IMG/VR virus record: IMGVR_UViG_3300032237_001007
Location: 47,021 to 111,020 of that record
Length of the DNA stretch: 64,000 nucleotides
Reading direction: 5' to 3' (one strand)
Source of the DNA: a virus
Lineage: Duplodnaviria > Caudoviricetes
Shown: piece by piece, positions 1 through 64,000 of the stretch
Position numbering within the stretch: the first letter of the stretch is position 1
Layout: every line of letters begins with the position of its first letter
The notes under the pieces: model-generated
What the model saw: only the letters and a program-made list of their open reading frames with translations
Databases searched by the model: none
What the model was told of the DNA's origin: nothing
Program-made: the position numbers and the translations under genes

Positions 1-987
1 GAAGATATATTTAAATATACCAAAGATCAACAAGATATTTCTGATGCTAATGATAAACTCAAAAAACTTGGAAATTTAAAAGGCAAAATATCTCAAAAAA
101 TTTCTAATATTACACATGAACATAAGTTTTTTACTGAAAATACAATTTGTCCAACTTGTACTCAAACAATTGAAGAAGAGTTTCGTTTGAATAGAATTTC
201 TGATGCTAAGACTAATGCAAAAGAACTTCAATCTGGATATGAAGATCTTGAAAAAACAATAAAATTGGAGGAAGAACGAGAGCGTCAGTTTATTGCACTT
301 TCAAAAGAGATCATAAAATTAAATCAAGAAATATCTCAAAATAATACTAAAGTCAATCATAATCAAAGACAAATTAAGGAATTAAATGATGAGATTAAAA
401 AAATTAACGAGCAATTTGAAAATAAAAATAAAGAGCACAAAAAACTAGAAGAATTTAATCAAAGTCTTCAGAAAACATTTGATGATTTGGGAAAGAAAAA
501 GCAAGATGTTGTTTATCATGATTTTGCATATTCTCTTCTAAAAGATGATGGTGTAAAGACAAAAATTATTAAAAAATATTTACCTTTTATTAATCAGCAA
601 GTTAATAGATATTTACGAATGATGGATTTTTATATTAATTTTTATTTAGATTCTGAATTTAATGAAAGTATTAAATCTCCAATTCATGATAATTTTTCTT
701 ATAGTTCTTTTAGTGAAGGTGAAAAATCTCGCATAGATTTATCCATAATTTTTGCTTGGAGAGAAGTTGCAAGAGTTAAAAATTCTATAAATTGTAATAT
801 TCTTTTATTTGATGAAGTTTTTGATTCTTCTTTAGATGGATTTGGTGTAGATGAATTTTTGAAAATTATTAAATTCGTGATTAAAGATTCAAATATTTTT
901 GTAATCTCTCATAAAACAGAATTGCACGATAAGTTTGATACTGTGATTAAATACGAAAAAATAAAGGGATTTAGTAGGACAGTTTAA
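1..987 (+). CDS. gp46: Recombination endonuclease subunit gp46 (Rad50/SbcC-like), 5'-truncated by window edge
   Basis: Frame is open from base 1; CPTC zinc hook near nt 148-159, coiled coil, ABC signature FSEGEK, Walker B LLFDEVFDSSLD, ISH motif. Confidence 0.95.
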   Translation, partial: EDIFKYTKDQQDISDANDKLKKLGNLKGKISQKISNITHEHKFFTENTICPTCTQTIEEEFRLNRISDAKTNAKELQSGYEDLEKTIKLEEERERQFIALSKEIIKLNQEISQNNTKVNHNQRQIKELNDEIKKINEQFENKNKEHKKLEEFNQSLQKTFDDLGKKKQDVVYHDFAYSLLKDDGVKTKIIKKYLPFINQQVNRYLRMMDFYINFYLDSEFNESIKSPIHDNFSYSSFSEGEKSRIDLSIIFAWREVARVKNSINCNILLFDEVFDSSLDGFGVDEFLKIIKFVIKDSNIFVISHKTELHDKFDTVIKYEKIKGFSRTV

Positions 988-1034
988 AAACTGGCACAGT
1001 ATGATGATAGGATTGAGAATTTTATAGATAGAAT
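977..1034 (+). promoter_or_regulatory. Palindromic early-promoter element plus -10 box
   Basis: GGACAGTTtaaaAACTGGCACA at 977-998, TAGAAT at 1029-1034; same motif and spacing recur at 3047, 5328, 5865, 38544, 42862. Confidence 0.65.
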
Positions 1035-1056
1035 ATCCAAGGAATTCATCAAAACC

Positions 1057-1218
1057 ATGGCACACCACAAAATTTGGGAAAGCGGCAGAGAACCTCATCG
1101 TCGTCCCGACAAGGGTAAGAAAAAACCTCAGGCAATTCGGCAAGCGAAAAAAAGAATGAAAAATCTTAAAAAACGCCTCTCTTCTGAGAGGTCTTTTTTT
1201 TATCCAGAATTGATTTAG
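1057..1218 (+). CDS. Small basic hypothetical protein (53 aa, MAHHKIWESG...KPQAIRQAKKR)
   Basis: Hand-translated ORF below the track cut-off, directly after the promoter element. Confidence 0.6.
   Translation: MAHHKIWESGREPHRRPDKGKKKPQAIRQAKKRMKNLKKRLSSERSFFYPELI
1175..1201 (+). terminator. Intrinsic terminator
   Basis: GCCTCTC-ttct-GAGAGGT followed by a T run. Confidence 0.65.
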
Positions 1219-1267
1219 ATTGTTTATTTCCTAAATAAAAATAGGAAAAAATAGAAAAAAAAAAAAA

Positions 1268-3046
1268 ATGAACAAACCTCAAGTTAACGATATGCGTCTT
1301 CTTTATGAATCCGTTTATAATGAAGATCTTAGAGAACAAGTTTATGAATATAATAATACTGTTTATACTGAGGATATTGTAGAAGTTGCAACGGAATATT
1401 TTTATTCCTATGGATTAAATTCTGATGGAATTAATATTTTAATTGAAAATGTAGGTTTGGAACCTTTTGTTGATTTTGTTTATGACTTATCCGAAGATCT
1501 TCATGTTCTTACCGAAGCAAGATCTGCAAAAAAAAGAACTGGTGGAGATTCTTATGCTGATGTAAAAGCAAAAATTGATGCCAAAGAGGCAGCAAAGAAA
1601 GCAGCAAAAGAAGCAGCAACTAAAAAAGTAGAAACAGAAAAAGCAAAACCAGAAACTCGTGGTCCTGAAAGTCAGGCAAAATCACAACAACCAAAATCAC
1701 AAAAACCTGTAAGAGATGCAATTGCACGTAATATCTTTAAAGCAATTCAATCTGCAGGAGATGCTTATAAAGCAGGTGTAGAGCGTCATAAAGCAGCTAC
1801 ACAGAAGGCAGGAGACGCTTATAGAGCAGGTGTAGAGAGGCATAATGCTGCTACTACTACTGCTGGACATCTTGCAAAAGAAACCGGTAAAACAGTTGGT
1901 AAAGCTGCTGAAATTGCCGGGCAGTTTGGTAAAGGATTTGGTTCTGGTGTAGGTATTGTTGCAAAAGCAGGTAAAAGATTGATTGGGGAAGAATTTGAAT
2001 ATATTGATTATTTGACTGAAGAAAATCTTGAAGATATTGCTGAAGAAGTAATTTATGAAATGTTAGATGAGGGATATAATTTTGAAGATATTGAAGATAT
2101 TTTTGTTGAAATTATTTCTGAAGCCAGAGTAACTTATGGTCATGATACTGAAAAACCTGCCAGTAGACTTGATAAAGCATTTAAAGGTGCTTTAGAAAGA
2201 GTTCAAACTGCCGTACAAAATCAAGGAGAAAGAGCAAGAGCATCTGCAATTGCATCTTCAGAACGTGCTAGTGAACGTGGTAAAAAAATAAAAAAAGAAA
2301 TTAATAGTGCAAAACAACAGGCTCATGTTCCAGTTGCAAAATATGCATCTTCTCGTAATTTAATGCCCGGTGCCGGACTGAAGACACAATCTAGTAGGGG
2401 TAGGCAAGAACTTCGGTCTGCAGTTGTTGGAGATGTTGCATCTAGAGTTGGTGAAAAAATTCAAGGCGCCGCATCTAAAACCAAAAAAGGCATAAAGGGA
2501 ATGATTGGATCACTAGCATCTAAAGTTGCATCAGGAGCTTCTAGAGTTGCATCAAGAATGGCAACAGAAGAAGTAGATGTCTACGATGTAATTCTCTCAC
2601 ACCTTCTTGATGAAGGTTATGCTGAGTCTGTAGAACAGGCAGAGGTCATTATGGTGAATATGAGCGAAGAGTGGAGAGATAGTATTGTTGAAGCAACCGT
2701 TGTGGCTCAACAGAGCGGAGTGCCTGGAACAGTTCAAGTTAAACCTGAGCAGCAAGGTGGGATTGGTATTGGACCAATAAAAATTGGTGCAACAACCGTA
2801 AATAAGACTGTTCCTGGATCATTTAAAGCGGGAGGGGTATCTGATACGGATGCTGCTAGATACAATACTAAAATTGACAATCCAAGTATTAGTGCGGCAG
2901 AAAGGCAAAGTCAACTGAATAGAAGTAAACAGAGCGGATTTATACCGCTTTCAAATCCATCTTCTATTCCAGATACTGGTATTCCAGGAAGACCTAGCCC
3001 AGGAAGGGCTGAAGACCAGACTAGAGCAAGAACTAAGGGGTATTAA
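1268..3046 (+). CDS. Putative capsid-internal/virion protein with alternating acidic modules and basic segments
   Basis: Late-type CTAAATA upstream; N-terminal LLYESVY motif; module DVYDVILSHLLDEGYA...MSEEWRDSIVE shared with ORFs at 30486 and 33289. Confidence 0.6.
   Translation: MNKPQVNDMRLLYESVYNEDLREQVYEYNNTVYTEDIVEVATEYFYSYGLNSDGINILIENVGLEPFVDFVYDLSEDLHVLTEARSAKKRTGGDSYADVKAKIDAKEAAKKAAKEAATKKVETEKAKPETRGPESQAKSQQPKSQKPVRDAIARNIFKAIQSAGDAYKAGVERHKAATQKAGDAYRAGVERHNAATTTAGHLAKETGKTVGKAAEIAGQFGKGFGSGVGIVAKAGKRLIGEEFEYIDYLTEENLEDIAEEVIYEMLDEGYNFEDIEDIFVEIISEARVTYGHDTEKPASRLDKAFKGALERVQTAVQNQGERARASAIASSERASERGKKIKKEINSAKQQAHVPVAKYASSRNLMPGAGLKTQSSRGRQELRSAVVGDVASRVGEKIQGAASKTKKGIKGMIGSLASKVASGASRVASRMATEEVDVYDVILSHLLDEGYAESVEQAEVIMVNMSEEWRDSIVEATVVAQQSGVPGTVQVKPEQQGGIGIGPIKIGATTVNKTVPGSFKAGGVSDTDAARYNTKIDNPSISAAERQSQLNRSKQSGFIPLSNPSSIPDTGIPGRPSPGRAEDQTRARTKGY
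1754..1861 (+). repeat. 54-nt in-frame tandem duplication
   Basis: AGDAYKAGVERHKAATQK / AGDAYRAGVERHNAATTT. Confidence 0.8.
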
Positions 3047-3102
3047 TCCACTTTCCAAACTGGCACACTAGAGGGTCTCACCACCCTCTTTTTTTGTATA
3101 AT
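3047..3102 (+). promoter_or_regulatory. Palindromic element, terminator hairpin and -10 box
   Basis: TCCACTTtccaAACTGGCACA, then AGAGGGT-ctcacc-ACCCTCT-T6, then TATAAT 3097-3102. Confidence 0.7.
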
Positions 3103-3125
3103 TGGATCAAATACATCAAAAACAA

Positions 3126-5300
3126 ATGAACGTCAATTACGAAATCAAAGGAATGCTTGCCAAACTTCTGGCGGAAGAAGATATTGTAGTGGAGCATAAG
3201 AAAGTAGAGACCGCTTGTTTTAATGTTCATACTCGGGTGCTTACACTTCCTATGTGGAAAGCAAGCAGTACTGTTGTGGATCTTCTTGTAGCACACGAGG
3301 TGGGGCATTCAAGAGAGACCCCCGATGTTGACTGGACTAAAGATTATAAAATCCCCCCACAGTTTGTAAATGTGACTGAGGACGCACGAGTTGAAAAATT
3401 GATGAAGCGTCGTTATTCTGGTCTTTCTAAAACCTTTTATAATGGTTACAAAGAACTCAATCAGCAAGACTTTTTCTGCATTCAAGATGAAGATATTTCT
3501 AAATTTAATCTCGCCGACCGCGCCAATCTTTACTTTAAAATTGGAAACTTTATTCCTCTGGAGTTTACTTCCGAAGAAGATGAAATTATCAATTTGATCG
3601 GATCTGCCGAAACTTTTGAAGATGCTTTGAATGCAGCAGAAGTTCTTTATAAGTACTGTGAAAAAGATCAAGAAGAAAAAGAAAAGATTTCTGATACTAC
3701 TGCTGATGAAATCGGAAATTCAAAATCTCCTTCCGATAATCCTGAAGAAAGTTCTTTTCAAAATCAAAATGAAGAACAAACTTCTGATCTTTCTCAATCA
3801 TCATCAAATCAAAATCAAAATAAATCAGATGAATCTGAGAATTCTCAAAAACCTTCTCAGAAAGAATCTTCTTATCGTGATAAAGAACCAGAGGTTCAGA
3901 CGATGAATAATCTTGAAAATAAGATCAAAGATCTCGTAAATAATGATAACTCTATTGAAAATATCTATGTTGAAGTTCCTCAAGTAAATCTTGACACCGT
4001 AATTGCAAAAAATGAAAAAGTTCATAAAGAAATTGATGGATTTTTCAAGGTGCAACAAAAACGTTATGCCGATTATTATGGTATTGGAAGTAGTCCTTTT
4101 ACGAAAGCAGATCAAAAATTTAAAGAGTTTAAATCATCTTCTCAAAGGGAAGTTAATTATCTGGTAAAAGAATTTGAATGTCATAAGGCAGCAGATTCTT
4201 ATTCTCGTGCTTCCACTGCTCGTACCGGATCACTTGATACTTCTCGTCTACATTCATATAAATTCAGTGAAGATCTATTTAAAAAAGTTACCATTCTTCC
4301 TGATGGTAAGAATCACGGACTTGTATTCATTTTGGATTGGAGTGGATCAATGTCAGAAGTTCTTATTGATACTTGTAAACAACTTTTTAATCTTGTATGG
4401 TTTTGTAAAAAAGTTTCAATTCCTTTTGAAGTTTATGCATTTACTTTGTGTTGGAATGGAATTGAAATTAATTATGGAACCAATGAACGCAAACCAGCAG
4501 AATTTAAACCTCATTATCAACCAAAAGAGGGAATTCTTACTGTTGATCCATCATTTTCTCTCATGAATCTTCTTACAAGTAAAGTATCTGGTAAAGAACT
4601 AGAGCATCAAATTCTTAATATTTGGAGAGTTGCTTATTCTTTGACTAGGAGTTATTCTTGCGAATATACTTTTCCAAATCGTCTTTCTCTTTCTGGTACT
4701 CCTTTGAATGAAAGTTTAATTTCTTTGTATCAAATTCTTCCTAAATTTCAACAAGATAATAAACTTCAAAAAGTTCATTGCATTATTTTGACTGATGGAG
4801 AAGCAGAGCATATTAATTATCACTGTGAAGTGAAACGTCCTTATCAAACAGATCCTTATATGGGTGTTCGTCATACTTATCCTGGGCGTACTTATCTTAG
4901 GGATAGGAAAATTGGAACTACTTATAAGTATGAGGATGGATATTTTAGTGATATTATTCTTAAAAATCTGAAGGATAGATTTCCTACCGTTAATTTTATT
5001 GGAATGCGTATTCTTTTTGGAAGAGATGTCAATCGTTTTGTTCAACACTATCATTCCATTTCCGATAAACAATATGAAATTATTCAAAAAGACTGGAAAA
5101 AATTGAAAAGTTTTACTATTACTGCTTCAGGTTATGATGCATACTTTGGACTTTCGGCAAATGCTCTTTCTCAAGATGCTGAGTTTGAAGTTGCTGAATG
5201 TGCAACAAAGTCTCAGATTAAATCTGCATTTGTTAAAAGTCTTAAATCTAAAAAAATGAATAAAAAAGTTCTTGGTGATTTTATTTCTTTGGTAACATAA
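3126..5300 (+). CDS. Metallopeptidase-like/VWA-domain protein (CobT-like partner of the AAA+ ATPase)
   Basis: HEVGH (HExxH) near N-terminus, acidic linker, MIDAS motifs DWSGS, GTP, LTDGE; start moved to ATG 3126 downstream of the -10 box. Confidence 0.85.
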   Translation: MNVNYEIKGMLAKLLAEEDIVVEHKKVETACFNVHTRVLTLPMWKASSTVVDLLVAHEVGHSRETPDVDWTKDYKIPPQFVNVTEDARVEKLMKRRYSGLSKTFYNGYKELNQQDFFCIQDEDISKFNLADRANLYFKIGNFIPLEFTSEEDEIINLIGSAETFEDALNAAEVLYKYCEKDQEEKEKISDTTADEIGNSKSPSDNPEESSFQNQNEEQTSDLSQSSSNQNQNKSDESENSQKPSQKESSYRDKEPEVQTMNNLENKIKDLVNNDNSIENIYVEVPQVNLDTVIAKNEKVHKEIDGFFKVQQKRYADYYGIGSSPFTKADQKFKEFKSSSQREVNYLVKEFECHKAADSYSRASTARTGSLDTSRLHSYKFSEDLFKKVTILPDGKNHGLVFILDWSGSMSEVLIDTCKQLFNLVWFCKKVSIPFEVYAFTLCWNGIEINYGTNERKPAEFKPHYQPKEGILTVDPSFSLMNLLTSKVSGKELEHQILNIWRVAYSLTRSYSCEYTFPNRLSLSGTPLNESLISLYQILPKFQQDNKLQKVHCIILTDGEAEHINYHCEVKRPYQTDPYMGVRHTYPGRTYLRDRKIGTTYKYEDGYFSDIILKNLKDRFPTVNFIGMRILFGRDVNRFVQHYHSISDKQYEIIQKDWKKLKSFTITASGYDAYFGLSANALSQDAEFEVAECATKSQIKSAFVKSLKSKKMNKKVLGDFISLVT

Positions 5301-5327
5301 TGGGAGGTAATCTCTCTTTGCGGAGAT

Positions 5328-5385
5328 TGTGCCAATTATAAAACTGTCACAGGGGGCACCACCGCCCCCTTTTTGCTGTTATGAT
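5328..5385 (+). promoter_or_regulatory. Palindromic element, terminator hairpin and -10 box
   Basis: TGTGCCAATTataaAACTGTCACA, AGGGGGC-accacc-GCCCCCT-T4, TATGAT 5380-5385. Confidence 0.7.
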
Positions 5386-5388
5386 AAA

Positions 5389-5421
5389 CAGATGAAGACA
5401 TATAAATAATAGTATCATCTG
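5389..5421 (+). promoter_or_regulatory. T4-type late promoter (TATAAATA 5401-5408) inside an inverted repeat upstream of the HNH gene
   Basis: CAGATGA (5389-5395) / TCATCTG (5415-5421) flank TATAAATA; ATG at 5432. Confidence 0.65.
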
Positions 5422-5431
5422 ATATATAAAA

Positions 5432-5893
5432 ATGGAAAACGAAAATAGAAATAAAAAAGAAAGAGAACGGTATTCTAAAAAAATTCAAGACCCCAATTTT
5501 AAAGAACAAAAAAGAAAAAAAGATTTGGAATATTACCATAAAAATAAAAAAACAAGAGTTTCTAAACAAATAGGAAGAAGAAAGGAACTTTTAAATGAAG
5601 CAAAGGAAAAACTTGGTGGAAAATGTGTTTGTTGTGGAACTCTTGAAAATCTTGAATTTGACCATATTGATGATGCTAAAAAGGAACATAATGTTGCAAA
5701 TGCTGTTCGTAATACAAGAGAAGTTTTTTGGAATGAAGTTGAAAAGTGTCAGTTATTATGTGTAAAATGTCACAACAAAAAAACAACCGCTCAAAAAAGA
5801 GCAAAACAAAATTTTTGGTTAAGTTTGTCTTTTCAAAAGAGGGAAGAATTGGTAAATGCGGAGATGTGCCAGTTAGAGAACTGTCCAGTATGA
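5432..5893 (+). CDS. Free-standing HNH (putative homing) endonuclease
   Basis: CxxC...LEFDHID...N...CQLLCVKCHNKKT zinc-binding HNH signature; sits between two normally linked genes. Confidence 0.85.
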   Translation: MENENRNKKERERYSKKIQDPNFKEQKRKKDLEYYHKNKKTRVSKQIGRRKELLNEAKEKLGGKCVCCGTLENLEFDHIDDAKKEHNVANAVRNTREVFWNEVEKCQLLCVKCHNKKTTAQKRAKQNFWLSLSFQKREELVNAEMCQLENCPV

Positions 5894-5923
5894 TCTCTAA
5901 GTGTGGCAGTTATGTTCTATAAT
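5865..5923 (+). promoter_or_regulatory. Palindromic element plus -10 box for cobS
   Basis: TGTGCCAGTTagagAACTGTCCA then TATAAT 5918-5923. Confidence 0.7.
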
Positions 5924-5952
5924 AACTTCAGTTAAACAAAACAAATTACATT

Positions 5953-7098
5953 ATGTCTCGCACCAAAATGACTGACCAACAAATTATTTCTGGCCTTAAA
6001 GAAAATTTTGGCACAGAATTGACTGCTGCTGATATTAAAGGTTTTTGCGCCGCTAAAAATCTTTCTTATCCTACTGTGACCCGTCGTCTTGAAAAGTTTA
6101 AGACTAATCGTGGTCGGTGGAACTTGGAGGTTACTGCTAAAGATATTGAAAATCTTGAAAATACTTATGTTGCCTCTTCTGTTCCTGGTATTGGCATTAT
6201 TGAAGCAGTAAAACAAAATCTTATCCCCGACAAAGATGATACCTTCGTCAAGTTTGGTAATTTTAATGACATTAAAAAAATTATTCAGTCCCGTCTTTTT
6301 TATCCTACGTTTATTACGGGTCTTTCGGGTAATGGTAAAACGTTCAGTGTGGAGCAAGCTTGTGCTCAACTAAGTCGGGAATTGATTCGGGTTAATGTTA
6401 CGATTGAAACTGATTCTGACGATTTGCTTGGTGGTTTTCGTTTGGTAAATGGTGAAACTGTCTGGCATAATGGTCCCGTTGTAGAAGCACTGGAACGTGG
6501 TGCAATTCTTCTGTTGGATGAGATTGATCTTGCTTCCAATAAGATTTTGTGTCTCCAATCAATTCTGGAAGGTAAAGGTGTATTCTTGAAAAAGATTGGT
6601 AAGTTTGTAAAACCTGTTGCTGGTTTCAACGTAGTTGCCACTGCAAACACCAAGGGCAAGGGTTCTGATGATGGACGCTTCATCGGCACCAACGTTCTGA
6701 ATGAGGCGTTCCTAGAGCGTTTCCCTGTAACCTTTGAGCAGTCATATCCTCCCCTCACTATTGAACAGAAGATCCTTGAGGGTATTTCTTTGGATCTTGG
6801 TCTTGAGGATCGTGATTTCTGCAAGCGTCTTTGTGATTGGTCGGATGTGATCCGTAAGACGTTCTATGATGGTGGTATTGAGGAAATCATCAGCACCCGC
6901 CGCCTGGTTCATATCATTCGTGCATATAGTATTTTTGGTGATAAAGCAAAGGCAATTCAAGTTTGCATTAATAGATTTGATGATGAAACCAAACAGGCAT
7001 TCTTGGAACTCTATGATAAGATTGATGTAGATTTCCAAATGCCTACTGAGGTGTCAAACGAAGTTCTTCCAAACCTTGACACCCCTAGTCCTTTCTGA
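5953..7098 (+). CDS. cobS: CobS-like MoxR-family AAA+ ATPase
   Basis: Walker A GLSGNGKT, Walker B LLLDEID, ATANT, AFLERF, STRRL. Confidence 0.92.
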   Translation: MSRTKMTDQQIISGLKENFGTELTAADIKGFCAAKNLSYPTVTRRLEKFKTNRGRWNLEVTAKDIENLENTYVASSVPGIGIIEAVKQNLIPDKDDTFVKFGNFNDIKKIIQSRLFYPTFITGLSGNGKTFSVEQACAQLSRELIRVNVTIETDSDDLLGGFRLVNGETVWHNGPVVEALERGAILLLDEIDLASNKILCLQSILEGKGVFLKKIGKFVKPVAGFNVVATANTKGKGSDDGRFIGTNVLNEAFLERFPVTFEQSYPPLTIEQKILEGISLDLGLEDRDFCKRLCDWSDVIRKTFYDGGIEEIISTRRLVHIIRAYSIFGDKAKAIQVCINRFDDETKQAFLELYDKIDVDFQMPTEVSNEVLPNLDTPSPF

Positions 7099-7104
7099 TA
7101 TAAT
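7076..7104 (+). promoter_or_regulatory. Sigma70-type promoter
   Basis: TTGACA-17 nt-TATAAT. Confidence 0.75.
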
Positions 7105-7119
7105 TGGGGGAGGTTAATT

Positions 7120-7545
7120 ATGACTTCCCCCCCTTTTTATTTTATGGAACAAAACAAAAACACTATGAGTCAGAATGAACATAGTGGATACTTTGAACTT
7201 AATCAAACAATTTTAGATATGCCTGAAAAATCTATTCATCTCTGGAAGTATAACGAAGATAAAATTCTTAAAGAAATTAGAGAATATGTGACAGCAACTT
7301 ATAAGAGTCATTATTGTGGAAGCGATAAAAGTTATCGTGATATTCAAACGATAGATTTGATGGCAGCAAAAGAACTTGCCGCAAACTTCTGTCAGGCGAA
7401 TATCTTAAAATATGGTTCTCGCTATGGACAAAAAGATGGGCGCAATAAGATTGATCTTCTTAAAGTCATTCATTATGCTATGCTTCTTCTTCACTTTGAT
7501 GGTCATTATTCTCGTCAAGATAATGGTCTTTCTGAATTCCACTGA
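7120..7545 (+). CDS. DUF3310-like conserved phage protein (true start may be a later ATG)
   Basis: SHY...IQTID...FCQANILKYGSRYGQKDG...DLLKVIHY. Confidence 0.75.
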   Translation: MTSPPFYFMEQNKNTMSQNEHSGYFELNQTILDMPEKSIHLWKYNEDKILKEIREYVTATYKSHYCGSDKSYRDIQTIDLMAAKELAANFCQANILKYGSRYGQKDGRNKIDLLKVIHYAMLLLHFDGHYSRQDNGLSEFH

Positions 7546-7547
7546 TT

Positions 7548-8237
7548 ATGAAACTCAAAAATAAAACTATGAAACTCTCTGACAAGACTCTAAATATTCT
7601 CAAGAACTTTGCTAACATCAATAATTCCATTCTTGTGAAGGAGGGTAATCGTCTTCGCACGATTTCTGTTGCTAAAAATATTCTTGCCGAGGCGGAAATT
7701 ACCGAAGAGTTTCCTCGTGACTTTGCGATTTATGATCTCAATCAGTTTCTAAACGGGTTGAGTCTTCATCAAGATCCTGATCTTGATTTTACTGAAGAGA
7801 CTTATATCAATATTCGTGAAGGTAAACGTAGGGTGAAGTATTTCTATGCCGATCCGAATGTGATCGTTTCTCCTCCAGAAAAAGAAATCCAACTTCCTTC
7901 CCAAGATATTTGTTTTCAACTTGATAGTGTAACTCTTGAGAAATTGATCAAGGCGGCGGCAGTTTATCAACTTCCCGATCTTTCTGCCGTTGGTGAAGCA
8001 GGAGTTATCCGGTTGGTGGTTCGTGATAAAAAGAACGATACTTCAAACGAGTATTCTATCATTGTAGGAGAAACCGATAAGGAGTTTACTTTCAACTTTA
8101 AGGTTGAAAATATTAAGATTATTCCTGGAGCCTATGATGTTGTGGTGTCTTCTAAACTTTTATCACAGTTTAAGAACACCAAGTATAATCTTTGCTATTA
8201 TATTGCTCTGGAACCTGATTCATCATTTTCTAATTGA
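7548..8237 (+). CDS. gp45: Sliding clamp
   Basis: MKLSDKTLNILKNFANINNSI N-terminus, YYIALE C-terminus, synteny with gp44/gp62/regA. Confidence 0.95.
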   Translation: MKLKNKTMKLSDKTLNILKNFANINNSILVKEGNRLRTISVAKNILAEAEITEEFPRDFAIYDLNQFLNGLSLHQDPDLDFTEETYINIREGKRRVKYFYADPNVIVSPPEKEIQLPSQDICFQLDSVTLEKLIKAAAVYQLPDLSAVGEAGVIRLVVRDKKNDTSNEYSIIVGETDKEFTFNFKVENIKIIPGAYDVVVSSKLLSQFKNTKYNLCYYIALEPDSSFSN

Positions 8238-8252
8238 TTTTTACCATATAAT

Positions 8253-8780
8253 ATGAATATTTTTGTGACCGACGAGTGCCCAGTGCTTTCTGCGGCAGAA
8301 CTTCCTGATAAACATATTGTGAAAATGCCCCTGGAGACTTGTCAGATGGTCTCTGTCATCTTTTCCAAGTGGTACTATGATTGGGGGTATATTCCCAAGA
8401 AGGACGGTTTTCCTTACAGTACGGAGAAGGGTGCCTTCCGTAATCATCCCTGTACTCAATGGGCAGCAAAATCCCATGAGAACCTTGCTTGGTTGATTAG
8501 GCACGGTTTTGCTCTTTGTAATGAGTATCGGCATCGTTATGGTAAAGGACATGCCTGTATGCAAGGACTTGAAGTTGCTGAGAATATCTTTGCTACTAAA
8601 AGTGGAAAGGAGATTTCTATCTACAAAAATGTGGTAGAATTCACAAGGGCAATGCCCGATGAATGGAAGTACGATACAACAATTGATACCTTTGAGGCAT
8701 ATAGAAGATATATTGCTTCAAAACCTTGGGTTGCAGATAATTATCTTCGCATCCCTTCCAGAAAACCTGATTGGATCTAA
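8253..8780 (+). CDS. Pyrimidine-dimer DNA glycosylase-like protein
   Basis: MNIF...DKHIVKMPLETCQM, NHPCTQWA, EYRHRYGKGH, AMPDE, AYRRY motifs. Confidence 0.7.
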   Translation: MNIFVTDECPVLSAAELPDKHIVKMPLETCQMVSVIFSKWYYDWGYIPKKDGFPYSTEKGAFRNHPCTQWAAKSHENLAWLIRHGFALCNEYRHRYGKGHACMQGLEVAENIFATKSGKEISIYKNVVEFTRAMPDEWKYDTTIDTFEAYRRYIASKPWVADNYLRIPSRKPDWI

Positions 8781-8783
8781 ATT

Positions 8784-9728
8784 ATGACAAGTGAATTCTT
8801 ATTCTGCGAAAAATACAGACCACAAGTAATTGATGACTGTATTCTTCCTGATGATACTAAAAAAACATTTAAAGAGTTTGTAAGGAAAGGTGAGATTCCA
8901 AATCTTCTTCTTGCAGGACCTCCTGGTGTAGGTAAAACAACAATCGCAAAAGCATTATGTAATGAGATAGGATCAGATTATTATGTCATTAATGGATCCG
9001 ATGAAGGACGTTTCCTGGATACTGTACGGAACCAGGCAAAGAACTTTGCTTCGACCGTCTCACTTACGGGATCTTCTAAACACAAAGTCATCATCGTGGA
9101 CGAAGCAGACAATACCACTTCGGATGTTCAACTCCTTCTACGGGCGAATATTGAGACATTTTATAACAACTGCCGATTCATCTTCACTTGTAACTACAAG
9201 AACAAAATCATTGAACCTCTGCACTCCCGATGTGCCGTTATTGATTTCACAATCAAAGGAAAGCAAAAGGCACAACTCGCAGGATCCTTCTTCAAGCGTC
9301 TTCAAACGATCTTGGATCAAGAAAGGATTGAGTATGATCAGAAGGTTATTGCCGAACTGATTTCAAGGTATTTCCCAGATTTTCGTAGAGTTTTAAATGA
9401 ATGTCAGAGGTATGCTACTGGAGGTAAAATTGATTCGGGCATTCTCGCATCTTTTTCTGATGTATCCATAAATGAATTGGTTAAATGTCTCAAAGATAAG
9501 AACTTCCCAGAAGTGAGAAAGTGGGTAGTTTCTAATCTTGATAATGATGCCTCTCATTTACTTCGCAGAATTTATGATGCTTGTTATGATTGTCTTGTAC
9601 CTGCTTCTATTCCTGCTGCCGTTCTTGTAATTGCCAAGTATCAGTATCAGAGTGCTTTTGCTTGTGACCAAGAGATAAATCTTCTTGCAGCACTGACTGA
9701 AATAATGTGTGAGTGTGAGTTTTTATGA
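8784..9728 (+). CDS. gp44: Clamp loader large subunit
   Basis: EKYRP, GPPGVGKTT, DEAD, SRC, DFRR. Confidence 0.96.
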   Translation: MTSEFLFCEKYRPQVIDDCILPDDTKKTFKEFVRKGEIPNLLLAGPPGVGKTTIAKALCNEIGSDYYVINGSDEGRFLDTVRNQAKNFASTVSLTGSSKHKVIIVDEADNTTSDVQLLLRANIETFYNNCRFIFTCNYKNKIIEPLHSRCAVIDFTIKGKQKAQLAGSFFKRLQTILDQERIEYDQKVIAELISRYFPDFRRVLNECQRYATGGKIDSGILASFSDVSINELVKCLKDKNFPEVRKWVVSNLDNDASHLLRRIYDACYDCLVPASIPAAVLVIAKYQYQSAFACDQEINLLAALTEIMCECEFL

Positions 9729-9931
9729 ACTATTATAGAATTAAATATGCAAACCTTTACGAAGTACCAGTAAAGACAACTCCACAAAATGTTAAAGAAG
9801 CAAACGAAGGTCTTTTTCGTGCTAAGATGAATTTGCTTGAGGCGGCAAAACATTGTGGAATGACCAAAAAAGAAATGAGGCTTACATTTTTTGAATACCT
9901 TAAATATAATAAATCTGATTATGAAAATTGA
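9725..9931 (+). CDS. Hypothetical protein
   Basis: ATGA overlap with gp44 stop; 68-aa ORF. Confidence 0.65.
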   Translation: MNYYRIKYANLYEVPVKTTPQNVKEANEGLFRAKMNLLEAAKHCGMTKKEMRLTFFEYLKYNKSDYEN

Positions 9932-9964
9932 TTTTTTTCGGTAAAGAACGCTTACTTTTTAATT

Positions 9965-10345
9965 ATGGAATTGAAGGACTGGTTAAATTCAATCAATCAA
10001 ACGAAGAAAAATTTAATTGATGAAAATCCTTCTCTTGAGAAGGAATATAATCCTTACATTATCAATAGATGTCTTTCTGGTCATATTGAGTGCTTAATGT
10101 ATGTAAATGAAATGAACAGATACCATTTCCTTTCAAAAAAACTTCAATATGATTTTTTTATAAATACTCTAAGAACTAAAAAGAGATTTTCTCCTTGGAT
10201 TCGTAAGGATTCAATTAAAGATCTTGATTATGTTAAATCATATTATGGTTATAGTAATGAAAAAGCAAAGCAAGCTTTAAAAATTTTAACAAAGGAACAA
10301 ATTAATTTTATTAAATCAAAATTTGATATTGGAGGATCAAAATGA
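9965..10345 (+). CDS. gp62: Clamp loader small subunit
   Basis: YNPYIINRCLS, KKRFSPW, YYGYSNEKA; position before regA. Confidence 0.92.
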   Translation: MELKDWLNSINQTKKNLIDENPSLEKEYNPYIINRCLSGHIECLMYVNEMNRYHFLSKKLQYDFFINTLRTKKRFSPWIRKDSIKDLDYVKSYYGYSNEKAKQALKILTKEQINFIKSKFDIGGSK

Positions 10346-10779
10346 GTGTTATAAAAGAACCTATTGTGAATTGGACACCAAACCAAATGGTTGAGGTAAT
10401 TCTTAATGAACCTGATGATTTTTTAAAAATTCGTGAGACATTAACTCGTATAGGAGTTGCTTCAAGAAAAGAGAAGAAACTTTATCAATCTTGTCATATT
10501 CTTCATAAGCAAGGTAAATATTTTGTTGTTCACTTTAAGGAACTTTTTGCTCTTGATGGTAAACATGCAAATCTTACTGTAAATGATATTCAACGTCGTA
10601 ATCGTATTGCTCAGTTAATTGCAGATTGGGGATTACTGGAAATTGTTGATGTTGAAAAAATCACTGATATTGCTCCACTTAATCAGATTAAAGTTCTTTC
10701 TTATAAAGACAAAGAAGACTGGATTTTAGAACCTAAATACAATATTGGTGCAAAACGAAAGGTTGAGGAAACCGAATAA
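10342..10779 (+). CDS. regA: Translational repressor RegA
   Basis: DDFLKIRETLTRIG, LYQSCHILHKQG, VHFKELF. Confidence 0.96.
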   Translation: MSVIKEPIVNWTPNQMVEVILNEPDDFLKIRETLTRIGVASRKEKKLYQSCHILHKQGKYFVVHFKELFALDGKHANLTVNDIQRRNRIAQLIADWGLLEIVDVEKITDIAPLNQIKVLSYKDKEDWILEPKYNIGAKRKVEETE

Positions 10780-10786
10780 TTTTTTT

Positions 10787-10812
10787 AGGGAGTTCAACAC
10801 TCCCTTTTTTTA
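10787..10812 (+). terminator. Intrinsic terminator (T runs on both sides)
   Basis: AGGGAGT-tcaac-ACTCCCT followed by T run. Confidence 0.8.
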
Positions 10813-10921
10813 TGTCTTATCCTATATAATATTGATGCAGGAAAGATAAATTCCTTCATTCACTAAGCGGAGTCTTCGGATCCGTAAGTTAAAACACACT
10901 TGCTTTTAAAGGAGAATTTAA

Positions 10922-11368
10922 ATGTTTCATACAACATTCACAAAATATTATACTGCTAACAATGGTGTTGAGAGATTAATTCAAGATCTTGAAAAAAATT
11001 CAATTGGTATGGAAGAATGGTTTCAACGAGTTGGAACCCTCCACGAATCTTCCTCCAATTATCCACCTTATAATCTAATTAAAGAAAGTTCAACAGAATT
11101 TACTTTAGAAATTGCTCTTGCCGGATATAAAAAAGAAGATATTGAAGTAACAACAGAATGGAATAAACTTTTTGTTGAGTGTAAAAAGGCACCAACAGAA
11201 TATGAATACATGCATAATGGAATTGCCCGCAGAGCATTTACGAGAACCTGGACCCTTTCTGATGATGTAGTTGTTGGAGATGTTTCTTTTGTAGACGGAT
11301 TGCTCACGGTCAAACTAAATAAAGTTATTCCAGATCATCAAAAGAAAAAAATATATGAAATCATATAA
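10922..11368 (+). CDS. hsp20: Small heat-shock protein
   Basis: NYPPYNL, LEIALAGY, GIARRAFTRTW, DGLLTV; AAGGAG RBS. Confidence 0.95.
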   Translation: MFHTTFTKYYTANNGVERLIQDLEKNSIGMEEWFQRVGTLHESSSNYPPYNLIKESSTEFTLEIALAGYKKEDIEVTTEWNKLFVECKKAPTEYEYMHNGIARRAFTRTWTLSDDVVVGDVSFVDGLLTVKLNKVIPDHQKKKIYEII

Positions 11369-11510
11369 AAACTTTATGAAAATTGTCAAAAAAACAATGA
11401 AATTGAAAAAACCAAAAATAACAGGAGATAATACTAATAATCCAGAAGATTATGAATTTATGGGTTCTGATGATGAATCATTACATCAACCTGGGGATAC
11501 TGGAATTTGA
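11355..11510 (+). CDS. Micro-ORF, 51 aa, MKSYKNFMKIV...
   Basis: Hand-translated; N-terminus resembles T4 capsid-targeting sequence. Confidence 0.5.
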   Translation: MKSYKNFMKIVKKTMKLKKPKITGDNTNNPEDYEFMGSDDESLHQPGDTGI

Positions 11511-11537
11511 ATAAATAATTAAAATATTTGATTAAAA

Positions 11538-11684
11538 ATGAAAACCTTCAAAAAATTTATGAAGGAGATGCGGGGGGACTTCGGTTCTCCCTCACCTAAA
11601 CCAATAGAAAAATGTTATGGTAAAAAAATTTCTTATGCTGGATTAAAAAAGAAAGTCTGTGCCTTTCATAGAAAAAGAGAATAA
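11538..11684 (+). CDS. Micro-ORF, 48 aa, MKTFKKFMKEMRGDFG...
   Basis: Hand-translated; late-type ATAAATA at about 11511; capsid-targeting-like N-terminus. Confidence 0.65.
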   Translation: MKTFKKFMKEMRGDFGSPSPKPIEKCYGKKISYAGLKKKVCAFHRKRE

Positions 11685-11686
11685 TT

Positions 11687-11866
11687 ATGAAGACTTTATC
11701 TCAGTTTTTATATGAAATTTATGGGTGTTCTAAGTGTAAAAAAATGACTTGTGAGTGCTCATCTCCTAAAGAAAATAATGATCCAACTCCAGGAAAAAAG
11801 GGGTGGGAAAAAGAGAAAAAAATTATTAATAAAATTAACAACTCTTCAGGCACTAATGTTAATTAA
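11687..11866 (+). CDS. Micro-ORF, 59 aa, MKTLSQFLYEIYGCSKCKKMTCEC...
   Basis: Hand-translated; capsid-targeting-like N-terminus followed by CxxC-x4-CxC. Confidence 0.65.
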   Translation: MKTLSQFLYEIYGCSKCKKMTCECSSPKENNDPTPGKKGWEKEKKIINKINNSSGTNVN

Positions 11867-11904
11867 TAAATAGTGATGGGCTACCTATAGACTATCATCG
11901 TCGC

Positions 11905-11959
11905 AGAGGGGAAGACTGTCAAAATCAGTCTTGACACCCCTCTTTTTTCTTGCTATAAT
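11905..11959 (+). promoter_or_regulatory. Terminator hairpin overlapping a sigma70 promoter
   Basis: AGAGGGG-AAGACTG/CAGTCTT-CCCCTCT-T run; TTGACA 11931-11936, 17 nt, TATAAT 11954-11959. Confidence 0.75.
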
Positions 11960-11982
11960 GAATTGTAGAGGATATTTAAAAA

Positions 11983-12321
11983 ATGTCAATTAAAATTTTA
12001 TTACTTAAATCTGGAGAAACTATTATTTCTGATGCTAAAGAATTAATATCAGAAAATAAATGTTGCGGATATTTATTGAATAATCCGCATAAAATAAAAA
12101 TTGATTATGATAATAAAATTTTTCTTTCAGAAGAAAAAGATTGTAGTAGTGGAGATGTTCAGGTTACTTTTTCAACTTGGATCCCACTGACTAATGATAC
12201 TGAAATTTCTATTCCACCTAGTTGGGTAGTTACTATCGTAGAACCTCTTGAAACTATAAGGAAAATGTATGAAGAAAAAATTGACGAACAAAATAATAAA
12301 GTGCTTAATTCTCAAAATTAA
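11983..12321 (+). CDS. Conserved cyanophage hypothetical protein upstream of DNA polymerase
   Basis: LLLKSGETIISD, WIPL, WVVTIVEP; GAGGA RBS. Confidence 0.75.
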   Translation: MSIKILLLKSGETIISDAKELISENKCCGYLLNNPHKIKIDYDNKIFLSEEKDCSSGDVQVTFSTWIPLTNDTEISIPPSWVVTIVEPLETIRKMYEEKIDEQNNKVLNSQN

Positions 12322-12547
12322 TATAATATTAATAACAGAAATAGATGAGGTTTCTTCCGATCTAGGAGAACCTGATTGTAAACTTACTAATCCATTCTCT
12401 TTATATAAAGAAATTAATGGTGAATATTCTCTAAATCCTTGGCCGGATATTACAGAGCAAAAAGAAATGATGATTCATTCTGATAGTATTTTAACCATTG
12501 TGGATCCAAAATCTGATTTAATTGATAAGTATCTTGAACTAATTTAA
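12269..12547 (+). CDS. Conserved hypothetical protein, distant paralog-like to preceding ORF (start uncertain)
   Basis: GEPDCKLTNP, SDSILTIVDP. Confidence 0.7.
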   Translation: MKKKLTNKIIKCLILKINIILITEIDEVSSDLGEPDCKLTNPFSLYKEINGEYSLNPWPDITEQKEMMIHSDSILTIVDPKSDLIDKYLELI

Positions 12548-12550
12548 TAA

Positions 12551-15058
12551 ATGTCATATCGTTTTTATACTAATGTTCAAATGGTCGGGGATCACTTCTT
12601 GGTTCGTGGTTATGAAAATGGAAAACATTTCATGACCCGTGAGAAGTTTAACCCGACTCTTTTTGTTCCTTCTAATAGGAAAACAAAATATAAAACCTTA
12701 ACTGGTGACTATGTTGAAGCGGTTCAACCTGGGTGTGTTAGAGATTGTCGTGAATTTATTAAGAAGTATGAGAACGTAGAAAATTTTAAAATATTTGGGA
12801 ATACCCAATACATTTACCAATATATTTCCGAGTCGTATCCTGAGGATGAAGTTAAATTTGATATTACCAAGATTAAAGTCACAACACTTGATATTGAAGT
12901 TGCATCAGAAAATGGGTTTCCTGATGTAGAATCTGCTGCAGAAGAAGTTCTTTTGATTAGTATTCAAGATTATTCTTCCAAACAAATCCGTACTTGGGGA
13001 ATGGGTCCTTTTCAAAATAAACAAAAGAACGTTATTTATAAATCTTTCACAAATGAAAGAGATCTTCTGATGGATTTTATTAGTTGGTGGATGATTGAAG
13101 ACAATACACCAGAAGTTGTAACCGGATGGAACGTTGAACTGTATGATATTCCGTATCTTGTTCGCCGTTTGGATCGTGTTCTTGGCGAGAAACTGATGAA
13201 GCGTATGTCTCCTTGGGGTCTTGTCACCGAAGATGAGATTTACATTTCTGGACGCAAGCATATCTCTTATGATATTGGTGGAATTACTCAACTTGATTAT
13301 CTGAACCTTTATAAGAAATTCACTTATAAAACACAGGAGTCTTATCGTCTGGATTATATTGCCGAAGTTGAACTGGGGCAGAAGAAATTAGATCACTCCG
13401 AGTATGAAACCTTTAAGGAGTTTTATACAAAAGGTTGGAATAAATTCACATCCTATAATATTAAAGACGTAGAACTTGTTGACCGTTTGGAAGACAAGAT
13501 GAAATTGATTGAACTTGCAATTACGATGGCATATGATGCAAAAGCGAACTATGCTGATGTATTCTCTCAGGTTCGTATGTGGGATACCATCATTTATAAC
13601 TATCTCAAAAAGAGAAATATTGTTATTCCCCCAAAGGAAAAATCTGATAAAGACTCTAAGTATGCTGGTGCTTATGTTAAAGAACCGATTCCTGGTGTGT
13701 ATGATTGGATTGTGAGTTTTGACCTTACATCCCTATATCCTTCTCTCATTATGGAATTCAATATTTCCCCAGAAACTTTAATAGAAGAAAAACATCCAAC
13801 TGTAAATGTAAATAAAATCTTAAATCAAGAAATTACTTTTGAAATGTATTCTGACTATGCTATTTGTGCAAATGGTGCAATGTATCGTAAAGATGTTCGT
13901 GGATTTCTTCCTGAACTGATGGAAAAAATCTTTAAGGAAAGATCCATTTATAAGAAAAAAATGTTGGTGGCAAAGCAGAAATATGAAAAAACTCCAACAA
14001 AGGAATTGGAAAAAGAAATTGCCAGATGTAACAATATTCAAATGGCCCGCAAGATACAACTGAATTCTTGTTACGGTTCAATTGGAAATCAATATTTTCG
14101 ATACTATAAGTTAGCAAATGCGGAGGCAATTACTCTTTCAGGACAAGTTGCAATTCGTTGGATTGAAAATAAAATGAATGCTTATTTGAACAAAATACTC
14201 AAATCAAAGGATGTTGATTATGTTATTGCTTCTGATACCGATTCCATTTATCTTAATATGGGTCCTTTGGTTGAAACTATATACAAAGGAAGAGAAAAAA
14301 CTACTGAAAGCATTGTGTCGTTCCTTGATAAGGTCGCTAAGGTGGAACTTGAAAAATATATTGAAAGTTGCTACCAAGAACTGGCGGATTATGTAAATGC
14401 TTATGAACAGAAAATGTTTATGAAGCGTGAATGTATTGCTGATAGAGGAATTTGGACTGCAAAGAAAAGGTATATTCTTAATGTATGGGATAATGAAGGA
14501 GTTCGCTATGAAAAACCTAAACTTAAAATAATGGGCATTGAAGCGATTAAATCTTCTACTCCGGCTCCCTGCCGTAAGATGCTCAGAGATTCTTTTAATA
14601 TCTTGATGAGTGGAACAGAAGATGATCTAATTAACTATATTAATAATTGTCGTGAGGAGTTTAAGAAACTTCCACCAGAACAAATTGCATTTCCCAAGTC
14701 TGCTTCCGATGTACGTAAGTATCACTCATCTTCGTCAATTTATGCGTTTAAAACTCCATTTCATATTCGTGGAGCACTTCTTTTTAATCACTATATTAAA
14801 GAGAATAAACTTACAAATAAATACTCGTTGATTAATAATGGTGAGAAAATAAAATACATTTATCTTAAAACTCCAAATATTATTCATGAAAATGTAATTG
14901 CTTTTATTCAACAATTTCCTAAAGAACTTGGTCTTGACAAATACATTGATTATGAGTTACAATTTGAAAAGAGTTTTATAGATCCCCTTAAATCTGTTTT
15001 AAATTCTATTGGGTGGAATGTAGAAAAAAAATCTAATTTAGAATCATTTTTTAAATAA
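12551..15058 (+). CDS. gp43: Family B DNA polymerase
   Basis: Exo DIE, GWN, YNIKDV; polymerase SFDLTSLYPS, KIQLNSCYG, SDTDS, AKKRY. Confidence 0.98.
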   Translation: MSYRFYTNVQMVGDHFLVRGYENGKHFMTREKFNPTLFVPSNRKTKYKTLTGDYVEAVQPGCVRDCREFIKKYENVENFKIFGNTQYIYQYISESYPEDEVKFDITKIKVTTLDIEVASENGFPDVESAAEEVLLISIQDYSSKQIRTWGMGPFQNKQKNVIYKSFTNERDLLMDFISWWMIEDNTPEVVTGWNVELYDIPYLVRRLDRVLGEKLMKRMSPWGLVTEDEIYISGRKHISYDIGGITQLDYLNLYKKFTYKTQESYRLDYIAEVELGQKKLDHSEYETFKEFYTKGWNKFTSYNIKDVELVDRLEDKMKLIELAITMAYDAKANYADVFSQVRMWDTIIYNYLKKRNIVIPPKEKSDKDSKYAGAYVKEPIPGVYDWIVSFDLTSLYPSLIMEFNISPETLIEEKHPTVNVNKILNQEITFEMYSDYAICANGAMYRKDVRGFLPELMEKIFKERSIYKKKMLVAKQKYEKTPTKELEKEIARCNNIQMARKIQLNSCYGSIGNQYFRYYKLANAEAITLSGQVAIRWIENKMNAYLNKILKSKDVDYVIASDTDSIYLNMGPLVETIYKGREKTTESIVSFLDKVAKVELEKYIESCYQELADYVNAYEQKMFMKRECIADRGIWTAKKRYILNVWDNEGVRYEKPKLKIMGIEAIKSSTPAPCRKMLRDSFNILMSGTEDDLINYINNCREEFKKLPPEQIAFPKSASDVRKYHSSSSIYAFKTPFHIRGALLFNHYIKENKLTNKYSLINNGEKIKYIYLKTPNIIHENVIAFIQQFPKELGLDKYIDYELQFEKSFIDPLKSVLNSIGWNVEKKSNLESFFK

Positions 15059-15198
15059 TGGAACTTCCTATTAACGAAAAAGAACTAGACACAATTATTA
15101 GTGCTATGCGTCTTGGTGGTGATACTGCTCTGTATCAAAAATTATGGACTTTTAAAATTAATTATTGGAATAAACAAAATAAACAGGAGAATAAGTGA
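15058..15198 (+). CDS. Small hypothetical protein (46 aa, MELPINEKELDTII...)
   Basis: TAATG and TGATG translational coupling to gp43 and uvsX. Confidence 0.65.
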   Translation: MELPINEKELDTIISAMRLGGDTALYQKLWTFKINYWNKQNKQENK

Positions 15199-16205
15199 TG
15201 GATTTTCTTAAAGACATAGTAAAAGAAATAGGCGGAGAGTATACACAACTTGCATCAGATATTGACGAAACTGAAACTTATGTGGACACTGGCAGTTACA
15301 TATTCAATGCTCTTGTTAGTGGGAGTATCTTTGGTGGTGTATCTGGTAATAAAATTACTGCAATTGCGGGGGAAACAAGTACTGGAAAAACTTTCTTTAG
15401 TTTGGCAGTCGTCAAGAATTTTCTTGATAATAATCCTACTGGATATTGTTTGTATTTTGATACTGAAGCTGCCATTACAAAATCCCTCTTGGAAAGTCGA
15501 GGCATTGACACATCAAGGACTGTCGTGGTTAATGTTGTCACCGTAGAAGAGTTTCGTGGAAAGGCACTTAAGGCAGTTGATCTGTATATGAAAAAACCCG
15601 AAGAAGATCGCAATCCTTGTATTTTTGTGCTAGACTCTTTGGGAATGCTTTCCACCAGCAAGGAGATCAACGATGCTCTGAACGACAAGGAGGTTAGGGA
15701 TATGACCAAATCTCAACTGATCAAAGGTGCATTTCGTATGCTTACGTTAAAACTGGGTCAAGCAAAAATTCCAATGATTGTGACAAATCACTTATATTCT
15801 GTTGTGGGAGCTTATGTTCCAACACAAGAACAATCTGGAGGAAGTGGATTGAAGTATGCAGCTTCTTCTATAGTTTATCTTTCCAAAAAGAAAGAAAAAG
15901 ATGGAACTGAAGTTATTGGTAACATCATTAAATCAAAATTAGTCAAATCTCGTTTAAGTAAAGAAAATAAAGAAGTAGAAATTCGTTTGTTCTATGATGA
16001 AAGAGGTCTTGATAAGTATTATGGTTTATTGGAACTTGGAGAGATTGGTGGATTGTGGAAAAATACTGCTGGTAGATATGAAATGGATGGAAAGAAACTT
16101 TATGCAAAAGAAATTCTTAAAAATCCAGAAAAATATTTCACCGCAGAAGTAATGCAGGCACTTGATGAAATCGCACAAAAAGAATTTTCTTATGGCAAAT
16201 CTTAA
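15198..16205 (+). CDS. uvsX: RecA-like recombinase UvsX
   Basis: DTGS, GETSTGKT, DTEAA, LDSLGML, VTNH, GGSG. Confidence 0.95.
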   Translation: MDFLKDIVKEIGGEYTQLASDIDETETYVDTGSYIFNALVSGSIFGGVSGNKITAIAGETSTGKTFFSLAVVKNFLDNNPTGYCLYFDTEAAITKSLLESRGIDTSRTVVVNVVTVEEFRGKALKAVDLYMKKPEEDRNPCIFVLDSLGMLSTSKEINDALNDKEVRDMTKSQLIKGAFRMLTLKLGQAKIPMIVTNHLYSVVGAYVPTQEQSGGSGLKYAASSIVYLSKKKEKDGTEVIGNIIKSKLVKSRLSKENKEVEIRLFYDERGLDKYYGLLELGEIGGLWKNTAGRYEMDGKKLYAKEILKNPEKYFTAEVMQALDEIAQKEFSYGKS

Positions 16206-16749
16206 TGAATTAATTCACATTTATGATGATGTTCTTGAATCTGATATTTGTGAGTTTTTAATTGGAATATTTGAACAATTTCAAAATAATCATGAAAGAA
16301 TTCAAAATGATAATAAACAATGTTTTACTCAATATAATCTCACCGAAAATTGTAAACTTACTCCGGAAGTAGATCAAATTCATAATCATTTAATTCGAAA
16401 AACTCTTGAGTATAAAGAAAAATATTATGAATTAATGGATGCTCGCTGCTTTCCTCCTGAACATGCTTTTGAGCAATTTCGTATTAAAAAGTATAATCCT
16501 GGTGGTGAAGACTTGTTTGATACTCATGTAGATGTAATTAATCATGAAACTGCAAGAAGATATCTTTCATTTTTTTGGTATTTGAATGATGTAGAAACTG
16601 GCGGACATACCCAATTTTTAGATACAAGTGTAACTCCAAGAACTGGAAGACTTGTAATGTTTCCTCCGATGTGGATGTTTCCTCATAAAGGTCAGGCACC
16701 ATTAAGCGGTCCAAAATATCTTTTACATACTTACTTGCATTATAAATGA
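16192..16749 (+). CDS. 2OG-Fe(II) oxygenase (prolyl-hydroxylase-like)
   Basis: HVD, WYLND..GG.T.F, FPP, H...KY. Confidence 0.88.
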   Translation: MANLNELIHIYDDVLESDICEFLIGIFEQFQNNHERIQNDNKQCFTQYNLTENCKLTPEVDQIHNHLIRKTLEYKEKYYELMDARCFPPEHAFEQFRIKKYNPGGEDLFDTHVDVINHETARRYLSFFWYLNDVETGGHTQFLDTSVTPRTGRLVMFPPMWMFPHKGQAPLSGPKYLLHTYLHYK

Positions 16750-17291
16750 AGAACATTAGAATTATTGAAACTGGTATTGATGTATCAAAAATTCTAGAAC
16801 AATTAAAACAATATCCGGAAGATTGGGGATCTCAAAAAAATATCAAAGATGCTGAGCAACTTGATTCTAATAAGTATACTGTAACTGTTGATGTTCTTCA
16901 ATTAATTATAGGTGGAATTACCAAAGAAGGAGAGTATGTTGGAAATACTGAAATTTGTGAAAAAACACCGGCATATGAACACCATACCGAGGTTCTTAAA
17001 TTTGTATTTAAAAGGTTTAAGAAATTAAGAAGATGTGCATTTTTGTCTCTTCCGGTTGGACAAATAGTTGGTTCTCATATTGATGAAGGAACTTATTATC
17101 TTACAAAAGATAGATATCACCTTTCCATTCAGGGAAAATACGAGTATAATGTGGGTGATGAAAAGATAATTGTTGAGTCCGGAACTTTCTTTTGGTTCAA
17201 TAATAAACTTTCACATAGTGCTAAAAATATTGGTGAAGAACCAAGAATTACTTTTGTATTTGATGTTCCACATCATAAAAAAAATCTTTAG
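16746..17291 (+). CDS. Aspartyl/asparaginyl beta-hydroxylase-like 2OG-Fe(II) oxygenase
   Basis: HID, RYHLSI, WFNNKLSHSAKN, RITFVFD. Confidence 0.82.
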   Translation: MKNIRIIETGIDVSKILEQLKQYPEDWGSQKNIKDAEQLDSNKYTVTVDVLQLIIGGITKEGEYVGNTEICEKTPAYEHHTEVLKFVFKRFKKLRRCAFLSLPVGQIVGSHIDEGTYYLTKDRYHLSIQGKYEYNVGDEKIIVESGTFFWFNNKLSHSAKNIGEEPRITFVFDVPHHKKNL

Positions 17292-17300
17292 AATAATATA

Positions 17301-18680
17301 ATGGAAAAACTTGAACTTACTATTCTCCGAAATTTAATTTACAATGAAGATTACTCCAGAAAAGTTATACCTTTTATACAACCGGATTATTTTGAACAAA
17401 GATCTGAAAAAATCATATTCGAAGAAATTGCTAAGTTTATTGTTAAATATGGATCGGCAATTACAGTTGAAGCACTTAGTATTGAGATAGAAAATCGAAC
17501 TGATTTAAGTGAAAGTGATATAAAAGAAATTAATGATTTTGTTTCTAAACTTCATGATGGTGTTGTAGAAAAACAATGGATTCTTGATACTACTGAAAAA
17601 TGGTGTCGTGACCGAGCAATTTATCTTGCTTTAATGCAATCAATTTATATTGCCGATGGTAAAGATGAAAAAAAGGGTCGTGATGCAATTCCAAGCATTC
17701 TTTCTGATGCTCTTGCAGTATCATTTGATAACAATATTGGACATGATTACTTAGCAAATTATGCCGAACGTTATGATTATTATCATAAAAAAGAGAGTAG
17801 AATTGAGTTTGATCTTGAATATTTTAATAAAATTACCAAAGGTGGTTTGCCAACTAAGACTCTCAACATCGCTCTTGCTGGTACAGGTGTCGGGAAAAGT
17901 TTATTCATGTGTCATGTTGCTAGTGCCTGTCTCCTACAGGGGCGTAACGTTCTCTATATTACACTTGAAATGGCAGAGGAAAAGATTGCTGAGAGAATTG
18001 ATGCAAACTTACTGAATGTTCCTATTCAACAATTGGCTGATTTACCACGTTCTACATTTGAGAATAAGGTAACAGCAATCTCCAAAAAAACCCAAGGAAC
18101 TTTGATCATCAAAGAGTATCCAACTGCTTCTGCTCATTCTGGGCATTTTAAGGCACTTTTAAATGAACTTGCTTTGAAGAAATCATTTCAACCAGATATC
18201 ATTTTTATTGACTATCTGAATATTTGTGCTTCTTCTCGTTATAAAGGTAATATTGGAGTCAATTCTTATTCTTATATTAAAGCAATTGCTGAAGAACTTC
18301 GTGGATTAGCAGTTGAGTTTGATTTGCCGATTTTTAGTGCGACACAAACTACAAGAAGCGGTTTTGGTTCATCTGATGTAGAATTAACTGATACTTCTGA
18401 ATCATTTGGTTTGCCTGCGACTGCCGATCTTATGTTTGCTTTAATTAGCACAGAAGAATTGGAAGGTTTGGGACAACTGATGGTGAAGCAACTCAAAAAT
18501 CGTTATAATGATCCAACGATGTATAAGAGGTTCATTATTGGTATTGATCGTTCCAAAATGAGACTTTATGATTGTGAACAGAAAGCTCAGGATGATATTC
18601 TTGACAAAGGAAAGGAAGAAGAGTATAATTATGAGGAAGATAAACCACTTACTAAAAAATTTGAGGGATTTAAATTTTAA
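17301..18680 (+). CDS. gp41: Replicative DNA helicase
   Basis: AGTGVGKS, TLEMAEE, IDYL, ATQTTR, SESFGLPATAD, QLKNRY. Confidence 0.97.
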   Translation: MEKLELTILRNLIYNEDYSRKVIPFIQPDYFEQRSEKIIFEEIAKFIVKYGSAITVEALSIEIENRTDLSESDIKEINDFVSKLHDGVVEKQWILDTTEKWCRDRAIYLALMQSIYIADGKDEKKGRDAIPSILSDALAVSFDNNIGHDYLANYAERYDYYHKKESRIEFDLEYFNKITKGGLPTKTLNIALAGTGVGKSLFMCHVASACLLQGRNVLYITLEMAEEKIAERIDANLLNVPIQQLADLPRSTFENKVTAISKKTQGTLIIKEYPTASAHSGHFKALLNELALKKSFQPDIIFIDYLNICASSRYKGNIGVNSYSYIKAIAEELRGLAVEFDLPIFSATQTTRSGFGSSDVELTDTSESFGLPATADLMFALISTEELEGLGQLMVKQLKNRYNDPTMYKRFIIGIDRSKMRLYDCEQKAQDDILDKGKEEEYNYEEDKPLTKKFEGFKF

Positions 18681-19090
18681 TGGATAAGCACGTACAATTT
18701 GATAAATATGTAGAATTTGTGGATGAAGTAACTTCAGACGCATCCAAAGATTTTCTTGCTCTTTCTGATCGGTTGGTTGAATTGGATGAAAAAGGTGCAA
18801 ACATTGAACGTCTTCTGACTGCTGGTGTTGGTATCAATGCTGAAGGTGGTGAATTTCTTGAGATTATCAAGAAAATGATTTTCCAAGGTAAACCCTGGAA
18901 TGCAGACAACAAAGAACACCTGATTATTGAACTTGGTGATGTTATGTGGTATGTTGCTCAGGCATGTAAAGCACTTGAAATTTCTCTTGATGATGTTGTT
19001 GCTCGTAACGTAACTAAACTTCTGAAGCGTTATCCTGAAGGTGCTTTTGATGTATATTTTTCCGAAAATCGTTCTGTTAATGATCGTTAA
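18680..19090 (+). CDS. mazG: MazG-like nucleotide pyrophosphohydrolase
   Basis: EGGEFLEIIKK, ELGDVMWY, KLLKRYP. Confidence 0.93.
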   Translation: MDKHVQFDKYVEFVDEVTSDASKDFLALSDRLVELDEKGANIERLLTAGVGINAEGGEFLEIIKKMIFQGKPWNADNKEHLIIELGDVMWYVAQACKALEISLDDVVARNVTKLLKRYPEGAFDVYFSENRSVNDR

Positions 19091-19120
19091 TAAATAAATT
19101 TTTGTGCAATTTAATTTAAT

Positions 19121-20467
19121 ATGGAACATATTTGCAATAATAATTCTTTTGGAGAAGGATGGTTTTCGTATCCGACTTTATATTCCGAAATGGTACAAAA
19201 ATTTCCAACAGGAAGTAGATTTGTAGAGGTAGGATCTTGGAAAGGAAAATCATCTGCATATATGGCAGTAGAAATTATTAATTCACAAAAAGATATTGAA
19301 TTTTTTTGCGTAGATACTTGGGAAGGAAGTGTAGAACATAAAGGAATGGAAGATCTTTCTTCTCTTTATGATATTTTTATCAGTAATATGTTGCCGGTAC
19401 AAGATCATTATTTTCCATTAAAAATAACTTCTTTAGAAGCGGCAAAAAAATTTAAGGATAAATCTTTAGATTTTGTATTCATTGATGCATCTCATGAATA
19501 CGAAGATATTAAAAATGATATTATTGCATGGTATCCTAAAATTAAAGAAGGTGGTGTGCTTGCCGGACATGATTTTTATGCAGAAGGTTATGATTGGTAT
19601 CCTGGAGTAAAAAAAGCGGTGAAAGAAATTCTTCCATCTTATTCAGTATCAGAAAATTGTTGGATACATTATAAAATTAAGGAAGATAAACTCAAAAACT
19701 TTCCTCCCGTTCATTTTATTAGTGTAGATTATTCTATAGAAAGAAGAAAAAGTTTATATGAAAAACTTAATAAATTTGGTATTGTAAATATTACAGAACA
19801 CATATTTGAAAAATATAAAGATGAAGATCATATAATTGAATCAGAATATAAAGATAGATTAGGTATGGGTAGTCGTGGTCCTGTTACTTCACATCTAAAA
19901 GCAATTAAAGATTGGTATCAAAATACTGATGAAGAAGTTGCATTTTTCTGTGAAGATGATTTAAGTATGGAATTAGTTCAATATTGGAATTTCACTTGGG
20001 AAGAATTTTATAATAGTATACCTGATGATTGGGAAATTGTTCAATTAGCATGGATTAGAGAAATAAGTTTTGATGCATTTAGAATTGGTTTTAGAACTCG
20101 TTGTTGGGATGATTGGTCTGGGTGTGCTTACATAATTAAAAGAAGTTTTGCAAAAAAACTTATTGATGCATATTATTATGATGAAACCTTTAATCTCAAT
20201 TTAAAAGGATCTGAAATTTATTTGAGAGATGAATGGGCAAAAATACCTGTAATTGAGACAATTATATTTTCCCCTTTGGGAGAAGTATATGGAGCACCAT
20301 TGTTTACTGAAGATTTGAGTTTTCTTCCTTCGTATAGTGATCCAAGTACTGAAGAAGGAAAATCTGAACAAATACATTATACTCATTATAAATCTTATAT
20401 GGATAACTTAAACTGGTGGAAAAGTATTGGATGTAATCAATCAATTACAGAATTTATGGGATTGTGA
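19121..20467 (+). CDS. Fusion: class I SAM methyltransferase (Methyltransf_24-like) plus GT25-like glycosyltransferase
   Basis: VEVGSWKGKS, VDTW, FIDASH.Y, GGVLAGHD; then ERR, SHLKAI, CEDD, DWEIVQL as in the 60289 GT25. Confidence 0.8.
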   Translation: MEHICNNNSFGEGWFSYPTLYSEMVQKFPTGSRFVEVGSWKGKSSAYMAVEIINSQKDIEFFCVDTWEGSVEHKGMEDLSSLYDIFISNMLPVQDHYFPLKITSLEAAKKFKDKSLDFVFIDASHEYEDIKNDIIAWYPKIKEGGVLAGHDFYAEGYDWYPGVKKAVKEILPSYSVSENCWIHYKIKEDKLKNFPPVHFISVDYSIERRKSLYEKLNKFGIVNITEHIFEKYKDEDHIIESEYKDRLGMGSRGPVTSHLKAIKDWYQNTDEEVAFFCEDDLSMELVQYWNFTWEEFYNSIPDDWEIVQLAWIREISFDAFRIGFRTRCWDDWSGCAYIIKRSFAKKLIDAYYYDETFNLNLKGSEIYLRDEWAKIPVIETIIFSPLGEVYGAPLFTEDLSFLPSYSDPSTEEGKSEQIHYTHYKSYMDNLNWWKSIGCNQSITEFMGL

Positions 20468-20492
20468 TAAATAAAATATCACAATATTTTCT

Positions 20493-20747
20493 ATGAATAA
20501 AGAAATAAAAGAATTTATAAGCGAAATAATCTTAGAATTTCCAAATAAGATAAAAAATCCCAGCAAAGTTTTTAAAAATTTTATTGCCTACTTTTATTAT
20601 AAACTAGAAAATAAAATTAATTCATCAAAAAAGATTTCTATAAAGAATAAATATATAAAGATTCGAAAGAGTGCTTTACTTTACTTTATTGATAATGAAA
20701 AATCAATAACTTCTGAAATTATTAATAGAAAATCTATAAAGCAATGA
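20493..20747 (+). CDS. Hypothetical protein
   Basis: 84-aa ORF after late-type ATAAATA; ATGA overlap with next gene. Confidence 0.6.
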   Translation: MNKEIKEFISEIILEFPNKIKNPSKVFKNFIAYFYYKLENKINSSKKISIKNKYIKIRKSALLYFIDNEKSITSEIINRKSIKQ

Positions 20748-21367
20748 AATCATTTTCTCAGTTTGTAGACGAAGCATTTTCCAGAGCGGTTCAACAAGCA
20801 ACCCGAATGAAGTTGAGACCTGATGGTCATGGGGGATATTATGATGGCAAAGGAGAATTTGTAGCAAAAAATGTTCAGGGAAGATTAGTTTTTTACAATA
20901 AACGACAAAAACTTGGACAAGATCCGGCACAGACACCAAAAGAAAAATTATTATCAATATCAACTCCGGAAAATACTCCTCCAATTACTGAAGAAGAACT
21001 AAGAGAAAAATATATTTCGGGAGAAATATTTAATCAAGGTGATATCGTGGAAAGTAATATAACTGGAATGATTGGAAAAATTATTAGAAGAGGAACAAAT
21101 CATTTAATTTGTGTAACTGAAGATCAACAAATGTTTAAATCTTGGATAAAGGATGTTAAAGAATATACTGAAGTAGAAATGAATAGAAAAATGAGACAAC
21201 CGGGAAAACCAAATACATTAATTGGAACGAAAGGATATTTTAAATATGCTGTACAGCAAACTCCGGGAGCGATTGGAACTGGAAAAGAGAATTTGCAAAA
21301 AGGAGGAAAGGTATATAGTGAAAATTTCATAAATAAATATATCAAAAAAGAAAGTGGTAAAATTTAA
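20744..21367 (+). CDS. Cyanophage 'cytidylyltransferase'-family protein apparently lacking the catalytic domain
   Basis: MKSFSQFVDEA start, DGHGGYYD and IIRRGTNHLICVTED...FKSWI blocks; no GRF/HxGH-type motif. Confidence 0.6.
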   Translation: MKSFSQFVDEAFSRAVQQATRMKLRPDGHGGYYDGKGEFVAKNVQGRLVFYNKRQKLGQDPAQTPKEKLLSISTPENTPPITEEELREKYISGEIFNQGDIVESNITGMIGKIIRRGTNHLICVTEDQQMFKSWIKDVKEYTEVEMNRKMRQPGKPNTLIGTKGYFKYAVQQTPGAIGTGKENLQKGGKVYSENFINKYIKKESGKI

Positions 21368-22918
21368 ATGACTACTCGTATTTTCGAAGATCTTCCTCCA
21401 AGAAAAGATATTAGTGCGCCTGCTCCAAAAGCAGGAGAAAGTGACAGATCAAAAAATCCAGAAGAAGAAAAAAGAATTCGACAGGCAATTTATGATATTC
21501 GTTATAGAGCAAGAAGAGAAAATATTCCATTAGCGCAAGCATTTTCTCAATATATGCAAAATTCTTCTTTAAATGGTGTCGAAAAAATTGCAATAAGAAA
21601 AAAACTTTTAGAGGAATATGTTCTTGATGAAATGATTGTAGATAATGTTGCAACTGCAATGTTTAAAGTTTTTGTTGAAGGTGTGGAAGAAGAAGTAGAA
21701 GAACTTGAGTATCTTCAACAACTTGCCGAGATGAAAGAAAAAAAATACAAAGTCAGAGTTACTGATAAGAATTCTGGTAGATCTTATATAAGATATGCCA
21801 CTCGTCAAAAAATTAATGAGTTAAGAGCAAATCCAAATATTGAGTCGGTAGAGATGACTGAATATGGTGAACCTTATGAAGGTGAAAGAAAAAAAGGAGA
21901 GCAAACCGCAAGAGCAACATCAGGTAGAGGATTAGATCCAGTTGGTAAAGAAGACTCTGATGTAAATAATGACGGTAAAGTAAATAAGACTGATAAATAT
22001 CTTCTTCATCGTAGAGAAGTTCGTGGTAAGGCAATTGAGTCACAACACGAAGCATATAATATATCCGAAATAACTTCTCCTACCGTAGATCAAAATGATG
22101 CCGAAATTGTATCAAATGAAGAAAAGGGTGTTAATAACTATGCTAAAAAAGGAGGAAAGTCAACAATTACATTATTTCCCACAATTAAACCTGCAGGAGG
22201 AATGCAGAACGAAGAAGTTATTTCTGAAAAAGCAGTAAGCACCGCCCAACAAAAATTTATGGGTATGGTTCATGCTTTTCAAAAAGGTGAAATGAAAGAT
22301 GCTTCTCCAGAAGTTAAAAAAGCGGCGGCATCCATGAGTAATACTGAAGCAGAAAAGTTTGCTTCTACTAAGCATACAGGACTTCCGGCACATGTTGCCA
22401 AAGAAGAAGTAGAACTTGATGAATGTGGAATGCCTATCATTGTGATTAAAAAAAATTCTAAAGAAGGATCATTTGATAAAATGAATACTTACGAAACTGA
22501 TGATGTAAAAAAAATCAATAAAGATGATCCAAGAGAAAGATATGGTAAGGATCAGAAAGTAAAAAATACTCTTCATTCGATGGGTGCTAAAAAGGTAATG
22601 GTTGTTGGTGAAGAAAATATTGATGAGCTTAATCGTTATGAAAAAGAAACAGGAAAATCTTCTGGGTCTGTTAATCTTGAAAAAGGGCAACCCACTCAAA
22701 CAGGTGGAAGATATGCAGATCCTAAAATGTCTGGATTTAGAACAATTATGGCAGGTACAAATAAACAACCCAGAGGGCAAAAAAAAGTTAAAGGACAAAA
22801 ACCACCTGTTGCTGGTGAAGAGGGATCTGGAAGAAAATCTCCTGCTCAAATAGTATCTAATCGTCGTTATAATGCAAAAATAGCACGAGATTTTGAGAAT
22901 GATACTAGAGGAACTTAA
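21368..22918 (+). CDS. Putative virion protein containing a DUF3008-like segment
   Basis: QAIYDIRYRARRE, KYKVRVTDK, DPVGKEDSDVNNDGKV, KAVSTAQQKFMGMV...FASTKH.GLP. Confidence 0.65.
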   Translation: MTTRIFEDLPPRKDISAPAPKAGESDRSKNPEEEKRIRQAIYDIRYRARRENIPLAQAFSQYMQNSSLNGVEKIAIRKKLLEEYVLDEMIVDNVATAMFKVFVEGVEEEVEELEYLQQLAEMKEKKYKVRVTDKNSGRSYIRYATRQKINELRANPNIESVEMTEYGEPYEGERKKGEQTARATSGRGLDPVGKEDSDVNNDGKVNKTDKYLLHRREVRGKAIESQHEAYNISEITSPTVDQNDAEIVSNEEKGVNNYAKKGGKSTITLFPTIKPAGGMQNEEVISEKAVSTAQQKFMGMVHAFQKGEMKDASPEVKKAAASMSNTEAEKFASTKHTGLPAHVAKEEVELDECGMPIIVIKKNSKEGSFDKMNTYETDDVKKINKDDPRERYGKDQKVKNTLHSMGAKKVMVVGEENIDELNRYEKETGKSSGSVNLEKGQPTQTGGRYADPKMSGFRTIMAGTNKQPRGQKKVKGQKPPVAGEEGSGRKSPAQIVSNRRYNAKIARDFENDTRGT

Positions 22919-22956
22919 TTACTAAATAATCTTGAAGACATTCATACGAGGTTATT

Positions 22957-23142
22957 ATGACTACCGCACTTATTTTTGCTACAATTAAAGGACTTAGTGC
23001 AGCAAATGCTCAACTTGTTCTTGGTGCTCTTTTAGCAGTATCTGAAGTTCTTGGAGCAGATCCTAGAGTTAAGGCAAATGGAATAATTTCATTTATTCTT
23101 ATTCAAGTTCAAAATTTCTTAAAATCAAAAGAATCTGAGTGA
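22957..23142 (+). CDS. Small membrane protein (possible holin-like)
   Basis: Hydrophobic segments, ALLAVSEVL...VKANG; GAGG RBS and CTAAATA upstream. Confidence 0.55.
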   Translation: MTTALIFATIKGLSAANAQLVLGALLAVSEVLGADPRVKANGIISFILIQVQNFLKSKESE

Positions 23143-23165
23143 TATTTTAATATTCATAAATTATT

Positions 23166-23205
23166 GAGATCCTAATTTTTTTAGGATCTCTTTTTATTAT
23201 AAATA
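23166..23205 (+). promoter_or_regulatory. Terminator followed by late promoter
   Basis: GAGATCCTAA/TTAGGATCTC hairpin + T run; TATAAATA 23198-23205. Confidence 0.75.
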
Positions 23206-23235
23206 TTCAAAGAAAAAGAATTATAGGTAAGAAAC

Positions 23236-24324
23236 ATGGCTCTATGGGGCATTTCAACTACAACCGAAACTGCGGCAAATCAATATAATTTACCTAAGTA
23301 TGTTCATCAAGTGGCGAGATCAAATAGCAGACATGATGTTTTTGCCGATTCTCGTGGATGGGTTCAGAGGCACTATAAAACACAGGAACGTTCTGGTCTT
23401 TCTACCCATTATTATGATGAAGTTTTAGTTCCTATTGCTGGTATTGCTGGAACTGGTGGATATAGTACTTCACTTGGAAGCACTTTGGCCGGTTTGGGTC
23501 TTGCCGGTCCTATTGCCATATTCTTTGAAGACCCAAATAAGGCATCAAATATTTCTGTTGGATCTGGTGGAACTTCTGGTATTAAAACTGGAACAACCGG
23601 ATATGTTCATCTTGTATTTAATGAGATTGTATTTGCAGGCGCCGGAACAACAGTTCGTATTCGAGCATTTGATGCAAATGGGGCAAATGAAACCACAGCA
23701 ATTGTTGCAACGGCATCTTCAGTAACCCCAGGAGTTACTGTTCCAAACTGGACTTATCAGTATCCTAATGCTGGTGTAGGAACTAATACTAATCCTGGTG
23801 GGCCTCAACTAACCACAAATTACAATGGACAAATTACCAATAGAGTTGCATTTGCATTTACGGCACCAAGTACAGTTCTTACTGCAAATGTTGCATTTTC
23901 AACAACACTAACAACATCTGGACAAACTGTAGCAATTGGTGGAACTAATATTTTTGTTGATTCCTTAACTGGTGTTTCAATTGGAAGTTCTCTTACAGTT
24001 GCAGGAAAACTTACAAATGTTCCTATTATTTCCGTTGGAAATACTTTTGTTCAAATTGGAGCAGCAAATACAATTAGTTCAACAATTACTCAAGGACTTG
24101 GTGTTACTTTTAGTACAAGAACTAATGCAACATTATTAACAATTGATACCACTAAAGGATTTGTCGGCGTAATTTCTGATATGTATTTTGGTACTGGTGT
24201 TACAAGTTCGTTTACTTCTGATATTATCCGTAATGTTGGTGGTGCAGGAACTGCATTCTCAGTTCAAAAAGATGGTGCAACCCCTGTTGGAATTGGAACA
24301 ACTATTTTAACCGTTACTGTATGA
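23236..24324 (+). CDS. Virion structural protein (Gly/Thr-rich, beta-rich, fibre/decoration-like)
   Basis: MALWG N-terminus, GWV.R and DEVLV motifs, late promoter. Confidence 0.7.
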   Translation: MALWGISTTTETAANQYNLPKYVHQVARSNSRHDVFADSRGWVQRHYKTQERSGLSTHYYDEVLVPIAGIAGTGGYSTSLGSTLAGLGLAGPIAIFFEDPNKASNISVGSGGTSGIKTGTTGYVHLVFNEIVFAGAGTTVRIRAFDANGANETTAIVATASSVTPGVTVPNWTYQYPNAGVGTNTNPGGPQLTTNYNGQITNRVAFAFTAPSTVLTANVAFSTTLTTSGQTVAIGGTNIFVDSLTGVSIGSSLTVAGKLTNVPIISVGNTFVQIGAANTISSTITQGLGVTFSTRTNATLLTIDTTKGFVGVISDMYFGTGVTSSFTSDIIRNVGGAGTAFSVQKDGATPVGIGTTILTVTV

Positions 24325-24325
24325 T

Positions 24326-24697
24326 ATGAAATTTGATGAATTGAATGAAAATAACTATATGTTATTTGCTATAAAATTCTACGATAATCCTCAAGCACTT
24401 ACTAAAGAAGATTTTGAGGATGATTTAAAAAGAATTAAGTACATTAAAAGATTATTAAAAAAATATAAAAATACCGGAGTTCTTAAAACTCATTTGGTAT
24501 TAAACCACCTTACTATTCTTTTTAATGTTTTTAATGATGCGGCTGTTCCTTTATTATTTTATAACTTAGATAGAGATCTTTGGCCAGCAATCAAAAGTTT
24601 TTTGATTTTTTTGAATCGCCTTCCTGAATATCCAAAAACTGAAATTAATAGTATTGGACAAGATGATAATTGCCTTTCCATGTTGCAACTAATCTAA
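24326..24697 (+). CDS. Conserved T4-like cyanophage hypothetical protein
   Basis: FAIKFYDNP, EDDLKRIKYIKRL, LNH...NVF. Confidence 0.8.
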   Translation: MKFDELNENNYMLFAIKFYDNPQALTKEDFEDDLKRIKYIKRLLKKYKNTGVLKTHLVLNHLTILFNVFNDAAVPLLFYNLDRDLWPAIKSFLIFLNRLPEYPKTEINSIGQDDNCLSMLQLI

Positions 24698-24927
24698 TGG
24701 ATATCAATAAAATCATTTCAATTATTCGTAACCTTAAAGAAGATGGAGGTGCCGCTTCTGGTGGAATGGTTGCGAATGCTCCTGCAACTCAAGGAGGATT
24801 TGGTGTATCTTCTGATCCGAAAGGACCTACCGCTGGATTTGATCCTGTTATGGGTGGAACAAGAAGAAAACCAATTTTTTTAGGCAAAGGATCACGTAGA
24901 AATTGGTTACCTAAAAAACCTAAATAA
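24697..24927 (+). CDS. Small Gly-rich hypothetical protein
   Basis: TAATG coupling; GPTAGFDP motif. Confidence 0.7.
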   Translation: MDINKIISIIRNLKEDGGAASGGMVANAPATQGGFGVSSDPKGPTAGFDPVMGGTRRKPIFLGKGSRRNWLPKKPK

Positions 24928-24967
24928 TTAAAGATCATTAAATCTGCATCACTACCTCACTAAACCA

Positions 24968-25393
24968 ATGGCAGACGAAGTAAAATTGGCAGTACTGGAA
25001 CAAAAATTTACTGAGTTTGCAAATATTGTAAATCGTATAGATGATGCTATTGATAAATTAAGTGAAGTAAGTTCAAATTTAGTTAAAATGTTAGCAGTAC
25101 ACGAAGAAAGAATTGAGCAAACTGTAAAAACAAATGATATTTTGTTTAAACTTGTTGAAGAACGTAAAAAAGAAAATGAAAAACATTATGAAAGAACTTG
25201 TGAAAGAATTGAAGATCTTGAAATTAAAGTAGAAGAAGTAAAGAAAGTAAAATGGATGATTGTTGGTATGGGAATTTTAGTTGCTGCTGCCGCTAGTCTT
25301 TTTGGAAATCTTTTGGCAAATACCTTGACACAGGGAAATTCTCCGGTTAGAATGGAACACCAGATAGTTATCCCAAATAATGGATCTAATTGA
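24968..25393 (+). CDS. Coiled-coil protein with C-terminal transmembrane helix
   Basis: MLAVHEERI, heptad pattern, KWMIVGMGILVAAAA. Confidence 0.75.
   Translation: MADEVKLAVLEQKFTEFANIVNRIDDAIDKLSEVSSNLVKMLAVHEERIEQTVKTNDILFKLVEERKKENEKHYERTCERIEDLEIKVEEVKKVKWMIVGMGILVAAAASLFGNLLANTLTQGNSPVRMEHQIVIPNNGSN
25325..25353 (+). promoter_or_regulatory. Sigma70-type promoter for primase/nrdAB
   Basis: TTGACA-17 nt-TAGAAT. Confidence 0.7.
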
Positions 25394-26351
25394 TGTCAAA
25401 TACATTGGACTTTTAGGATCTAGATTAGAAAAATTTAAGCAAGTAAAACCGGGTCTTTATAATTTCAGATGTCCATTGTGTGGAGATTCACAAAAGAATA
25501 AAAATAAAACTCGCGGATATTTATATGAATTAAAAAACAATACAAACTTCAAGTGTCATAATTGTGGAGCAAGCACCTCATTTAATTATTTTCTAAAAGA
25601 ATTAGATATAAATCTACATAAACAATATACTCTTGAGAAATTCAAGGATGGATTTACTGGTAAGAATTTTGTGGTTGAAGAACCAAAGTTTGAATTCAAA
25701 CAACCAGTATTTGTAAAGAAAATTGATCTTCCAAAGGCATCTGAGAATGAACTTGCAAAAAAGTATCTAGAGGATCGAAAACTTGATCCAAATCGATTTT
25801 ACTATGCTGAGAAGTTTAAAGAATGGACTAATACTCAAATTAAAATTTTTTCTAATTTCAAGTATGATGAACCAAGAATTATTATTCCTCTTCGTAAAAA
25901 AGATGGAAATATGTTTGGATTTCAGGGAAGATCTATTCTTCCCAGCAAGGTTAAATACATTACAGTTATGCTAGATAATGAGCAATTAAAAATTTATGGT
26001 TTAGATCGGGTGAATGAAAATGAAGAAGTTTATGTTACTGAAGGACCATTTGATTCAGAATTTATACCCAATTCGTTGGCAATGTGCGGGGCTGATATTG
26101 TACTTGATCGGATACATTTTCCTAATCGTACATTTATTTACGACAATGAACCCCGAAATAAAGAAATCGTCAATAGATATGAAAAGTGTATTTCCAATGG
26201 AGAAAAAGTTGTAATTTGGCCAAAGTCAGTTAAAGAAAAGGACATTAATGATATTTTTTTGACTGGACAAAATGTTATGAACATGATAAAATCAAATACA
26301 TATAAAGGATTAGAGGCAAAGGTTAAGTTCACTGAATGGAAGAAAGTATGA
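25380..26351 (+). CDS. gp61: DNA primase
   Basis: RCPLCGDS, CHNCG zinc finger; TOPRIM EGPFD, DNE, KDIND. Confidence 0.96.
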   Translation: MDLIDVKYIGLLGSRLEKFKQVKPGLYNFRCPLCGDSQKNKNKTRGYLYELKNNTNFKCHNCGASTSFNYFLKELDINLHKQYTLEKFKDGFTGKNFVVEEPKFEFKQPVFVKKIDLPKASENELAKKYLEDRKLDPNRFYYAEKFKEWTNTQIKIFSNFKYDEPRIIIPLRKKDGNMFGFQGRSILPSKVKYITVMLDNEQLKIYGLDRVNENEEVYVTEGPFDSEFIPNSLAMCGADIVLDRIHFPNRTFIYDNEPRNKEIVNRYEKCISNGEKVVIWPKSVKEKDINDIFLTGQNVMNMIKSNTYKGLEAKVKFTEWKKV

Positions 26352-29176
26352 CTATTAAGACAAAAGTAATCAAAAGATCTGGAACTCCAGAAAATCTTGA
26401 TTTAAACAAACTTCATGTAATGGTGGAAGAAGCATGTAAAGATCTTTCCGGTGTTTCCGCCTCTCAAGTAGAAATACAATCTGGTATTCAATTCTATGAT
26501 GGCATTACTACTGCAGAAATTCAAGAAATTCTCATTCGTAGTGCAAGTGATCTGATTGATTTAGATCATCCAAATTATCAGTATGTTGCTGCAAGACTTC
26601 TTCTTTTTTCTTTAAGAAAAAGTCTTTATGGAGGAATAAAAGATTTTCCTCATCTTGAACAACATATCATTAAATGTGTTGAAAAAACCGTTTATGATGA
26701 TCAAATCTTTGCGAAATATTCAAAGGAAGAACTTGATAAGGTAAATAGTTTTATTGATCATGATCGTGATATGCTCTTTACTTATGCTGGTCTTCGTCAG
26801 GTCGTTGATAAGTACTTAGTTCAGGACAGAAGTAGTGGAAAGGTATATGAAACTCCTCAGTTCATGTACATTATGATTGCTCTTACTATCTTTTCCGAAT
26901 ATCCAAAAGAAAATCGCCTAGATTACGTTAAAAGGTATTATGATGCAATCTCCAAGCACAAAATCAACATTCCTACTCCAATCATGGCAGGTGTTAGAAC
27001 CCCACTTCGCCAATTTGCAAGTTGCGTTCTTGTTGATGTTGATGACACCCTTGACAGTATCTTCAGCTCTGATATGGCTATTGGTAGGTATGTTGCTCAA
27101 AGAGCAGGAATTGGTATCAATACAGGTCGAATCCGTGGCATCAACAGTAAAATCAGAGGTGGAGAAGTTCAGCACACAGGTGTTATCCCTTTCCTCAAAA
27201 AGTTTGAAGCAACTGTCAGATGTTGCACTCAAAATGGCATCCGTGGTGGATCAGCAACAACACACTTCCCAATCTGGCACCAAGAAATAGAGGATATTCT
27301 TGTATTAAAAAATAATAAAGGAACCGAAGATAATCGGGTTCGTAAGTTAGACTACTCTATTCAAATCAGCAAGTTATTCTATGAAAGATTCATCAGTAAT
27401 CAAGAAATCACACTCTTCTCTCCACACGATGTTCCTGGTCTGTATGATGCTTTTGGCACTGATAGATTTGACGAGTTATATGTATCTTATGAACGAAATA
27501 CAACTATTCCAAGAAAAACTATCGGTGCTCAAGAACTCTTTTTGGAACTCCTAAAAGAACGTGCAGAAACTGGTCGTATTTACATTATGAATATTGATCA
27601 CTGTAATTCTCATAGTTCTTTTAAGGATCAGGTTACGATGAGCAATCTTTGTGTTGCTGGTAATACAAAGATTAGAATCAAGTATCCAGAATCTGTTGGA
27701 GACCAATATAGTGTTTGGTATTGGAATGTTGTTGAAGAAGAGATTGAAATTGAAGACTTGGATCAATATATTATTGATAGAGAATGTAGAATTAGTTATT
27801 ATGCAGCATATGAAGGAGACCCTTGTGTGGATGTTCCTCAAATAGAAGTTCTTTCTTATAATACAGAAACTAATCAACAAGAATGGGCACCTATTACAGC
27901 ATTTGCCGAAACATCACCAAAAGCAAAGGTAATGAAAATTACTGATGAAGAAACTGGTAAGATTATTGTTGTAACACCAGAACATAAAGTATTCACTAAA
28001 AATCGTGGATATGTGATGGCAAAGGACTTGGTTGAAACTGATGAGTTGGTGCTTGCATCTAACGAAAAAACTTCTACTCTTATACTTGAATACCTTGAAG
28101 AAGAAATTCCAGTTTATGATATTACAGTAGAAGGAACTCATAATTTCTTTGCAAATGATATTCTGGTTCATAATTGCCAAGAAATTACTTTGCCAACTGT
28201 TCCTCTTCAACATATTGACGATGATAATGAGGCGGCAATTGCAACCTGCATTCTTTCAGCAATTAATGTGGGTAAAGTTAAGTCTGATGAAGAACTTGAA
28301 GAACTTTGTAATCTTGCCGTTCGTTCATTAGACGAATTGATTGATTATCAGGATTATCCAGTTAAAGCAGCAGAAAACTTCACAAAACGTCGTCGTGCTC
28401 TTGGAGTAGGTTTTATTGGTCTTGCTCATTATCTTGCTAAACTTGGATTTAATTATGATTCTCAAGGTGCTTGGGATGCAGTTCACGGACTTTCAGAGTC
28501 GTTTCAGTATTATCTTCTAAAATCTTCAAATCAACTTGCGAAGGAAAAAGGACATTGTGAATATTTTAGTCGTACAAAGTATGCCGATGGTATTCTTCCA
28601 ATTGATACTTATAAAAAAGATGTAGATGAAATTTCTTCAATTTCATATCAACACGATTGGGAACATTTAAGACAAGATATTCTTCAATATGGATTAAGGC
28701 ATTCTACATTATCCGCTCAGATGCCATCAGAATCTTCTTCAGTTGTTTCTAATGCTACAAATGGCATAGAACCTCCTCGTGGATATTTGTCCATTAAGAA
28801 GTCCAAAAAGGGTCCTCTGAAACAAATTGTCCCACAATATAATACTCTAAAAAATAATTACACTCTTCTTTGGGATATGAAGAGCAATCGTGGATATATT
28901 AATATTGTTGCAGTTATGCAGAAGTTCTTTGATCAAGCAATTTCTGGAAACTGGTCTTATAATCCACAAAATTATGAAAATAATGAAGTTCCTGTTAGTG
29001 TAATGGCACACGATATGCTTTATTCTTATTCTGTTGGTTGGAAAACAAGTTATTATCAAAATACTTATGATATTAAAACTGATGAAGTAGTAGAAGAACC
29101 AAAACAAGACCTTCAATCACTTCTTCAAGAACTCTCTAATTCCGATGAAGAAAGTTGTGAAAGTTGTAAAATTTAA
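26348..29176 (+). CDS. nrdA: Class Ia ribonucleotide reductase large subunit, intein-containing
   Basis: ATP cone, PTPIMAG, QFASC, SNL[intein]CQEI, MPSESSS, C-terminal CESCKI. Confidence 0.97.
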   Translation: MTIKTKVIKRSGTPENLDLNKLHVMVEEACKDLSGVSASQVEIQSGIQFYDGITTAEIQEILIRSASDLIDLDHPNYQYVAARLLLFSLRKSLYGGIKDFPHLEQHIIKCVEKTVYDDQIFAKYSKEELDKVNSFIDHDRDMLFTYAGLRQVVDKYLVQDRSSGKVYETPQFMYIMIALTIFSEYPKENRLDYVKRYYDAISKHKINIPTPIMAGVRTPLRQFASCVLVDVDDTLDSIFSSDMAIGRYVAQRAGIGINTGRIRGINSKIRGGEVQHTGVIPFLKKFEATVRCCTQNGIRGGSATTHFPIWHQEIEDILVLKNNKGTEDNRVRKLDYSIQISKLFYERFISNQEITLFSPHDVPGLYDAFGTDRFDELYVSYERNTTIPRKTIGAQELFLELLKERAETGRIYIMNIDHCNSHSSFKDQVTMSNLCVAGNTKIRIKYPESVGDQYSVWYWNVVEEEIEIEDLDQYIIDRECRISYYAAYEGDPCVDVPQIEVLSYNTETNQQEWAPITAFAETSPKAKVMKITDEETGKIIVVTPEHKVFTKNRGYVMAKDLVETDELVLASNEKTSTLILEYLEEEIPVYDITVEGTHNFFANDILVHNCQEITLPTVPLQHIDDDNEAAIATCILSAINVGKVKSDEELEELCNLAVRSLDELIDYQDYPVKAAENFTKRRRALGVGFIGLAHYLAKLGFNYDSQGAWDAVHGLSESFQYYLLKSSNQLAKEKGHCEYFSRTKYADGILPIDTYKKDVDEISSISYQHDWEHLRQDILQYGLRHSTLSAQMPSESSSVVSNATNGIEPPRGYLSIKKSKKGPLKQIVPQYNTLKNNYTLLWDMKSNRGYINIVAVMQKFFDQAISGNWSYNPQNYENNEVPVSVMAHDMLYSYSVGWKTSYYQNTYDIKTDEVVEEPKQDLQSLLQELSNSDEESCESCKI
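27650..28174 (+). mobile_element. Mini-intein (175 aa, no endonuclease) in nrdA
   Basis: Starts CVAGNT, block B VTPEHKVF, block F VYDITVEGTHNFFAN, ends ILVHN followed by Cys. Confidence 0.95.
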
Positions 29177-29242
29177 AAAATATTCTAAAATAGAAGTTGA
29201 TTAAATATAGTAAGTGAGAGTTAGTTTAGTAGAAAAAAAATT

Positions 29243-30424
29243 ATGACATTCAGTTTCAAAACAAACAGAACGGAGAAAAACATGGTCGAATCAATGACCG
29301 TTTTTAATTCTGAAGAAGTTGATACAAAAAAATCTCCAATGTTTTTTGGACAACCTCTTGGAATTCAAAGGTATGATTCTTACAAGTATCCAATTTTTGA
29401 TAAACTTACAACTCAACAATTAGGATATTTTTGGAGACCAGAAGAAGTTTCTCTTCAAAAAGATAGAGGTGATTATCAAACTCTTCGTCCAGAACAAAAA
29501 CATATTTTTACAAGTAATTTGAAATATCAGGTTATGCTTGATTCTGTTCAAGGTCGTGGTCCTGGTATGGCATTTGCACCATATTGTTCTCTTCCTGAAT
29601 TGGAAGCGTGTATAAAAGTATGGGAATTTATGGAAATGATTCATTCTCGCTCATATACTTACATCATTAAAAATGTTTACTCAAATCCATCTGAAGTTTT
29701 TGATACGATTCTTAAAGATGATCGTATTATGGAACGTGCTGTGAGTGTTACTCAGGCATATAATGATTTTATTAATAGTGCTCATCACTATGGAACTTCT
29801 GAAATTTGGAAATACGCCCAAGAAAAAGTTCCACTCGCACAAGAGGAAAGATATGAACTCAAACGTAAATTGTTCAGAGCAATTGCAAACGTTAATATTC
29901 TTGAAGGTATTCGCTTTTATGTCAGTTTTGCTTGCAGTTTTGCATTTGGCGAACTCAAACTTATGGAAGGAAGTGCAAAGATCATTGGACTGATTGCACG
30001 AGATGAGAACCAGCATCTGGTTATCACTCAGAACATTCTGAATAAATGGAAGGAAGGTGATGATCCTGATATGAAGAAAATTTCACAAGAAGAAGAACAG
30101 TGGGTCTATAAAACTTTTGAAACTGCCGTTAATCAAGAAAAGCTTTGGGCAGAATATCTGTTCAAAAATGGTTCTATGATTGGTTTAAATGATAAACTTC
30201 TTTGTCAGTATGTTGAGTGGATTGCAAATCGTCGTATGAAAGCGATCGGTTTAAAACCAGTTTATGATATTGCTGCTAAAAATAATCCACTTCCTTGGAC
30301 TTCTCATTGGATAGAATCTAAAGGATTGCAAGTGGCACCACAAGAATCAGAGGCGGAAAGTTATTTGGTTGGTGGTATTAAACATGATATGTCTTCTACT
30401 GCTTTTGCTGGATTTAAACTTTGA
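29243..30424 (+). CDS. nrdB: Ribonucleotide reductase small subunit
   Basis: FWRPEE, LDSVQGR, EMIHSRSY, LEGIRFYVSF, RDENQH. Confidence 0.97.
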   Translation: MTFSFKTNRTEKNMVESMTVFNSEEVDTKKSPMFFGQPLGIQRYDSYKYPIFDKLTTQQLGYFWRPEEVSLQKDRGDYQTLRPEQKHIFTSNLKYQVMLDSVQGRGPGMAFAPYCSLPELEACIKVWEFMEMIHSRSYTYIIKNVYSNPSEVFDTILKDDRIMERAVSVTQAYNDFINSAHHYGTSEIWKYAQEKVPLAQEERYELKRKLFRAIANVNILEGIRFYVSFACSFAFGELKLMEGSAKIIGLIARDENQHLVITQNILNKWKEGDDPDMKKISQEEEQWVYKTFETAVNQEKLWAEYLFKNGSMIGLNDKLLCQYVEWIANRRMKAIGLKPVYDIAAKNNPLPWTSHWIESKGLQVAPQESEAESYLVGGIKHDMSSTAFAGFKL

Positions 30425-30427
30425 TAG

Positions 30428-30460
30428 AGAGGGTCTTCGGATCCTCTTTTTTTATAAATA
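30428..30460 (+). terminator. UUCG-loop terminator abutting late promoter TATAAATA (30453-30460)
   Basis: AGAGGGTC-ttcg-GATCCTCT-T run. Confidence 0.85.
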
Positions 30461-30485
30461 AAATATATAAAAAGATAATAAAAAA

Positions 30486-31982
30486 ATGTCTAGATTTACT
30501 GGTAGAGATGTAAAAACTTTAATGGAAGCATATACTTCAGTATATGAACCAAAACAAGAAATTTCCGAAGAAAAAATCTGGGAAGAAGTTGAAACCTGGG
30601 TAAATTCACTTATAGCAGAAGGTTATGACCTCAGTGAGTATACTTGGGAAGACATGTATGAGACTTATTTGACTGAAATTGGCGTTCCCCCTAGCCCTGT
30701 CCAACAAAAAGCAAATCAGCAGTTTGATCAAAGTTTAAATAAAGTTGGTAGATTAATTAGTGGACCGGGACCATATACTGGACCAAGAAGTGGTCCTCGT
30801 ATGGGTGGACCTTCTCCATCATCTTCTCCAGCACCAAATCCTACAGCACAATCTACTGGAATGTATGGTAGATATGCTCCACCATCAATGCAGCAAAAAA
30901 CTCCTACTCCTGCTACACAAAGACCTGCTGCCCCTGCTGCTGCTTCTAGACCCTCTGCTGGTGCCCCTGCTGCTGCTTCTAGACCCTCTGCTGGTGCCCC
31001 TACTGCTGCTTCTAGACCCTCTGCTGGTGCCCCTGCTGCTGCCCCTAGACCATCTGGTGGTGCCCCTGCTGCTGCCCCTAGACCATCTGGTGGTGCCCCT
31101 GCTGCTGCCCCTAGACCATCTGGTGGTCAATCTTCGGATATGAACGCAAATATGTCTGCTTGGAGGAAAGCAAATCCAACTCTTGCCGCTGCTGCTGATG
31201 AAAAGGCAAGAATTCGTGGAACTCAACAGACTGATAATCCTTTAATGAAGGATATGAAGTCTAATCTTCCTATGAATTCACCTTCGGTTCAGTCACCAGC
31301 GGTTGCTAAACTTGGTGCTGGCAATCAGTCATTAACTCAAAATCCAAATGCATTTAAAGCAGCAGCACCAAAACCTTCAACACCAACAGCAACTCCTAGT
31401 CTTGGTCAAAGAGCGTTTTCAACACCTTCCTTAGGTGCTTCACAATTCAAACCAACCACACCCTCTGCCGCCATTAACGCCGCTCCTAGCACCTCTCCTG
31501 CTGCCTCTGGAAGCGTTGTTCCGGCAACCAATAAGATTGCCGCGATGAAGCAGCAACCTCCTGTAGCACCTTCTGGTGGTGCCTCTGGTGGTGCTCCATT
31601 AAGATCCAACCCACTTTGGAATTCTTACCAGTATGAGGATGCTTATGATGTAGTTCTTGAGTATCTTCTTGATACTGGACATGCCGAAAGCATTGCAGAG
31701 GCACAATACATTATGACTGAAATGGATGAAGAAACGATTGCTGAAATTTATAAAGGTAGACACGGGCAGTCTGATACTGAATATATGGATTCTCGTTCTG
31801 ATGCCGCTAAACAAATTTCAGGCGATTCTAAGCATAGTGGTGCTTCTTATTCACATCGTTCTTTTAAAGGAGTAGGGAAACCTGCGCTACCCGGTGAGCG
31901 TCAACCGGATCAGGGTAGAATGACTAATGCTGATAGAAATGAACTCGCTATCCGTAAAGCAAATTTAAAGAAGAAAGGTTGA
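30486..31982 (+). CDS. Putative capsid-internal protein, Pro/Ala-rich with acidic modules
   Basis: LMEAYTSVYE start motif; WVNSLIAEGYDLSEYTWEDMYE; DAYDVVLEYLLDTGHAESIAEAQYIM module. Confidence 0.6.
   Translation: MSRFTGRDVKTLMEAYTSVYEPKQEISEEKIWEEVETWVNSLIAEGYDLSEYTWEDMYETYLTEIGVPPSPVQQKANQQFDQSLNKVGRLISGPGPYTGPRSGPRMGGPSPSSSPAPNPTAQSTGMYGRYAPPSMQQKTPTPATQRPAAPAAASRPSAGAPAAASRPSAGAPTAASRPSAGAPAAAPRPSGGAPAAAPRPSGGAPAAAPRPSGGQSSDMNANMSAWRKANPTLAAAADEKARIRGTQQTDNPLMKDMKSNLPMNSPSVQSPAVAKLGAGNQSLTQNPNAFKAAAPKPSTPTATPSLGQRAFSTPSLGASQFKPTTPSAAINAAPSTSPAASGSVVPATNKIAAMKQQPPVAPSGGASGGAPLRSNPLWNSYQYEDAYDVVLEYLLDTGHAESIAEAQYIMTEMDEETIAEIYKGRHGQSDTEYMDSRSDAAKQISGDSKHSGASYSHRSFKGVGKPALPGERQPDQGRMTNADRNELAIRKANLKKKG
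30921..31127 (+). repeat. 33-nt coding tandem repeat, about 6 copies (RPS[A/G]GAPAAA[S/P])
   Basis: Direct reading; the first copies use AGACCCTCTGCT, the later ones AGACCATCTGGT. Confidence 0.92.
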
Positions 31983-32003
31983 TAAGAATCTAACATAATA
32001 CTT

Positions 32004-32040
32004 AAGAGGGCTTGACAAGTCCTCTTTTTTTGTGTAGAAT
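32004..32040 (+). promoter_or_regulatory. Terminator hairpin carrying a sigma70 -35 box
   Basis: AAGAGGGCTT-gac-AAGTCCTCTT-T run; TTGACA 32012-32017, 17 nt, TAGAAT 32035-32040. Confidence 0.75.
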
Positions 32041-32094
32041 AGGTTTGTTCCGGTTGAAGATAAATAAGACTTAATAATACTTTAAGTTCTTAAG

Positions 32095-32532
32095 ATGAGT
32101 TATGATAATCCGTGGAGATATAGTGGAGAGATATTTGATAGTGATGATATCAAAGATTACTACGGATTTGTTTATTTAATAGAATGCTTAGAGAATGATA
32201 GAAAATATTTGGGAAGAAAGTATTTTTGGTCCTTTAGAACACCAAAAGGAAAAAAGAGAAAAGTAAAGAATGAAAGTGACTGGAAAAATTATTATGGATC
32301 ATGTCCTGAACTCAAAGAAGATATAAAGAAATTAGGAAAGAATAAGTTTCAAAGAACTATATTGTCTCTTCATAAGACATTAGGTAAAACTAACTATGAA
32401 GAAACTAGACTGTTATTTCTCAATAATGTTTTAACAGAAGCACTGGAAGATGGATGCCCAAAGTATTATAATTCACAAATTCTAAGTCGTTATTATAGAA
32501 AAGATTATTTTGATAAGGAGTTGCTAAACTGA
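32095..32532 (+). CDS. GIY-YIG-like nuclease-domain protein
   Basis: GFVY-x10-YLGRK, WKNYYGS, NYEE, YYN. Confidence 0.75.
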   Translation: MSYDNPWRYSGEIFDSDDIKDYYGFVYLIECLENDRKYLGRKYFWSFRTPKGKKRKVKNESDWKNYYGSCPELKEDIKKLGKNKFQRTILSLHKTLGKTNYEETRLLFLNNVLTEALEDGCPKYYNSQILSRYYRKDYFDKELLN

Positions 32533-32575
32533 TTGAGGTATGATAAACTGGTGGAAGCAATAAATAAATGTGGTT

Positions 32576-32752
32576 ATGAAAACTTTAGAAGAGGCTCTTC
32601 GCCAATCACATGATTGGGCAGTAGATAGAATTAATTACATGAGTAAAAGAAATATTGATGATGCTTATTCCATTCAACAAGAATTTAATGAATGGTTGAA
32701 TCCAAATATTCCAGAACATGATATATTTTCATTACAGTACATAGGAGATTAA
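32576..32752 (+). CDS. Hypothetical protein
   Basis: 58-aa ORF, HDWAVDRI...EFNEW. Confidence 0.65.
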   Translation: MKTLEEALRQSHDWAVDRINYMSKRNIDDAYSIQQEFNEWLNPNIPEHDIFSLQYIGD

Positions 32753-32753
32753 A

Positions 32754-33257
32754 ATGATTGGACCTAAAAAGAAACCACAAGATTTTGGATTTAAGAAAGG
32801 AGATTCGCATATTATTGTGAATGATGCTTCTCATACCGCAAAGGCATTTGACTTTGATGGAAAACTTCTGTGGGAAGTTCCTTGCTTACCAGAAGGACAA
32901 ATTAATGATTATCATTTTCCAGAAGGAAATACTCCTCCAGGTCTTTATAAGATTGGAGCAGTTTATAAGGATTATGAAAAAAACCCATATCCATCATATG
33001 ATAGAACTCTAATGGCATATGGTTGGTATAGTTTTGATCTTGTAGAGTTAGAAAATCAAGAAGCAGGAAATGGTCGTGCTGGAATTATGATGCACGGTGG
33101 GGGTAGTGCCTGTGGATGGCCGGGTGCTTGGCAACCAATTCAAGAACTTCATACTACACACGGTTGCGTAAGAATGCACAATCAACATCTTAAAGATCAT
33201 TTGCTTCCTTTAACACAAAAAGGAACTGTATATGTTTCTGTTTATCAGAAGGGTTGA
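32754..33257 (+). CDS. L,D-transpeptidase (YkuD) family protein
   Basis: TPPGLY, GIMMHGG...THGCVRMHN catalytic His/Cys motif; GGAG RBS. Confidence 0.85.
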   Translation: MIGPKKKPQDFGFKKGDSHIIVNDASHTAKAFDFDGKLLWEVPCLPEGQINDYHFPEGNTPPGLYKIGAVYKDYEKNPYPSYDRTLMAYGWYSFDLVELENQEAGNGRAGIMMHGGGSACGWPGAWQPIQELHTTHGCVRMHNQHLKDHLLPLTQKGTVYVSVYQKG

Positions 33258-33288
33258 TTTTATAAATAACTAAAAAGTATTTGTAGAA

Positions 33289-33687
33289 ATGAACTCACAA
33301 GACCTTTACAACCTTCAAGAAGCATATATGGATGTTTATCAAAAAAGGAGAGGACAAAGTGGTGGAGGATTGAGAGAATCTTATGATCTCTACGACATCA
33401 TTCTCTCACACTTACTTGATGAAGGATATGCCGAAACTCCAGAAGCAGCAGAAGCAATTATGGTGAGTATGAGTGAAGAGTGGAGAGATAGTATTGTTGA
33501 GGAAGTTCTTGATGAATCAAGAGGTGGTGCCGCCAGCCCTGGAACACCTGAAAGTTATCACGAACTTAGTCGTGGAGTTAAAAAACCGAAAGGTCAAAAA
33601 AGTTCTTATGATACACAAGGTAAACCGATTAGAACAAATCTAGCAAAGCAATTAGAAAAAAGAAAGCAACCACCATACAACGACTGA
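33289..33687 (+). CDS. Putative capsid-internal protein, minimal member of the modular family
   Basis: TATAAATA 33261-33268; LQEAYMDVY; DLYDIILSHLLDEGYA...MSEEWRDSIVEE. Confidence 0.65.
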   Translation: MNSQDLYNLQEAYMDVYQKRRGQSGGGLRESYDLYDIILSHLLDEGYAETPEAAEAIMVSMSEEWRDSIVEEVLDESRGGAASPGTPESYHELSRGVKKPKGQKSSYDTQGKPIRTNLAKQLEKRKQPPYND

Positions 33688-33724
33688 TCCACTTTCCATA
33701 CTGTCCAAAGATATGTAATTATAA

Positions 33725-34408
33725 ATGAAAATAGATCTTCACAATTTTTTTCAGTTTTACGATAAAAACAATCCAAATCACGTTAAGGCAGTTCAGTGGT
33801 TAGAGGATAATCTTCCTGCTCAATATCTTGATGATGCTTCTGAATGGGTAAAAACATTTAGAACAAAACCACAAAGTCCAACATTAGTAACTAAAACACA
33901 ACTTGCTTATATCTGGGGTTGTAAAGAAGGTCTAATTCAAGACTCTGAAGTTGCCGAAATGAATAAGGGATTGAGTCTTTTTCAAATTAATACAACTTCA
34001 AGACTTCGCCATTTTCTTTCTCAAATCTCACATGAATCTGGTGGTGGAAGATACAAAGAAGAACTTGCTTCTGGTTTGGATTATGAAGGAAGAAGTGATT
34101 TGGGAAATACTTCTCCCGGCGACGGCCAAAAATATAAGGGGGCGGGCTACATCCAGATGACTGGGAGAGCAAACTATCAGGCATTTGCAAATTATATTAA
34201 TGATCCCATGGTTATGAATGGTGTTTCTTATGTTGCTTCCAAGTATCCTGTCACGAGTGCCGGTTATTGGTGGTATAGTAATGCTATGAATGCTTTATGT
34301 GATAAGAACCCAACTGTTGAACAAGTTACGCTCAGAGTGAATGGTGGTTATAATGGTCTTGATTCAAGAAAAGAGTATTATAATAGATGCTGTGAAGTTA
34401 TTAAGTAA
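33725..34408 (+). CDS. Endolysin, glycoside hydrolase family 19
   Basis: [51 protein letters not shown]. Confidence 0.9.
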
Positions 34409-34410
34409 AT

Positions 34411-35205
34411 ATGATAATTAAAAAAACATCTACGTCATTTTTTATTTTAAATCCATATCAACAAACACTATTCGTAGTTTGGGGAAATCTTGCTCTGTGG
34501 ATTATTTTTTCAATTTATATTCATCAGTGGTGGTTAATTCCACTTACTTATCTGGCACTTCAGGTATTTTGTGTCATTTCAGAATCTTCTACGCATAGAT
34601 ATTATTCTCATAAATCTTATAAAACCACTCCTTTTCGTGAAAAAATTCTTAGATTTTTTTCTTTATTATCTGGACAAGGAGCAATTCTAAGTTGGTCAAC
34701 TGTTCATAGAACACATCATTTATATGAAGACGGACCTGAAGATCCTCATTCTCCCCTACATATTCCTTGGTACTTAGTTTTTTTTGGATTATATTCAAAT
34801 AATTATAAGAAAAATCTTGTAACTGATCTTCTTAGATCCTCAGGAAAAGATTATTATATTTGGGAAAATAAGTATTATTGGTTACTTTGGATAGGTCTTT
34901 GGACAGGAACTTTTTTTATTAATTTTTGGATTTTTTACTTTTTAATTACTGGCGCGGCGTCGTGGTATTTGGCGATGTCTTCAATTAATGTTTTAAATCA
35001 TTTGGAAATAGTTGGAAAAAAAGATCATGAAAATACTGTTTCCACCAATAGTTTTATGATGCATATTTTGATGGGAAATGGGTATCATAATAATCATCAC
35101 AATTCTCCCAATAGTTATAATATTGGAGATGAAAAAAGATTTGATTTAGTTGCTTGGTTTATTTCAAATTTCTTTGATCGTTCTTTAAATCATTCTTCTT
35201 TTTAA
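34411..35205 (+). CDS. Membrane fatty-acid desaturase (delta-9/DesC-like)
   Basis: Three His boxes HRYYSH, HRTHH, HNNHH, plus DPHSP and TM segments. Confidence 0.9.
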   Translation: MIIKKTSTSFFILNPYQQTLFVVWGNLALWIIFSIYIHQWWLIPLTYLALQVFCVISESSTHRYYSHKSYKTTPFREKILRFFSLLSGQGAILSWSTVHRTHHLYEDGPEDPHSPLHIPWYLVFFGLYSNNYKKNLVTDLLRSSGKDYYIWENKYYWLLWIGLWTGTFFINFWIFYFLITGAASWYLAMSSINVLNHLEIVGKKDHENTVSTNSFMMHILMGNGYHNNHHNSPNSYNIGDEKRFDLVAWFISNFFDRSLNHSSF

Positions 35206-35217
35206 AAAAATAATTTT

Positions 35218-35709
35218 ATGAATAAATCTGAAATTCATATTGATATAGTATTTGGAAATATTACTCCAGAATTAAGAAAATCAATTATTCAAATGTGGGT
35301 TTCAAATAGTCTTCTTACTCAAGAGAAAGCAGAAAATAGAGTAAATGATGTGGTTGCCATCAGAATAAAAAATAATAAAATTATTTCTGTTTGTACAGTT
35401 AAAAAACGATATTTTTCTAATTATGGACTTTATTGGTTTTATTCAACTTCAACAATTAAAGAAGAACAAAAAAGAAAAATACCAAAAAATAATAATTTAA
35501 TGAATATTACAACTAAATATCTTTCAACTTTAAAAATTGCAAATAAACCAAAGGGTATGATTGCAATTTTAGAAAATAAAAAAATTAGTCCAAAAATGGT
35601 GAAATGGTTTGCTGGATGGAAGTATTTTGGTAAAGATCAATATGGATATGATATAATGTACTATAATTTTGATAACTCTTTTATTTTTAATTCATCAACA
35701 TATATTTAA
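35218..35709 (+). CDS. Hypothetical protein (possible GNAT-like fold)
   Basis: 163-aa ORF 12 nt after desaturase; fold guess is weak. Confidence 0.5.
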   Translation: MNKSEIHIDIVFGNITPELRKSIIQMWVSNSLLTQEKAENRVNDVVAIRIKNNKIISVCTVKKRYFSNYGLYWFYSTSTIKEEQKRKIPKNNNLMNITTKYLSTLKIANKPKGMIAILENKKISPKMVKWFAGWKYFGKDQYGYDIMYYNFDNSFIFNSSTYI

Positions 35710-35711
35710 AA

Positions 35712-36164
35712 TTAAATAATAACTCTTTTAACTCCTATTTTATTATCCTTTCTTGTAGTAATTAAAGGAACTATCTCAATTCCATGAACAGATAGTTCTT
35801 TTTTTCTTTCTCTAAAAACTCTCATTACACTTTCACTATAACCACCGGAAAGTAATACTATTTTTTTAACTGTAGGAAATACCTTGGGATCATAGAGATA
35901 ATTTCCGAGTGCCTTTCCAAGATGAAGTTCATCCAGATCTTCACCTTTATGAATTCCCGATTGACACTCATAAATTGAAATGATGTTTCCTTCTTCATCA
36001 AATTCTACACCATCAATTTCTCCAGCATCGGTATAATACTCTGCCTGAAGTTTTTCTAACTTCATACCTGATACTTCACATACCATAGAACAAAACATAG
36101 GAGACATGGTTGCTCCTCGTTCTTTAAGACCGTCAAATTGAGTTCCTTCAAATAGAACACCCAT
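35712..36164 (-). CDS. PD-(D/E)XK nuclease-like protein
   Basis: AEY...GEIDG...IYECQ...H.GKAL.NY pattern; TAAATA upstream on minus strand. Confidence 0.6.
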   Translation of the reverse strand: MGVLFEGTQFDGLKERGATMSPMFCSMVCEVSGMKLEKLQAEYYTDAGEIDGVEFDEEGNIISIYECQSGIHKGEDLDELHLGKALGNYLYDPKVFPTVKKIVLLSGGYSESVMRVFRERKKELSVHGIEIVPLITTRKDNKIGVKRVII

Positions 36165-36227
36165 TTGATCTTATTATTAGTGGATATATTTATTTAGAAA
36201 TAAATATTATTGATATTCTAACGAAAA

Positions 36228-36611
36228 ATGGAATTATCAAATTTTGGAGAAAAACTTGCAGATAAAGTTGCCGGAACTCTTGGAACTTGGAGATTTATTG
36301 TAATTCAAATTGCAATAATTATATTATGGGCAACTTTGAATGCACTGCCTAAAAACAAAATAGATCCATATCCATATTCATTTCTGAATTTAATTCTTGG
36401 AGTTCAAGCAGCACTGACTGGACCTATTCTTTTAATTGCCGGAAATCGTCAGGAAGAAATGGATAGAAAAAGAGCAATTGAAAATTTGGAAATTGATAAG
36501 ATCAGTTATAAAGATTTAAAGCAAATATCAGAAAGAATTGAAGATCAATTTAAACATTTAGATGGTGATATGGAAACCATTAGAGAAGAGATAATAGATT
36601 TACATAAATAG
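36228..36611 (+). CDS. DUF1003 family membrane protein, copy 1
   Basis: LADKVA..LGTWRF, DPYPYSFLNL, QAALTGPILLIAGNRQ. Confidence 0.85.
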   Translation: MELSNFGEKLADKVAGTLGTWRFIVIQIAIIILWATLNALPKNKIDPYPYSFLNLILGVQAALTGPILLIAGNRQEEMDRKRAIENLEIDKISYKDLKQISERIEDQFKHLDGDMETIREEIIDLHK

Positions 36612-36634
36612 TATTAACCATTACTTTTAGCAAA

Positions 36635-37060
36635 ATGTCACGCCAGAAGTCTTGTGATGAGACTTTGACGTTAGGACAAAAAGTTGCTGACAAGTGTTCT
36701 AATACCATTGGTTCTTGGAGATTTATAATAATTCAGTCAACCCTTTTAGCATTCTGGATTATTTTAAATGTCTCATTACCAAACAATAAAAAATGGGATA
36801 ATTATCCCTTTATACTTTTAAATCTGATGTTGTCTTTTCAGGCAGCATATACAGGTCCAGTTCTTTTAATGGCAGCAAATCGTCAATCTGAAATTGATCG
36901 TAAGAGGGCAATTGAAAATTTAGAAATTGATAGAACAGATCATAAAGTTATTATTGCTTTAGAGAAACATATTGATAAACACTTTCACATTTTAAATCAA
37001 AGAATGAATGAAATTGAAAAGCAAAAAGTAGAACCTAAAAAGGACAGATGGTTATTCTAA
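36635..37060 (+). CDS. DUF1003 family membrane protein, copy 2
   Basis: VADK...IGSWRF, DNYPFILLNLMLSFQAAYTGPVLLMAANRQ. Confidence 0.88.
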   Translation: MSRQKSCDETLTLGQKVADKCSNTIGSWRFIIIQSTLLAFWIILNVSLPNNKKWDNYPFILLNLMLSFQAAYTGPVLLMAANRQSEIDRKRAIENLEIDRTDHKVIIALEKHIDKHFHILNQRMNEIEKQKVEPKKDRWLF

Positions 37061-37153
37061 ATAAGCATCTTTGAGAATTTTATAGATTACTAACATAGTT
37101 CCCAGTAATCCAATACCAAGTAGAATATTTACACTCCATACAGTATCAGTCAT
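37052..37153 (-). CDS. 33-aa single-pass membrane peptide (MTDTVWSVNILLGIGLLG...)
   Basis: Hand-translated; overlaps stop of 37150-37341 ORF (ATGA coupling). Confidence 0.55.
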   Translation of the reverse strand: MTDTVWSVNILLGIGLLGTMLVIYKILKDAYLE

Positions 37154-37341
37154 TTACGTTCCTCTTTGTGTATCCAAGTTTTTAAATCACCTACATATTT
37201 TCTTAATATTTCTGCCTGTGATAAATGCCATTCATCTCCTGTTTTTAAGTGAATCTTAACGTGTTCATCTATAGCATCAAGACACTTTTTAATTACAGGA
37301 TTCCAAGGTTCTCTAAGTGGAGTATTGAATTCTCTTGGCAT
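37150..37341 (-). CDS. Hypothetical protein
   Basis: GAGGA RBS on minus strand; REPWN...AID.H. Confidence 0.7.
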   Translation of the reverse strand: MPREFNTPLREPWNPVIKKCLDAIDEHVKIHLKTGDEWHLSQAEILRKYVGDLKTWIHKEERK

Positions 37342-37429
37342 AAATCCTCACATTTTTTGCCTTAGTTTAATATTATTTATTATTGTATAGTTAATCTAAA
37401 TAGTAAAATAGAGAGAATAAAATAATCAA

Positions 37430-37909
37430 ATGAATTTTTTAAATTTAAAGAGATTGTATGAATCATATCTTTCAATATACAATGATGATTTGACTGAAAT
37501 TTATAATTTTTTTAAATTATCTGGAAATCACCTTACCAAAAAGCAATTTGAAAAACTTGCTGATAAGTTTATTGATTATTGTGTGAAATATTTAAAGATT
37601 AAAAACAAACCAAAAGTTCATTTTGTAGAAGATCCTAAATTTGCCGAAAGAATTGGTGCTTTTGGTGCAATTACTGCAAATGATAAAATTACAATTGATA
37701 TCTTAGATCGTCATCCAATGGATATTCTTCGTACTACAGCACATGAACTAGTTCATTTTAAACAACATGAAATGAATGTTCGTAAACCAGGAAGTGGACA
37801 TGTAGGAAGTCCTACTGAGAATGAAGCAAATAAAAAGGCAGGAATTATTTTAAGAAACTTTGGTTCTGATCATCCAGAATTATTTGAATTATCTTCAGTA
37901 AAAAAATAA
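37430..37909 (+). CDS. Zincin-like metallopeptidase with family N-terminal motif
   Basis: AHELVHFKQ (HExxH) and ENEAN; LKRLYESYLSIY start; CTAAATA upstream. Confidence 0.75.
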   Translation: MNFLNLKRLYESYLSIYNDDLTEIYNFFKLSGNHLTKKQFEKLADKFIDYCVKYLKIKNKPKVHFVEDPKFAERIGAFGAITANDKITIDILDRHPMDILRTTAHELVHFKQHEMNVRKPGSGHVGSPTENEANKKAGIILRNFGSDHPELFELSSVKK

Positions 37910-37929
37910 ATATAAATTTTAAATTAATA

Positions 37930-38253
37930 TTATTCCCAAGGAAGTTGTTCTGTAATTGTTTTAGGTTTAGGGGGATTTACTACAGAATTAATCCAGGCAG
38001 CATTGTTCACTTCAAAATTTCCAAGATTAGGACCAAGTTCAGATTTAACCCAACCAATTACTATTTCTTGTGTAAGATCTGCATATGGAATTGGATTTGA
38101 TAGATTATCGGTTTCTAATTTTACCATTCCTCCACTGCGGGTAGAAATAGTTCCATTAGTTGATTCCACTTCAAAATTTACATTTGCAACGATTTTTTTA
38201 TCATCATTAAGTTGATCTAAATTTTTTATAGACCATGTATGAGTAATCTTCAT
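37930..38253 (-). CDS. Tail-fibre-associated-like small protein
   Basis: TWSI..L, IPYADLTQEIVIGWVK, LPW end; TATAAATA on minus strand 38277-38284. Confidence 0.6.
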   Translation of the reverse strand: MKITHTWSIKNLDQLNDDKKIVANVNFEVESTNGTISTRSGGMVKLETDNLSNPIPYADLTQEIVIGWVKSELGPNLGNFEVNNAAWINSVVNPPKPKTITEQLPWE

Positions 38254-38350
38254 GCTATTATCTGCGTATAAAAATTTATTTATAAGTATATGGTTATTTT
38301 GTGTTAGTTATGTTATAATATAAATAAATCGCGTTTAAAATTATTTTTTT

Positions 38351-38575
38351 ATGACCGAACAACAAGAACATCTTTCAAATCTCTTTAAACAGAGGCAGGC
38401 ACTCACTAGAGAAATTGAATCTTTAACAAATCAAGGAAATGTTAAAAAAGAAATTTTTTTGAAAGTTCAAGGTGCTATTGAATATCTTCAGCAAATTGGA
38501 GTTACTCTTCCTGAAACAGAAATTGCAGATACTCCTTCGGAAGTTCCAGTTGCGGAAGTGGCACAGGAATCTTGA
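38351..38575 (+). CDS. Small coiled-coil hypothetical protein
   Basis: TATAAATA 38319-38326; KVQGAIEYL. Confidence 0.7.
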   Translation: MTEQQEHLSNLFKQRQALTREIESLTNQGNVKKEIFLKVQGAIEYLQQIGVTLPETEIADTPSEVPVAEVAQES

Positions 38576-38600
38576 CAAATCCTAAATAATAACTTATTAT
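38544..38600 (+). promoter_or_regulatory. Palindromic element plus sigma70 promoter
   Basis: TTCCAGTTgcggAAGTGGCACA, TTGACA 38572-38577, 17 nt, TATTAT 38595-38600. Confidence 0.7.
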
Positions 38601-38606
38601 GAGTAA

Positions 38607-38720
38607 TCCCTAACACAGGGAAAACATCATGAGTCCTTGATGTGACAATTAGAGCCGTGGAAAGTGCCTCCCGAGAGGGATGGTGTACCCCCTTTCTATA
38701 CGGATGTAGAGTTCAATTAA
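38607..38720 (+). ncRNA. Candidate structured 5' leader RNA
   Basis: Hairpins CCCT/AGGG and ACATCA/TGATGT, then nested CCGT/ACGG, GGAAAG/CTTTCT, TCCC-GAGA-GGGA. Confidence 0.55.
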
Positions 38721-38725
38721 TCTTA

Positions 38726-39367
38726 ATGCAAAATTTCTTTACTGTAGCCCTGCCTCTTCTGGCAACGGTTACAACCAATACGGCAACACTGCCTTCCTTG
38801 TTTCCTCCTCCACCGGTAAATGGTTCTCCACCATTTTCAATTATTAAAGAGGAGCCTACATCAAAGACAGCAATCCGCGAGGTTGCTCCCGAAAATCCAA
38901 AAGAGAAAAGGCTAATTTGTAAAGGGTGTAATGAAAATGAAAATTCTGCCCTGGCATATTTCCAGGACATTGGTATTAAAGACAAAAACGCCCTTGCTAC
39001 CATCATGGGTAATATTCGCCAAGAGTCTACATTTGTGGCGGATATTTGTGAAGGTGGTAGTAGACGGTCTTATCATTCCTGTGGGGGTGGTTATGGACTA
39101 ATTCAGTGGACATCTTCTAATCGTTATTATGGATTGGGTGATTTTGCCAGAAAAATCGGTGGTTCACCATCGAGTATTCATACACAACTTCGTTATCTGA
39201 CGAATGAAGATCAGTGGAAACAAATTGAAGAGAGAATGAAAATTCCTGGTAAGTCCATTGATCGTTATATGAATTATACGTATAGTTGGATTGGATGGGG
39301 ACTCCATGGATCACGTACTTCATATGCTTATGATTATGCATCCCGTTTAACTTTATCAGAAGTTTGA
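38726..39367 (+). CDS. Phage tail-lysozyme-like muramidase with signal peptide
   Basis: IMGNIRQES, GYGLIQWT...R, QLRYL; hydrophobic N-terminus; ATG 38726 preferred. Confidence 0.8.
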   Translation: MQNFFTVALPLLATVTTNTATLPSLFPPPPVNGSPPFSIIKEEPTSKTAIREVAPENPKEKRLICKGCNENENSALAYFQDIGIKDKNALATIMGNIRQESTFVADICEGGSRRSYHSCGGGYGLIQWTSSNRYYGLGDFARKIGGSPSSIHTQLRYLTNEDQWKQIEERMKIPGKSIDRYMNYTYSWIGWGLHGSRTSYAYDYASRLTLSEV

Positions 39368-39373
39368 TATATA

Positions 39374-39400
39374 AGGGGAGTAATTTTGCTCCCCTTTTCT
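39374..39400 (+). terminator. Intrinsic terminator
   Basis: AAGGGGAGT/GCTCCCCTT then T-rich. Confidence 0.75.
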
Positions 39401-39401
39401 T

Positions 39402-39818
39402 ATGTTTAATTTTAATTTTGGAAATAAAAAACCAGATATAAAACAATATGCAATCATAGGAATTGTGTTGAGTTCTATTATTGCGGCACTTTCTCAATGT
39501 ACTCATATCAAAGAAAATACTATATGGGACTTATTTGATGAACTTCAAAGAAGATATTTTCCTCAAACAATTATTAACGATTTTATAATTAAAGATCCTG
39601 AAAAACTTAATCGGAGAATTCATAGAGATGTTGATAGAGCAATAGATCAGGTAACTCCAGAATACGATCGTATTATTCGTGAAGCAGATCAAAAATATAA
39701 ACCAAAATATGTTGATGAAAAGAATGATGAAAGTGTCTGCTATACTGATGAATGTAAGGCACTTGCACCTCCAATGAGGATTTGTTCTCCTTGGTGGGAT
39801 GATTGCCCTAAAAATTAG
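39402..39818 (+). CDS. Hypothetical membrane-anchored protein
   Basis: N-terminal TM segment, Cys-rich C-terminus. Confidence 0.7.
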   Translation: MFNFNFGNKKPDIKQYAIIGIVLSSIIAALSQCTHIKENTIWDLFDELQRRYFPQTIINDFIIKDPEKLNRRIHRDVDRAIDQVTPEYDRIIREADQKYKPKYVDEKNDESVCYTDECKALAPPMRICSPWWDDCPKN

Positions 39819-39853
39819 CTATATAAACATATCTTATTTTTTTGGAGATTACT

Positions 39854-40048
39854 ATGTCCGTATCACAAGAACTCTTAAATGCCGTTGAAGCATGGAAAGT
39901 AGAAGACGAAAAGTTTGCTGCTGGCAATAGTGCAGCAGGAACTCGTGCTCGTAAGGCACTTCAGGAAGTTGCCAAACTGGTCAAAGCCCGTAGAACCGAA
40001 ATCACTGAAGAAAAGAACGCTCGTAAGGAAGCAAAGGCAGCAGGTTGA
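39854..40048 (+). CDS. Hc1 (histone H1-like) family small protein
   Basis: EKF..GNSAAGTRARKAL.E...L....R..I; GGAG RBS. Confidence 0.75.
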   Translation: MSVSQELLNAVEAWKVEDEKFAAGNSAAGTRARKALQEVAKLVKARRTEITEEKNARKEAKAAG

Positions 40049-40073
40049 CTTTAGTGCCCTGATGCCTTATAGT
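40045..40073 (+). promoter_or_regulatory. Sigma70-type promoter for the tRNA/ncRNA array
   Basis: TTGACT-17 nt-TATAGT. Confidence 0.7.
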
Positions 40074-40081
40074 AGGTTCAC

Positions 40082-40156
40082 GGGTGAAGGAGGTCCAAAC
40101 TTCTTATAAATCCCACACCTCCCATGCCTCTCAACGATGCACAAACAGGGAGGTCT
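40082..40156 (+). ncRNA. Candidate structured RNA A
   Basis: AAGGAG/CTTCTT and ACCTCCC/GGGAGGT stems. Confidence 0.4.
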
Positions 40157-40159
40157 CTT

Positions 40160-40232
40160 GCCGCAGCAGCATGACGGATCATGCACCATCCTTCTAAGAT
40201 GTATGATATAGGTTCAAATCCTATCTGCGGTG
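40160..40232 (+). tRNA. tRNA-Arg(TCT)
   Basis: GCCGCAG/CTGCGGT acceptor, GCAT/ATGC D stem, loop CTTCTAA, ATAGG-TTCAAAT-CCTAT; no encoded CCA. Confidence 0.88.
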
Positions 40233-40259
40233 CTTGGAGTTTTTTCTCCATATATAAAC

Positions 40260-40316
40260 TGATAGAGGTTAAGTCCCTGTTATATCCTTATGAGATATCT
40301 CACACTTACTTCATCA
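40260..40316 (+). ncRNA. Candidate structured RNA B
   Basis: Nested TGAT/ATCA, TAAGT/ACTTA, ATATC/GATAT. Confidence 0.45.
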
Positions 40317-40319
40317 AAT

Positions 40320-40402
40320 GTAGGAAGTGCAACACCTCTCGCTGGTTCAGGCTGGATGATGTGAAAGATGATTCTGTCCGCACATAGAAATCTCTCCTAC
40401 CA
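40320..40402 (+). ncRNA. Candidate structured RNA C (pseudoknotted)
   Basis: GTAGGA/TCCTAC closing stem, GTG-caa-CAC, GGATG/TGTCC with ATGTG/CACAT crossing pair. Confidence 0.5.
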
Positions 40403-40408
40403 CAACAT

Positions 40409-40481
40409 TCCCCGATAGCTCAATTGGAAGAGCAAAGTGCTGTTAACACTGAGGTTGTTGGATCGTGCCCAACTCGGGGAG
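40409..40481 (+). tRNA. tRNA-Asn(GTT)
   Basis: TCCCCGA/TCGGGGA acceptor, GCTC/GAGC D stem, loop CTGTTAA, atypical T loop ATCGTGC. Confidence 0.88.
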
Positions 40482-40483
40482 TT

Positions 40484-40550
40484 CACTGCCCTCTAATGTA
40501 GTGAAAATCGCAGAAAGTGTCTTCTGCGGGTATCGGGCACTCGTTACCCA
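40484..40550 (+). ncRNA. Candidate structured RNA D (complementary loops)
   Basis: CACTGC/GTAGTG; CGCAGAA-AGTGTC-TTCTGCG; GGTATCG-GGCACT-CGTTACC. Confidence 0.55.
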
Positions 40551-40553
40551 TTT

Positions 40554-40625
40554 TCCGAAGTAGCTCAGTGATAGAGCAGGAATTTTGTAAATTTCAGGTC
40601 GCAGGTTTGATCCCTGTCTTCGGAT
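40554..40625 (+). tRNA. tRNA-Thr(TGT)
   Basis: TCCGAAG/CTTCGGA acceptor, GCTC/GAGC, loop TTTGTAA, GCAGG-TTTGATC-CCTGT. Confidence 0.85.
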
Positions 40626-40626
40626 C

Positions 40627-40655
40627 TTGACATAATACTCATTATGTATTATACT
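40627..40655 (+). promoter_or_regulatory. Sigma70-type promoter
   Basis: TTGACA-17 nt-TATACT. Confidence 0.75.
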
Positions 40656-40679
40656 TTCTTTTGTGTGAAGGAAGGGCGA

Positions 40680-40751
40680 TGAGAGTGATGCCAAAAGTAA
40701 GGCACCCCGACAAGGGATACAGTAGGAGGATGCAAAACCTTCCACTCTCAC
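40680..40751 (+). ncRNA. Candidate tRNA-like RNA E without a normal anticodon loop
   Basis: GAGAGTG/CACTCTC, TGCC/GGCA, CCC/GGG, GGAGG/CCTTC cloverleaf. Confidence 0.55.
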
Positions 40752-40755
40752 AAAT

Positions 40756-40827
40756 GCGGATGTAACTCAACGGTAGAGTTCCTGCCCTCCAAGCAGGTTG
40801 TTGCGTGTTCGAATCACGTCATCCGCT
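40756..40827 (+). tRNA. tRNA-Gly(TCC)
   Basis: GCGGATG/CATCCGC, ACTC/GAGT, CCTGC-CCTCCAA-GCAGG, GCGTG-TTCGAAT-CACGT, T discriminator. Confidence 0.92.
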
Positions 40828-40854
40828 TTCAAGATCGTAAAAACCGAAAAGGAG

Positions 40855-40888
40855 TTGACTGATCTTGAAAAGACTGCTATGATAAATA
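40855..40888 (+). promoter_or_regulatory. Sigma70 promoter overlapping a late-type ATAAATA
   Basis: TTGACT-17 nt-TATGAT immediately continuing into AAATA. Confidence 0.65.
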
Positions 40889-40965
40889 CTGAAACATTTG
40901 ATGCCCCAACTACTCGCATCAAACATAAAAAATTACAAATGTCGTTTAGTACTAAAAACACTTTT

Positions 40966-41841
40966 ATGAAAATCAAATCTATTGTTGCTGGTGCCGTTGC
41001 TGCTTCTGCAATGACCGCTCCTGCATTTGCAGGACAATTTCCTGATGTCTCTCCCACCAATTGGGCATATCAGGCAATTACTAACCTGAATGCTCGTTAT
41101 GGTTGCCTTGCTGGATATCCTAATGGCACTCTGAAGCCTGCTCAGTCTGCTACTCGTGCCGAAATGGCTGCTCTAACAAGTGCTTGCCTGGACCGCATTT
41201 CTGAGTTCTCTAGTGCCGAAGATGCCCGCACTGCTGCTGCTCTTCGTGCTGAGTTCTCTAAGGAACTTGCTGCTACTAATGCTCGTGTAACGACTCTGGA
41301 AGTTGCTTCCGCTCGTAAGGCACAAGGAGTTGGTGAATATGTTGGTGTTGGCGTTCTGTTGGACAAGCAGGGTGTTGCCGGTAATGGATATAGTGCAAAT
41401 CGCACTGTTTCTGGTGCCACCATTCAGGCACGTATTCCTTTTGCTACTGTTTGGGGCAATGAAGTTTCAGTTCGTCCTTATGCTAACTTTGTCGGTAGTC
41501 CTGCTGGTCAGATTGGTGCTGCTGGTGGTGCCCTTGCTACCTATGACTATTCCATCTCACGTAAGGTTCTTGCTGATGGAACTAAAGTAAGTCGTGCAAA
41601 TGTCTATGGTGGTATTGGTTATCAGGTTCCTTTTGTGAACAATACGACTTCCAATTATCAGTCTGCTATTGGATCACAAGGTCAAGTTGTTTTTGCTCTG
41701 GGCGTTGAAGGACGCATTACCAATTCTCTGGTTGGTTTTGCTGATGTTAAGTTCCCCACTACCAATGCTGCTAATAGCTATGGAGTTACTAGAGGTTCTT
41801 ATAGTCCAGTATTCACGACTGGTATCGGTATCAAGTTCTGA
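40966..41841 (+). CDS. SLH-domain outer-membrane beta-barrel protein (cyanobacterial porin-like N-terminus)
   Basis: Signal peptide ...APAFA, FPDVSPTNWAYQAI..L..RYGCLAGYPNG, TRAEMAA, coiled coil, amphipathic strands ending GIGIKF. Confidence 0.85.
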   Translation: MKIKSIVAGAVAASAMTAPAFAGQFPDVSPTNWAYQAITNLNARYGCLAGYPNGTLKPAQSATRAEMAALTSACLDRISEFSSAEDARTAAALRAEFSKELAATNARVTTLEVASARKAQGVGEYVGVGVLLDKQGVAGNGYSANRTVSGATIQARIPFATVWGNEVSVRPYANFVGSPAGQIGAAGGALATYDYSISRKVLADGTKVSRANVYGGIGYQVPFVNNTTSNYQSAIGSQGQVVFALGVEGRITNSLVGFADVKFPTTNAANSYGVTRGSYSPVFTTGIGIKF

Positions 41842-41864
41842 TAACCTACTCATAAATTGAGTTG

Positions 41865-41899
41865 AACCACCCCTTTATGGGGTGGTTTTTATATAAATA
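41865..41899 (+). terminator. Terminator followed by late promoter TATAAATA (41892-41899)
   Basis: AACCACCCC-tttat-GGGGTGGTT-TTT. Confidence 0.85.
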
Positions 41900-41917
41900 C
41901 CTAAAAGGTATTGTGTA

Positions 41918-42361
41918 ATGGAAAAACTTTTTAAACTATTAAGTGATGCCCAGGCATCACTTTTTGTTCTTTTTCAAAAAACATGGATTTATCACTGGGA
42001 TGTAGTTGGACCAGATTTTCAACAACTTCATACTATGTTTGGTGGTCAATATGAAACAATGTTTGAAGAGATTGATACTCTTACCGAACATATGAGATAT
42101 TTGGGTATGAAACCAGTCAGTACTCTTACGAGAATTACTGAAGTAACTCAAATTGATCAAGCATCTAATAGTGCTCAAGATGTTGATGCAAAAGAAATGA
42201 TAAAGCAACTTAGAGATGATAATAAAAAAATTGTTGATATTTTTGCCGATATTTCTGAAGAAGCAGATAAAGAAAGACAATTTGCAACTTCAAATTTAGT
42301 TCAAACTTTAATGGAAACTCATGGTAAATTCCACTGGATGTTAAGATCATTTTTAGAATAA
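41918..42361 (+). CDS. dps: Dps ferritin-like DNA protection protein
   Basis: YHWDVVGPDFQQLH.MF..QY, DTLTEHMR.LG, HGKFHWMLRS. Confidence 0.92.
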   Translation: MEKLFKLLSDAQASLFVLFQKTWIYHWDVVGPDFQQLHTMFGGQYETMFEEIDTLTEHMRYLGMKPVSTLTRITEVTQIDQASNSAQDVDAKEMIKQLRDDNKKIVDIFADISEEADKERQFATSNLVQTLMETHGKFHWMLRSFLE

Positions 42362-42371
42362 GGAGTTTAAA

Positions 42372-42623
42372 ATGCTAACTATAAGATGTAAAAATTGTAA
42401 TAAAGAATTAATAAGTCATCCAACAAAAACAAAATGTTGTGGATGCTCAAACATGACTACAATTAGAGGAGAAAATATTTCTGCACTTGATCTATCTAAT
42501 GTAATTATAATAGAAACAAACAAAGAAACTAAAAAATCCGGTGTTCTTACATATGAAGATCTTGCATGGCAAGAAGAAAGAAAGAAAAGAAAAGTTCGTA
42601 AATTAGACTTTGAAATTCGTTGA
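42372..42623 (+). CDS. Small zinc-ribbon hypothetical protein
   Basis: CKNC...CGCSN; AGGAG RBS. Confidence 0.72.
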   Translation: MLTIRCKNCNKELISHPTKTKCCGCSNMTTIRGENISALDLSNVIIIETNKETKKSGVLTYEDLAWQEERKKRKVRKLDFEIR

Positions 42624-42707
42624 AAATATTTGTTACAATTAATACATCTTTAAAATTTAAAAATTCAAATTATTATAAGTATTAGTATCCTATTGATACA
42701 TTAAAAA

Positions 42708-42857
42708 ATGGATCAACACACCTACAATAATTGGGTAAAGATTAAAGAAACATTTGAAAAATCTGGAAATACTAATAATATGTTTTATATTAGAGCATGT
42801 GAGATTGTTAAAACAAAAAAAGATCCACTTTCAAAATATCTTGGAGATAAACTATAA
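42708..42857 (+). CDS. Small hypothetical protein (49 aa, MDQHTYNNWVKIK...)
   Basis: Hand-translated ORF. Confidence 0.65.
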   Translation: MDQHTYNNWVKIKETFEKSGNTNNMFYIRACEIVKTKKDPLSKYLGDKL

Positions 42858-42861
42858 TTCG

Positions 42862-42914
42862 TGGACAGTTCTACAACTGTCCATCTTGACTTTAATTTCA
42901 TTTTGTCCTATACT
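42862..42914 (+). promoter_or_regulatory. Perfect palindromic element plus sigma70 promoter
   Basis: TGGACAGTT-ctac-AACTGTCCA, TTGACT 42886-42891, 17 nt, TATACT 42909-42914. Confidence 0.75.
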
Positions 42915-42937
42915 TATTGAGTAAACACATAAGAGCA

Positions 42938-43153
42938 ATGACGCTTACAACCAAATTTAAGAAAGAGATTCAAACTCTCAAATCTGCTGCAAATGGAGAT
43001 TTTTTTCTTGATGTAAAAAATCCAAAACTTTATAAAAAAGTTCGTCGTTATTATGAAAACGAGGGTGTAGTATTTTCAGGAGATATTATGGATGATTATG
43101 AAATTCTTATGGAATATGTTTATAACGATTTGCAAACTATAGAGGTTGCATAA
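42938..43153 (+). CDS. Conserved cyanophage hypothetical protein
   Basis: LDVKNPKLYKKVRRYY..EGVVFSGD. Confidence 0.72.
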   Translation: MTLTTKFKKEIQTLKSAANGDFFLDVKNPKLYKKVRRYYENEGVVFSGDIMDDYEILMEYVYNDLQTIEVA

Positions 43154-43233
43154 AGATTAATCTTTTAAGACATTAATCATGTGTAAATAGTAATGTATAG
43201 ATTTTAAAACCACCGGTCGTGAGTAACTCCTCA

Positions 43234-43467
43234 ATGTCTAAAGCAAGTATACTTAGATATCTTGGAAATATTTTTTTAATTGTTGGTTATCAAACTATGT
43301 TATGGGGAGATTTTAAATTTGGATTGGTGATAAAATGTATCGGAGGATTACTTACAGTACCTTTTGCTATTAAACTTAAACTTTGGGATGTATTATTCTT
43401 ATGTGCATTTTTCGGTATTTCTGAGATATCAAAAGTTGTACAACTTTTCCTAGTTAGTTCAAACTAG
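43234..43467 (+). CDS. Small membrane protein
   Basis: Hydrophobic 77-aa ORF. Confidence 0.65.
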   Translation: MSKASILRYLGNIFLIVGYQTMLWGDFKFGLVIKCIGGLLTVPFAIKLKLWDVLFLCAFFGISEISKVVQLFLVSSN

Positions 43468-43592
43468 GTGGTGGAGTCAAAGACCCAATGTGTCCTCGTC
43501 GGATGGACATTAAATATGCCGACTGGTGCGGATGGAGGTAACACTCCCGCCTGGTTTCCAATTTCCAGATAAAAAAATTGGTGGCGAGTATG
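43466..43592 (+). ncRNA. wcaG-type RNA motif, tandem form
   Basis: Three TGGYG repeats separated by two H-type pseudoknots (GTCC/GGAC + GTCGG/CCGAC; CTGG/CCAG + CCAATTT/AAATTGG); upstream of WcaG-family genes. Confidence 0.7.
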
Positions 43593-43599
43593 AAAATAT

Positions 43600-43630
43600 A
43601 AAGGTGGGTTTATATTAACCTACCTTTTTT
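43600..43630 (+). terminator. Intrinsic terminator
   Basis: AAAGGTGGGTT-tatatt-AACCTACCTTT-TTT. Confidence 0.8.
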
Positions 43631-43658
43631 AATATGAAAAATTAGATGTTCCATAATC

Positions 43659-43687
43659 TTGCAAAAATCTTATATTTTTGCTATAAT
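43659..43687 (+). promoter_or_regulatory. Sigma70-type promoter of the glycan island
   Basis: TTGCAA-17 nt-TATAAT with TG extension. Confidence 0.65.
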
Positions 43688-43717
43688 AAAATATGAGTTT
43701 ATAATGGTGTATTAGTA

Positions 43718-44506
43718 GTGCTGTATGTAACTGGATGTAATGGAATGATAGGATCTAGGTTTATTGATACTTATGATGGACCTGTAACAAAAATTTCTTA
43801 TAGAGATGAAGTAAAAGATATATTTGAAAAACATGAAAACTCATGTTTATTGCATTTTGCTTGGTCATCTACAACTAGAAATGGATATGATGATTTGGAT
43901 AAAGTAGTAAAAAGTGATGTAATTAATAGTAATAAATTATTTAATTACTATTATGATAAAAATCCAAATGGCAGAATAATATTTCTTTCTTCTGCCGGAG
44001 GTTTGCATGGATCACATGAAAGAACAGTATCAGAAGATTTTCTACCAATCTCTAATACATTATACGGAGATTGTAAATTACAAGTTGAAAATATACTTAA
44101 AAGTAATAAATGTAGTAGTGTAATTTTGAGAGTTTCCAATGTTTGGGGTGGCACAAACCTAGGTGAAAATAGAGTAAATGGTTTAGTTGATAAATTAATC
44201 AAAAATCTGGACACTGATAATATTACTGAAATATATGCAAATTTAGATACTAGAATTGATATAATACATGTTGATGACTTAATTAATTTAATCATAAAAG
44301 TAATTCATAAAAAATCACCCAATAATCATGAAGTATATTTAGTAGGATCTCAAAGTTTAACAATTAAAGATGTTATTGATAAAATATCTTCCAATGGTTG
44401 TTTATTAATGAAGTTTAGTAAAAAAAGTGAAAAATCTTATTTACATGTAGAAAATAGTAAAGTTAGAAATTATTTTGACTGGAAACCGGAGTTTTTATTA
44501 AAATGA
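43718..44506 (+). CDS. NAD-dependent epimerase/dehydratase (extended SDR)
   Basis: TGCNGMIG, FLSSAG, YGDCK, LRVSNVWG, DIIHVDD. Confidence 0.85.
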   Translation: MLYVTGCNGMIGSRFIDTYDGPVTKISYRDEVKDIFEKHENSCLLHFAWSSTTRNGYDDLDKVVKSDVINSNKLFNYYYDKNPNGRIIFLSSAGGLHGSHERTVSEDFLPISNTLYGDCKLQVENILKSNKCSSVILRVSNVWGGTNLGENRVNGLVDKLIKNLDTDNITEIYANLDTRIDIIHVDDLINLIIKVIHKKSPNNHEVYLVGSQSLTIKDVIDKISSNGCLLMKFSKKSEKSYLHVENSKVRNYFDWKPEFLLK

Positions 44507-45231
44507 AAATTGCCATAACTTTTTGGGGAACAGGAAATTATCTTGATTTTTTACCTAAATGGTATGAATCAATAGAAGATAACTTTTTGACAAACATTGA
44601 AAAAAAATATTTTATTTTTACTGATGGAGAACTAATAGATTCACCTGATAATATAATTAAAATAGATATTCCCAATTATGGATTTCCTAATACTTTTAAT
44701 AAAACGTTTGAAGAAATTTTAAAATTAAAAAATACTCTTTTTGAATATGATTGGATGGTATCCATTGATGCTGATATGATAGTTAATCAAAAAATTGAAT
44801 ATGATGAGTTTTTTGATAATACTAAAAAATATATTGGTGTTCATCATCCCTGTGATTATTTAAAGTTTCCACCACATAATGAATATCCTGGATCATTTGA
44901 AACTAATTCACAGTCAATAGCATGTATTGATGATACTTTAGATCTTTCTGTTTATTATCAGGGATGTTTATGGGGAGGAAAAATTCCAGAAATTTTTGAT
45001 ATGATGAAACAAATTGATTTGTGGATTAAAGATGATTTATCTAGAAATATTGAATCTAAATTTTATGAAGAAAGTTATTTAAACAAATGGTTTTTAACTC
45101 ATAAAGATGATGTTCATACTTTGGAACCCTCGTTTGCTTTTCCAGAATTATTTGAGCAATACTGTGATTTTGACCGAAAAATAATTCACCTATATAAAGA
45201 AAATAAATATTTTGGAAACAATCAGTGGTAA
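44503..45231 (+). CDS. Glycosyltransferase family 6, copy 1
   Basis: GTGNY, FIFTD, IDADM, HHP, YYQGCLWGG, EESYLNK. Confidence 0.85.
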   Translation: MKIAITFWGTGNYLDFLPKWYESIEDNFLTNIEKKYFIFTDGELIDSPDNIIKIDIPNYGFPNTFNKTFEEILKLKNTLFEYDWMVSIDADMIVNQKIEYDEFFDNTKKYIGVHHPCDYLKFPPHNEYPGSFETNSQSIACIDDTLDLSVYYQGCLWGGKIPEIFDMMKQIDLWIKDDLSRNIESKFYEESYLNKWFLTHKDDVHTLEPSFAFPELFEQYCDFDRKIIHLYKENKYFGNNQW

Positions 45232-45258
45232 GATTATTTTACATGAGGTTATTGATTA

Positions 45259-46512
45259 ATGAATAATAAAATGTATACTAAAATAAAAAAATGCAGAATT
45301 TGTGGTAATGATCACTTAGAATCTGTTTTAGATTTAGGTAATCAATATATTTCTGGAATTTTTCCTAAAACTATAGATGCTGACGAAACTCATAAAGGTC
45401 CATTAAATTTAGTGAAATGTGATGAAACTAATGGTGGATGTGGACACGTTCAACTAGAATGTACGTTTGATCTTTCTATTTTGTATAGTGAAGATTATGG
45501 ATATCGTTCAGGATTGAATTCTAGTATGGTCAAACATTTGCAGTCAAAATATGAAAAAATTTCAAATTTTTTAAATTTTAATGATGAAGACATTGTAATT
45601 GATATTGCAGGAAATGACGGAACTTTTCTTGGATTTTTTCCAACAAACTTAAAGTTATTAAGTATTGATCCAACTTCTGGTAAGTTTTCAAAATATTTTA
45701 AAAGTCATGTAGACTATGTTGCTGATTTTTTTAGTGAAGAAATATACCGTAAAAAATTTGGAAATCAATCTGCTAAGTTAGTGACTACATTTTCAATGTT
45801 TTATGATTTAGAAGATCCTTGTCAATTTGCCAAAGAAATTAATCAAATTCTAGATCCAACCGAAGGAATTTGGGTAATTGAACAAAGTTATATGCCCGAG
45901 ATGTTGAGAGTAAATTCTTTTGATACGGTATGTCATGAACATCTATCTTACTATGGCATAAGACAATTAAAGTATATTATGGATCAATCTGGATTTAAAA
46001 TTATAGATTTTGAATTTAATGATGTTAATGGTGGAAGTATTTCGTTAATTATTTCAAATAAAAATAGTATCTATAATGAATGTACTGATAAATTAAATGA
46101 ACTTATTCAAGATGAACTTAATTTAGGTCTTAATACTATTGATCCTTGGAAAAAATTTGAAGTTAAAATTAATGAGTGTAAAGATAATTTCTTTAAACTT
46201 ATTGATGATTGTAAAAAATCTGGATTAAAAATTGCCGCCTTAGGTGCCAGTACTAAGGGCAATGTCACTCTACAAACTTGGAAAATAACTACTAATGATA
46301 TTGAAGTTATTGGCGATGTAAATCCCGATAAAGCTGGATCATTTACTCCAGGAACTTGGATACCAATTAAAAGTGAAGATTCTGTAATTGAAGATTATGA
46401 TGTTTTTGTTATTTTTCCATGGCACTTTAAAAAATTTTTTATAAACAATAACAAAATGAAAGGTAAAAAATTACTATTTCCACTACCAACCGCTGAAATT
46501 ATAACTGTATAA
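45259..46512 (+). CDS. NDP-sugar C-methyltransferase
   Basis: CRIC and C...C zinc sites, GNDG, FDTVCHEHLSYY, NGGS, GASTKGN, PWHF. Confidence 0.88.
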   Translation: MNNKMYTKIKKCRICGNDHLESVLDLGNQYISGIFPKTIDADETHKGPLNLVKCDETNGGCGHVQLECTFDLSILYSEDYGYRSGLNSSMVKHLQSKYEKISNFLNFNDEDIVIDIAGNDGTFLGFFPTNLKLLSIDPTSGKFSKYFKSHVDYVADFFSEEIYRKKFGNQSAKLVTTFSMFYDLEDPCQFAKEINQILDPTEGIWVIEQSYMPEMLRVNSFDTVCHEHLSYYGIRQLKYIMDQSGFKIIDFEFNDVNGGSISLIISNKNSIYNECTDKLNELIQDELNLGLNTIDPWKKFEVKINECKDNFFKLIDDCKKSGLKIAALGASTKGNVTLQTWKITTNDIEVIGDVNPDKAGSFTPGTWIPIKSEDSVIEDYDVFVIFPWHFKKFFINNNKMKGKKLLFPLPTAEIITV

Positions 46513-46514
46513 TT

Positions 46515-47450
46515 ATGGAAAAAAATTCTAAAATTTTTGTTGCAGGACACAAAGGACTTGTCGGATCTGCTATAGTAAAGTTACTTAAAAGTGAAGGTTA
46601 CACTAATATCATTACTGCTACCAGACAAGAGGTTGATTTACTTAATCAATCTCAAGTAGAAGAATTCTTCAGGCAAGAGAGTCCAGAGTATGTATTTGAT
46701 GCTGCTGCTCGTGTTGGTGGAATTCATGCCAATAATCAATATTCTGCAGAATTTGTTTACGAAAATATTCAAATTCAATCTAATTTAATACATTTTGCTT
46801 GGAAATATGGAGTAGAAAAGTTTTTGTTTATTGGATCTGTTTGCATTTATCCTAAGTATGCAGAAACTCCAGTAAAAGAAGAATCTCTTATGACTGGATA
46901 TCTTGAACCAACAAACGATGCCTATGCAGTTGCAAAAATTTCAGGAATTAAAATGCTTCAGGCATATCATAAACAATATGGATTTAAGAGTATATCACTG
47001 ATGCCATCTAACATATATGGTCCGGGAGACAACTTTCATCCAGAAAACGGACATGTAATTCCATCTATGATAACTAAATTTAACAAATCTAATGGTAAAA
47101 AAGTTGTATTCTGGGGAGATGGAACCCCACTTAGAGAATTTCTGTTTTCTGAAGATCTTGCAGATGCCTGTTTATTTGCTATGGATCATTATGAAAATGC
47201 TGAATTAATAAATGTTGGTTCTGGATGTAACATAAGTATTAGAGAACTTGCAAGTACAGTTGCTTCTATTGTTGGTTATAGTGGAGAAATTGAATGGGAT
47301 ACATCAAGACCAAATGGAACTCCAAATAGACCTTTAGATTCTTCTAAAATTTTTGAACTTGGATGGAAACCAAAGCATACTTTATTACAGGGACTTAATA
47401 AAACTTACAAATGGTTTTGTATGAATACGTATTATGATAGTTCCAAGTAA
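46515..47450 (+). CDS. fcl: GDP-L-fucose synthase
   Basis: AGHKGLVGSA, AARVGGIHAN, GS.CIYP, LEPTN.AYA.AK, YGPGDNF, HVIP, WGDG. Confidence 0.95.
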   Translation: MEKNSKIFVAGHKGLVGSAIVKLLKSEGYTNIITATRQEVDLLNQSQVEEFFRQESPEYVFDAAARVGGIHANNQYSAEFVYENIQIQSNLIHFAWKYGVEKFLFIGSVCIYPKYAETPVKEESLMTGYLEPTNDAYAVAKISGIKMLQAYHKQYGFKSISLMPSNIYGPGDNFHPENGHVIPSMITKFNKSNGKKVVFWGDGTPLREFLFSEDLADACLFAMDHYENAELINVGSGCNISIRELASTVASIVGYSGEIEWDTSRPNGTPNRPLDSSKIFELGWKPKHTLLQGLNKTYKWFCMNTYYDSSK

Positions 47451-47455
47451 AAATT

Positions 47456-48136
47456 ATGTATAATAGACTTTTAGTTGAAGATGATATTTCGGAATTTTCT
47501 AAAATAATAGAAAAAGAAAAATATTCTGAAAGGGGATTTAGACACAAAGATTTATGGAATATTCCAGAAGCATTTGTTAAATGGATGTCTGTTCTGGAAG
47601 AATTTAAAGCATTAAATAAAAACAATTTAAAAGTTATTGAGTTGGGAACAGGGACAGGTGTTGTTCCTTATATAATTGCTAGTTTAGGAAATGATGTTAC
47701 TGGTATTGATATCGCAGAGTCTGAAAATTTATGTCCTAAAAGTTTAATTAAAACCATTATAGGTGATGCTTTATTTGTTATTAAAGAGATTGAAGATGAA
47801 AGTATTGATGTAGTTACAGACCTTTGTGCCGTACATGAATTTAATACAAGTAGTAATAATAAGTTTAAAAATATTGGATTAAAAGAAGTATCTGATCAAA
47901 TTTATAGAATATTAAAACCAGGAGGAAAATTTTTTACTTCTACCGATGTTTCTTTGGTTTATCCGGCATCTCAACCTGGAGGATTTATTCCACCTGAAGA
48001 TTTAATCAGTATTGTTGAATCATCTGGTTTAAAATTGACTAGTCCATATAAAAAAGAATATGAAAGATCTGAATACAAACCAATTTATCAAAGTTCGGTT
48101 GGTTTACATATCGCCACGTTTTCTTTTAAAAAATAA
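47456..48136 (+). CDS. Class I SAM-dependent methyltransferase
   Basis: IELGTGTG, VTGID, RILKPGG. Confidence 0.85.
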   Translation: MYNRLLVEDDISEFSKIIEKEKYSERGFRHKDLWNIPEAFVKWMSVLEEFKALNKNNLKVIELGTGTGVVPYIIASLGNDVTGIDIAESENLCPKSLIKTIIGDALFVIKEIEDESIDVVTDLCAVHEFNTSSNNKFKNIGLKEVSDQIYRILKPGGKFFTSTDVSLVYPASQPGGFIPPEDLISIVESSGLKLTSPYKKEYERSEYKPIYQSSVGLHIATFSFKK

Positions 48137-48154
48137 AGTTTAAATATTACAATT

Positions 48155-49105
48155 ATGTATAAAGGAAAAAAATTAGTTGCATGTTCTCCTGTAGGAAGAA
48201 AGTCCTCAATGAAGTGCTTGTTCAAACATATATTAAATAATAAACATGTTTTAGATGAATTTCATTTGTGGGTTAATACTATAAATCAAGAAGATTTGGA
48301 ATATATTAATAGTTTTGCAAATCAGTATCCAGATTTTGTTCATTTAAAATATGGATGTGACAAATTAGATCCGGATCAAATGGGAAAATCTCATAATGTA
48401 AAAAGATTTTATAATTATTGCACAGAATCAGATACTTTTTATTTTAAGATAGACGATGATGTTATTTTTATTGAAGATGGAACTTTTGAAAAATTAGCAC
48501 AATATAAAATAGATAATGCCGAAACCTTTCTTACATTTCCAATTATAATCAATAATCCTTGGTCTACTCATTTTCTTAGAATAAATGGTGTAATTGATGT
48601 ACCAGAATGCTCAGTGTGTACTTATACTTGGAAATATGATTTTGAAAAATCTAAAGAATTAATTAAATCATCATCTTCTATAATGAGTGATAATTTATAT
48701 GAACCTAAATTAGAAGATTTTATACCAGAAGATCGAGTTATAAGTAAGTTATATTGTTTTGATTCACATCTGGCATATAATTTACTAAATGAATTTTATA
48801 AAAAAATTATTGAGGATGAATTATCTAGTTTAGATATTGGTAATATTGTACTTGATAATTATGAAACGGTATGTATTAATTTTGTTATGTGGGCAGGAGA
48901 AGATTTTGCAAAATTTAATGGTGATGTAAAATCAGTTGGCGATGAACCTTGGTTAGCAACTTTTTATCCATGTAAATTTGGTTTAAAAAATTCTATAGTA
49001 GGAAACACTAGAGTTGTTCATTATGCTTTTTGGCCTCAAAGAGATTATTTAAATACTACAGATATCATGGAAAAATATAAAAACCTTTTGGAGATAGAAG
49101 TATGA
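48155..49105 (+). CDS. Putative GT-A glycosyltransferase
   Basis: PVGR, FKIDDDVIFI, IINN, GDE, VVHYAF. Confidence 0.65.
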   Translation: MYKGKKLVACSPVGRKSSMKCLFKHILNNKHVLDEFHLWVNTINQEDLEYINSFANQYPDFVHLKYGCDKLDPDQMGKSHNVKRFYNYCTESDTFYFKIDDDVIFIEDGTFEKLAQYKIDNAETFLTFPIIINNPWSTHFLRINGVIDVPECSVCTYTWKYDFEKSKELIKSSSSIMSDNLYEPKLEDFIPEDRVISKLYCFDSHLAYNLLNEFYKKIIEDELSSLDIGNIVLDNYETVCINFVMWAGEDFAKFNGDVKSVGDEPWLATFYPCKFGLKNSIVGNTRVVHYAFWPQRDYLNTTDIMEKYKNLLEIEV

Positions 49106-49827
49106 ATTTCGTTGTTTTTCATCAAGCTTATAAAAATTCAAAATCCACTGAATTTGTTATAAAATCTTTTAGAAAATTTCATCCTAACGTCCCATATGTT
49201 TTATGGTCCGATAATGGAGATGATTATTCTCATTTGGTTGAAAAGTATAATATTGATTATATTTTTTCCGACTATCGTGTTGGATTGTTTATGTATGATG
49301 GAAAAAGACAAATTTTTAATTTCTTTGACAGAATTAAAAAATCTTGTGAAATGTATCCAGATAAACCATATGTAATGTATATGGAGGATGATGTATTGAT
49401 TAAAGGTAAAATAAAAATTCCAGATGGTGTAGATTTTTGTGGATGGGACGACATTGGAAATAATTTGGTGCATAGATTTGGGATTGAGAAATTTCAAGAG
49501 ATATGTAAAAAATATAACGTGAATCCAAATTTTGATTATTACACTACTGCCGGTGGAGCAATACTATCTTCAGATATCTTTCTCAATAAATTTGATATTA
49601 TTGAAAGATATATTAATGAAGATTATGAAGAAATTCAAAAGGCATGTAAAGAAATACATCCTGGTTTTGAAAGTATTTTTTATTGTGATATTGAAATTAT
49701 GATGCTACATTTAATTTGTGATAAAAAATATTCAGTATGGGAACAAATTTGTGATCTTACAAAAAATCCAAATTGGAATAGTGATCAATATTGCGTGGTT
49801 CATGCATTTAAAGAACATTATAATTAA
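49102..49827 (+). CDS. Putative GT-A glycosyltransferase
   Basis: SDNGDD, YMEDDV, GGA, VVHAFK. Confidence 0.6.
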   Translation: MNFVVFHQAYKNSKSTEFVIKSFRKFHPNVPYVLWSDNGDDYSHLVEKYNIDYIFSDYRVGLFMYDGKRQIFNFFDRIKKSCEMYPDKPYVMYMEDDVLIKGKIKIPDGVDFCGWDDIGNNLVHRFGIEKFQEICKKYNVNPNFDYYTTAGGAILSSDIFLNKFDIIERYINEDYEEIQKACKEIHPGFESIFYCDIEIMMLHLICDKKYSVWEQICDLTKNPNWNSDQYCVVHAFKEHYN

Positions 49828-49829
49828 TT

Positions 49830-50939
49830 ATGAGCATTAAAAAAAAATACGATTATTTAATCGTTGGTTGTGGTTTATTTGGAGTAACCTTTGCAAGACT
49901 TGCTACTGATTTTGGAAAATCTTGCTTAATAATAGACAAGAGAAACCATATTGCAGGAAATTGTTATTCTGAAAAAATTGAAGGGATTAATGTTCATACT
50001 TATGGTCCCCACATTTTTCATACTAGTAACAAATTAGTGTGGGATTTTGTAAATAGATTTTCTGAATTTAATAATTTTATCCTATCACCAAAATCCTATT
50101 ATAAAGGAAAATTGTATTCTCTTCCTTTTAATATGAATACTTTTTATGAAATGTGGAATACTATTACTCCAAATGAAGCTAAAAAAGTAATAGAAAGTCA
50201 AAAGTTTAAAGGAATTCCTAAAAATTTAGAAGAACAATCATTATCTCTTGTTGGAAAGGATATCTATGAAACTTTAATAAAAGAATATACAATTAAGCAG
50301 TGGGGTAAAGATCCTAAAGATCTTCCCTCTTTTATTATAAAAAGACTTCCCCTTAGGTTTACTTTTGACAATAACTATTTTAATGATAAGTATCAGGGAA
50401 TTCCTATTGGTGGATATACTCAAATGTTTGAAAAAATGCTTGATGGTATAGAAGTTAGATTAAACATTGATTATTTTTCCGATCTAAATTATTTTGATAA
50501 TATTGCCAATAAAATTGTATATACTGGATGTATTGACCAATTTTTTAATTATGAGTATGGTGAATTAGAATATCGTTCGTTGGAATTTTTACACAAAATT
50601 TTAGACACTGATAATTATCAGGGAACTGCAGTGATTAGTTGTCCAGAAAAGGAGATTCCATATACTAGAATTGTTGAACATAAACATTTTGAGAATTCTA
50701 ATTCATTAAAAACTGTAATCACTGAAGAATATCCAAAAACTTACAGGCAGGGATTGATACCTTATTATCCTATTAATGATGATATCAACCAAAAAGTATA
50801 CAAAAAATATAAAGAAAAGTCTAAAGTATTGACAAATTTTATATTTGGTGGTAGATTATCAGAATATAAGTATATGGATATGCATGTAGTTATTGAATCT
50901 GCAATGAATAAATTTAAAACTCATAATAATCTAATATGA
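49830..50939 (+). CDS. glf: UDP-galactopyranose mutase
   Basis: VGCGLFG, HIAGNCY, YGPHIFHT, QGIP..GYT, TRIVEHKHF, PYYP, GRLSEYKY.DM. Confidence 0.96.
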   Translation: MSIKKKYDYLIVGCGLFGVTFARLATDFGKSCLIIDKRNHIAGNCYSEKIEGINVHTYGPHIFHTSNKLVWDFVNRFSEFNNFILSPKSYYKGKLYSLPFNMNTFYEMWNTITPNEAKKVIESQKFKGIPKNLEEQSLSLVGKDIYETLIKEYTIKQWGKDPKDLPSFIIKRLPLRFTFDNNYFNDKYQGIPIGGYTQMFEKMLDGIEVRLNIDYFSDLNYFDNIANKIVYTGCIDQFFNYEYGELEYRSLEFLHKILDTDNYQGTAVISCPEKEIPYTRIVEHKHFENSNSLKTVITEEYPKTYRQGLIPYYPINDDINQKVYKKYKEKSKVLTNFIFGGRLSEYKYMDMHVVIESAMNKFKTHNNLI

Positions 50940-51676
50940 AAATAGCATTATGTTTATCCGGACAACCTAGATTTGTTTCCGAATGTTCTTCATCAATACT
51001 TCAAAATGTGTGTAATGGATATGATGTAGATGTATTTGCTCATACTTGGTTTGATGAAGAACTTTTAAGTAAACCATATAAGATTGAGAATAATTGGCCT
51101 TCTCAGAGAATATCTCCAGATGCTGTTAATCAAATAAATGATATATATAAACCGGTTTCACATAAAGTGGAACCGAGTATGAAATTCAAAGATCCTAAAA
51201 TTGATTATTCAAAATCTTGGACAAGATACTGTGGGTGGGGAGAACAGACTGAAGAATTTTATAATTTTATAATCAGTAATCAAATATCATATTTTTATAG
51301 TCTAAATCAAGTTAATATTCTTAAAAAACAATATGAATATAAAAATGGATTTAAATATGATTGGGTAGTTAAGTGCAGAACAGATTCAATTGTTCATACT
51401 AAAATTCAATTTGAAAAATATAATCCAAATGTGATTAATTATACTGGAATTAATAATCAACCGGATGGAATGATTTGTGATTGGTTTGATTTCGGAGGAT
51501 CTAAAGTTATGGATGTTTTTATGAGTGCTTTTTCAGTATATGATTTCCCCCTTACAGAATGTATTGAAAGTAATGATGGAGCATTTTGTCCCGAATTAAT
51601 TCATAGAAAAATGATTGATTTTTTTGGAATAGATAAGCAGGATCATCAAATTCATATTACTTTACCTAGATTTTAA
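50936..51676 (+). CDS. Putative glycosyltransferase (MKIALCLSGQPR family), copy 1
   Basis: SGQPR, HTW, YDWVVKCRTD, D.F.FG. Confidence 0.6.
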   Translation: MKIALCLSGQPRFVSECSSSILQNVCNGYDVDVFAHTWFDEELLSKPYKIENNWPSQRISPDAVNQINDIYKPVSHKVEPSMKFKDPKIDYSKSWTRYCGWGEQTEEFYNFIISNQISYFYSLNQVNILKKQYEYKNGFKYDWVVKCRTDSIVHTKIQFEKYNPNVINYTGINNQPDGMICDWFDFGGSKVMDVFMSAFSVYDFPLTECIESNDGAFCPELIHRKMIDFFGIDKQDHQIHITLPRF

Positions 51677-52407
51677 TGAATATTCTTATACCAATGGCGG
51701 GTGAAGGAACTAGATTTCCTAAAGATACCTATAAAGTTCCAAAACCGTTAATCAATATAAATGGGGTTCCAATGATTCAGAGAGCAATTGAATCCTTGGG
51801 ATTGGTTGGAACTTATCATTTTGTAATTCGTAAAGATAGTTATTATGATCAGGTCTGTACATTATTGCACTCTATTTTTCCAAACGTAAAAATTATCAGT
51901 GTTGATCAAACAACTGAGGGTCCAGCATCAAGTTGTCTTCTATTCAAAGATTTTATTAATAATGAAGAAGAATTGGTAATTGCAAATTGTGATCAAATTA
52001 TGTGGTGGGATGCTGAATTGTTTTTAACAACTGCAAGATATTATAAGTATGATGGTTTAATTGTGACTTACAGCACAACAACCCCCAAAAATAGTTATGC
52101 TAGAATTGACATAAATGGGTTTGTTCAAGAAATCAAAGAAAAAGAAGTGATTAGTGATATATCTTTAAATGGTATTCATTATTGGAGAAAGGGAAAGTAT
52201 TTTGTACAAAGTACTGAAAATATGATAGAATATAATGATAGAGCACCTAATGGTGAGTTTTATGTTGGTCCAACATATAATTATATGATTAAATCTGGTC
52301 TTAAAGTTGGAATACATCATATTCCAAATTATCAACACAATCCAGTTGGAGTTCCTGATGATTTAAATTCATTTTTAAAAAAATATGAACATAACAAAAA
52401 TTACTGA
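51676..52407 (+). CDS. Sugar-phosphate nucleotidyltransferase-like protein
   Basis: IPMAGEGTRF...PKPLI, T.GPA, NCDQ, EIKEK, NGEFYV. Confidence 0.85.
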   Translation: MNILIPMAGEGTRFPKDTYKVPKPLININGVPMIQRAIESLGLVGTYHFVIRKDSYYDQVCTLLHSIFPNVKIISVDQTTEGPASSCLLFKDFINNEEELVIANCDQIMWWDAELFLTTARYYKYDGLIVTYSTTTPKNSYARIDINGFVQEIKEKEVISDISLNGIHYWRKGKYFVQSTENMIEYNDRAPNGEFYVGPTYNYMIKSGLKVGIHHIPNYQHNPVGVPDDLNSFLKKYEHNKNY

Positions 52408-52711
52408 TTATGTGAGAGGTTGGTTTATTGGAAACTTTGAACCATCTCTTTTGAAAACAAAAGATTTTGAAGTTGGTGTATTAACTCATAAAAAAGGAGA
52501 ACATTGGGCACCGCATTATCATAAAGAAAGTATAGAATATAATGTTCTTATTTCTGGAAAAATGACCGTTCAGGAAAAAGAGTTAAATAGTGGAGATGTA
52601 TTTGTATTCCAGAAAGGAGAGATTGCAGATCCAATTTTTCTTGAAGATTGTACATTAGTTGTTGTTAAAGTTCCGTCCATTCCATCTGATAAATTTGAGG
52701 TTGAACAATGA
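52385..52711 (+). CDS. Cupin-domain protein
   Basis: GWFIGNFEP, HYH...EYN..ISG, GDVF, VVKVPS...DK. Confidence 0.8.
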   Translation: MNITKITDYVRGWFIGNFEPSLLKTKDFEVGVLTHKKGEHWAPHYHKESIEYNVLISGKMTVQEKELNSGDVFVFQKGEIADPIFLEDCTLVVVKVPSIPSDKFEVEQ

Positions 52712-53946
52712 AATTTTTTAGAGAATTAACTGAATATGAAAGAGATCGTTGCGTAGTCGCAACATATTACATTGAAGCATACTCTGAAATTGGAACACTG
52801 AGAGATGCTGCTTGGAACCTTGCGATTGGGCAAAGTGTAGGCAATCCAAAAGTTCGTAATCGTTGGGAGAGTGATGAACTCTTTGAACTTGCATCTTGTG
52901 TCATTTATGATGATGAACAAGAACTTTCAGAGAAATATGTTGGTGAGGTAAAGATTGGTTTTCCCAAAGTCAATACTGACTGGGAAGGTGATGGTATTTC
53001 ACATCTTCTCTGTCAGTTGATGGGAGGTCAACTGGATATTGATGTATTCAAGGTTTGTCGTCTTCAAAAACTGGAATTTCCTGCTGATGTAGAGGCACAA
53101 TTCCTTGGTCCCAAGAATGGAATTGATGGCATTCGTAAGTTTGTCAATCGTTATGATAAACCACTCTCTGGTGCGATTGTAAAACCCAAGACAGGTATTT
53201 CACCACAAACTCTTTCTGAGATGGTGAAAGAACTTCTGGATGGTGGTGTAGATTTCATTAAAGAAGATGAAATTCTTTCTAATCCTTCATTCTGCCGTCT
53301 TGAAGATCGTGTAGAACTGATTTCAAATATTGTGAATAATTGTGGAAGAAATGTAATTTATACCTTCTGTATTAACGGAGATCATCATACCATTCTTAAT
53401 CGTGCCAAGTTTGTTGCTGATAATGGTGGGAATGGTATTCATATCAACTTCTGGTCTGGTCTGGGAGTTTATAACTCTGTGAGAAAGATGGATCTTCCTC
53501 TGTTTATTCACTATCAAAAGAGTGGTGATAAGATCCTTACAGACAAGAGACACGCATTTGGAATAGATTGGGATGTTCTTTGTGATCTTGCTGGTCTTTG
53601 TGGAGTTGATACCATTCACGCAGGAATGTGGGGTGGTTATTTAAGTGATGATGAGAATGAACTTCGTCAAACGATGGCAACACTTCATAAGAGAAATGTT
53701 CTTCCAGCATTAAGTTGTGGAATGCATCCAGGCATTGTGAATACGACCGCAGAGAAGTTTGGTACTGATTTCCTTGCTAATTGTGGTGGTGCCATTCACG
53801 GGCATCCTGGAGGCACTCTATCTGGTGCTTTGGCTATGAGGCAGTCAATTGATAAAACTCCCGGACCTGAGTTTCGTGCTGCTATTGATAAATGGGGTTA
53901 TGAAACTGGTGGAGGTTCTCTTCCAGAATGGGTATTGGATTTTTGA
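52708..53946 (+). CDS. RuBisCO-like protein (form IV, large-subunit fold)
   Basis: GP..GI.GIR, IVKPKTG, GGVDFIKEDE, DTIHAG, LSCGMHP, GGAIHGHPGG..GA.AMR; lacks several carboxylation residues. Confidence 0.92.
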   Translation: MKFFRELTEYERDRCVVATYYIEAYSEIGTLRDAAWNLAIGQSVGNPKVRNRWESDELFELASCVIYDDEQELSEKYVGEVKIGFPKVNTDWEGDGISHLLCQLMGGQLDIDVFKVCRLQKLEFPADVEAQFLGPKNGIDGIRKFVNRYDKPLSGAIVKPKTGISPQTLSEMVKELLDGGVDFIKEDEILSNPSFCRLEDRVELISNIVNNCGRNVIYTFCINGDHHTILNRAKFVADNGGNGIHINFWSGLGVYNSVRKMDLPLFIHYQKSGDKILTDKRHAFGIDWDVLCDLAGLCGVDTIHAGMWGGYLSDDENELRQTMATLHKRNVLPALSCGMHPGIVNTTAEKFGTDFLANCGGAIHGHPGGTLSGALAMRQSIDKTPGPEFRAAIDKWGYETGGGSLPEWVLDF

Positions 53947-53948
53947 TT

Positions 53949-54437
53949 ATGAAAATTATTGCACATAGAGGAAATCTTGATGGACCAAATCCATTAAGAG
54001 AAAATAGTCCAGACTATATTGATGAAGCAATTGAAGCAGGATTTGATGTTGAAATTGATTTGAGACATAAGGATCATCAGTTTTATTTGGGGCACGATGA
54101 TCCACAATATCATATTCCTATGACTTGGTTAGTCAAAAGAAAGGATAAACTTTGGATTCATTGTAAAGATTTAGAATCTTTAGATGTCATTTCTAGCAGT
54201 CCTGTTGATTTTCATTACTTTTGGCACGAAAATGATAGATACACATTAACAAGCAAAGGAATTGGATGGGTTTTAGTTGGTCAATTCCCATTTAAAAAAT
54301 CTATTGTAGTTCTTCCAGAAACCATCAATTATTATGATAAGTATGGAGAGTCTTATGATAGAATATTAAATACAATGGGTATTTGCACCGATGTCTGTAA
54401 TTTTTATAAAAAACAATTGGAGGAATTAAACAAATGA
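53949..54437 (+). CDS. Glycerophosphodiester phosphodiesterase/PI-PLC-like protein
   Basis: IIAHRG, EN, VEID, LGHD, HCK, GICTD. Confidence 0.8.
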   Translation: MKIIAHRGNLDGPNPLRENSPDYIDEAIEAGFDVEIDLRHKDHQFYLGHDDPQYHIPMTWLVKRKDKLWIHCKDLESLDVISSSPVDFHYFWHENDRYTLTSKGIGWVLVGQFPFKKSIVVLPETINYYDKYGESYDRILNTMGICTDVCNFYKKQLEELNK

Positions 54438-55075
54438 AATGGGAAACTGATCTTACTAAAGATATTAGAAGTAATACGGAACATGATTATACTGAAGCCG
54501 GTATAAATCACTTTTTACATATTTGGCCAGGAATACCTAATGACCCTGGAGTATATAATCCATATAATGGAAAAGAATGTACCGAATGTAATAAATCAGC
54601 ACTATTAGAACAATTTCTTAAAGTTAGAGATAATGCCAAAGCAATTTTAGAAATTGGTATTGGTCGTAATGGCGTAGATTCTTTTGCTCATGTGTTTTTC
54701 TCAAATAAAAAAGATGAAACTAAGTATGTCGGAATTGACATAGAAGACCGTAGTTGGTTAGTTGATTGTGGAGATAACATTTATACAATTCAAGGTAGTA
54801 GTTCAAACTATGAAGAAAATGTAGAAATTTTCAAAACCATGGGTATAGATAAATTTGATTTTATTTTTATTGACGGCGATCATAGTGTAAATCAAGTACT
54901 TCTTGATTGGGAATATTCTCGTCTTTTAAATGATGGTGGAATTGTCGGATTTCATGATACAAGTCATCATACTGGTCCATATCTATTTGTGAGAAATTTA
55001 AATACTGATATTTGGGATGTAGTTGTAAATGCTTGTCCCGAAGATTATGGAATTGGATTTGCAACTAAAAAATAA
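54434..55075 (+). CDS. Class I SAM methyltransferase (Methyltransf_24-like)
   Basis: ILEIGI, GID, FIDGDHS, GGIVGFHD. Confidence 0.85.
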   Translation: MKWETDLTKDIRSNTEHDYTEAGINHFLHIWPGIPNDPGVYNPYNGKECTECNKSALLEQFLKVRDNAKAILEIGIGRNGVDSFAHVFFSNKKDETKYVGIDIEDRSWLVDCGDNIYTIQGSSSNYEENVEIFKTMGIDKFDFIFIDGDHSVNQVLLDWEYSRLLNDGGIVGFHDTSHHTGPYLFVRNLNTDIWDVVVNACPEDYGIGFATKK

Positions 55076-55077
55076 TT

Positions 55078-56094
55078 ATGAATTATTTGGAAACTTTAAA
55101 AAAAAAATATAAAGTTATTATTTGGGGATTTAAACCAAATTCCCAAGGTATTTTTAAAAATACTGTAGGATATGTTTGGAAAGGATTTTATAATGGATTT
55201 AAGGCTTTGGGTTTTGATACTTATTGGTTTTCTGATGAAGATTATGACCCATCTTTAGATTATTCTAATTGTATTTTTATTGTAGAAGCTTGGGATAGTA
55301 ATAAAATACCACTCAATAAGAATTCCATCTATTATGTACATTGTGCATATGATCCATCAAAATATATTGGAAAAGTTGGAAAATTTATTGATCTGAGATA
55401 TAATCAAAAATATATGCGTAATCCTAATTATAATTTTGATAGAAATAAGAGTGATGATATTAAATTAGGACCATGCTGTTATTATCAAGAATCTACGAAT
55501 AAAATCATTCACTTAAAAAATCAATTTGTGGATTATGATATTGAAGATTTTGATAAAATTTATATCAGTTGGGCAACAGATTTATTACCAGATCAAATGA
55601 ATGAAGATGATATTTTTCTGGAAAGAGAAAATCTAATAGTATTTTTAGGCACAATTTATTATGATCACTATACAAATATTCCAGAGATTAATGAATTTGG
55701 AGAAGTTTGTAAAAAAAATCAAGTAAATTTTTTGGTGAATCCATATTCATTTGGTCCGGATCAAATATCTAGTGACGATTATATTTCATGCTATAAAAAA
55801 TCTTTGTTTGGATTAGATTTACGTGGACAAGACAATATAAAAACTGGTTATATTCCGTGTAGAGTTTTCAAAAATGCTAGTTATGGTCTGTTAAGTACTA
55901 CTAATTCTGATGAAATATATAATGAAATGGAGGGACATTGTGTATATAATCCTTCAGTAAGTCAATTATTTTATGATGCCATGGAAAAAAGAAATGATTT
56001 TGATTTTATTAAAAAGTCATTTAATTATGTGAAAGAAAATCATACTTATATCAATAGAGTTACAAGTATTTTGAAAATTCTAGAAGGATCTTAA
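55078..56094 (+). CDS. Putative GT-B glycosyltransferase
   Basis: YIPCRVFKNASYG, VKENHTYINRV C-terminal motif. Confidence 0.7.
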   Translation: MNYLETLKKKYKVIIWGFKPNSQGIFKNTVGYVWKGFYNGFKALGFDTYWFSDEDYDPSLDYSNCIFIVEAWDSNKIPLNKNSIYYVHCAYDPSKYIGKVGKFIDLRYNQKYMRNPNYNFDRNKSDDIKLGPCCYYQESTNKIIHLKNQFVDYDIEDFDKIYISWATDLLPDQMNEDDIFLERENLIVFLGTIYYDHYTNIPEINEFGEVCKKNQVNFLVNPYSFGPDQISSDDYISCYKKSLFGLDLRGQDNIKTGYIPCRVFKNASYGLLSTTNSDEIYNEMEGHCVYNPSVSQLFYDAMEKRNDFDFIKKSFNYVKENHTYINRVTSILKILEGS

Positions 56095-56096
56095 TC

Positions 56097-56813
56097 ATGA
56101 AAGTAGCATTTTGTTTTGCCGGACAACCACGAGATGTTAGAAATACTCTGGATAATATTAAAAAATCTTGGGGAACACATCAGGAATTAGATTTCTTTTT
56201 TCATTCTTGGATTCCAAATAAAGAAGGTCCATATAGAATAGACACTCCATCAGATGTGTATACTAACGATATTAACGATTATGTTTTGAATAAATTAAAT
56301 CCTGTAAAATATGAATTCGAAAATCAAATAATTTTTTCAAATTATTATTCAGATTCTGTTCATTGGCCAATTCGTAGCAACAACATTCCAAATCCATCTC
56401 AGAATATTCAATCATTTTTTTATTCAATTAAGAAAAGCAATGAATTGAAAAAGCAATATGAAATTGAGAATAACTTTAAATATGATTGTGTAATTAGATG
56501 TAGATTTGACTACTTATTCACAAAAGTGTATAATGTTAATGACTTTGATTTAAATTATTTGAATGTAAAAAACGATTGCAAACATACTGAATATGCAATC
56601 AATGATCACATTGCATTATCTAATAGTGAAAATATGGATTTATATTCCACGGTATTTGATAATATACCAGAACATTATAGTAATGGTATAGAATTCAATA
56701 CTGAAGTTATTCTTGGATACAATGCCTACATTAATGGATTAAAATATCATAAAACCTTGGGAGACAATGAAGAATCATATGTCTCGACAAGATACGAAAG
56801 ATCTAGAATTTAA
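56097..56813 (+). CDS. Putative glycosyltransferase (MKIALCLSGQPR family), copy 2
   Basis: AGQPR, HSW, YDCVIRCRFD, NDH. Confidence 0.6.
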   Translation: MKVAFCFAGQPRDVRNTLDNIKKSWGTHQELDFFFHSWIPNKEGPYRIDTPSDVYTNDINDYVLNKLNPVKYEFENQIIFSNYYSDSVHWPIRSNNIPNPSQNIQSFFYSIKKSNELKKQYEIENNFKYDCVIRCRFDYLFTKVYNVNDFDLNYLNVKNDCKHTEYAINDHIALSNSENMDLYSTVFDNIPEHYSNGIEFNTEVILGYNAYINGLKYHKTLGDNEESYVSTRYERSRI

Positions 56814-56815
56814 CT

Positions 56816-57775
56816 ATGAATATTGCATTTGTTGGTCCCGGCATTATGCCTATTCCTCCTACTGGATGGGGCGCAGTAGAAATGTTAATTTGGGATTATG
56901 CCACAGTTCTTGGAGAACTTGGACATACAGGAGTAATTATCAATACTCCAGATAGAAATGAAATCATATATGAATTGTCTCAAGAAAAATTTGATATTGT
57001 GCATTTGCACTATGATGTTTTTCATGACATTATTCCTAGAATATTAGAAACAATAACTGGTAAATTAATTGTATCCAGTCACTATCCTTATATCAATCAT
57101 TCTGAAATGTGGGCAAATGATAATTATGCTCCAACAGCAAAAACTTATAGTGATAATCAAAGATTTCATATATTTTGTTCTAGTCAAAAAGATATTGATA
57201 CCTTTGTCAATCTTGGTGCTAATCCTTATCGTTGTTGGTTGAGTAGACTGGGAGTTTTTTCAAAATCATATGAATTTGATGAAAATGCAACATATGATCG
57301 CACTCTAGCTTTTTCTCAAATTTGTGATAGAAAAAGACAATATCTTATTGAGAATTTGGAAGATGTTGATTTTATTGGTAGAATGGAATATGGTAGATTC
57401 AGAAACACTACAAATTATCTTGGTGAAATGCCAAGAGAAAAATTGAATAAAGAAATAACCAAATATTCTAACTTTACATTATTAAGTTCTGTTGAAAATA
57501 CAACACCCTTAGCAGTTAAGGAAGCACTTATCTGTGGATTGGGAGTTGTAGTTTCTGAACAAGTATCTGTTGAATTAGATACTACTTTAGAATTTATTGA
57601 TGTAATACCTGAGGATAAAATAGAAGATATTGAATATATCAAAACTATATTTGAAAAAAATAAAAAATATTCTAAAGAGAACAGAAAAAAGATCCGAGAC
57701 TATGGTATCAGCACTTTTGATGTTTCAAATATTTTAGAATTTGAATATATACCTAAACTTAAATCTATAATATGA
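56816..57775 (+). CDS. GT4-like glycosyltransferase, copy 1
   Basis: PIPPTGWGAVE, RKRQ, E..PL...EAL..GL. Confidence 0.8.
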   Translation: MNIAFVGPGIMPIPPTGWGAVEMLIWDYATVLGELGHTGVIINTPDRNEIIYELSQEKFDIVHLHYDVFHDIIPRILETITGKLIVSSHYPYINHSEMWANDNYAPTAKTYSDNQRFHIFCSSQKDIDTFVNLGANPYRCWLSRLGVFSKSYEFDENATYDRTLAFSQICDRKRQYLIENLEDVDFIGRMEYGRFRNTTNYLGEMPREKLNKEITKYSNFTLLSSVENTTPLAVKEALICGLGVVVSEQVSVELDTTLEFIDVIPEDKIEDIEYIKTIFEKNKKYSKENRKKIRDYGISTFDVSNILEFEYIPKLKSII

Positions 57776-58722
57776 AAATTAGTATTATTGGTCCAGCACT
57801 TCCTATTCCACCCAAAGGTTGGGGTGCGGTTGAAAGTTTAATTTGGGACTATAAGATTTTTTTAGAAAAATTAAATCATGATGTTCAAATCATAAACATT
57901 TCAGATCCAAATCAAATTATTAATAAAATCAATCAATTTAATCCAGATTTTGTTCATATTAATTATGATGATTGGATTGTTTTATATCCTTATATTCAAT
58001 ATCCATGCGCATGTACCACTCATTATGCATACATTGATCAATTTGAAAAAATGGGTGGATATCAAAATATTTTTAATGTGTTTGCACAATATAAACCAAA
58101 TATATTTTGTTTATCCGAAACCATAAAAAATGTATATAAAAATGTTTGCGGAATATCTTCGGATAATTTATACTTAACTCCAAACGGAGTTAATATTGAT
58201 GCTTTTAGAAAAGTAGATAATCCACTTCACTATGACCAATCAATTTATTTGGCAAAAATTGATTACCGAAAACGTCAACATTTGTTTCAATCTATAGATA
58301 ATCTTTGGTATGCCGGAAATGTTGCAGATTCAAGATTTGATGTAAATAAAAATTATCTTGGAGAGTTTACAAAACCTCAATTGTATGATAAATTAACTGA
58401 GTACGGAAATCTGGTTTTACTGAGTGATGGTGAGGCACATCCATTGGTGTGTATGGAAGCTCTTGCTTCTGGATTAGGATTGGTGATTAGTGAATATTCT
58501 ACGGCAAATTTGGATTTATCCAAACAATTTATTGATGTAATACCCGAAGATAAAATTTATGATATTGAATATATTAAAAATATTGTTAATAAAAATAGAG
58601 AATATTCCATAAAAAATAGGAATGAAATCTACGAATATTCTAAAGTTTTTAATTGGGAAACCATCATACAAAATTATTTTATTCCTTCGGTAAAAAAACT
58701 AATTAATACTTATAATAGATGA
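57772..58722 (+). CDS. GT4-like glycosyltransferase, copy 2
   Basis: PIPPKGWGAVE, TPNGV, RKRQ, EAHPLVCMEALASGL. Confidence 0.82.
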   Translation: MKISIIGPALPIPPKGWGAVESLIWDYKIFLEKLNHDVQIINISDPNQIINKINQFNPDFVHINYDDWIVLYPYIQYPCACTTHYAYIDQFEKMGGYQNIFNVFAQYKPNIFCLSETIKNVYKNVCGISSDNLYLTPNGVNIDAFRKVDNPLHYDQSIYLAKIDYRKRQHLFQSIDNLWYAGNVADSRFDVNKNYLGEFTKPQLYDKLTEYGNLVLLSDGEAHPLVCMEALASGLGLVISEYSTANLDLSKQFIDVIPEDKIYDIEYIKNIVNKNREYSIKNRNEIYEYSKVFNWETIIQNYFIPSVKKLINTYNR

Positions 58723-59507
58723 ACAAAAAAATTGCAATAATTTTCATAGGTACTGGTAAATATATTAATTTTTTTCCCAGATATTATAGGACATTTATGG
58801 AATATTTTGTTCCAGAGTGTTGGAAGGATTTTTATGTTTTTACTGATGGAGAATTATCTGAATTTTCTTATAGTAATGTTCATTTAGTATCTTCAAAAGA
58901 TACATTTGATTTTCCAAGTACAGGATATTCTCCAGAAAATTGGGATTATCTAATGCATCAAAGTATTGGTGGACTTGGTAGATTTAATCAAATCAAAAGA
59001 ATTAAATCTCAATTGTCATATTATGATTGGATGGTTTACTTGGATGCTGATATGTATTGTTGCCCCAAACTGATATCTTATCAAGAATTTTTTGATGATT
59101 CTAAATCATTTTTTGGTATTCAGCATCCCACAAGATCACCTTATTTTAAAAAATTTGACGGAGATCTTCCCTTTGAGAGAAATTTAGTATCTTCTGCCTG
59201 TGTATCAGAAGAAATGCAATTGGATGAAGTATATCTACAGGGATGTGTATGGGGAGGAAAAATTCCCGATGTTTTTGAACTAGTAGATGAATTGGACACA
59301 AGAATAAAATCAGATTTGTCTAATAATATTAGAGCAATTGCTCATGATGAAAGTCATTTAAATAGATATAGAATGGAAAACATTGATAAATTTCGAGTAC
59401 TTCCTTCATATTTTGCAAAGCCAGGAAACATACCGGATGATGAATTTATATCTCCGGCGAGAATGATTCATTCTCCAGCAGATAAACCTAAAATATTAGA
59501 GTGTTAA
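58719..59507 (+). CDS. Glycosyltransferase family 6, copy 2
   Basis: GTGKY, VFTD, LDADM, QHP, PFER, YLQGCVWGG, HDESHLNRY. Confidence 0.88.
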   Translation: MNKKIAIIFIGTGKYINFFPRYYRTFMEYFVPECWKDFYVFTDGELSEFSYSNVHLVSSKDTFDFPSTGYSPENWDYLMHQSIGGLGRFNQIKRIKSQLSYYDWMVYLDADMYCCPKLISYQEFFDDSKSFFGIQHPTRSPYFKKFDGDLPFERNLVSSACVSEEMQLDEVYLQGCVWGGKIPDVFELVDELDTRIKSDLSNNIRAIAHDESHLNRYRMENIDKFRVLPSYFAKPGNIPDDEFISPARMIHSPADKPKILEC

Positions 59508-59512
59508 TTATT

Positions 59513-60289
59513 ATGATTGGATTTGATTATTTGGGACAAAATGGAAGACTTGCAAATCAAATGTTTCAGTATGCAGCATTAAGAGGAATTGCATCATATA
59601 ATAATTATGATTTCTGTATTCCAAAAACTAATTTTAATGATGAATGGAAAGATAATAAACTTTTTGATGTATTTGAATTATCAAATTTAAAAAATATAGG
59701 ACATATATTTACAAGTTTTTATCCAGAAAAACAATTTCGGTATGATGATGAATATGTTAAAAATTGTCCTGATAATATAAGTTTACACGGATACTATCAA
59801 AGTGAAAAATATTTTAATCATATTGAAAATGATATAAGAAAAGATTTTACTTTTCATTCTCATATTTTTGATCCATGTGAAGAAATGATTTCTGAAATTG
59901 ATTCTCCAATTTCACTTCATGTTAGACGTACTGATTATATAACAGATAGAAATCATACTACACTAGATTTATCATATTATGAACAGGCACTTAATCAGTT
60001 TGATTTAAATAGAACTGTAATTGTTTTTTCTGATGATACAGACTGGTGTAAAACACAAAATTTATTTTCCTCAGACAGATTTATGATTTCTGAAAATATA
60101 GATAATGCAATTGATCTTTGTCTTATGACTTTATGTAGTGATCATATTATTGCAAATAGTTCTTTTAGTTGGTGGGGAGCATGGTTAGCAAATTCAAATA
60201 AGGTAATTTCTCCATCTACATGGTTTGGACCCGGAAATCAACATTTAGAAACACAAGATCTTATTCCCGAAAATTGGACAATAATATAA
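59513..60289 (+). CDS. Alpha-1,2-fucosyltransferase, GT11
   Basis: GRLANQMFQYA, GYYQSEKYF, HVRRTDY, FSDD..W, IIANSSFSWWGAWL. Confidence 0.92.
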   Translation: MIGFDYLGQNGRLANQMFQYAALRGIASYNNYDFCIPKTNFNDEWKDNKLFDVFELSNLKNIGHIFTSFYPEKQFRYDDEYVKNCPDNISLHGYYQSEKYFNHIENDIRKDFTFHSHIFDPCEEMISEIDSPISLHVRRTDYITDRNHTTLDLSYYEQALNQFDLNRTVIVFSDDTDWCKTQNLFSSDRFMISENIDNAIDLCLMTLCSDHIIANSSFSWWGAWLANSNKVISPSTWFGPGNQHLETQDLIPENWTII

Positions 60290-61080
60290 TGGACAAAAAT
60301 AAAGCACTGTATAAAGCAAAAGGATTTCCTCCAATTTATTATTTAAATCTTGATGGGCAACCTGAAAGAAGAGAATATATGGAAGATCAATTTAAATATT
60401 GGGAAATTGAAAATTACACTCGTATTTCTGCTTATGATGGAAGAAATGATGATCTAGGTGATATTCTTAAGGGAAGATATCCAGATGCTATGACTTCTGG
60501 TGAAGTTGGTTGTGTAACATCACATCTAAAAGCACTCAGGTATTTCTTAGAAACTTCTGATGCTCCTTGTGCTTTAATTATGGAAGATGATTGCGATCTG
60601 GATACTATCAAACACTGGCAATTTACTTGGAAAGAATTCTTTTCAAAAGTTCCATATGATTATGATGTAGTTCAACTTGCAATTATTAATACGGTTCAGG
60701 TAAATGTTCGTATTCATAAAAGATTTGTAAATGATTTTTCCACTGCCTGTTATTTAATTACTCGTCATCATGCACAAAAATTAATTAATCTTCATGTTCG
60801 TGAAGAAAAATATAAGTTAGATAATGGAGTTAAGCCAAGAGCAGTTGCCGATGATTTGATCTATAATTCTGGAAATACTTTTTCAATTCCTTTATTCATG
60901 TACAAGATTGAACTTGGATCTACAATTCATGGAGATCACATTGAAACTTTTCATAAGAGTAACTATGATGGTATTTGGAATTTCTGGATAAAAGATTCTA
61001 CTAATATCAGTGATTGGAATGCCATTTTTGACTATGATCCTTATTATGGAACTCTTCCTCCGGGATTTGAAGGAAAATAG
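60289..61080 (+). CDS. GT25-like glycosyltransferase
   Basis: YLNLD...ERR, RISAYDG, GEVGCVTSH, MEDD. Confidence 0.82.
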   Translation: MDKNKALYKAKGFPPIYYLNLDGQPERREYMEDQFKYWEIENYTRISAYDGRNDDLGDILKGRYPDAMTSGEVGCVTSHLKALRYFLETSDAPCALIMEDDCDLDTIKHWQFTWKEFFSKVPYDYDVVQLAIINTVQVNVRIHKRFVNDFSTACYLITRHHAQKLINLHVREEKYKLDNGVKPRAVADDLIYNSGNTFSIPLFMYKIELGSTIHGDHIETFHKSNYDGIWNFWIKDSTNISDWNAIFDYDPYYGTLPPGFEGK

Positions 61081-61083
61081 GGC

Positions 61084-61112
61084 TTGACAACTTTTTATGC
61101 CTCCTATATAAT
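61084..61112 (+). promoter_or_regulatory. Sigma70-type promoter for hli genes
   Basis: TTGACA-17 nt-TATAAT. Confidence 0.78.
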
Positions 61113-61136
61113 ACTGCAATGTTTCGTAAAAACCAA

Positions 61137-61343
61137 ATGATCACAACTAATGAGTTCGGACAGCAAAACGTCTTTGCAAAAGAACCTGAAATGTATATCT
61201 CTCAAACTGATGCAGAACGTTATGCACTTGAAACTCATGCCGAACGTGCCGAAAAAATGAACGGACGTTGGGCAATGGGTGGCATTATTGCTGGTCTCAT
61301 TTCTTATGCTCTTACTGGTAATTTTTTCTTCGGTATCTTCTGA
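61137..61343 (+). CDS. hli: High-light-inducible protein
   Basis: AEKMNGRWAM.G chlorophyll-binding motif, QNVFAKEP, TG.FFFGIF. Confidence 0.9.
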   Translation: MITTNEFGQQNVFAKEPEMYISQTDAERYALETHAERAEKMNGRWAMGGIIAGLISYALTGNFFFGIF

Positions 61344-61429
61344 TGACTGAAGTAATTTTTACTGTTACGAGCATTGCATTTTTTGTGCTTCTTGCACATT
61401 CTATCAATCAACTTTCTGAAACTTACTAA
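61343..61429 (+). CDS. 28-aa membrane peptide (MTEVIFTVTSIAFFVLLAHSINQLSETY)
   Basis: TGATG coupling to hli stop; single hydrophobic helix. Confidence 0.55.
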   Translation: MTEVIFTVTSIAFFVLLAHSINQLSETY

Positions 61430-61442
61430 GGAGAAAATTAAA

Positions 61443-61562
61443 ATGAAATTCGGATGGACACCTGAGGCAGAACGACTCAATGGTATTTTGGCTATGATTG
61501 GATTTGTAGTCGCAGTTGGAACTTATATCACGACCGGACAACTTATTCCCGGAGTGTTCTGA
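61443..61562 (+). CDS. hli: High-light-inducible protein
   Basis: AAGGAG RBS; FGWTPEAERLNG.LAMIGF...TGQLIPGVF (the usual Arg is Ile). Confidence 0.9.
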   Translation: MKFGWTPEAERLNGILAMIGFVVAVGTYITTGQLIPGVF

Positions 61563-61591
61563 GTCCCTAACATAAATAAGCATTCATACTC

Positions 61592-61623
61592 ATCCTCACT
61601 CTAAATACGGGTGAGGATTTTTT
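61592..61623 (+). terminator. Intrinsic terminator
   Basis: ATCCTCACTC/GGGTGAGGAT then T run. Confidence 0.75.
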
Positions 61624-61630
61624 TCTTTTT

Positions 61631-61792
61631 ATGCCTAGAAACGAACTCACAAAAGAACAAATTAGATGTCATGTAGAAAGATTAAAGAATGAATTATATA
61701 ACGAACAAATTGGTTATACATCAGATCCAAAGGGATTAGCGCACAAATATTTAAATCAAGTCTTGGATAAGATTCAGGAATATTATAGATGA
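61631..61792 (+). CDS. Small hypothetical protein (53 aa, MPRNELTKEQ...)
   Basis: Hand-translated ORF; LAHKYLNQVLD. Confidence 0.6.
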   Translation: MPRNELTKEQIRCHVERLKNELYNEQIGYTSDPKGLAHKYLNQVLDKIQEYYR

Positions 61793-61878
61793 CTATCTAT
61801 CATATACTTCAGTCTTATTTTATAATTATGTTTGTTCTCTTGATACTGAGAACATCAACTCATGAGTAATCATACCTA

Positions 61879-61912
61879 TTGACAGGATTTCCTGACAATG
61901 CTATGATAAATA
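61879..61912 (+). promoter_or_regulatory. psbA promoter: sigma70 overlapping late-type ATAAATA
   Basis: TTGACA 61879-61884, 17 nt, TATGAT 61902-61907 continuing into AAATA. Confidence 0.78.
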
Positions 61913-61944
61913 CAACAACAAGTTAAGAAATGTAAAAGAGTTCT

Positions 61945-62062
61945 TAACCTTGTTCTTCTGCAACCGAGACCATCAGAAGTTAAGTGTCTCTCATACTACC
62001 TTTCTCTTGAGGGTAGAGAAAGGAAATAACGTAAATAGGCAAACCCTAGCCTTACTTATTTC
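61945..62062 (+). ncRNA. Structured psbA leader, PhotoRC-II-like RNA motif
   Basis: CTTCTG/CAGAAG with GAGAC/GTCTC pseudoknot; CCTTTCTCT/AGAGAAAGG hairpin whose AGGGT loop complements downstream ACCCT. Confidence 0.65.
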
Positions 62063-62078
62063 TTTTTAGTAAAAAATT

Positions 62079-62726
62079 ATGACTGCTACAATTGCTACAC
62101 GTCGCTCAACTACTTCGGCGTGGGATCAGTTTTGTAACTGGATTACTTCAACGAACAATCGTCTTTATGTTGGTTGGTTCGGAACTCTGATGATTCCAAC
62201 ATTGCTTGCCGCAACCACAATGTTTATTATTGCATTTATTGGTGCCCCAAGTGTGGACATTGATGGTATTAGAGAACCCGTTGCTGGGTCTTTAATGTGG
62301 GGAAATAACATCATTTCTGGTGCCGTTGTTCCTTCTTCTAATGCTATCGGTTTGCATTTTTACGCAATCTGGGATGCTGCTTCCCTTGATGAATGGCTCT
62401 ATAATGGTGGACCATACCAGTTTATTGTTTTTCACTTCCTTATTGGTGTGTGGTGCTATGCTGGTAGAGAATGGGAACTTTCCTATCGTCTTGGAATGCG
62501 TCCTTGGATTTTTGTTGCCTTTACTGCACCTGCGGCTGCTGCAACCGCAGTATTTCTCATCTATCCAATCGGACAAGGTTCCTTCTCTGATGGAATGCCC
62601 CTAGGCATCTCTGGCACATTTAATTATATGCTTGTATTTTCCGCAGAACACAACATTCTTATGAATCCGTTTCATATGTTAGGTGTTGCTGGTGTATTTG
62701 GTGGTTCTCTGTTTAGTGCTATGCAT
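62079..62726 (+). CDS. psbA: Photosystem II D1 protein, exon 1 (216 codons, ends ...FSAMH)
   Basis: Unmistakable D1 sequence; similarity breaks exactly after the His215-equivalent codon. Confidence 0.97.
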
Positions 62727-63619
62727 AGGGAACTGTGCCCTTGCTGAGTAATCAGTAAGTGAAAATCGGGTGAATTGCTGGAACCCTAAGTTACTAAAAT
62801 GTTACTTGACTTATATAAATAACTCTGGTAACATAAACTTTATGACTAACCAGTACTTATCTTTTATTGAGGAATGTAAATCAAAAACATATCCTCCCAA
62901 TACATATCTTGAAGAACACCATATTGTTCCAAAACACGATGGTGGGTCAGATAACTCAGAAAATCTAATTTTATTATCCTTTGAAGACCACATACTCGCA
63001 CATAAAATAAGGTACGATGTATACAGTCAAGTTTATGACTTAGCAGCATATAACTTGATGTGTGGTTTTGATAGTGAAGGTTGGAGACTTCTTAGAGTTG
63101 AAGGTGCTTATAAAACACACGAAGCACTAAAATTATCCAAGAAAAACTTTTGGAGTTCTGATTATCAAAAAGAAATGTCTGCTCGTTCTGTAAAGTCTGA
63201 GTATGCTATGAAAATGAGAAGTGTTGGTGGTAAAATTGGTGGTAAGAATAGAAACAAAAATGTTGCTATTACTTCTACTGATAAGTATATTTTCTCTCAT
63301 AATAAAGTTGAAACAGTTTGTGTAATAAACTGCGAAACTGGTGGAGAAGTTTTAGAAGAACTACAAAAAATAGTTCCCAATCAAAACTTCAAAAGGGTAA
63401 CACCTTTATTAAAAAAACAGAGAGAAAATGCATATGGTTGGTCTTGTGAAAAGTTTAGTAATACGGCAATCAGCAGCCAAGTCTCAGATGCATCTGAGAA
63501 AGGTTCAGAGACTACCTGAGGGGTTTAGTCCCCTTAATAACAGGAATAAGTGCCCGACAACCTAATGCAACTTAGGTTGATGATATAGTCCACTCCTTAT
63601 GAAAATAAGGTATAATAGG
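62727..63619 (+). mobile_element. Group I intron 1 in psbA (893 nt)
   Basis: P1 GCAU/GUGC with U-G at splice site; P10 GGGAAC/GUUCCC; core AATTGCTGGAA, AATCAGCAG, TCAGAGACTA, ATATAGTCC; terminal G; removal restores AMH-GSLVT. Confidence 0.93.
62842..63519 (+). CDS. Intron-encoded HNH homing endonuclease
   Basis: EEHHIVPKHDGGSD..ENLI.L...DH..AH; own TATAAATA at 62814-62821. Confidence 0.88.
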   Translation: MTNQYLSFIEECKSKTYPPNTYLEEHHIVPKHDGGSDNSENLILLSFEDHILAHKIRYDVYSQVYDLAAYNLMCGFDSEGWRLLRVEGAYKTHEALKLSKKNFWSSDYQKEMSARSVKSEYAMKMRSVGGKIGGKNRNKNVAITSTDKYIFSHNKVETVCVINCETGGEVLEELQKIVPNQNFKRVTPLLKKQRENAYGWSCEKFSNTAISSQVSDASEKGSETT

Positions 63620-63976
63620 GGTTCCCTCGTAACCTCTTCACTGGTTCGTGAAACTACCGAAACTGAATCCCAAAATAAAGGATATAAGTTCGGTCAAGAG
63701 GAGGAAACATATAATATCGTAGCCGCACACGGGTATTTTGGTCGTCTTATTTTCCAATATGCGTCCTTTAATAACTCCCGTTCACTCCATTTCTTCCTCG
63801 CAGCTTGGCCTGTTGTAGGTATTTGGTGTGCTGCTCTTGGTATTGCAGTTTCTTCTGCGAACTTGAACGGTCTAAACTTTAATGGTTCTATTATGGATAA
63901 CCAAGGAAGAACTATTAAAACTTGGGCAGATTTATTGAATTCTGCCAATCTTGGTATTGAAGTTATGCACGAGCGT
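63620..63976 (+). CDS. psbA: Photosystem II D1 protein, exon 2 (GSLVT...EVMHER)
   Basis: Continues D1 in frame after intron removal. Confidence 0.95.
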
Positions 63977-64000
63977 CAAGTTGTGCTTTGCGCTCTTTAA
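63977..64000 (+). mobile_element. 5' end of second group I intron in psbA (truncated by window)
   Basis: D1 similarity stops after Arg334 codon CGT; P1 GAGCGU/GCGCUC with U-G; AAGTTGTGC complements the expected A-H-N-F codons of the next exon. Confidence 0.8.

Follow-up and report, generated by a model that had tools for sequence, protein, structure and literature searches.

What are the non-tRNA segments that lie between the tRNA genes of a phage, and what might they do in the infected cell? The tRNA cluster of bacteriophage T4 contains two stable RNAs, species 1 and 2 (rnaC, rnaD), which are not known to have an assigned function. The question is raised again by a freshwater T4-like cyanophage, of which a window of 64,000 nt was analysed (positions 47,021 to 111,020 of IMG/VR record IMGVR_UViG_3300032237_001007). 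The source record is 111 kb long and 57% complete, with 43% missing, and the nearest isolate is Synechococcus phage S-SRM01. A reading of the sequence alone had described four tRNA genes, two sigma-70-like promoters and about five non-tRNA spacer units. All of these are borne out: ARAGORN and Rfam call the four tRNAs, a promoter scan finds both promoters, and the non-tRNA units number five. As in T4, the non-tRNA RNAs would be co-transcribed and co-processed with phage tRNAs, a likeness drawn from the general description of species 1 and 2. Genes for an Hc1-like histone, an SLH-domain porin and a Dps protein adjoin the operon, which has the following layout.

40045..40073, + strand: promoter P1, TTGACT-17-TATAGT, 10/12 in the promoter scan; its -35 box overlaps the stop codon of the Hc1-like gene
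40082..40114, + strand: 5' domain of spacer 1 (module 1), a 3-bp stem around a 6-bp hairpin (alignment A5, 40 distinct sequences)
40118..40154, + strand: abiF RNA motif of spacer 1 (Rfam RF03085); scores 53.8 bits (gathering score 37) and spans model positions 1-37 of 37
40160..40233, + strand: tRNA-Arg (TCT), ARAGORN and Rfam
40235..40250, + strand: small hairpin UGGAG-N6-CUCCA, then UAUAUAAAC; folding z = -3.08
40260..40316, + strand: spacer 2 (module 2), a 57-nt irregular hairpin RNA with an invariant apical CCUUAUGAG (alignment A1; model R1, 73.3 bits)
40320..40404, + strand: spacer 3, a ~81-nt three-way-junction RNA closed by GUAGGA/UCCUAC (alignment A4)
40408..40482, + strand: tRNA-Asn (GTT), ARAGORN and Rfam
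40484..40549, + strand: spacer 4, three consecutive hairpins (folding z = -4.25; alignment A2)
40554..40626, + strand: tRNA-Thr (TGT), ARAGORN and Rfam
40627..40655, + strand: promoter P2, TTGACA-17-TATACT, 11/12 in the promoter scan; begins one base past tRNA-Thr
40680..40750, + strand: spacer 5, an 8-bp closing stem UGAGAGUG/CACUCUCA that encloses three small hairpins in a cloverleaf-like form (fold z = -2.2; alignment)
40756..40827, + strand: tRNA-Gly (TCC), ARAGORN and Rfam

Eight promoter-like sites are present in the region, against 3.4 ± 2.0 in shuffled sequences. The P1 pattern TTGAC-N17-TAnnnT is kept across aligned cyanophage loci and P2 in three related loci. According to the alignment and the context table, the small hairpin at 40235-40250 occupies the position of a TTGACA-17-TAnnAT promoter in other copies. 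The array is probably transcribed as one precursor. Metatranscriptome contigs from four freshwater runs of two studies cover 39846-40123, 40091-40154, 40176-40553 and 40685-40758; these carry neither ends nor strand and DNA carry-over is possible, so that they are taken as presence in RNA libraries and not counted as proof of transcription, and stretches that lack coverage are uninformative.

The spacers had been described as relatively GC-rich, which applies to four of them (GC content 0.50 in spacer 1, 0.48 in spacers 3 and 4, and 0.49 in the core of spacer 5, compared to 0.327 for the whole window) but not to spacer 2, the core of which reaches only 0.35. When single sequences were folded, the z-score was lowest in spacer 4 (-4.25), followed by spacer 5 (-2.2), spacer 2 (-2.05) and the abiF motif (-1.95), and was positive in spacer 3 (+0.58). 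Such folding is only partly telling as evidence for structure, and comparative evidence is much stronger. Spacer 1 recurs in more than 117 viral contigs, spacer 2 in more than 120, spacer 3 in 36, spacer 4 in 79 and spacer 5 in 40. In the alignments of spacers 1-4, 96-99% of cells were paired, four to ten pairs per unit had changed on both sides, and none of 500 shuffles reached the observed covariation score; the alignments were seeded with exact patterns, so that columns within a pattern cannot vary, and close relatives are over-represented in the samples. The recurrence in 36 to more than 120 viral contigs and the four covariation-supported folds uphold the view of the spacers as conserved structured RNAs within a polycistronic tRNA operon. 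Absence of conservation and covariation among homologs had been named as part of a refuting outcome, and both were seen, covariation in spacers 1-4. Membership of all units in existing Rfam families had been named as another such outcome; it was found for spacer 1, which is RF03085, while the other four units have no Rfam match. Over 39800-41000 at E ≤ 10, besides the tRNAs and abiF, Rfam returned just snoRNA and lncRNA noise far under the gathering scores.

The modules might be relics in decay, derived from abiF leaders that were captured and from tRNA genes that have degenerated, and persisting only through fast turnover of the tRNA array. Relatives do differ widely in array content, with anything from 1 to 30 tRNAs at a locus and many different combinations of modules, and spacer 5 folds as a single sequence into a cloverleaf-like form with a stunted middle arm. 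Against this, compensatory changes keep the stems of each module intact (20-58 distinct sequences) and its loops and bulges do not vary, which indicates selection on the RNA. Moreover, ARAGORN called no tRNA on the + strand among spacers 1-5 when thresholds were lowered to 65% of normal, and the Rfam tRNA model RF00005 had no sub-threshold match inside the spacers, calling just the four annotated tRNAs. We consider a relic origin extremely unlikely. Decayed tRNAs were also considered specifically for spacers 3-5 and rejected, given the lack of ARAGORN calls at relaxed thresholds; these three are real conserved RNA modules.

The identity of spacer 1 gives the first indication of what the RNAs may do. 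The abiF RNA motif RF03085, alias AbiFr or RCd22, is described in recent reports as the cis-encoded RNA antitoxin of the AbiF (Abi_2, HEPN) toxin, which it neutralises by direct binding (bioRxiv 10.1101/2025.04.15.648962; PMC12737573; PMC13064643). AbiF itself was recently described there as a type III toxin-antitoxin defence and a proposed ancestor of Cas13 (PMC12737573; PMC13064643). Spacer 1 belongs to this RNA family. Its motif ends 5 nt before tRNA-Arg and is the single copy in the 111-kb record, and S-SRM01 has the motif in the same position at 49.3 bits. Across 40 distinct cyanophage sequences, the 6-bp helix P1 of the motif is 95.4% paired with three of six pairs changed on both sides, and the 3-bp helix P2, which lies partly within the seeding pattern, is 100% paired with one of three changed; the 3' bulge CAAAC is conserved. 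In the 5' domain (A5, n=40), the 3-bp stem joins 40082-40084 with 40112-40114 (96.7% paired, two of three pairs changed on both sides) and the 6-bp hairpin joins 40087-40092 with 40100-40105 (97.1% paired, four of six changed on both sides), presenting a nearly invariant 7-nt loop, GUCCAAA (40093-40099). When 25 host Abi_2 loci were searched for the GUCCAAA motif, scattered matches only were obtained, none with the hairpin. Among 117 viral loci with the abiF motif core, 20 have the motif at most 10 nt from a tRNA. In these, which come from several phage lineages, the motif either precedes an Arg, Asp, Gln or Tyr tRNA by 3-8 nt or follows a Met or Thr tRNA at 9 nt. Many of the 117 loci have no nearby tRNA.

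Spacer 2, which has no match in Rfam, leads to the same toxin family from the host side. Alignment A1 comprises 58 distinct sequences, with 96.2% pairing, two-sided changes at 9 of 19 pairs and a covariation score reached in 0/500 shuffles; the basal four pairs are nearly invariant, and the column pair 1-57 is unpaired in 29 of the 58 rows. An armless tRNA mimic, with a 12-bp stem and an anticodon-like 7-nt loop CUUAUGA, was considered for this unit and dropped, as RNAalifold and the pair counts favour a single long irregular hairpin. The family is present yet unannotated in phages S-CREM1, S-SZBM1, S-RIM8 and S-SRM01. Model R1, whose seed alignment includes the window sequence (73.3 bits) and excludes host copies, scored 59.4-63.1 bits in three Cyanobium-family genomes. 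These three are its only matches genome-wide among 151 genomes, and each precedes a same-strand Abi_2 gene by 137-190 nt. In the host copy, the unpaired stretches GAUAGAG, CCCUGUU, AUGAG, AUCAC and CCAUC are all kept and the stems are fully compensated. Module 2 is a homologue of the leader RNA that fronts a second clade of host abiF genes in Cyanobium and Synechococcus; in the phage it does not lie upstream of Abi_2 and is an orphan, like module 1.

Abi_2 was found above cut-off in only 18 of 401 Cyanobium-family genomes, and a leader of one type or the other is present at 17 of the 18 picocyanobacterial Abi_2 loci. An RF03085-like motif (29.1-33.6 bits) precedes the gene on the same strand, 119-240 nt upstream, in 14 of these genomes, and the module-2 RNA takes its place in three. 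An apical loop 8 nt longer puts the type-1 host leaders below the Rfam gathering score, and the phage motif is nearer to the general consensus than this picocyanobacterial version. Two host AbiF proteins were compared with the solved PbAbiF-RNA complex 8VZ6 and matched it at E = 3.6e-26 and 6.6e-35, although their mutual identity is only 26%; judged by these matches, both are AbiF-like. The host family holds both AbiF clades with their leaders, and a second family of AbiF leader RNAs, for a distinct AbiF clade, is hereby defined.

A host-type antitoxin RNA in a phage could have its toxin nearby. The Abi_2 domain (PF07751) was absent from the window's own record (0/1) and from the complete 240,842-bp genome of S-SRM01, which carries both modules (none at E ≤ 1). 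It was likewise absent from 30 viral records with a tRNA-linked motif (0/30, including five at least 90% complete) and from 50 large cyanophage records carrying modules (0/50, including four at least 90% complete). The same search can find the domain: in another set of 50 motif-bearing viral records, two have it. Queries with both host AbiF proteins gave no match in the window's record or in S-SRM01. Most viral records are fragments, and absence from them therefore counts for little; the weight lies on S-SRM01 and on the nine records that are at least 90% complete. What the phage encodes is an RNA like a host antitoxin, and no cognate toxin was found in it. With no Abi_2 found in the records searched, and with a tRNA in the place where the toxin gene would follow, we read the locus as an orphan antitoxin-like RNA and not as a toxin-antitoxin system.

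The RNAs could nonetheless serve as antitoxin in a toxin-antitoxin or superinfection-exclusion system carried by the phage, with a toxin that is too divergent for Pfam Abi_2 or is encoded in the missing 43% of the record. AbiF systems do occur on phages and prophages, as exemplified by C. difficile phi027 (bioRxiv 10.1101/2025.04.15.648962) and by the two motif-bearing viral records with Abi_2, and incompleteness of the record leaves room for a distant gene. S-SRM01 speaks against such a system, being complete and having both modules with neither an Abi_2 domain at E ≤ 1 nor a match to either host protein, as do the 0/9 viral records of at least 90% completeness and the histone, porin and Dps genes that flank the operon. 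We regard this explanation as very unlikely.

The resemblance of two phage modules to host AbiF antitoxin RNAs suggests that the phage probably makes them to disarm AbiF. Our favoured reading, held with moderate confidence, is that modules 1 and 2 are orphan antitoxin-RNA decoys against the two AbiF clades, released by tRNA processing. Two strong promoters of an RNA-only operon would transcribe the four tRNAs interleaved with the five non-tRNA modules. In the host, the AbiF HEPN RNase would be kept inactive by its own cis-encoded RNA, as in the published systems; infection would disturb the supply of this antitoxin RNA, and the toxin so freed would make the cell abort the infection. By expressing large amounts of look-alike RNAs from a strong tRNA promoter, the phage could prevent this outcome. 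Trimming of the look-alikes would fall to host RNase P as it cleaves the 5' end of the following tRNA, which lies 3-8 nt downstream; this release is proposed solely from that spacing. The phage modules would then bind and neutralise AbiF, which would remain blocked while infection goes on.

The sequence-only reading had suggested decoys or protein sponges, and this idea has gained a candidate target for two of the five units, the abiF motif of spacer 1 and the homologue of a host abiF leader in spacer 2, but spacers 3-5 have no assigned target. Its suggestion of anticodon nucleases as targets was not supported as worded: the candidate here, the AbiF HEPN RNase, belongs to a type III toxin-antitoxin-like system and is not a demonstrated anticodon nuclease.

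The position of the modules in the operon admits another explanation, in which they are cis-acting parts of the tRNA precursor that stabilise the transcript or guide RNase P, E or Z, and have no role after cleavage. Module 2 and the spacer 5 leader start a few bases past a promoter in many copies; for module 2, a promoter of at least 9/12 ends 3-8 nt upstream in 53 of 125 copies. At the other end, 64 of 120 module-2 copies stop 0-6 nt before a tRNA, and a plain hairpin leader precedes tRNA-Gly in relatives. The host copies argue otherwise, as both RNA families are found there only before Abi_2 genes and not in tRNA operons (R1 in 3/3 matches among 151 genomes, RF03085-like motifs in 14/18 Abi_2 genomes). 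The unpaired nucleotides are invariant in phage and host alike, a better fit to a protein-binding surface than to a generic stabiliser. Finally, Abi_2 is missing from 78 of 80 motif-bearing viral records, and many motif loci have no nearby tRNA. A purely cis-acting role is in our view decidedly unlikely.

The proposed decoys share features with several known systems. Compared to AbiF/AbiFr, module 1 matches the full 37-position model, including both helices and the 3' bulge CAAAC, and module 2 in host loci is a promoter-proximal leader directly before Abi_2, in the same place as the known antitoxin. By contrast, the phage RNA occurs with no abiF gene found and belongs to a tRNA operon, in which an extra conserved hairpin comes ahead of it and tRNA-Arg follows after 5 nt, and module 2 is a distinct fold absent from Rfam. 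RCd22 has two motifs in one RNA (bioRxiv 10.1101/2025.04.15.648962), whereas the phage has one canonical motif and one module of a second type. An abiF sRNA was annotated in cyanophage S-CREM1 and deemed likely functional (Viruses 2023, PMC9964418). That phage is a related cyanophage with an RNA of the same Rfam family, and blastn ties spacer 1 of the window to the annotated feature; the text consulted (PMC9964418), however, offers no target, no link to tRNAs and no remark on a missing toxin gene.

RNA mimicry as a route around a type III system has a precedent in phage PhiTE, which escapes ToxIN through a pseudo-ToxI (PLoS Genet 2012, PMC3475682). In both cases the phage encodes an RNA that resembles a type III antitoxin RNA of the host, with the proposed effect that the toxin stays neutralised. 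The PhiTE pseudo-ToxI phages are reportedly rare laboratory escape mutants with expanded or captured ToxI repeats, whereas the candidate decoys described here are fixed and conserved in wild phage genomes, concern another toxin family, come in two types and lie within a tRNA operon. No report of a natural phage counter-measure through orphan AbiF antitoxin RNAs was found in the literature searched, which excluded the 2025 Cell paper on AbiF.

If the decoy reading is true, RNA-only anti-defence genes would be common in wild phages and would escape protein-based screens for anti-defence genes. A way to find them would be to compare the non-coding RNAs of phages with leaders of toxin genes in hosts. 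Cultured systems are available in S-SRM01 on Synechococcus KCZYC6 and in S-CREM1 and S-SZBM1 on Synechococcus CB0101; module 2 is present in all three phages.

Spacers 3-5 represent three more conserved phage RNA families and are candidates for the same matching approach; by analogy with modules 1 and 2, they may be decoys for other RNA-binding defence proteins. An extension of this idea would make the whole operon a modular RNA anti-defence cassette. Each non-tRNA module, including the GUCCAAA hairpin and spacers 3-5, would decoy a different RNA-binding host defence protein, and the tRNAs would serve both as processing punctuation that releases each decoy and as substitutes for host tRNAs that AbiF or other HEPN nucleases have cut. 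We put this forward tentatively and consider it doubtful; if it is true, phage tRNA arrays would generally be hubs that collect and shuffle RNA counter-defences.

Large host searches scored ~30 first-look candidates per genome, so that weak matches can be missed; in them, the best match to spacer 3 (model R3) had E = 0.07 in the Cyanobium family, a class-level host sample gave 0/151 genomes, and the best match to spacer 4 (model R2) had E = 0.07 across 151 Cyanobium-family genomes. Within Abi_2 loci, the best E was 0.46 for R3, and in 25 such loci, with filters off, R2 gave nothing better than E = 0.059. One R2 match of 24.7 bits among 151 genomes of the class falls within a long open frame of the opposite strand and was treated as chance. 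Neither spacer 3 nor spacer 4 had a credible host counterpart in the samples searched.

In the phages, alignment A4 of spacer 3 comprises 20 distinct sequences, with 99.1% pairing and 4 of 23 pairs changed on both sides. Its 3' end reads ...CCUACCACA in the window against ...CCUACCACCA in most relatives, giving a tail CACA here and CACCA there. Spacer 4 has its hairpins at 40484-40503, 40510-40527 and 40528-40549, with tRNA-Thr beginning 4 nt later; the core of hairpins 2-3 occurs in 79 viral contigs, and in alignment A2 (45 distinct rows) pairing reaches 98.5%, with two-sided changes at 6 of 20 pairs. The inner sequence of spacer 5, from 40 viral contigs, yields 25 distinct sequences that are almost identical and too invariant for covariation. 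Relatives such as S-SRM01 have just a plain leader hairpin at this position.

ARAGORN and Rfam agreed on four tRNAs in the operon (Arg-TCT, Asn-GTT, Thr-TGT and Gly-TCC), and a promoter scan recovered two sigma70-like promoters, which confirmed this part of the sequence-only reading. The spacers between the tRNA genes (spacers or modules 1-5) gave no tRNA call, even at relaxed thresholds, and no plausible protein gene was found at 40049-40797, where every open frame listed crosses tRNAs. The source record is 111 kb long, with an IMG/VR completeness estimate of 57%, and among isolates the closest is S-SRM01, a freshwater Synechococcus phage (80.6% identity across 54% of a 1.2-kb query). Parts of the stretch are covered by contigs from freshwater metatranscriptomes of two studies, indicating presence in RNA libraries only.

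Features of the RNA operon
40045-40073, +, promoter TTGACT-17-TATAGT (promoter scan), kept in relatives
40118-40154, +, abiF RNA (Rfam RF03085; 53.8 bits, gathering score 37), within spacer 1, five bases 5' of tRNA-Arg
40260-40316, +, spacer 2 core, 57 nt, recurring in more than 120 viral contigs
40320-40404, +, spacer 3, three-way-junction fold, in 36 viral contigs
40484-40549, +, spacer 4, hairpin 2-3 core in 79 viral contigs
40627-40655, +, promoter TTGACA-17-TATACT (promoter scan), kept in relatives

Spacer 1 belongs to the abiF RNA family, and S-SRM01 carries an abiF RNA at the equivalent place (49.3 bits). In the available text on cyanophage S-CREM1, an RF03085 match is given as an sRNA and no target is proposed (PMC9964418). 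The alignment of 40 distinct cyanophage copies has this order: promoter, a 3-bp stem enclosing a 6-bp hairpin, abiF motif, 5-8 nt, and tRNA. The 6-bp hairpin combines a heavily covarying stem with a near-invariant loop, GUCCA(A/C)A. The sequence-only reading had proposed structured non-tRNA RNAs, and covariation among homologs, with pairs changed on both sides, bore this out for spacers 1 to 4; the structure of these modules is under selection. In spacer 1, 96.9% of alignment cells were paired and both sides had changed in 10 of 18 pairs; none of 500 shuffles reached the covariation score, and slid controls were 38-61% paired.

The abiF RNA is the antitoxin of AbiF, a HEPN RNase toxin carrying the Abi_2 domain (PF07751). 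[quoted passage not shown] Reviews, in their accessible parts, describe a Prevotellaceae AbiF-RNA complex (PDB 8VZ6) in which the RNA blocks the HEPN active site, and they class AbiF among type III toxin-antitoxin systems and regard it as an ancestor of Cas13 (PMC12737573, PMC13064643, PMC12948488).

Judged from its sequence, spacer 2 is a second type of AbiF leader. The family also occurs, unannotated, in S-SRM01, S-CREM1, S-SZBM1 and S-RIM8. Among 58 distinct sequences, 96.2% of cells were paired and 9 of 19 pairs had changed on both sides; the covariation score was reached by 0 of 500 shuffles, and slid controls were 30-50% paired. The support comes from an 8-bp and a 6-bp helix, the basal pairs being nearly invariant. 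A promoter matching at least 9 of 12 positions ends 3-8 nt upstream in 53 of 125 copies, a tRNA begins 0-6 nt downstream in 64 of 120, and 82 copies have a tRNA at most 40 nt upstream. The phage copies were used to build a covariance model, R1, which scored 59-63 bits in 3 of the 151 Cyanobium-family genomes searched; all three matches lie 137-190 nt upstream of those genomes' Abi_2 matches on the same strand. No conserved unpaired stretch is lost from these host copies, and their stems are rebuilt using G-C pairs. At one locus the RNA is preceded by a TTGACA box ∼40 nt upstream and followed by a 346-aa Abi_2 protein with RNRCAHH.

Both leader types are present at AbiF loci of the host family. 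Host searches were centred on a Cyanobium genome reached via the phage psbA. Of 401 Cyanobacteriota sampled, 31 had an Abi_2 match above the cut-off, as did 18 of 401 Cyanobium-family genomes. Leader types were mutually exclusive in these 18: 14 had an RF03085-like motif (119-240 nt upstream, same strand, 29.1-33.6 bits), 3 had the spacer 2 type, and the single leaderless gene was broken. The host motifs score below the gathering threshold owing to 8 extra nt in the apical loop; the sequence type of P1 (the 6-bp helix of the abiF motif), the 3' bulge CAAAC and the flanks are common to host and phage. In the phylum sample, the motif exceeded the gathering score at 3 of the 12 best Abi_2 loci, and among these three genomes only G285 had a psbA match. 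The two host AbiF protein clades are 26% identical to one another, and both match 8VZ6. The invariant 5'-hairpin loop GUCCAAAC at 40093-40099 of the window is similar to the 3' bulge GCCCAAAC of host abiF-like motifs (L215-L222); from the letters alone, the loop may be a second mimic of an inhibitory single-stranded element, or the likeness a coincidence.

The phages with these modules lack the toxin gene. Abi_2 was absent from the window's own record, from the complete S-SRM01 genome (E <= 1), from all 30 viral records in which the motif adjoins or lies near tRNAs (5 of them with a completeness of 90% or more), and from all 50 large cyanophage records with spacer modules (4 of them with a completeness of 90% or more). 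Both host AbiF proteins, used as queries, gave zero matches in the window's record and in S-SRM01. Abi_2 was found in 2 of 50 other motif-bearing viral records. The search is thus able to detect the gene, and a minority of the viral motifs are part of ordinary AbiF systems. Among the remaining 48 are complete phages of 41-59 kb that have terminal repeats (contigs from L004-L120).

The exact 15-base motif core occurs in at least 117 viral contigs, and flanking P1 complementarity, judged by eye among the matches listed, is present in nearly all. In 20 of the 117 matches listed, from several phage lineages, a tRNA is no more than 10 nt from the motif, which is positioned 3-8 nt upstream of Arg-TCT in the cyanophage group and of Asp, Gln or Tyr elsewhere, or 9 nt downstream of Met or Thr. 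This tight spacing is the sole basis for the proposal that RNase P and tRNA 3' processing would free the RNA. In the majority of contigs (L004-L120, among the matches listed) no tRNA is near the core; since 48 of the 50 of these that were searched are also free of Abi_2, orphan abiF RNAs appear to be widespread outside both tRNA arrays and cyanophages. In L085, L088 and L093, a tRNA 5'-half-like sequence (GUCUCAGUAGCUCAGU...) lies just 3' of the motif; ARAGORN called no tRNA there, and the stretch may be a disrupted or unusual tRNA-Arg.

We consider it fairly probable that modules 1 and 2 serve as decoys, orphan antitoxin RNAs directed at the two picocyanobacterial AbiF clades. The tRNA promoter would drive both modules, tRNA processing would free them from the transcript, and they would then bind and neutralise host AbiF of the two clades. 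Against a decoy function, the phage motif resembles the general consensus more than it does the picocyanobacterial variant, and Abi_2 was found in just 18 of the 401 host-family genomes. Phage mimicry of a type III antitoxin RNA is already known for ToxIN (PMC3475682). The literature searched, the 2025 Cell AbiF paper and supplements aside, reports neither phage-borne orphan AbiF antitoxin RNAs as counter-defence, nor a second AbiF leader family, nor AbiF RNAs placed in tRNA operons.

Module sets differ widely, with many combinations among the fetched loci. In spacer 3 (20 distinct sequences), 99.1% of cells were paired and both sides had changed in 4 of 23 pairs; its longest helix falls within the seeding pattern and is invariant. 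In spacer 4 (45 distinct rows), 98.5% of cells were paired and 6 of the 20 pairs had changed on both sides; some copies have other hairpins in place of hairpin 1. Searches of host genomes and Abi_2 loci found no credible host counterpart of either. The counterpart of spacer 5 in relatives is a promoter-proximal leader hairpin, to which the window adds a 47-nt insert, giving a predicted cloverleaf-like fold; the insert occurs in 40 viral contigs, its sequence too invariant for covariation.

Neighbouring features
39842-40048, +, histone H1-like Hc1 protein (E = 9e-14), flanking the RNA operon
40855-40883, +, third promoter-like site, TTGACT-17-TATGAT with upstream TG (10 of 12)
40930-41841, +, SLH-domain protein, annotated as porin in S-SRM01, flanking the operon
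41918-42361, +, Dps/ferritin-like protein, flanking the operon
43490-43595, +, wcaG RNA (Rfam RF01761; 70.6 bits, gathering score 42)
61945-62037, +, PhotoRC-II RNA (46.4 bits), 5' of psbA
62079 onwards, +, psbA exon; gene split by a group I intron
62770-63519, +, 249-aa open frame overlapping the intron
63397-63611, +, Rfam match of the group I intron in psbA (50.4 bits)

The third promoter-like site lies within an inverted repeat, CAAGATC...GATCTTG, just 3' of tRNA-Gly and 5' of the SLH-domain gene. The 249-aa frame contains an HNH-like stretch, judged by eye, which would suggest a homing endonuclease.

Follow-up and report, generated by a model that had tools for sequence, protein, structure and literature searches.

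The DNA analysed here encodes a RuBisCO-like protein (RLP) of a clade that is linked, and sometimes fused, to a sugar nucleotidyltransferase (NT) and a small cupin. On balance we favour the reading that the RLP is an enolising isomerase or epimerase which, with the cupin, feeds a rare sugar phosphate to this dedicated NT for use in a glycan. The DNA is a 64,000-nucleotide stretch (the window) of the viral record IMGVR_UViG_3300032237_001007. The contig comes from a T4-like cyanomyovirus: its T4-type DNA polymerase shares 85% identity with the enzyme of Synechococcus phage S-SRM01, and genes for RNR and a DnaB-like helicase are present as well. The genes of interest are as follows.

50936–51676, + strand: DUF7796/'SGQxR' protein, putative GT-A-fold glycosyltransferase (PF25072, 1.1e-7)
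51676–52407, + strand: NT, predicted sugar-1-phosphate nucleotidyltransferase of the 4EVW/'BcbE-like' subfamily, 243 aa (Pfam NTP_transferase)
52385–52711, + strand: small metal-type cupin, 108 aa (cupin motif 1; Cupin_7/Cupin_2 sub-threshold)
52708–53946, + strand: RLP, 'form IV-like' clade, 412 aa (PF00016, 2.5e-42)
53928–54437, + strand: mini GDPD-like phosphodiesterase (mini-GDPD), 169 aa (GDPD signature, AF2 model and Foldseek)
54434–55075, + strand: SAM methyltransferase, Methyltransf_24 (Pfam, 1.4e-7)
56097–56813, + strand: second DUF7796/SGQxR paralogue (PF25072, 3.1e-6; in the same BLAST cluster as 50936–51676)

The four ORFs from NT to mini-GDPD (51676–54437) form a cassette, each gene running into the next with overlaps of 23, 4 and 19 nt. 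The upstream neighbour shares 1 nt with the cassette and the downstream neighbour 4 nt. The flanking genes include Glf, two GT6, GT11, GT4-like genes, a C-methyltransferase, other methyltransferases and epimerases, making the region a glycan island. The original prediction had described overlapping or abutting genes flanked by glycosyltransferases and methyltransferases, and the ORF coordinates and Pfam matches agree with it.

The RLP matches the RuBisCO large chain family with 145.6 bits against a cut-off of 30.1. Its active site was mapped by alignment to C. necator CbbL and a form II enzyme. K175, K177, K201, D203, E204, H327, S379, G381 and G403 are retained. E60 is absent, and N123 is replaced by G, H294 by Q, K334 by Y and H298 by D. 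Position 295 has the conservative change of R to K. The alignment confirms the earlier reading that K175/K177, the carbamylation/Mg site, H327 and the phosphate-loop residues are kept, and that E60, N123, H294 and K334 are lost; the supposed loss of R295 is corrected to the conservative change, and the histidine of 'HYQK' aligns with H292. The replacements at E60, N123, H294, H298 and K334 are identical in 10/10 aligned family sequences, from phage to Legionella, while position 295 is K in nine of the ten, R being kept in Balneola.

The RLP scores below every NCBIfam equivalog cut-off. The replacement of E60, N123, H294 and K334, together with a type III score of 197 against 497, rules out a bona fide RuBisCO of forms I–III. 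As had been predicted, there is also no sign of rbcS: a PF00101 search of the 111-kb record, which is 57% complete, gave no match, and form I is rejected on this ground too. From the residues it keeps and loses, the intact phage protein is predicted to retain the Mg/carbamate enolisation core and to be unable to fix CO2.

Two characterised types of RLP were considered and rejected. An MtnW/YkrW-type DK-MTP-1-P enolase is rejected by the model scores (NF007095, 162 against 409 bits; TIGR03332, 121 against 513.6), by the NT, cupin, GDPD and glycosyltransferase neighbours, and by the absence of MtnA from a complete Pelagibacter genome that carries the RLP. An OiaX-type enzyme is rejected by a score of 152 against 700 bits, by its separate clade, and by the lack of a four-carbon acid sugar kinase among the annotated neighbour families. 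In a quick tree, which did not include MtnW, IV-Photo or DeepYkr references, the window RLP falls in a monophyletic clade (100% SH-aLRT), apart from form I, II, III-like and OiaX-type sequences. The nearest named group is the apiose-pathway RLPs (OiaX and relatives). The non-carboxylating RLP of the original prediction therefore holds up, in a non-MtnW clade that scores under the MtnW cut-offs.

The same 100%-supported clade contains a sequence from a Beckwithbacteria MAG (L093, 48% identity) and many myovirus-type contigs from IMG/VR. About 90 phage RLPs were reported in 2018/19, with their function left open (Jaffe, Castelle, Dupont & Banfield, bioRxiv 10.1101/386292; MBE 2019). In the parts of that report available to us, the 'form IV-like' RLPs lie, like the window RLP, on Myoviridae-type IMG/VR contigs, group with Beckwithbacteria and diverge from the named RLP clades. 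The window RLP, placed without the sequences of Jaffe et al. themselves, thus appears to belong to their 'form IV-like' phage/Beckwithbacteria clade. The same parts of their report (10.1101/386292) do not mention linkage to NT, cupin or GDPD, fusions, or a range extending to SAR11, Legionella and DPANN.

The clade is found on at least 236 viral contigs in IMG/VR, and in SAR11, Bacteroidota, CPR, DPANN and Legionellaceae. Cultured carriers are Legionella maceachernii, L. nautarum, L. drozanskii and Pelagibacter sp. Uisw_094.

The partner most closely tied to the RLP is the NT. Across 128 RLP loci, covering viruses, SAR11, Bacteroidota, CPR, DPANN and Legionella with RLP identities down to 35%, the NT is present in 117, every time within 3 kb of the RLP. 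It scores 34.9 bits against Pfam NTP_transferase (PF00483; cut-off 21.2, 1.6e-8). Motifs GxGxRF, PKP, CDQ and EKE..SN..G.Y are invariant in the family, and in the family alignment G9, G11, R13, K23-P24, D106, E155-K156, S160 and G166 are invariant or nearly so. The family profile matches PDB entry 4evw (3e-36), followed by GMPPB, RmlA, HddC and GlmU. With its NTP loop, catalytic Asp and sugar-phosphate motif, the protein has the pattern expected of a sugar-1-phosphate nucleotidyltransferase.

The cupin is an RLP-specific partner. It matches 507 viral stretches, and among the best 80 viral cupin loci 79 contain both RLP and NT; the remaining locus is truncated, so that the count is 79/79 for intact loci. 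Two proteins (P0125 and P0126) are natural triple fusions, RLP(1–390)-NT(398–637)-cupin(711–815), in which the cupin is the C-terminal domain. Other arrangements vary this theme. P0136 (548 aa) is an apparent RLP-mini-GDPD fusion, matching both the mini-GDPD profile and PF00016, and P0127 is an RLP joined to a domain of an uncharacterised family that is found upstream of the NT in viral loci. In SAR11 the island mini-GDPD-NT-RLP-NT-DUF7796 is self-contained, with thyX on one side and housekeeping genes on the other. Legionella and Tatlockia have the set LicD-RLP-NT, with LicD beside RLP-NT in four Legionellaceae genomes, and in DPANN loci a full-length GDPD and a second NT are linked. Minimal modules have no kinase or mutase. 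A jumbo-phage cassette, with the order kinase, NT, mini-GDPD::Aldolase_II, HAD, WavE, is analogous, a class II aldolase/epimerase-family domain holding the place of the RLP. Members of this family are also metal-dependent enzymes that act on ketose phosphates.

These observations support the earlier proposal of a functional link between the RLP and a nucleotidyltransferase in glycan loci. Co-occurrence of the genes, suggested earlier as a test, is seen in further phages and in the surface-glycan loci of both bacteria and archaea. The observations do not agree with one and the same four-gene pathway everywhere: what is specific is the set of RLP, NT and cupin, and GDPD is a general accessory of glycan enzymes.

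The linkage also bears on the proposal that the RLP is an auxiliary metabolic gene (AMG) for host carbon or sulphur metabolism and lies beside glycan genes by chance, being either an enolase/isomerase of the methionine-salvage type or a drain or binder of RuBP that shuts down the Calvin cycle. AMGs of the Calvin cycle and the pentose-phosphate pathway are indeed found in cyanophages, methylthio-ribulose-1-P derivatives are substrates of known RLPs, and both phosphate-site regions are partly retained (K295, H327, G381, G403). However, the NT linkage (117/128) and the RLP-NT-cupin fusions are found in non-phototrophs and phages alike, the MtnW-model scores are far under the cut-offs, and the carboxylation and cleavage residues are all lost. 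In addition, no clear phosphoribulokinase was found in the five cellular carrier genomes checked; IF-2B-family MtnA/R15P isomerase is absent from the complete Pelagibacter (SAR11) genome, and searches of a SAR11 SAG and a Beckwithbacteria MAG did not find one either. The AMG proposal is already disfavoured, and we regard it as extremely improbable. On the same genomic grounds, neither RuBP nor MTRu-1-P can be the general substrate, and supply from the Calvin cycle, as originally suggested, fails as a general rule.

What the cupin does is less clear from its matches. Cupin motif 1 is perfect, G(X5)HXH(X4)E(X6)G, with H44 and E51 invariant, and the motif 2 His is absent from the sequence. Pfam Cupin_7/Cupin_2 fall below cut-off (22.6 against 27), and the profile makes weak matches to a quercetinase cupin (9e-6) and to a 113-aa 'mannose-6-P isomerase' (2.6e-4). 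Because the Pfam and PDB matches are weak, oxygenase chemistry is possible, and RLP and cupin might then form an enolase/dioxygenase pair resembling MtnW/MtnD, in which a diketo-sugar phosphate is oxidatively shortened to an acid that is then nucleotide-activated. The H-x-H...E metal motif and the quercetin dioxygenase cupin as best PDB profile match fit such a pair, as does methionine salvage, where RLP, phosphatase and cupin act in series. Yet the fourth His present in acireductone dioxygenases is missing from the cupin, the NT resembles a glycosyl-1-phosphate NT, and the cupin cassette is found in CPR (Beckwithbacteria, Patescibacteria, Saccharibacteria), which are mostly anaerobes. We therefore consider the oxidative scheme very doubtful.

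Transfer of the activated sugar may fall to the DUF7796 proteins, which occur in 49/128 RLP loci. The AF2 model of 50936–51676 has a pLDDT of 91.7, and its top Foldseek matches are GT6 alpha-1,3-GalT, GTA/GTB, BoGT6a and glycogenin (E about 3e-7, TM about 0.48). Members share an invariant R-x-D and other Asp residues, with no classical DxD. On the predicted fold the family is one of putative GT-A glycosyltransferases that may use the NDP-sugar.

The mini-GDPD is a promiscuous accessory of glycan enzymes and lies outside the core unit. It has the signature IAHRG, EN, E-x-D, GHD, with H13, R14, N26, E42, D44, H56, H78 and K80 invariant. It has no Pfam or NCBIfam match, and is 169 residues long against about 240 for GDPD. 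Its AF2 model (pLDDT 93) has only GDPDs as top Foldseek matches (TM 0.46–0.59, E about 1e-2). It is present in 87/128 RLP loci, and elsewhere is fused to HAD, kinases, methyltransferases, GTs, Aldolase_II and an RLP. The Methyltransf_24 family, often a partner of the mini-GDPD, is found in 31/128 loci, in 29 of these within 3 kb of the RLP, and natural mini-GDPD-methyltransferase fusions exist (384–394 aa, 58–70% identical to the window mini-GDPD).

On the basis of these observations, we propose that the RLP would act as a Mg2+/carbamyl-lysine-dependent enolising isomerase or epimerase rather than a carboxylase, on what is likely to be a keto-sugar phosphate from general metabolism. The cupin, probably a metal-dependent sugar isomerase or epimerase, would together with it supply an uncommon sugar phosphate, which the NT would turn into an NDP-sugar. 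GT-A-fold DUF7796 transferases would then attach this activated sugar to a glycan of the surface or the virion, with a LicD phosphotransferase taking over this step in Legionella. The mini-GDPD and methyltransferase would serve as accessory tailoring enzymes.

The order of the steps may be different. An enolising enzyme does not obviously yield the anomeric sugar-1-phosphate that the NT signature suggests, and it is therefore possible that the NT acts first, on a common keto-sugar phosphate, the RLP and cupin then isomerising or epimerising an NDP-ketose and a LicD or GDPD-type phosphotransferase transferring the phospho-sugar or polyol. LicD conserved beside RLP-NT in the four Legionellaceae genomes points to NDP-alcohol/phospho-transfer logic rather than glycosyl transfer. 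GDPD-type enzymes are linked in most loci, with the full-length GDPD and second NT in DPANN, and the minimal modules need neither kinase nor mutase. Loop 6 and the distal site of the RLP are rebuilt, and invariant W, Y and H could hold a nucleotide. CDP-ketoses have precedents in AbpA, which makes CDP-xylulose, and the C. jejuni HS:5 enzyme, which makes CDP-6-fructose. Against this, the sugar-1-phosphate pattern EK..SN..G.Y is present in the NT, whose relatives of solved structure are all glycosyl-1-phosphate NTs, the DUF7796 fold is that of a GT-A-like glycosyltransferase, and we know of no RuBisCO-family enzyme with a nucleotide-linked substrate. We consider this order unlikely, and infer that the RLP precedes the NT.

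A more specific form of the RLP-first reading, which we think quite unlikely, is that the RLP replaces a phosphomutase. It would convert a ketose-1-phosphate or ketose-1,n-bisphosphate available in any cell (FBP, SBP, or RuBP in cyanobacteria) through a phospho-enediol to a glycosyl-1-phosphate, perhaps epimerising it too. Reactions of the MtnA/R15P-isomerase type run in the opposite direction. If true, central or Calvin-cycle bisphosphates would lead to a rare NDP-sugar with no kinase, mutase or NAD-dependent step, and this would be a new RuBisCO-fold reaction class and a new entry route to nucleotide-sugar metabolism.

The RLP-first pathway has parallels in known systems. MtnW/YkrW and the R. 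rubrum MTRu-1-P 1,3-isomerase share with the window RLP the fold and the Mg/carbamate enolisation core, and do not carboxylate. Methionine-salvage form IV RLPs act on ketose-1-phosphates, in a pathway with a phosphoesterase and a cupin downstream. Unlike them, the window RLP is in a separate clade, has no mtn genes nearby, and is partnered by an NT in glycan loci. OiaX (3-oxo-isoapionate-4-P decarboxylase) RLPs are likewise non-carboxylating and act on sugar-acid phosphates; however, they are catabolic, adjoin four-carbon acid sugar kinases, and keep H294, R295 and K334, which are replaced in the window family. A comparable trio is the bifunctional type II PMI-GMP (ManC/AlgA) with phosphomannomutase: a sugar-1-P NT, a small metal cupin and, as source of the sugar phosphate, a third enzyme. 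The NT-cupin domain order of ManC/AlgA recurs in the RLP-NT-cupin fusions, and GMPPs are among the profile matches of the window NT. The third enzyme here is an RLP, not a phosphomutase, and the cupin is only weakly PMI-like. Lic1-type systems, which decorate glycans with phospho-head-groups (GlpQ GDPD, LicC NT, LicD), share a GDPD-family enzyme and an NTP_transferase-family NT, and in Legionella LicD. In contrast to Lic1, the RLP cassette has no choline kinase or transporter, has RLP and cupin, and in most loci has the GT-A-like DUF7796 in place of LicD.

To our knowledge, all characterised RLPs serve salvage or catabolism. With a clade wired or fused to a sugar NT, the RuBisCO fold would gain a biosynthetic role in surface glycans; the clade also bears on the evolutionary reuse of RuBisCO enolisation chemistry. 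The triple fusion offers a one-protein system, and with the cultured carriers makes the problem experimentally tractable. The clade is widespread, and its product may therefore be common in the glycans of marine and freshwater microbes and viruses without having been recognised there, which would matter for how phages and hosts recognise each other.

The original prediction placed genes for a nucleotidyltransferase (NT), a cupin, a RuBisCO-like protein (RLP) and a phosphodiesterase-like protein in an overlapping cassette inside a glycan biosynthesis island. This is correct, since four successive, overlapping ORFs are located there:

51676-52407, + strand, NT (sugar-1-phosphate nucleotidyltransferase, 243 aa)
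52385-52711, + strand, cupin (108 aa)
52708-53946, + strand, RLP (412 aa)
53928-54437, + strand, mini-GDPD (glycerophosphodiesterase-like 'IAHRG' protein, 169 aa)

The island runs from approximately 43.7 to 61 kb with all genes on the same strand, and contains epimerases, two GT6, GT11 and GT4-like genes, a UDP-galactopyranose mutase, a sugar C-methyltransferase and other methyltransferases. Two of its genes (55078-56094, 338 aa, and 49102-49827, 241 aa) matched no Pfam or NCBIfam family; the longer is found near the RLP in eight loci. The contig is that of a T4-like cyanomyovirus. Its gp43-type DNA polymerase is 85% identical to the counterpart in Synechococcus phage S-SRM01, and a class I ribonucleotide reductase (RNR) and a DnaB-like helicase are also encoded. 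The PHROG match of the RNR large subunit (26336-29176, 946 aa) is split in two (residues 3-446 and 581-946), and an insert at around 504-572, with a weak likeness to a helicase PHROG, may be an intein or insertion. A 448-residue protein (19121-20467), with a DNA-methyltransferase-like N-terminal part and a C-terminal match to a glucosyltransferase PHROG, may be a DNA-modification fusion. As had been noted, no rbcS was found in the 111-kb source record, which is estimated to be 57% complete and whose bases 47021-111020 make up the window.

The RLP matches PF00016 (E 2.5e-42), and scores far below every curated equivalog cut-off, including those for type III (197 vs 497 bits), the apiose-pathway RLP OiaX (152 vs 700), form II (102 vs 489) and the methionine-salvage RLP MtnW (162 vs 409); it is not MtnW. 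It was aligned with C. necator form I, Cereibacter form II, four OiaX-type RLPs and nine other family members, drawn from SAR11, DPANN, CPR, Legionella and others. In agreement with the reading by eye, K175 and K177 (KPK), the carbamylation/Mg triad K201/D203/E204, H327 and the phosphate-loop residues S379, G381 and G403 are retained (form I numbering), so that the proton-abstracting, enediolate-stabilising core is intact. The losses claimed at E60 (loop IGQSVGN), N123 (to G), H294 (to Q) and K334 (to Y) are identical across all aligned family sequences, as are T173 to I, H298 to D and G380 to C. The claimed loss of R295 did not hold in the same way: it is conservatively replaced by K in 9/10 family sequences and kept as R in Balneola. 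Position 404 (G in the reference) is A or S in nine family sequences and W in Balneola. On this alignment, the residues on which carboxylation depends, through CO2 addition, hydration and cleavage of the C-C bond, are lost. The distal site is rebuilt, with Q294, K295, D298, W331, Y334 and C380.

In a quick maximum-likelihood tree, the 45 RLP-family sequences form a single clade with 100% SH-aLRT support, apart from form I, form II, III-like and OiaX-type sequences, a first step towards the placement that had been called for. This family may correspond to the 'IV-GOS' clade. Among its members are many contigs of myovirus type and a sequence from a Beckwithbacteria MAG. The clade matches the 'form IV-like' group of Jaffe et al. 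(bioRxiv 10.1101/386292), who describe around 90 phage RLPs and leave their function open; novel GOS RuBisCO groups were reported by Yooseph (2007). A tblastn search with the RLP gave zero matches in 50,697 deposited phage genomes, the cultured phages in this set being without the gene; of the cassette, mini-GDPD alone has relatives there. One Woesearchaeota genome encodes a bona fide form III-like RuBisCO (G001:C2:52772-53644, 298 bits) plus an RLP of the clade (L099).

The comparison of loci covered 80 from viruses (RLP identity 57-97%) and 47 from GTDB species genomes. The GTDB carriers include Pelagibacter (one genome complete), Crocinitomicaceae, Saprospirales, Planctomycetes, Verrucomicrobia, Beckwithbacteria, Saccharibacteria, Woese-, Nano- and Micrarchaeota, Azospirillum, Turneriella, Francisellaceae, three Legionella species and Tatlockia.

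Gene families from clustering of all neighbouring ORFs in 128 loci
RLP: 127/128
NT: 117/128, all <=3 kb from the RLP
mini-GDPD: 87/128
cupin: 77/128
DUF7796 ('SGQxR' family): 49/128
Methyltransf_24: 31/128

The frequency and constant proximity of the NT make it, with the RLP, the universal core of the cassette. The other window neighbours (Glf, GT6, GT11 and the C-methyltransferase) each recur in <=15 of these loci. The co-occurrence to be tested in other phages and bacteria was found, with RLP, NT and cupin as the specific unit; mini-GDPD is frequent in these loci and is not RLP-specific. L082, a 4.6-kb contig that binning assigned to a Methanobacteriota MAG, has the complete cassette (NT-cupin-RLP-mini-GDPD). 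The RLP encoded there shares 84% identity with that of the window and nests among phage sequences; the contig is probably of phage origin and mis-binned.

The coupling of RLP, NT and cupin is clinched by natural fusions. The order RLP-NT-cupin is found within each of two single proteins, P0125 (813 aa) and P0126 (817 aa); P0136 (548 aa), which matches both the mini-GDPD profile and PF00016, is apparently an RLP-mini-GDPD fusion, and in P0127 the RLP is joined to a domain from an uncharacterised family, members of which sit just upstream of the NT in viral loci.

The NT family retains GxGxRF, PKP, CDQ and EKE..SN..G.Y, a set characteristic of glycosyl-1-phosphate nucleotidyltransferases. Its profile matches 4EVW, an uncharacterised V. 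cholerae protein (3e-36), followed by GDP-mannose pyrophosphorylases, RmlA, HddC and GlmU. The cupin has a perfect motif 1 (H44, H46, E51) and no motif-2 histidine, with weak remote matches to a quercetinase cupin (9e-6) and a 113-aa 'mannose-6-P isomerase' (2.6e-4). Searching in the other direction, with the cupin family as query, gave 507 viral stretches; among the best 80 loci, RLP and NT are both present in 79, the remaining one being cut off at the cupin, and the cupin is therefore RLP-specific. Look-ups of the cupin and of DUF7796 matched unnamed viral clusters only. RLP and cupin might form an enolase/dioxygenase pair, but the cupin occurs in CPR bacteria, which favours an isomerase or epimerase over an oxygenase, and we regard such a pair as a minor and very improbable option.

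The fourth gene is predicted to encode a GDPD of miniature size, with every catalytic motif invariant; GDPDs are the top fold matches of its AF2 model (pLDDT 93). DPANN loci have a full-length GDPD (PF03009) and a second NT in its place. By profile search, mini-GDPD was also recognised in 109 longer proteins, where it is fused to HAD/beta-PGM-like domains, HAD-NT, P-loop kinases, SAM methyltransferases (the joined form of the window 53928/54434 gene pair), DUF7796, WavE, GT61, GT-D glycosyltransferases and class II aldolase. In cultured Synechococcus phages without RLP it adjoins HAD-NT genes. We see in it a general accessory of such glycan systems, serving in tailoring or in the handling of phosphodiesters. 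In Synechococcus phages B3 (L129) and DSL-LC03 (L130), both without RLP, it adjoins a 457-461-aa 'glucose-1-phosphate thymidylyltransferase', which from its size and a homologous Pelagibacter gene we infer to be a HAD/beta-PGM-like-NT fusion. Such a fusion is not a simple swap for the RLP, as both are present in some loci (L015, L084). Homologues of mini-GDPD are also contained in two 390-aa proteins (P0196, P0200) whose annotated sources are chytrid fungi, Geranomyces michiganensis and G. variabilis.

The two DUF7796 proteins of the window gave a high-confidence model (pLDDT 91.7) with a GT-A fold, nearest to GT6 and glycogenin, which makes this family a plausible candidate user of the NDP-sugar. 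Legionellaceae have a conserved LicD-RLP-NT unit. In one SAR11 lineage there is a compact mini-GDPD-NT-RLP-NT-DUF7796 island, flanked by thyX and mrp/hflKC, implying a self-sufficient module that draws on a common metabolite. The first NT paralogue of this island (L111:7219-7959, L108:7217-7954) reads PVAGPN in place of the GxGTR loop and may be non-catalytic or changed in function.

RLP and Aldolase_II families share the substrate class of MTRu-1-P, 5-deoxy-ribulose-1-P and RuBP. These compounds were weighed as the universal substrate on that ground and because nine viral loci (e.g. L036:7200-9300, L076:7235-9300) have an APH/fructosamine-kinase-like (MtnK-like) kinase after the RLP; the same nine have a 3-dehydroquinate-synthase-like sugar-phosphate cyclase, which suggests a variant pathway. 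The complete Pelagibacter carrier lacks IF-2B-family isomerases (MtnA, ribose-1,5-bisphosphate isomerase), and none were found in the SAR11 single-cell genome or Beckwithbacteria MAG searched. No clear phosphoribulokinase (PRK) was found in five carrier genomes; the PRK-family Pfam model, whose scope extends to further small P-loop kinases (uridine kinase, for example), hit strongly once in Legionella, at 142 bits, and weakly and over part of its length once in Pelagibacter, at 33 bits. With both enzymes missing from SAR11 carriers, MTRu-1-P/5-deoxy-ribulose-1-P or RuBP was rejected as the universal substrate. The suggested supply of Calvin-cycle intermediates is not borne out either, and is at most a cyanophage special case. 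That the RLP is an auxiliary metabolic gene product serving methionine salvage, or controlling the Calvin cycle, is disfavoured and is the least probable of the readings. A jumbo-phage cassette without RLP (L138:6243-9941) encodes, in this order, a PRK-like kinase, an NT, mini-GDPD::Aldolase_II, a HAD (HAD_SAK_2) and WavE. Here Aldolase_II, also a metal-dependent ketose-phosphate family, stands at the place of the RLP, which by analogy hints at a keto-sugar phosphate substrate class.

We hypothesise that the RLP would enolise a keto-sugar phosphate at its Mg/carbamate site and release an isomer or epimer, with the cupin carrying out a linked isomerisation; the NT would then form the NDP-sugar, the GT-A-like DUF7796 (or LicD) would install the unit, and mini-GDPD and the methyltransferase would tailor the product. 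In its general form, of RLP enolisation, NT activation and transfer, this scheme is somewhat more probable than its negation. In the main rival the order is reversed: the NT acts first, and an NDP-ketose is what the RLP works on. Both LicD and the GDPDs speak for this rival, which we consider rather unlikely. On our preferred order, enolisation precedes activation.

Phage RLPs of the 'form IV-like' clade were already published (Jaffe et al., MBE 2019). In the literature searched, no paper links an RLP to nucleotidyltransferase, capsule, O-antigen or LicD systems. New here are the strict specificity of the cupin, the promiscuity and fusion range of mini-GDPD, the predicted GT-A fold of DUF7796, the compact SAR11 island, the Aldolase_II analogue and the exclusion of MtnA/PRK-dependent substrates. 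The cassette would put a known kind of protein to a new functional use, a proposal that is testable.
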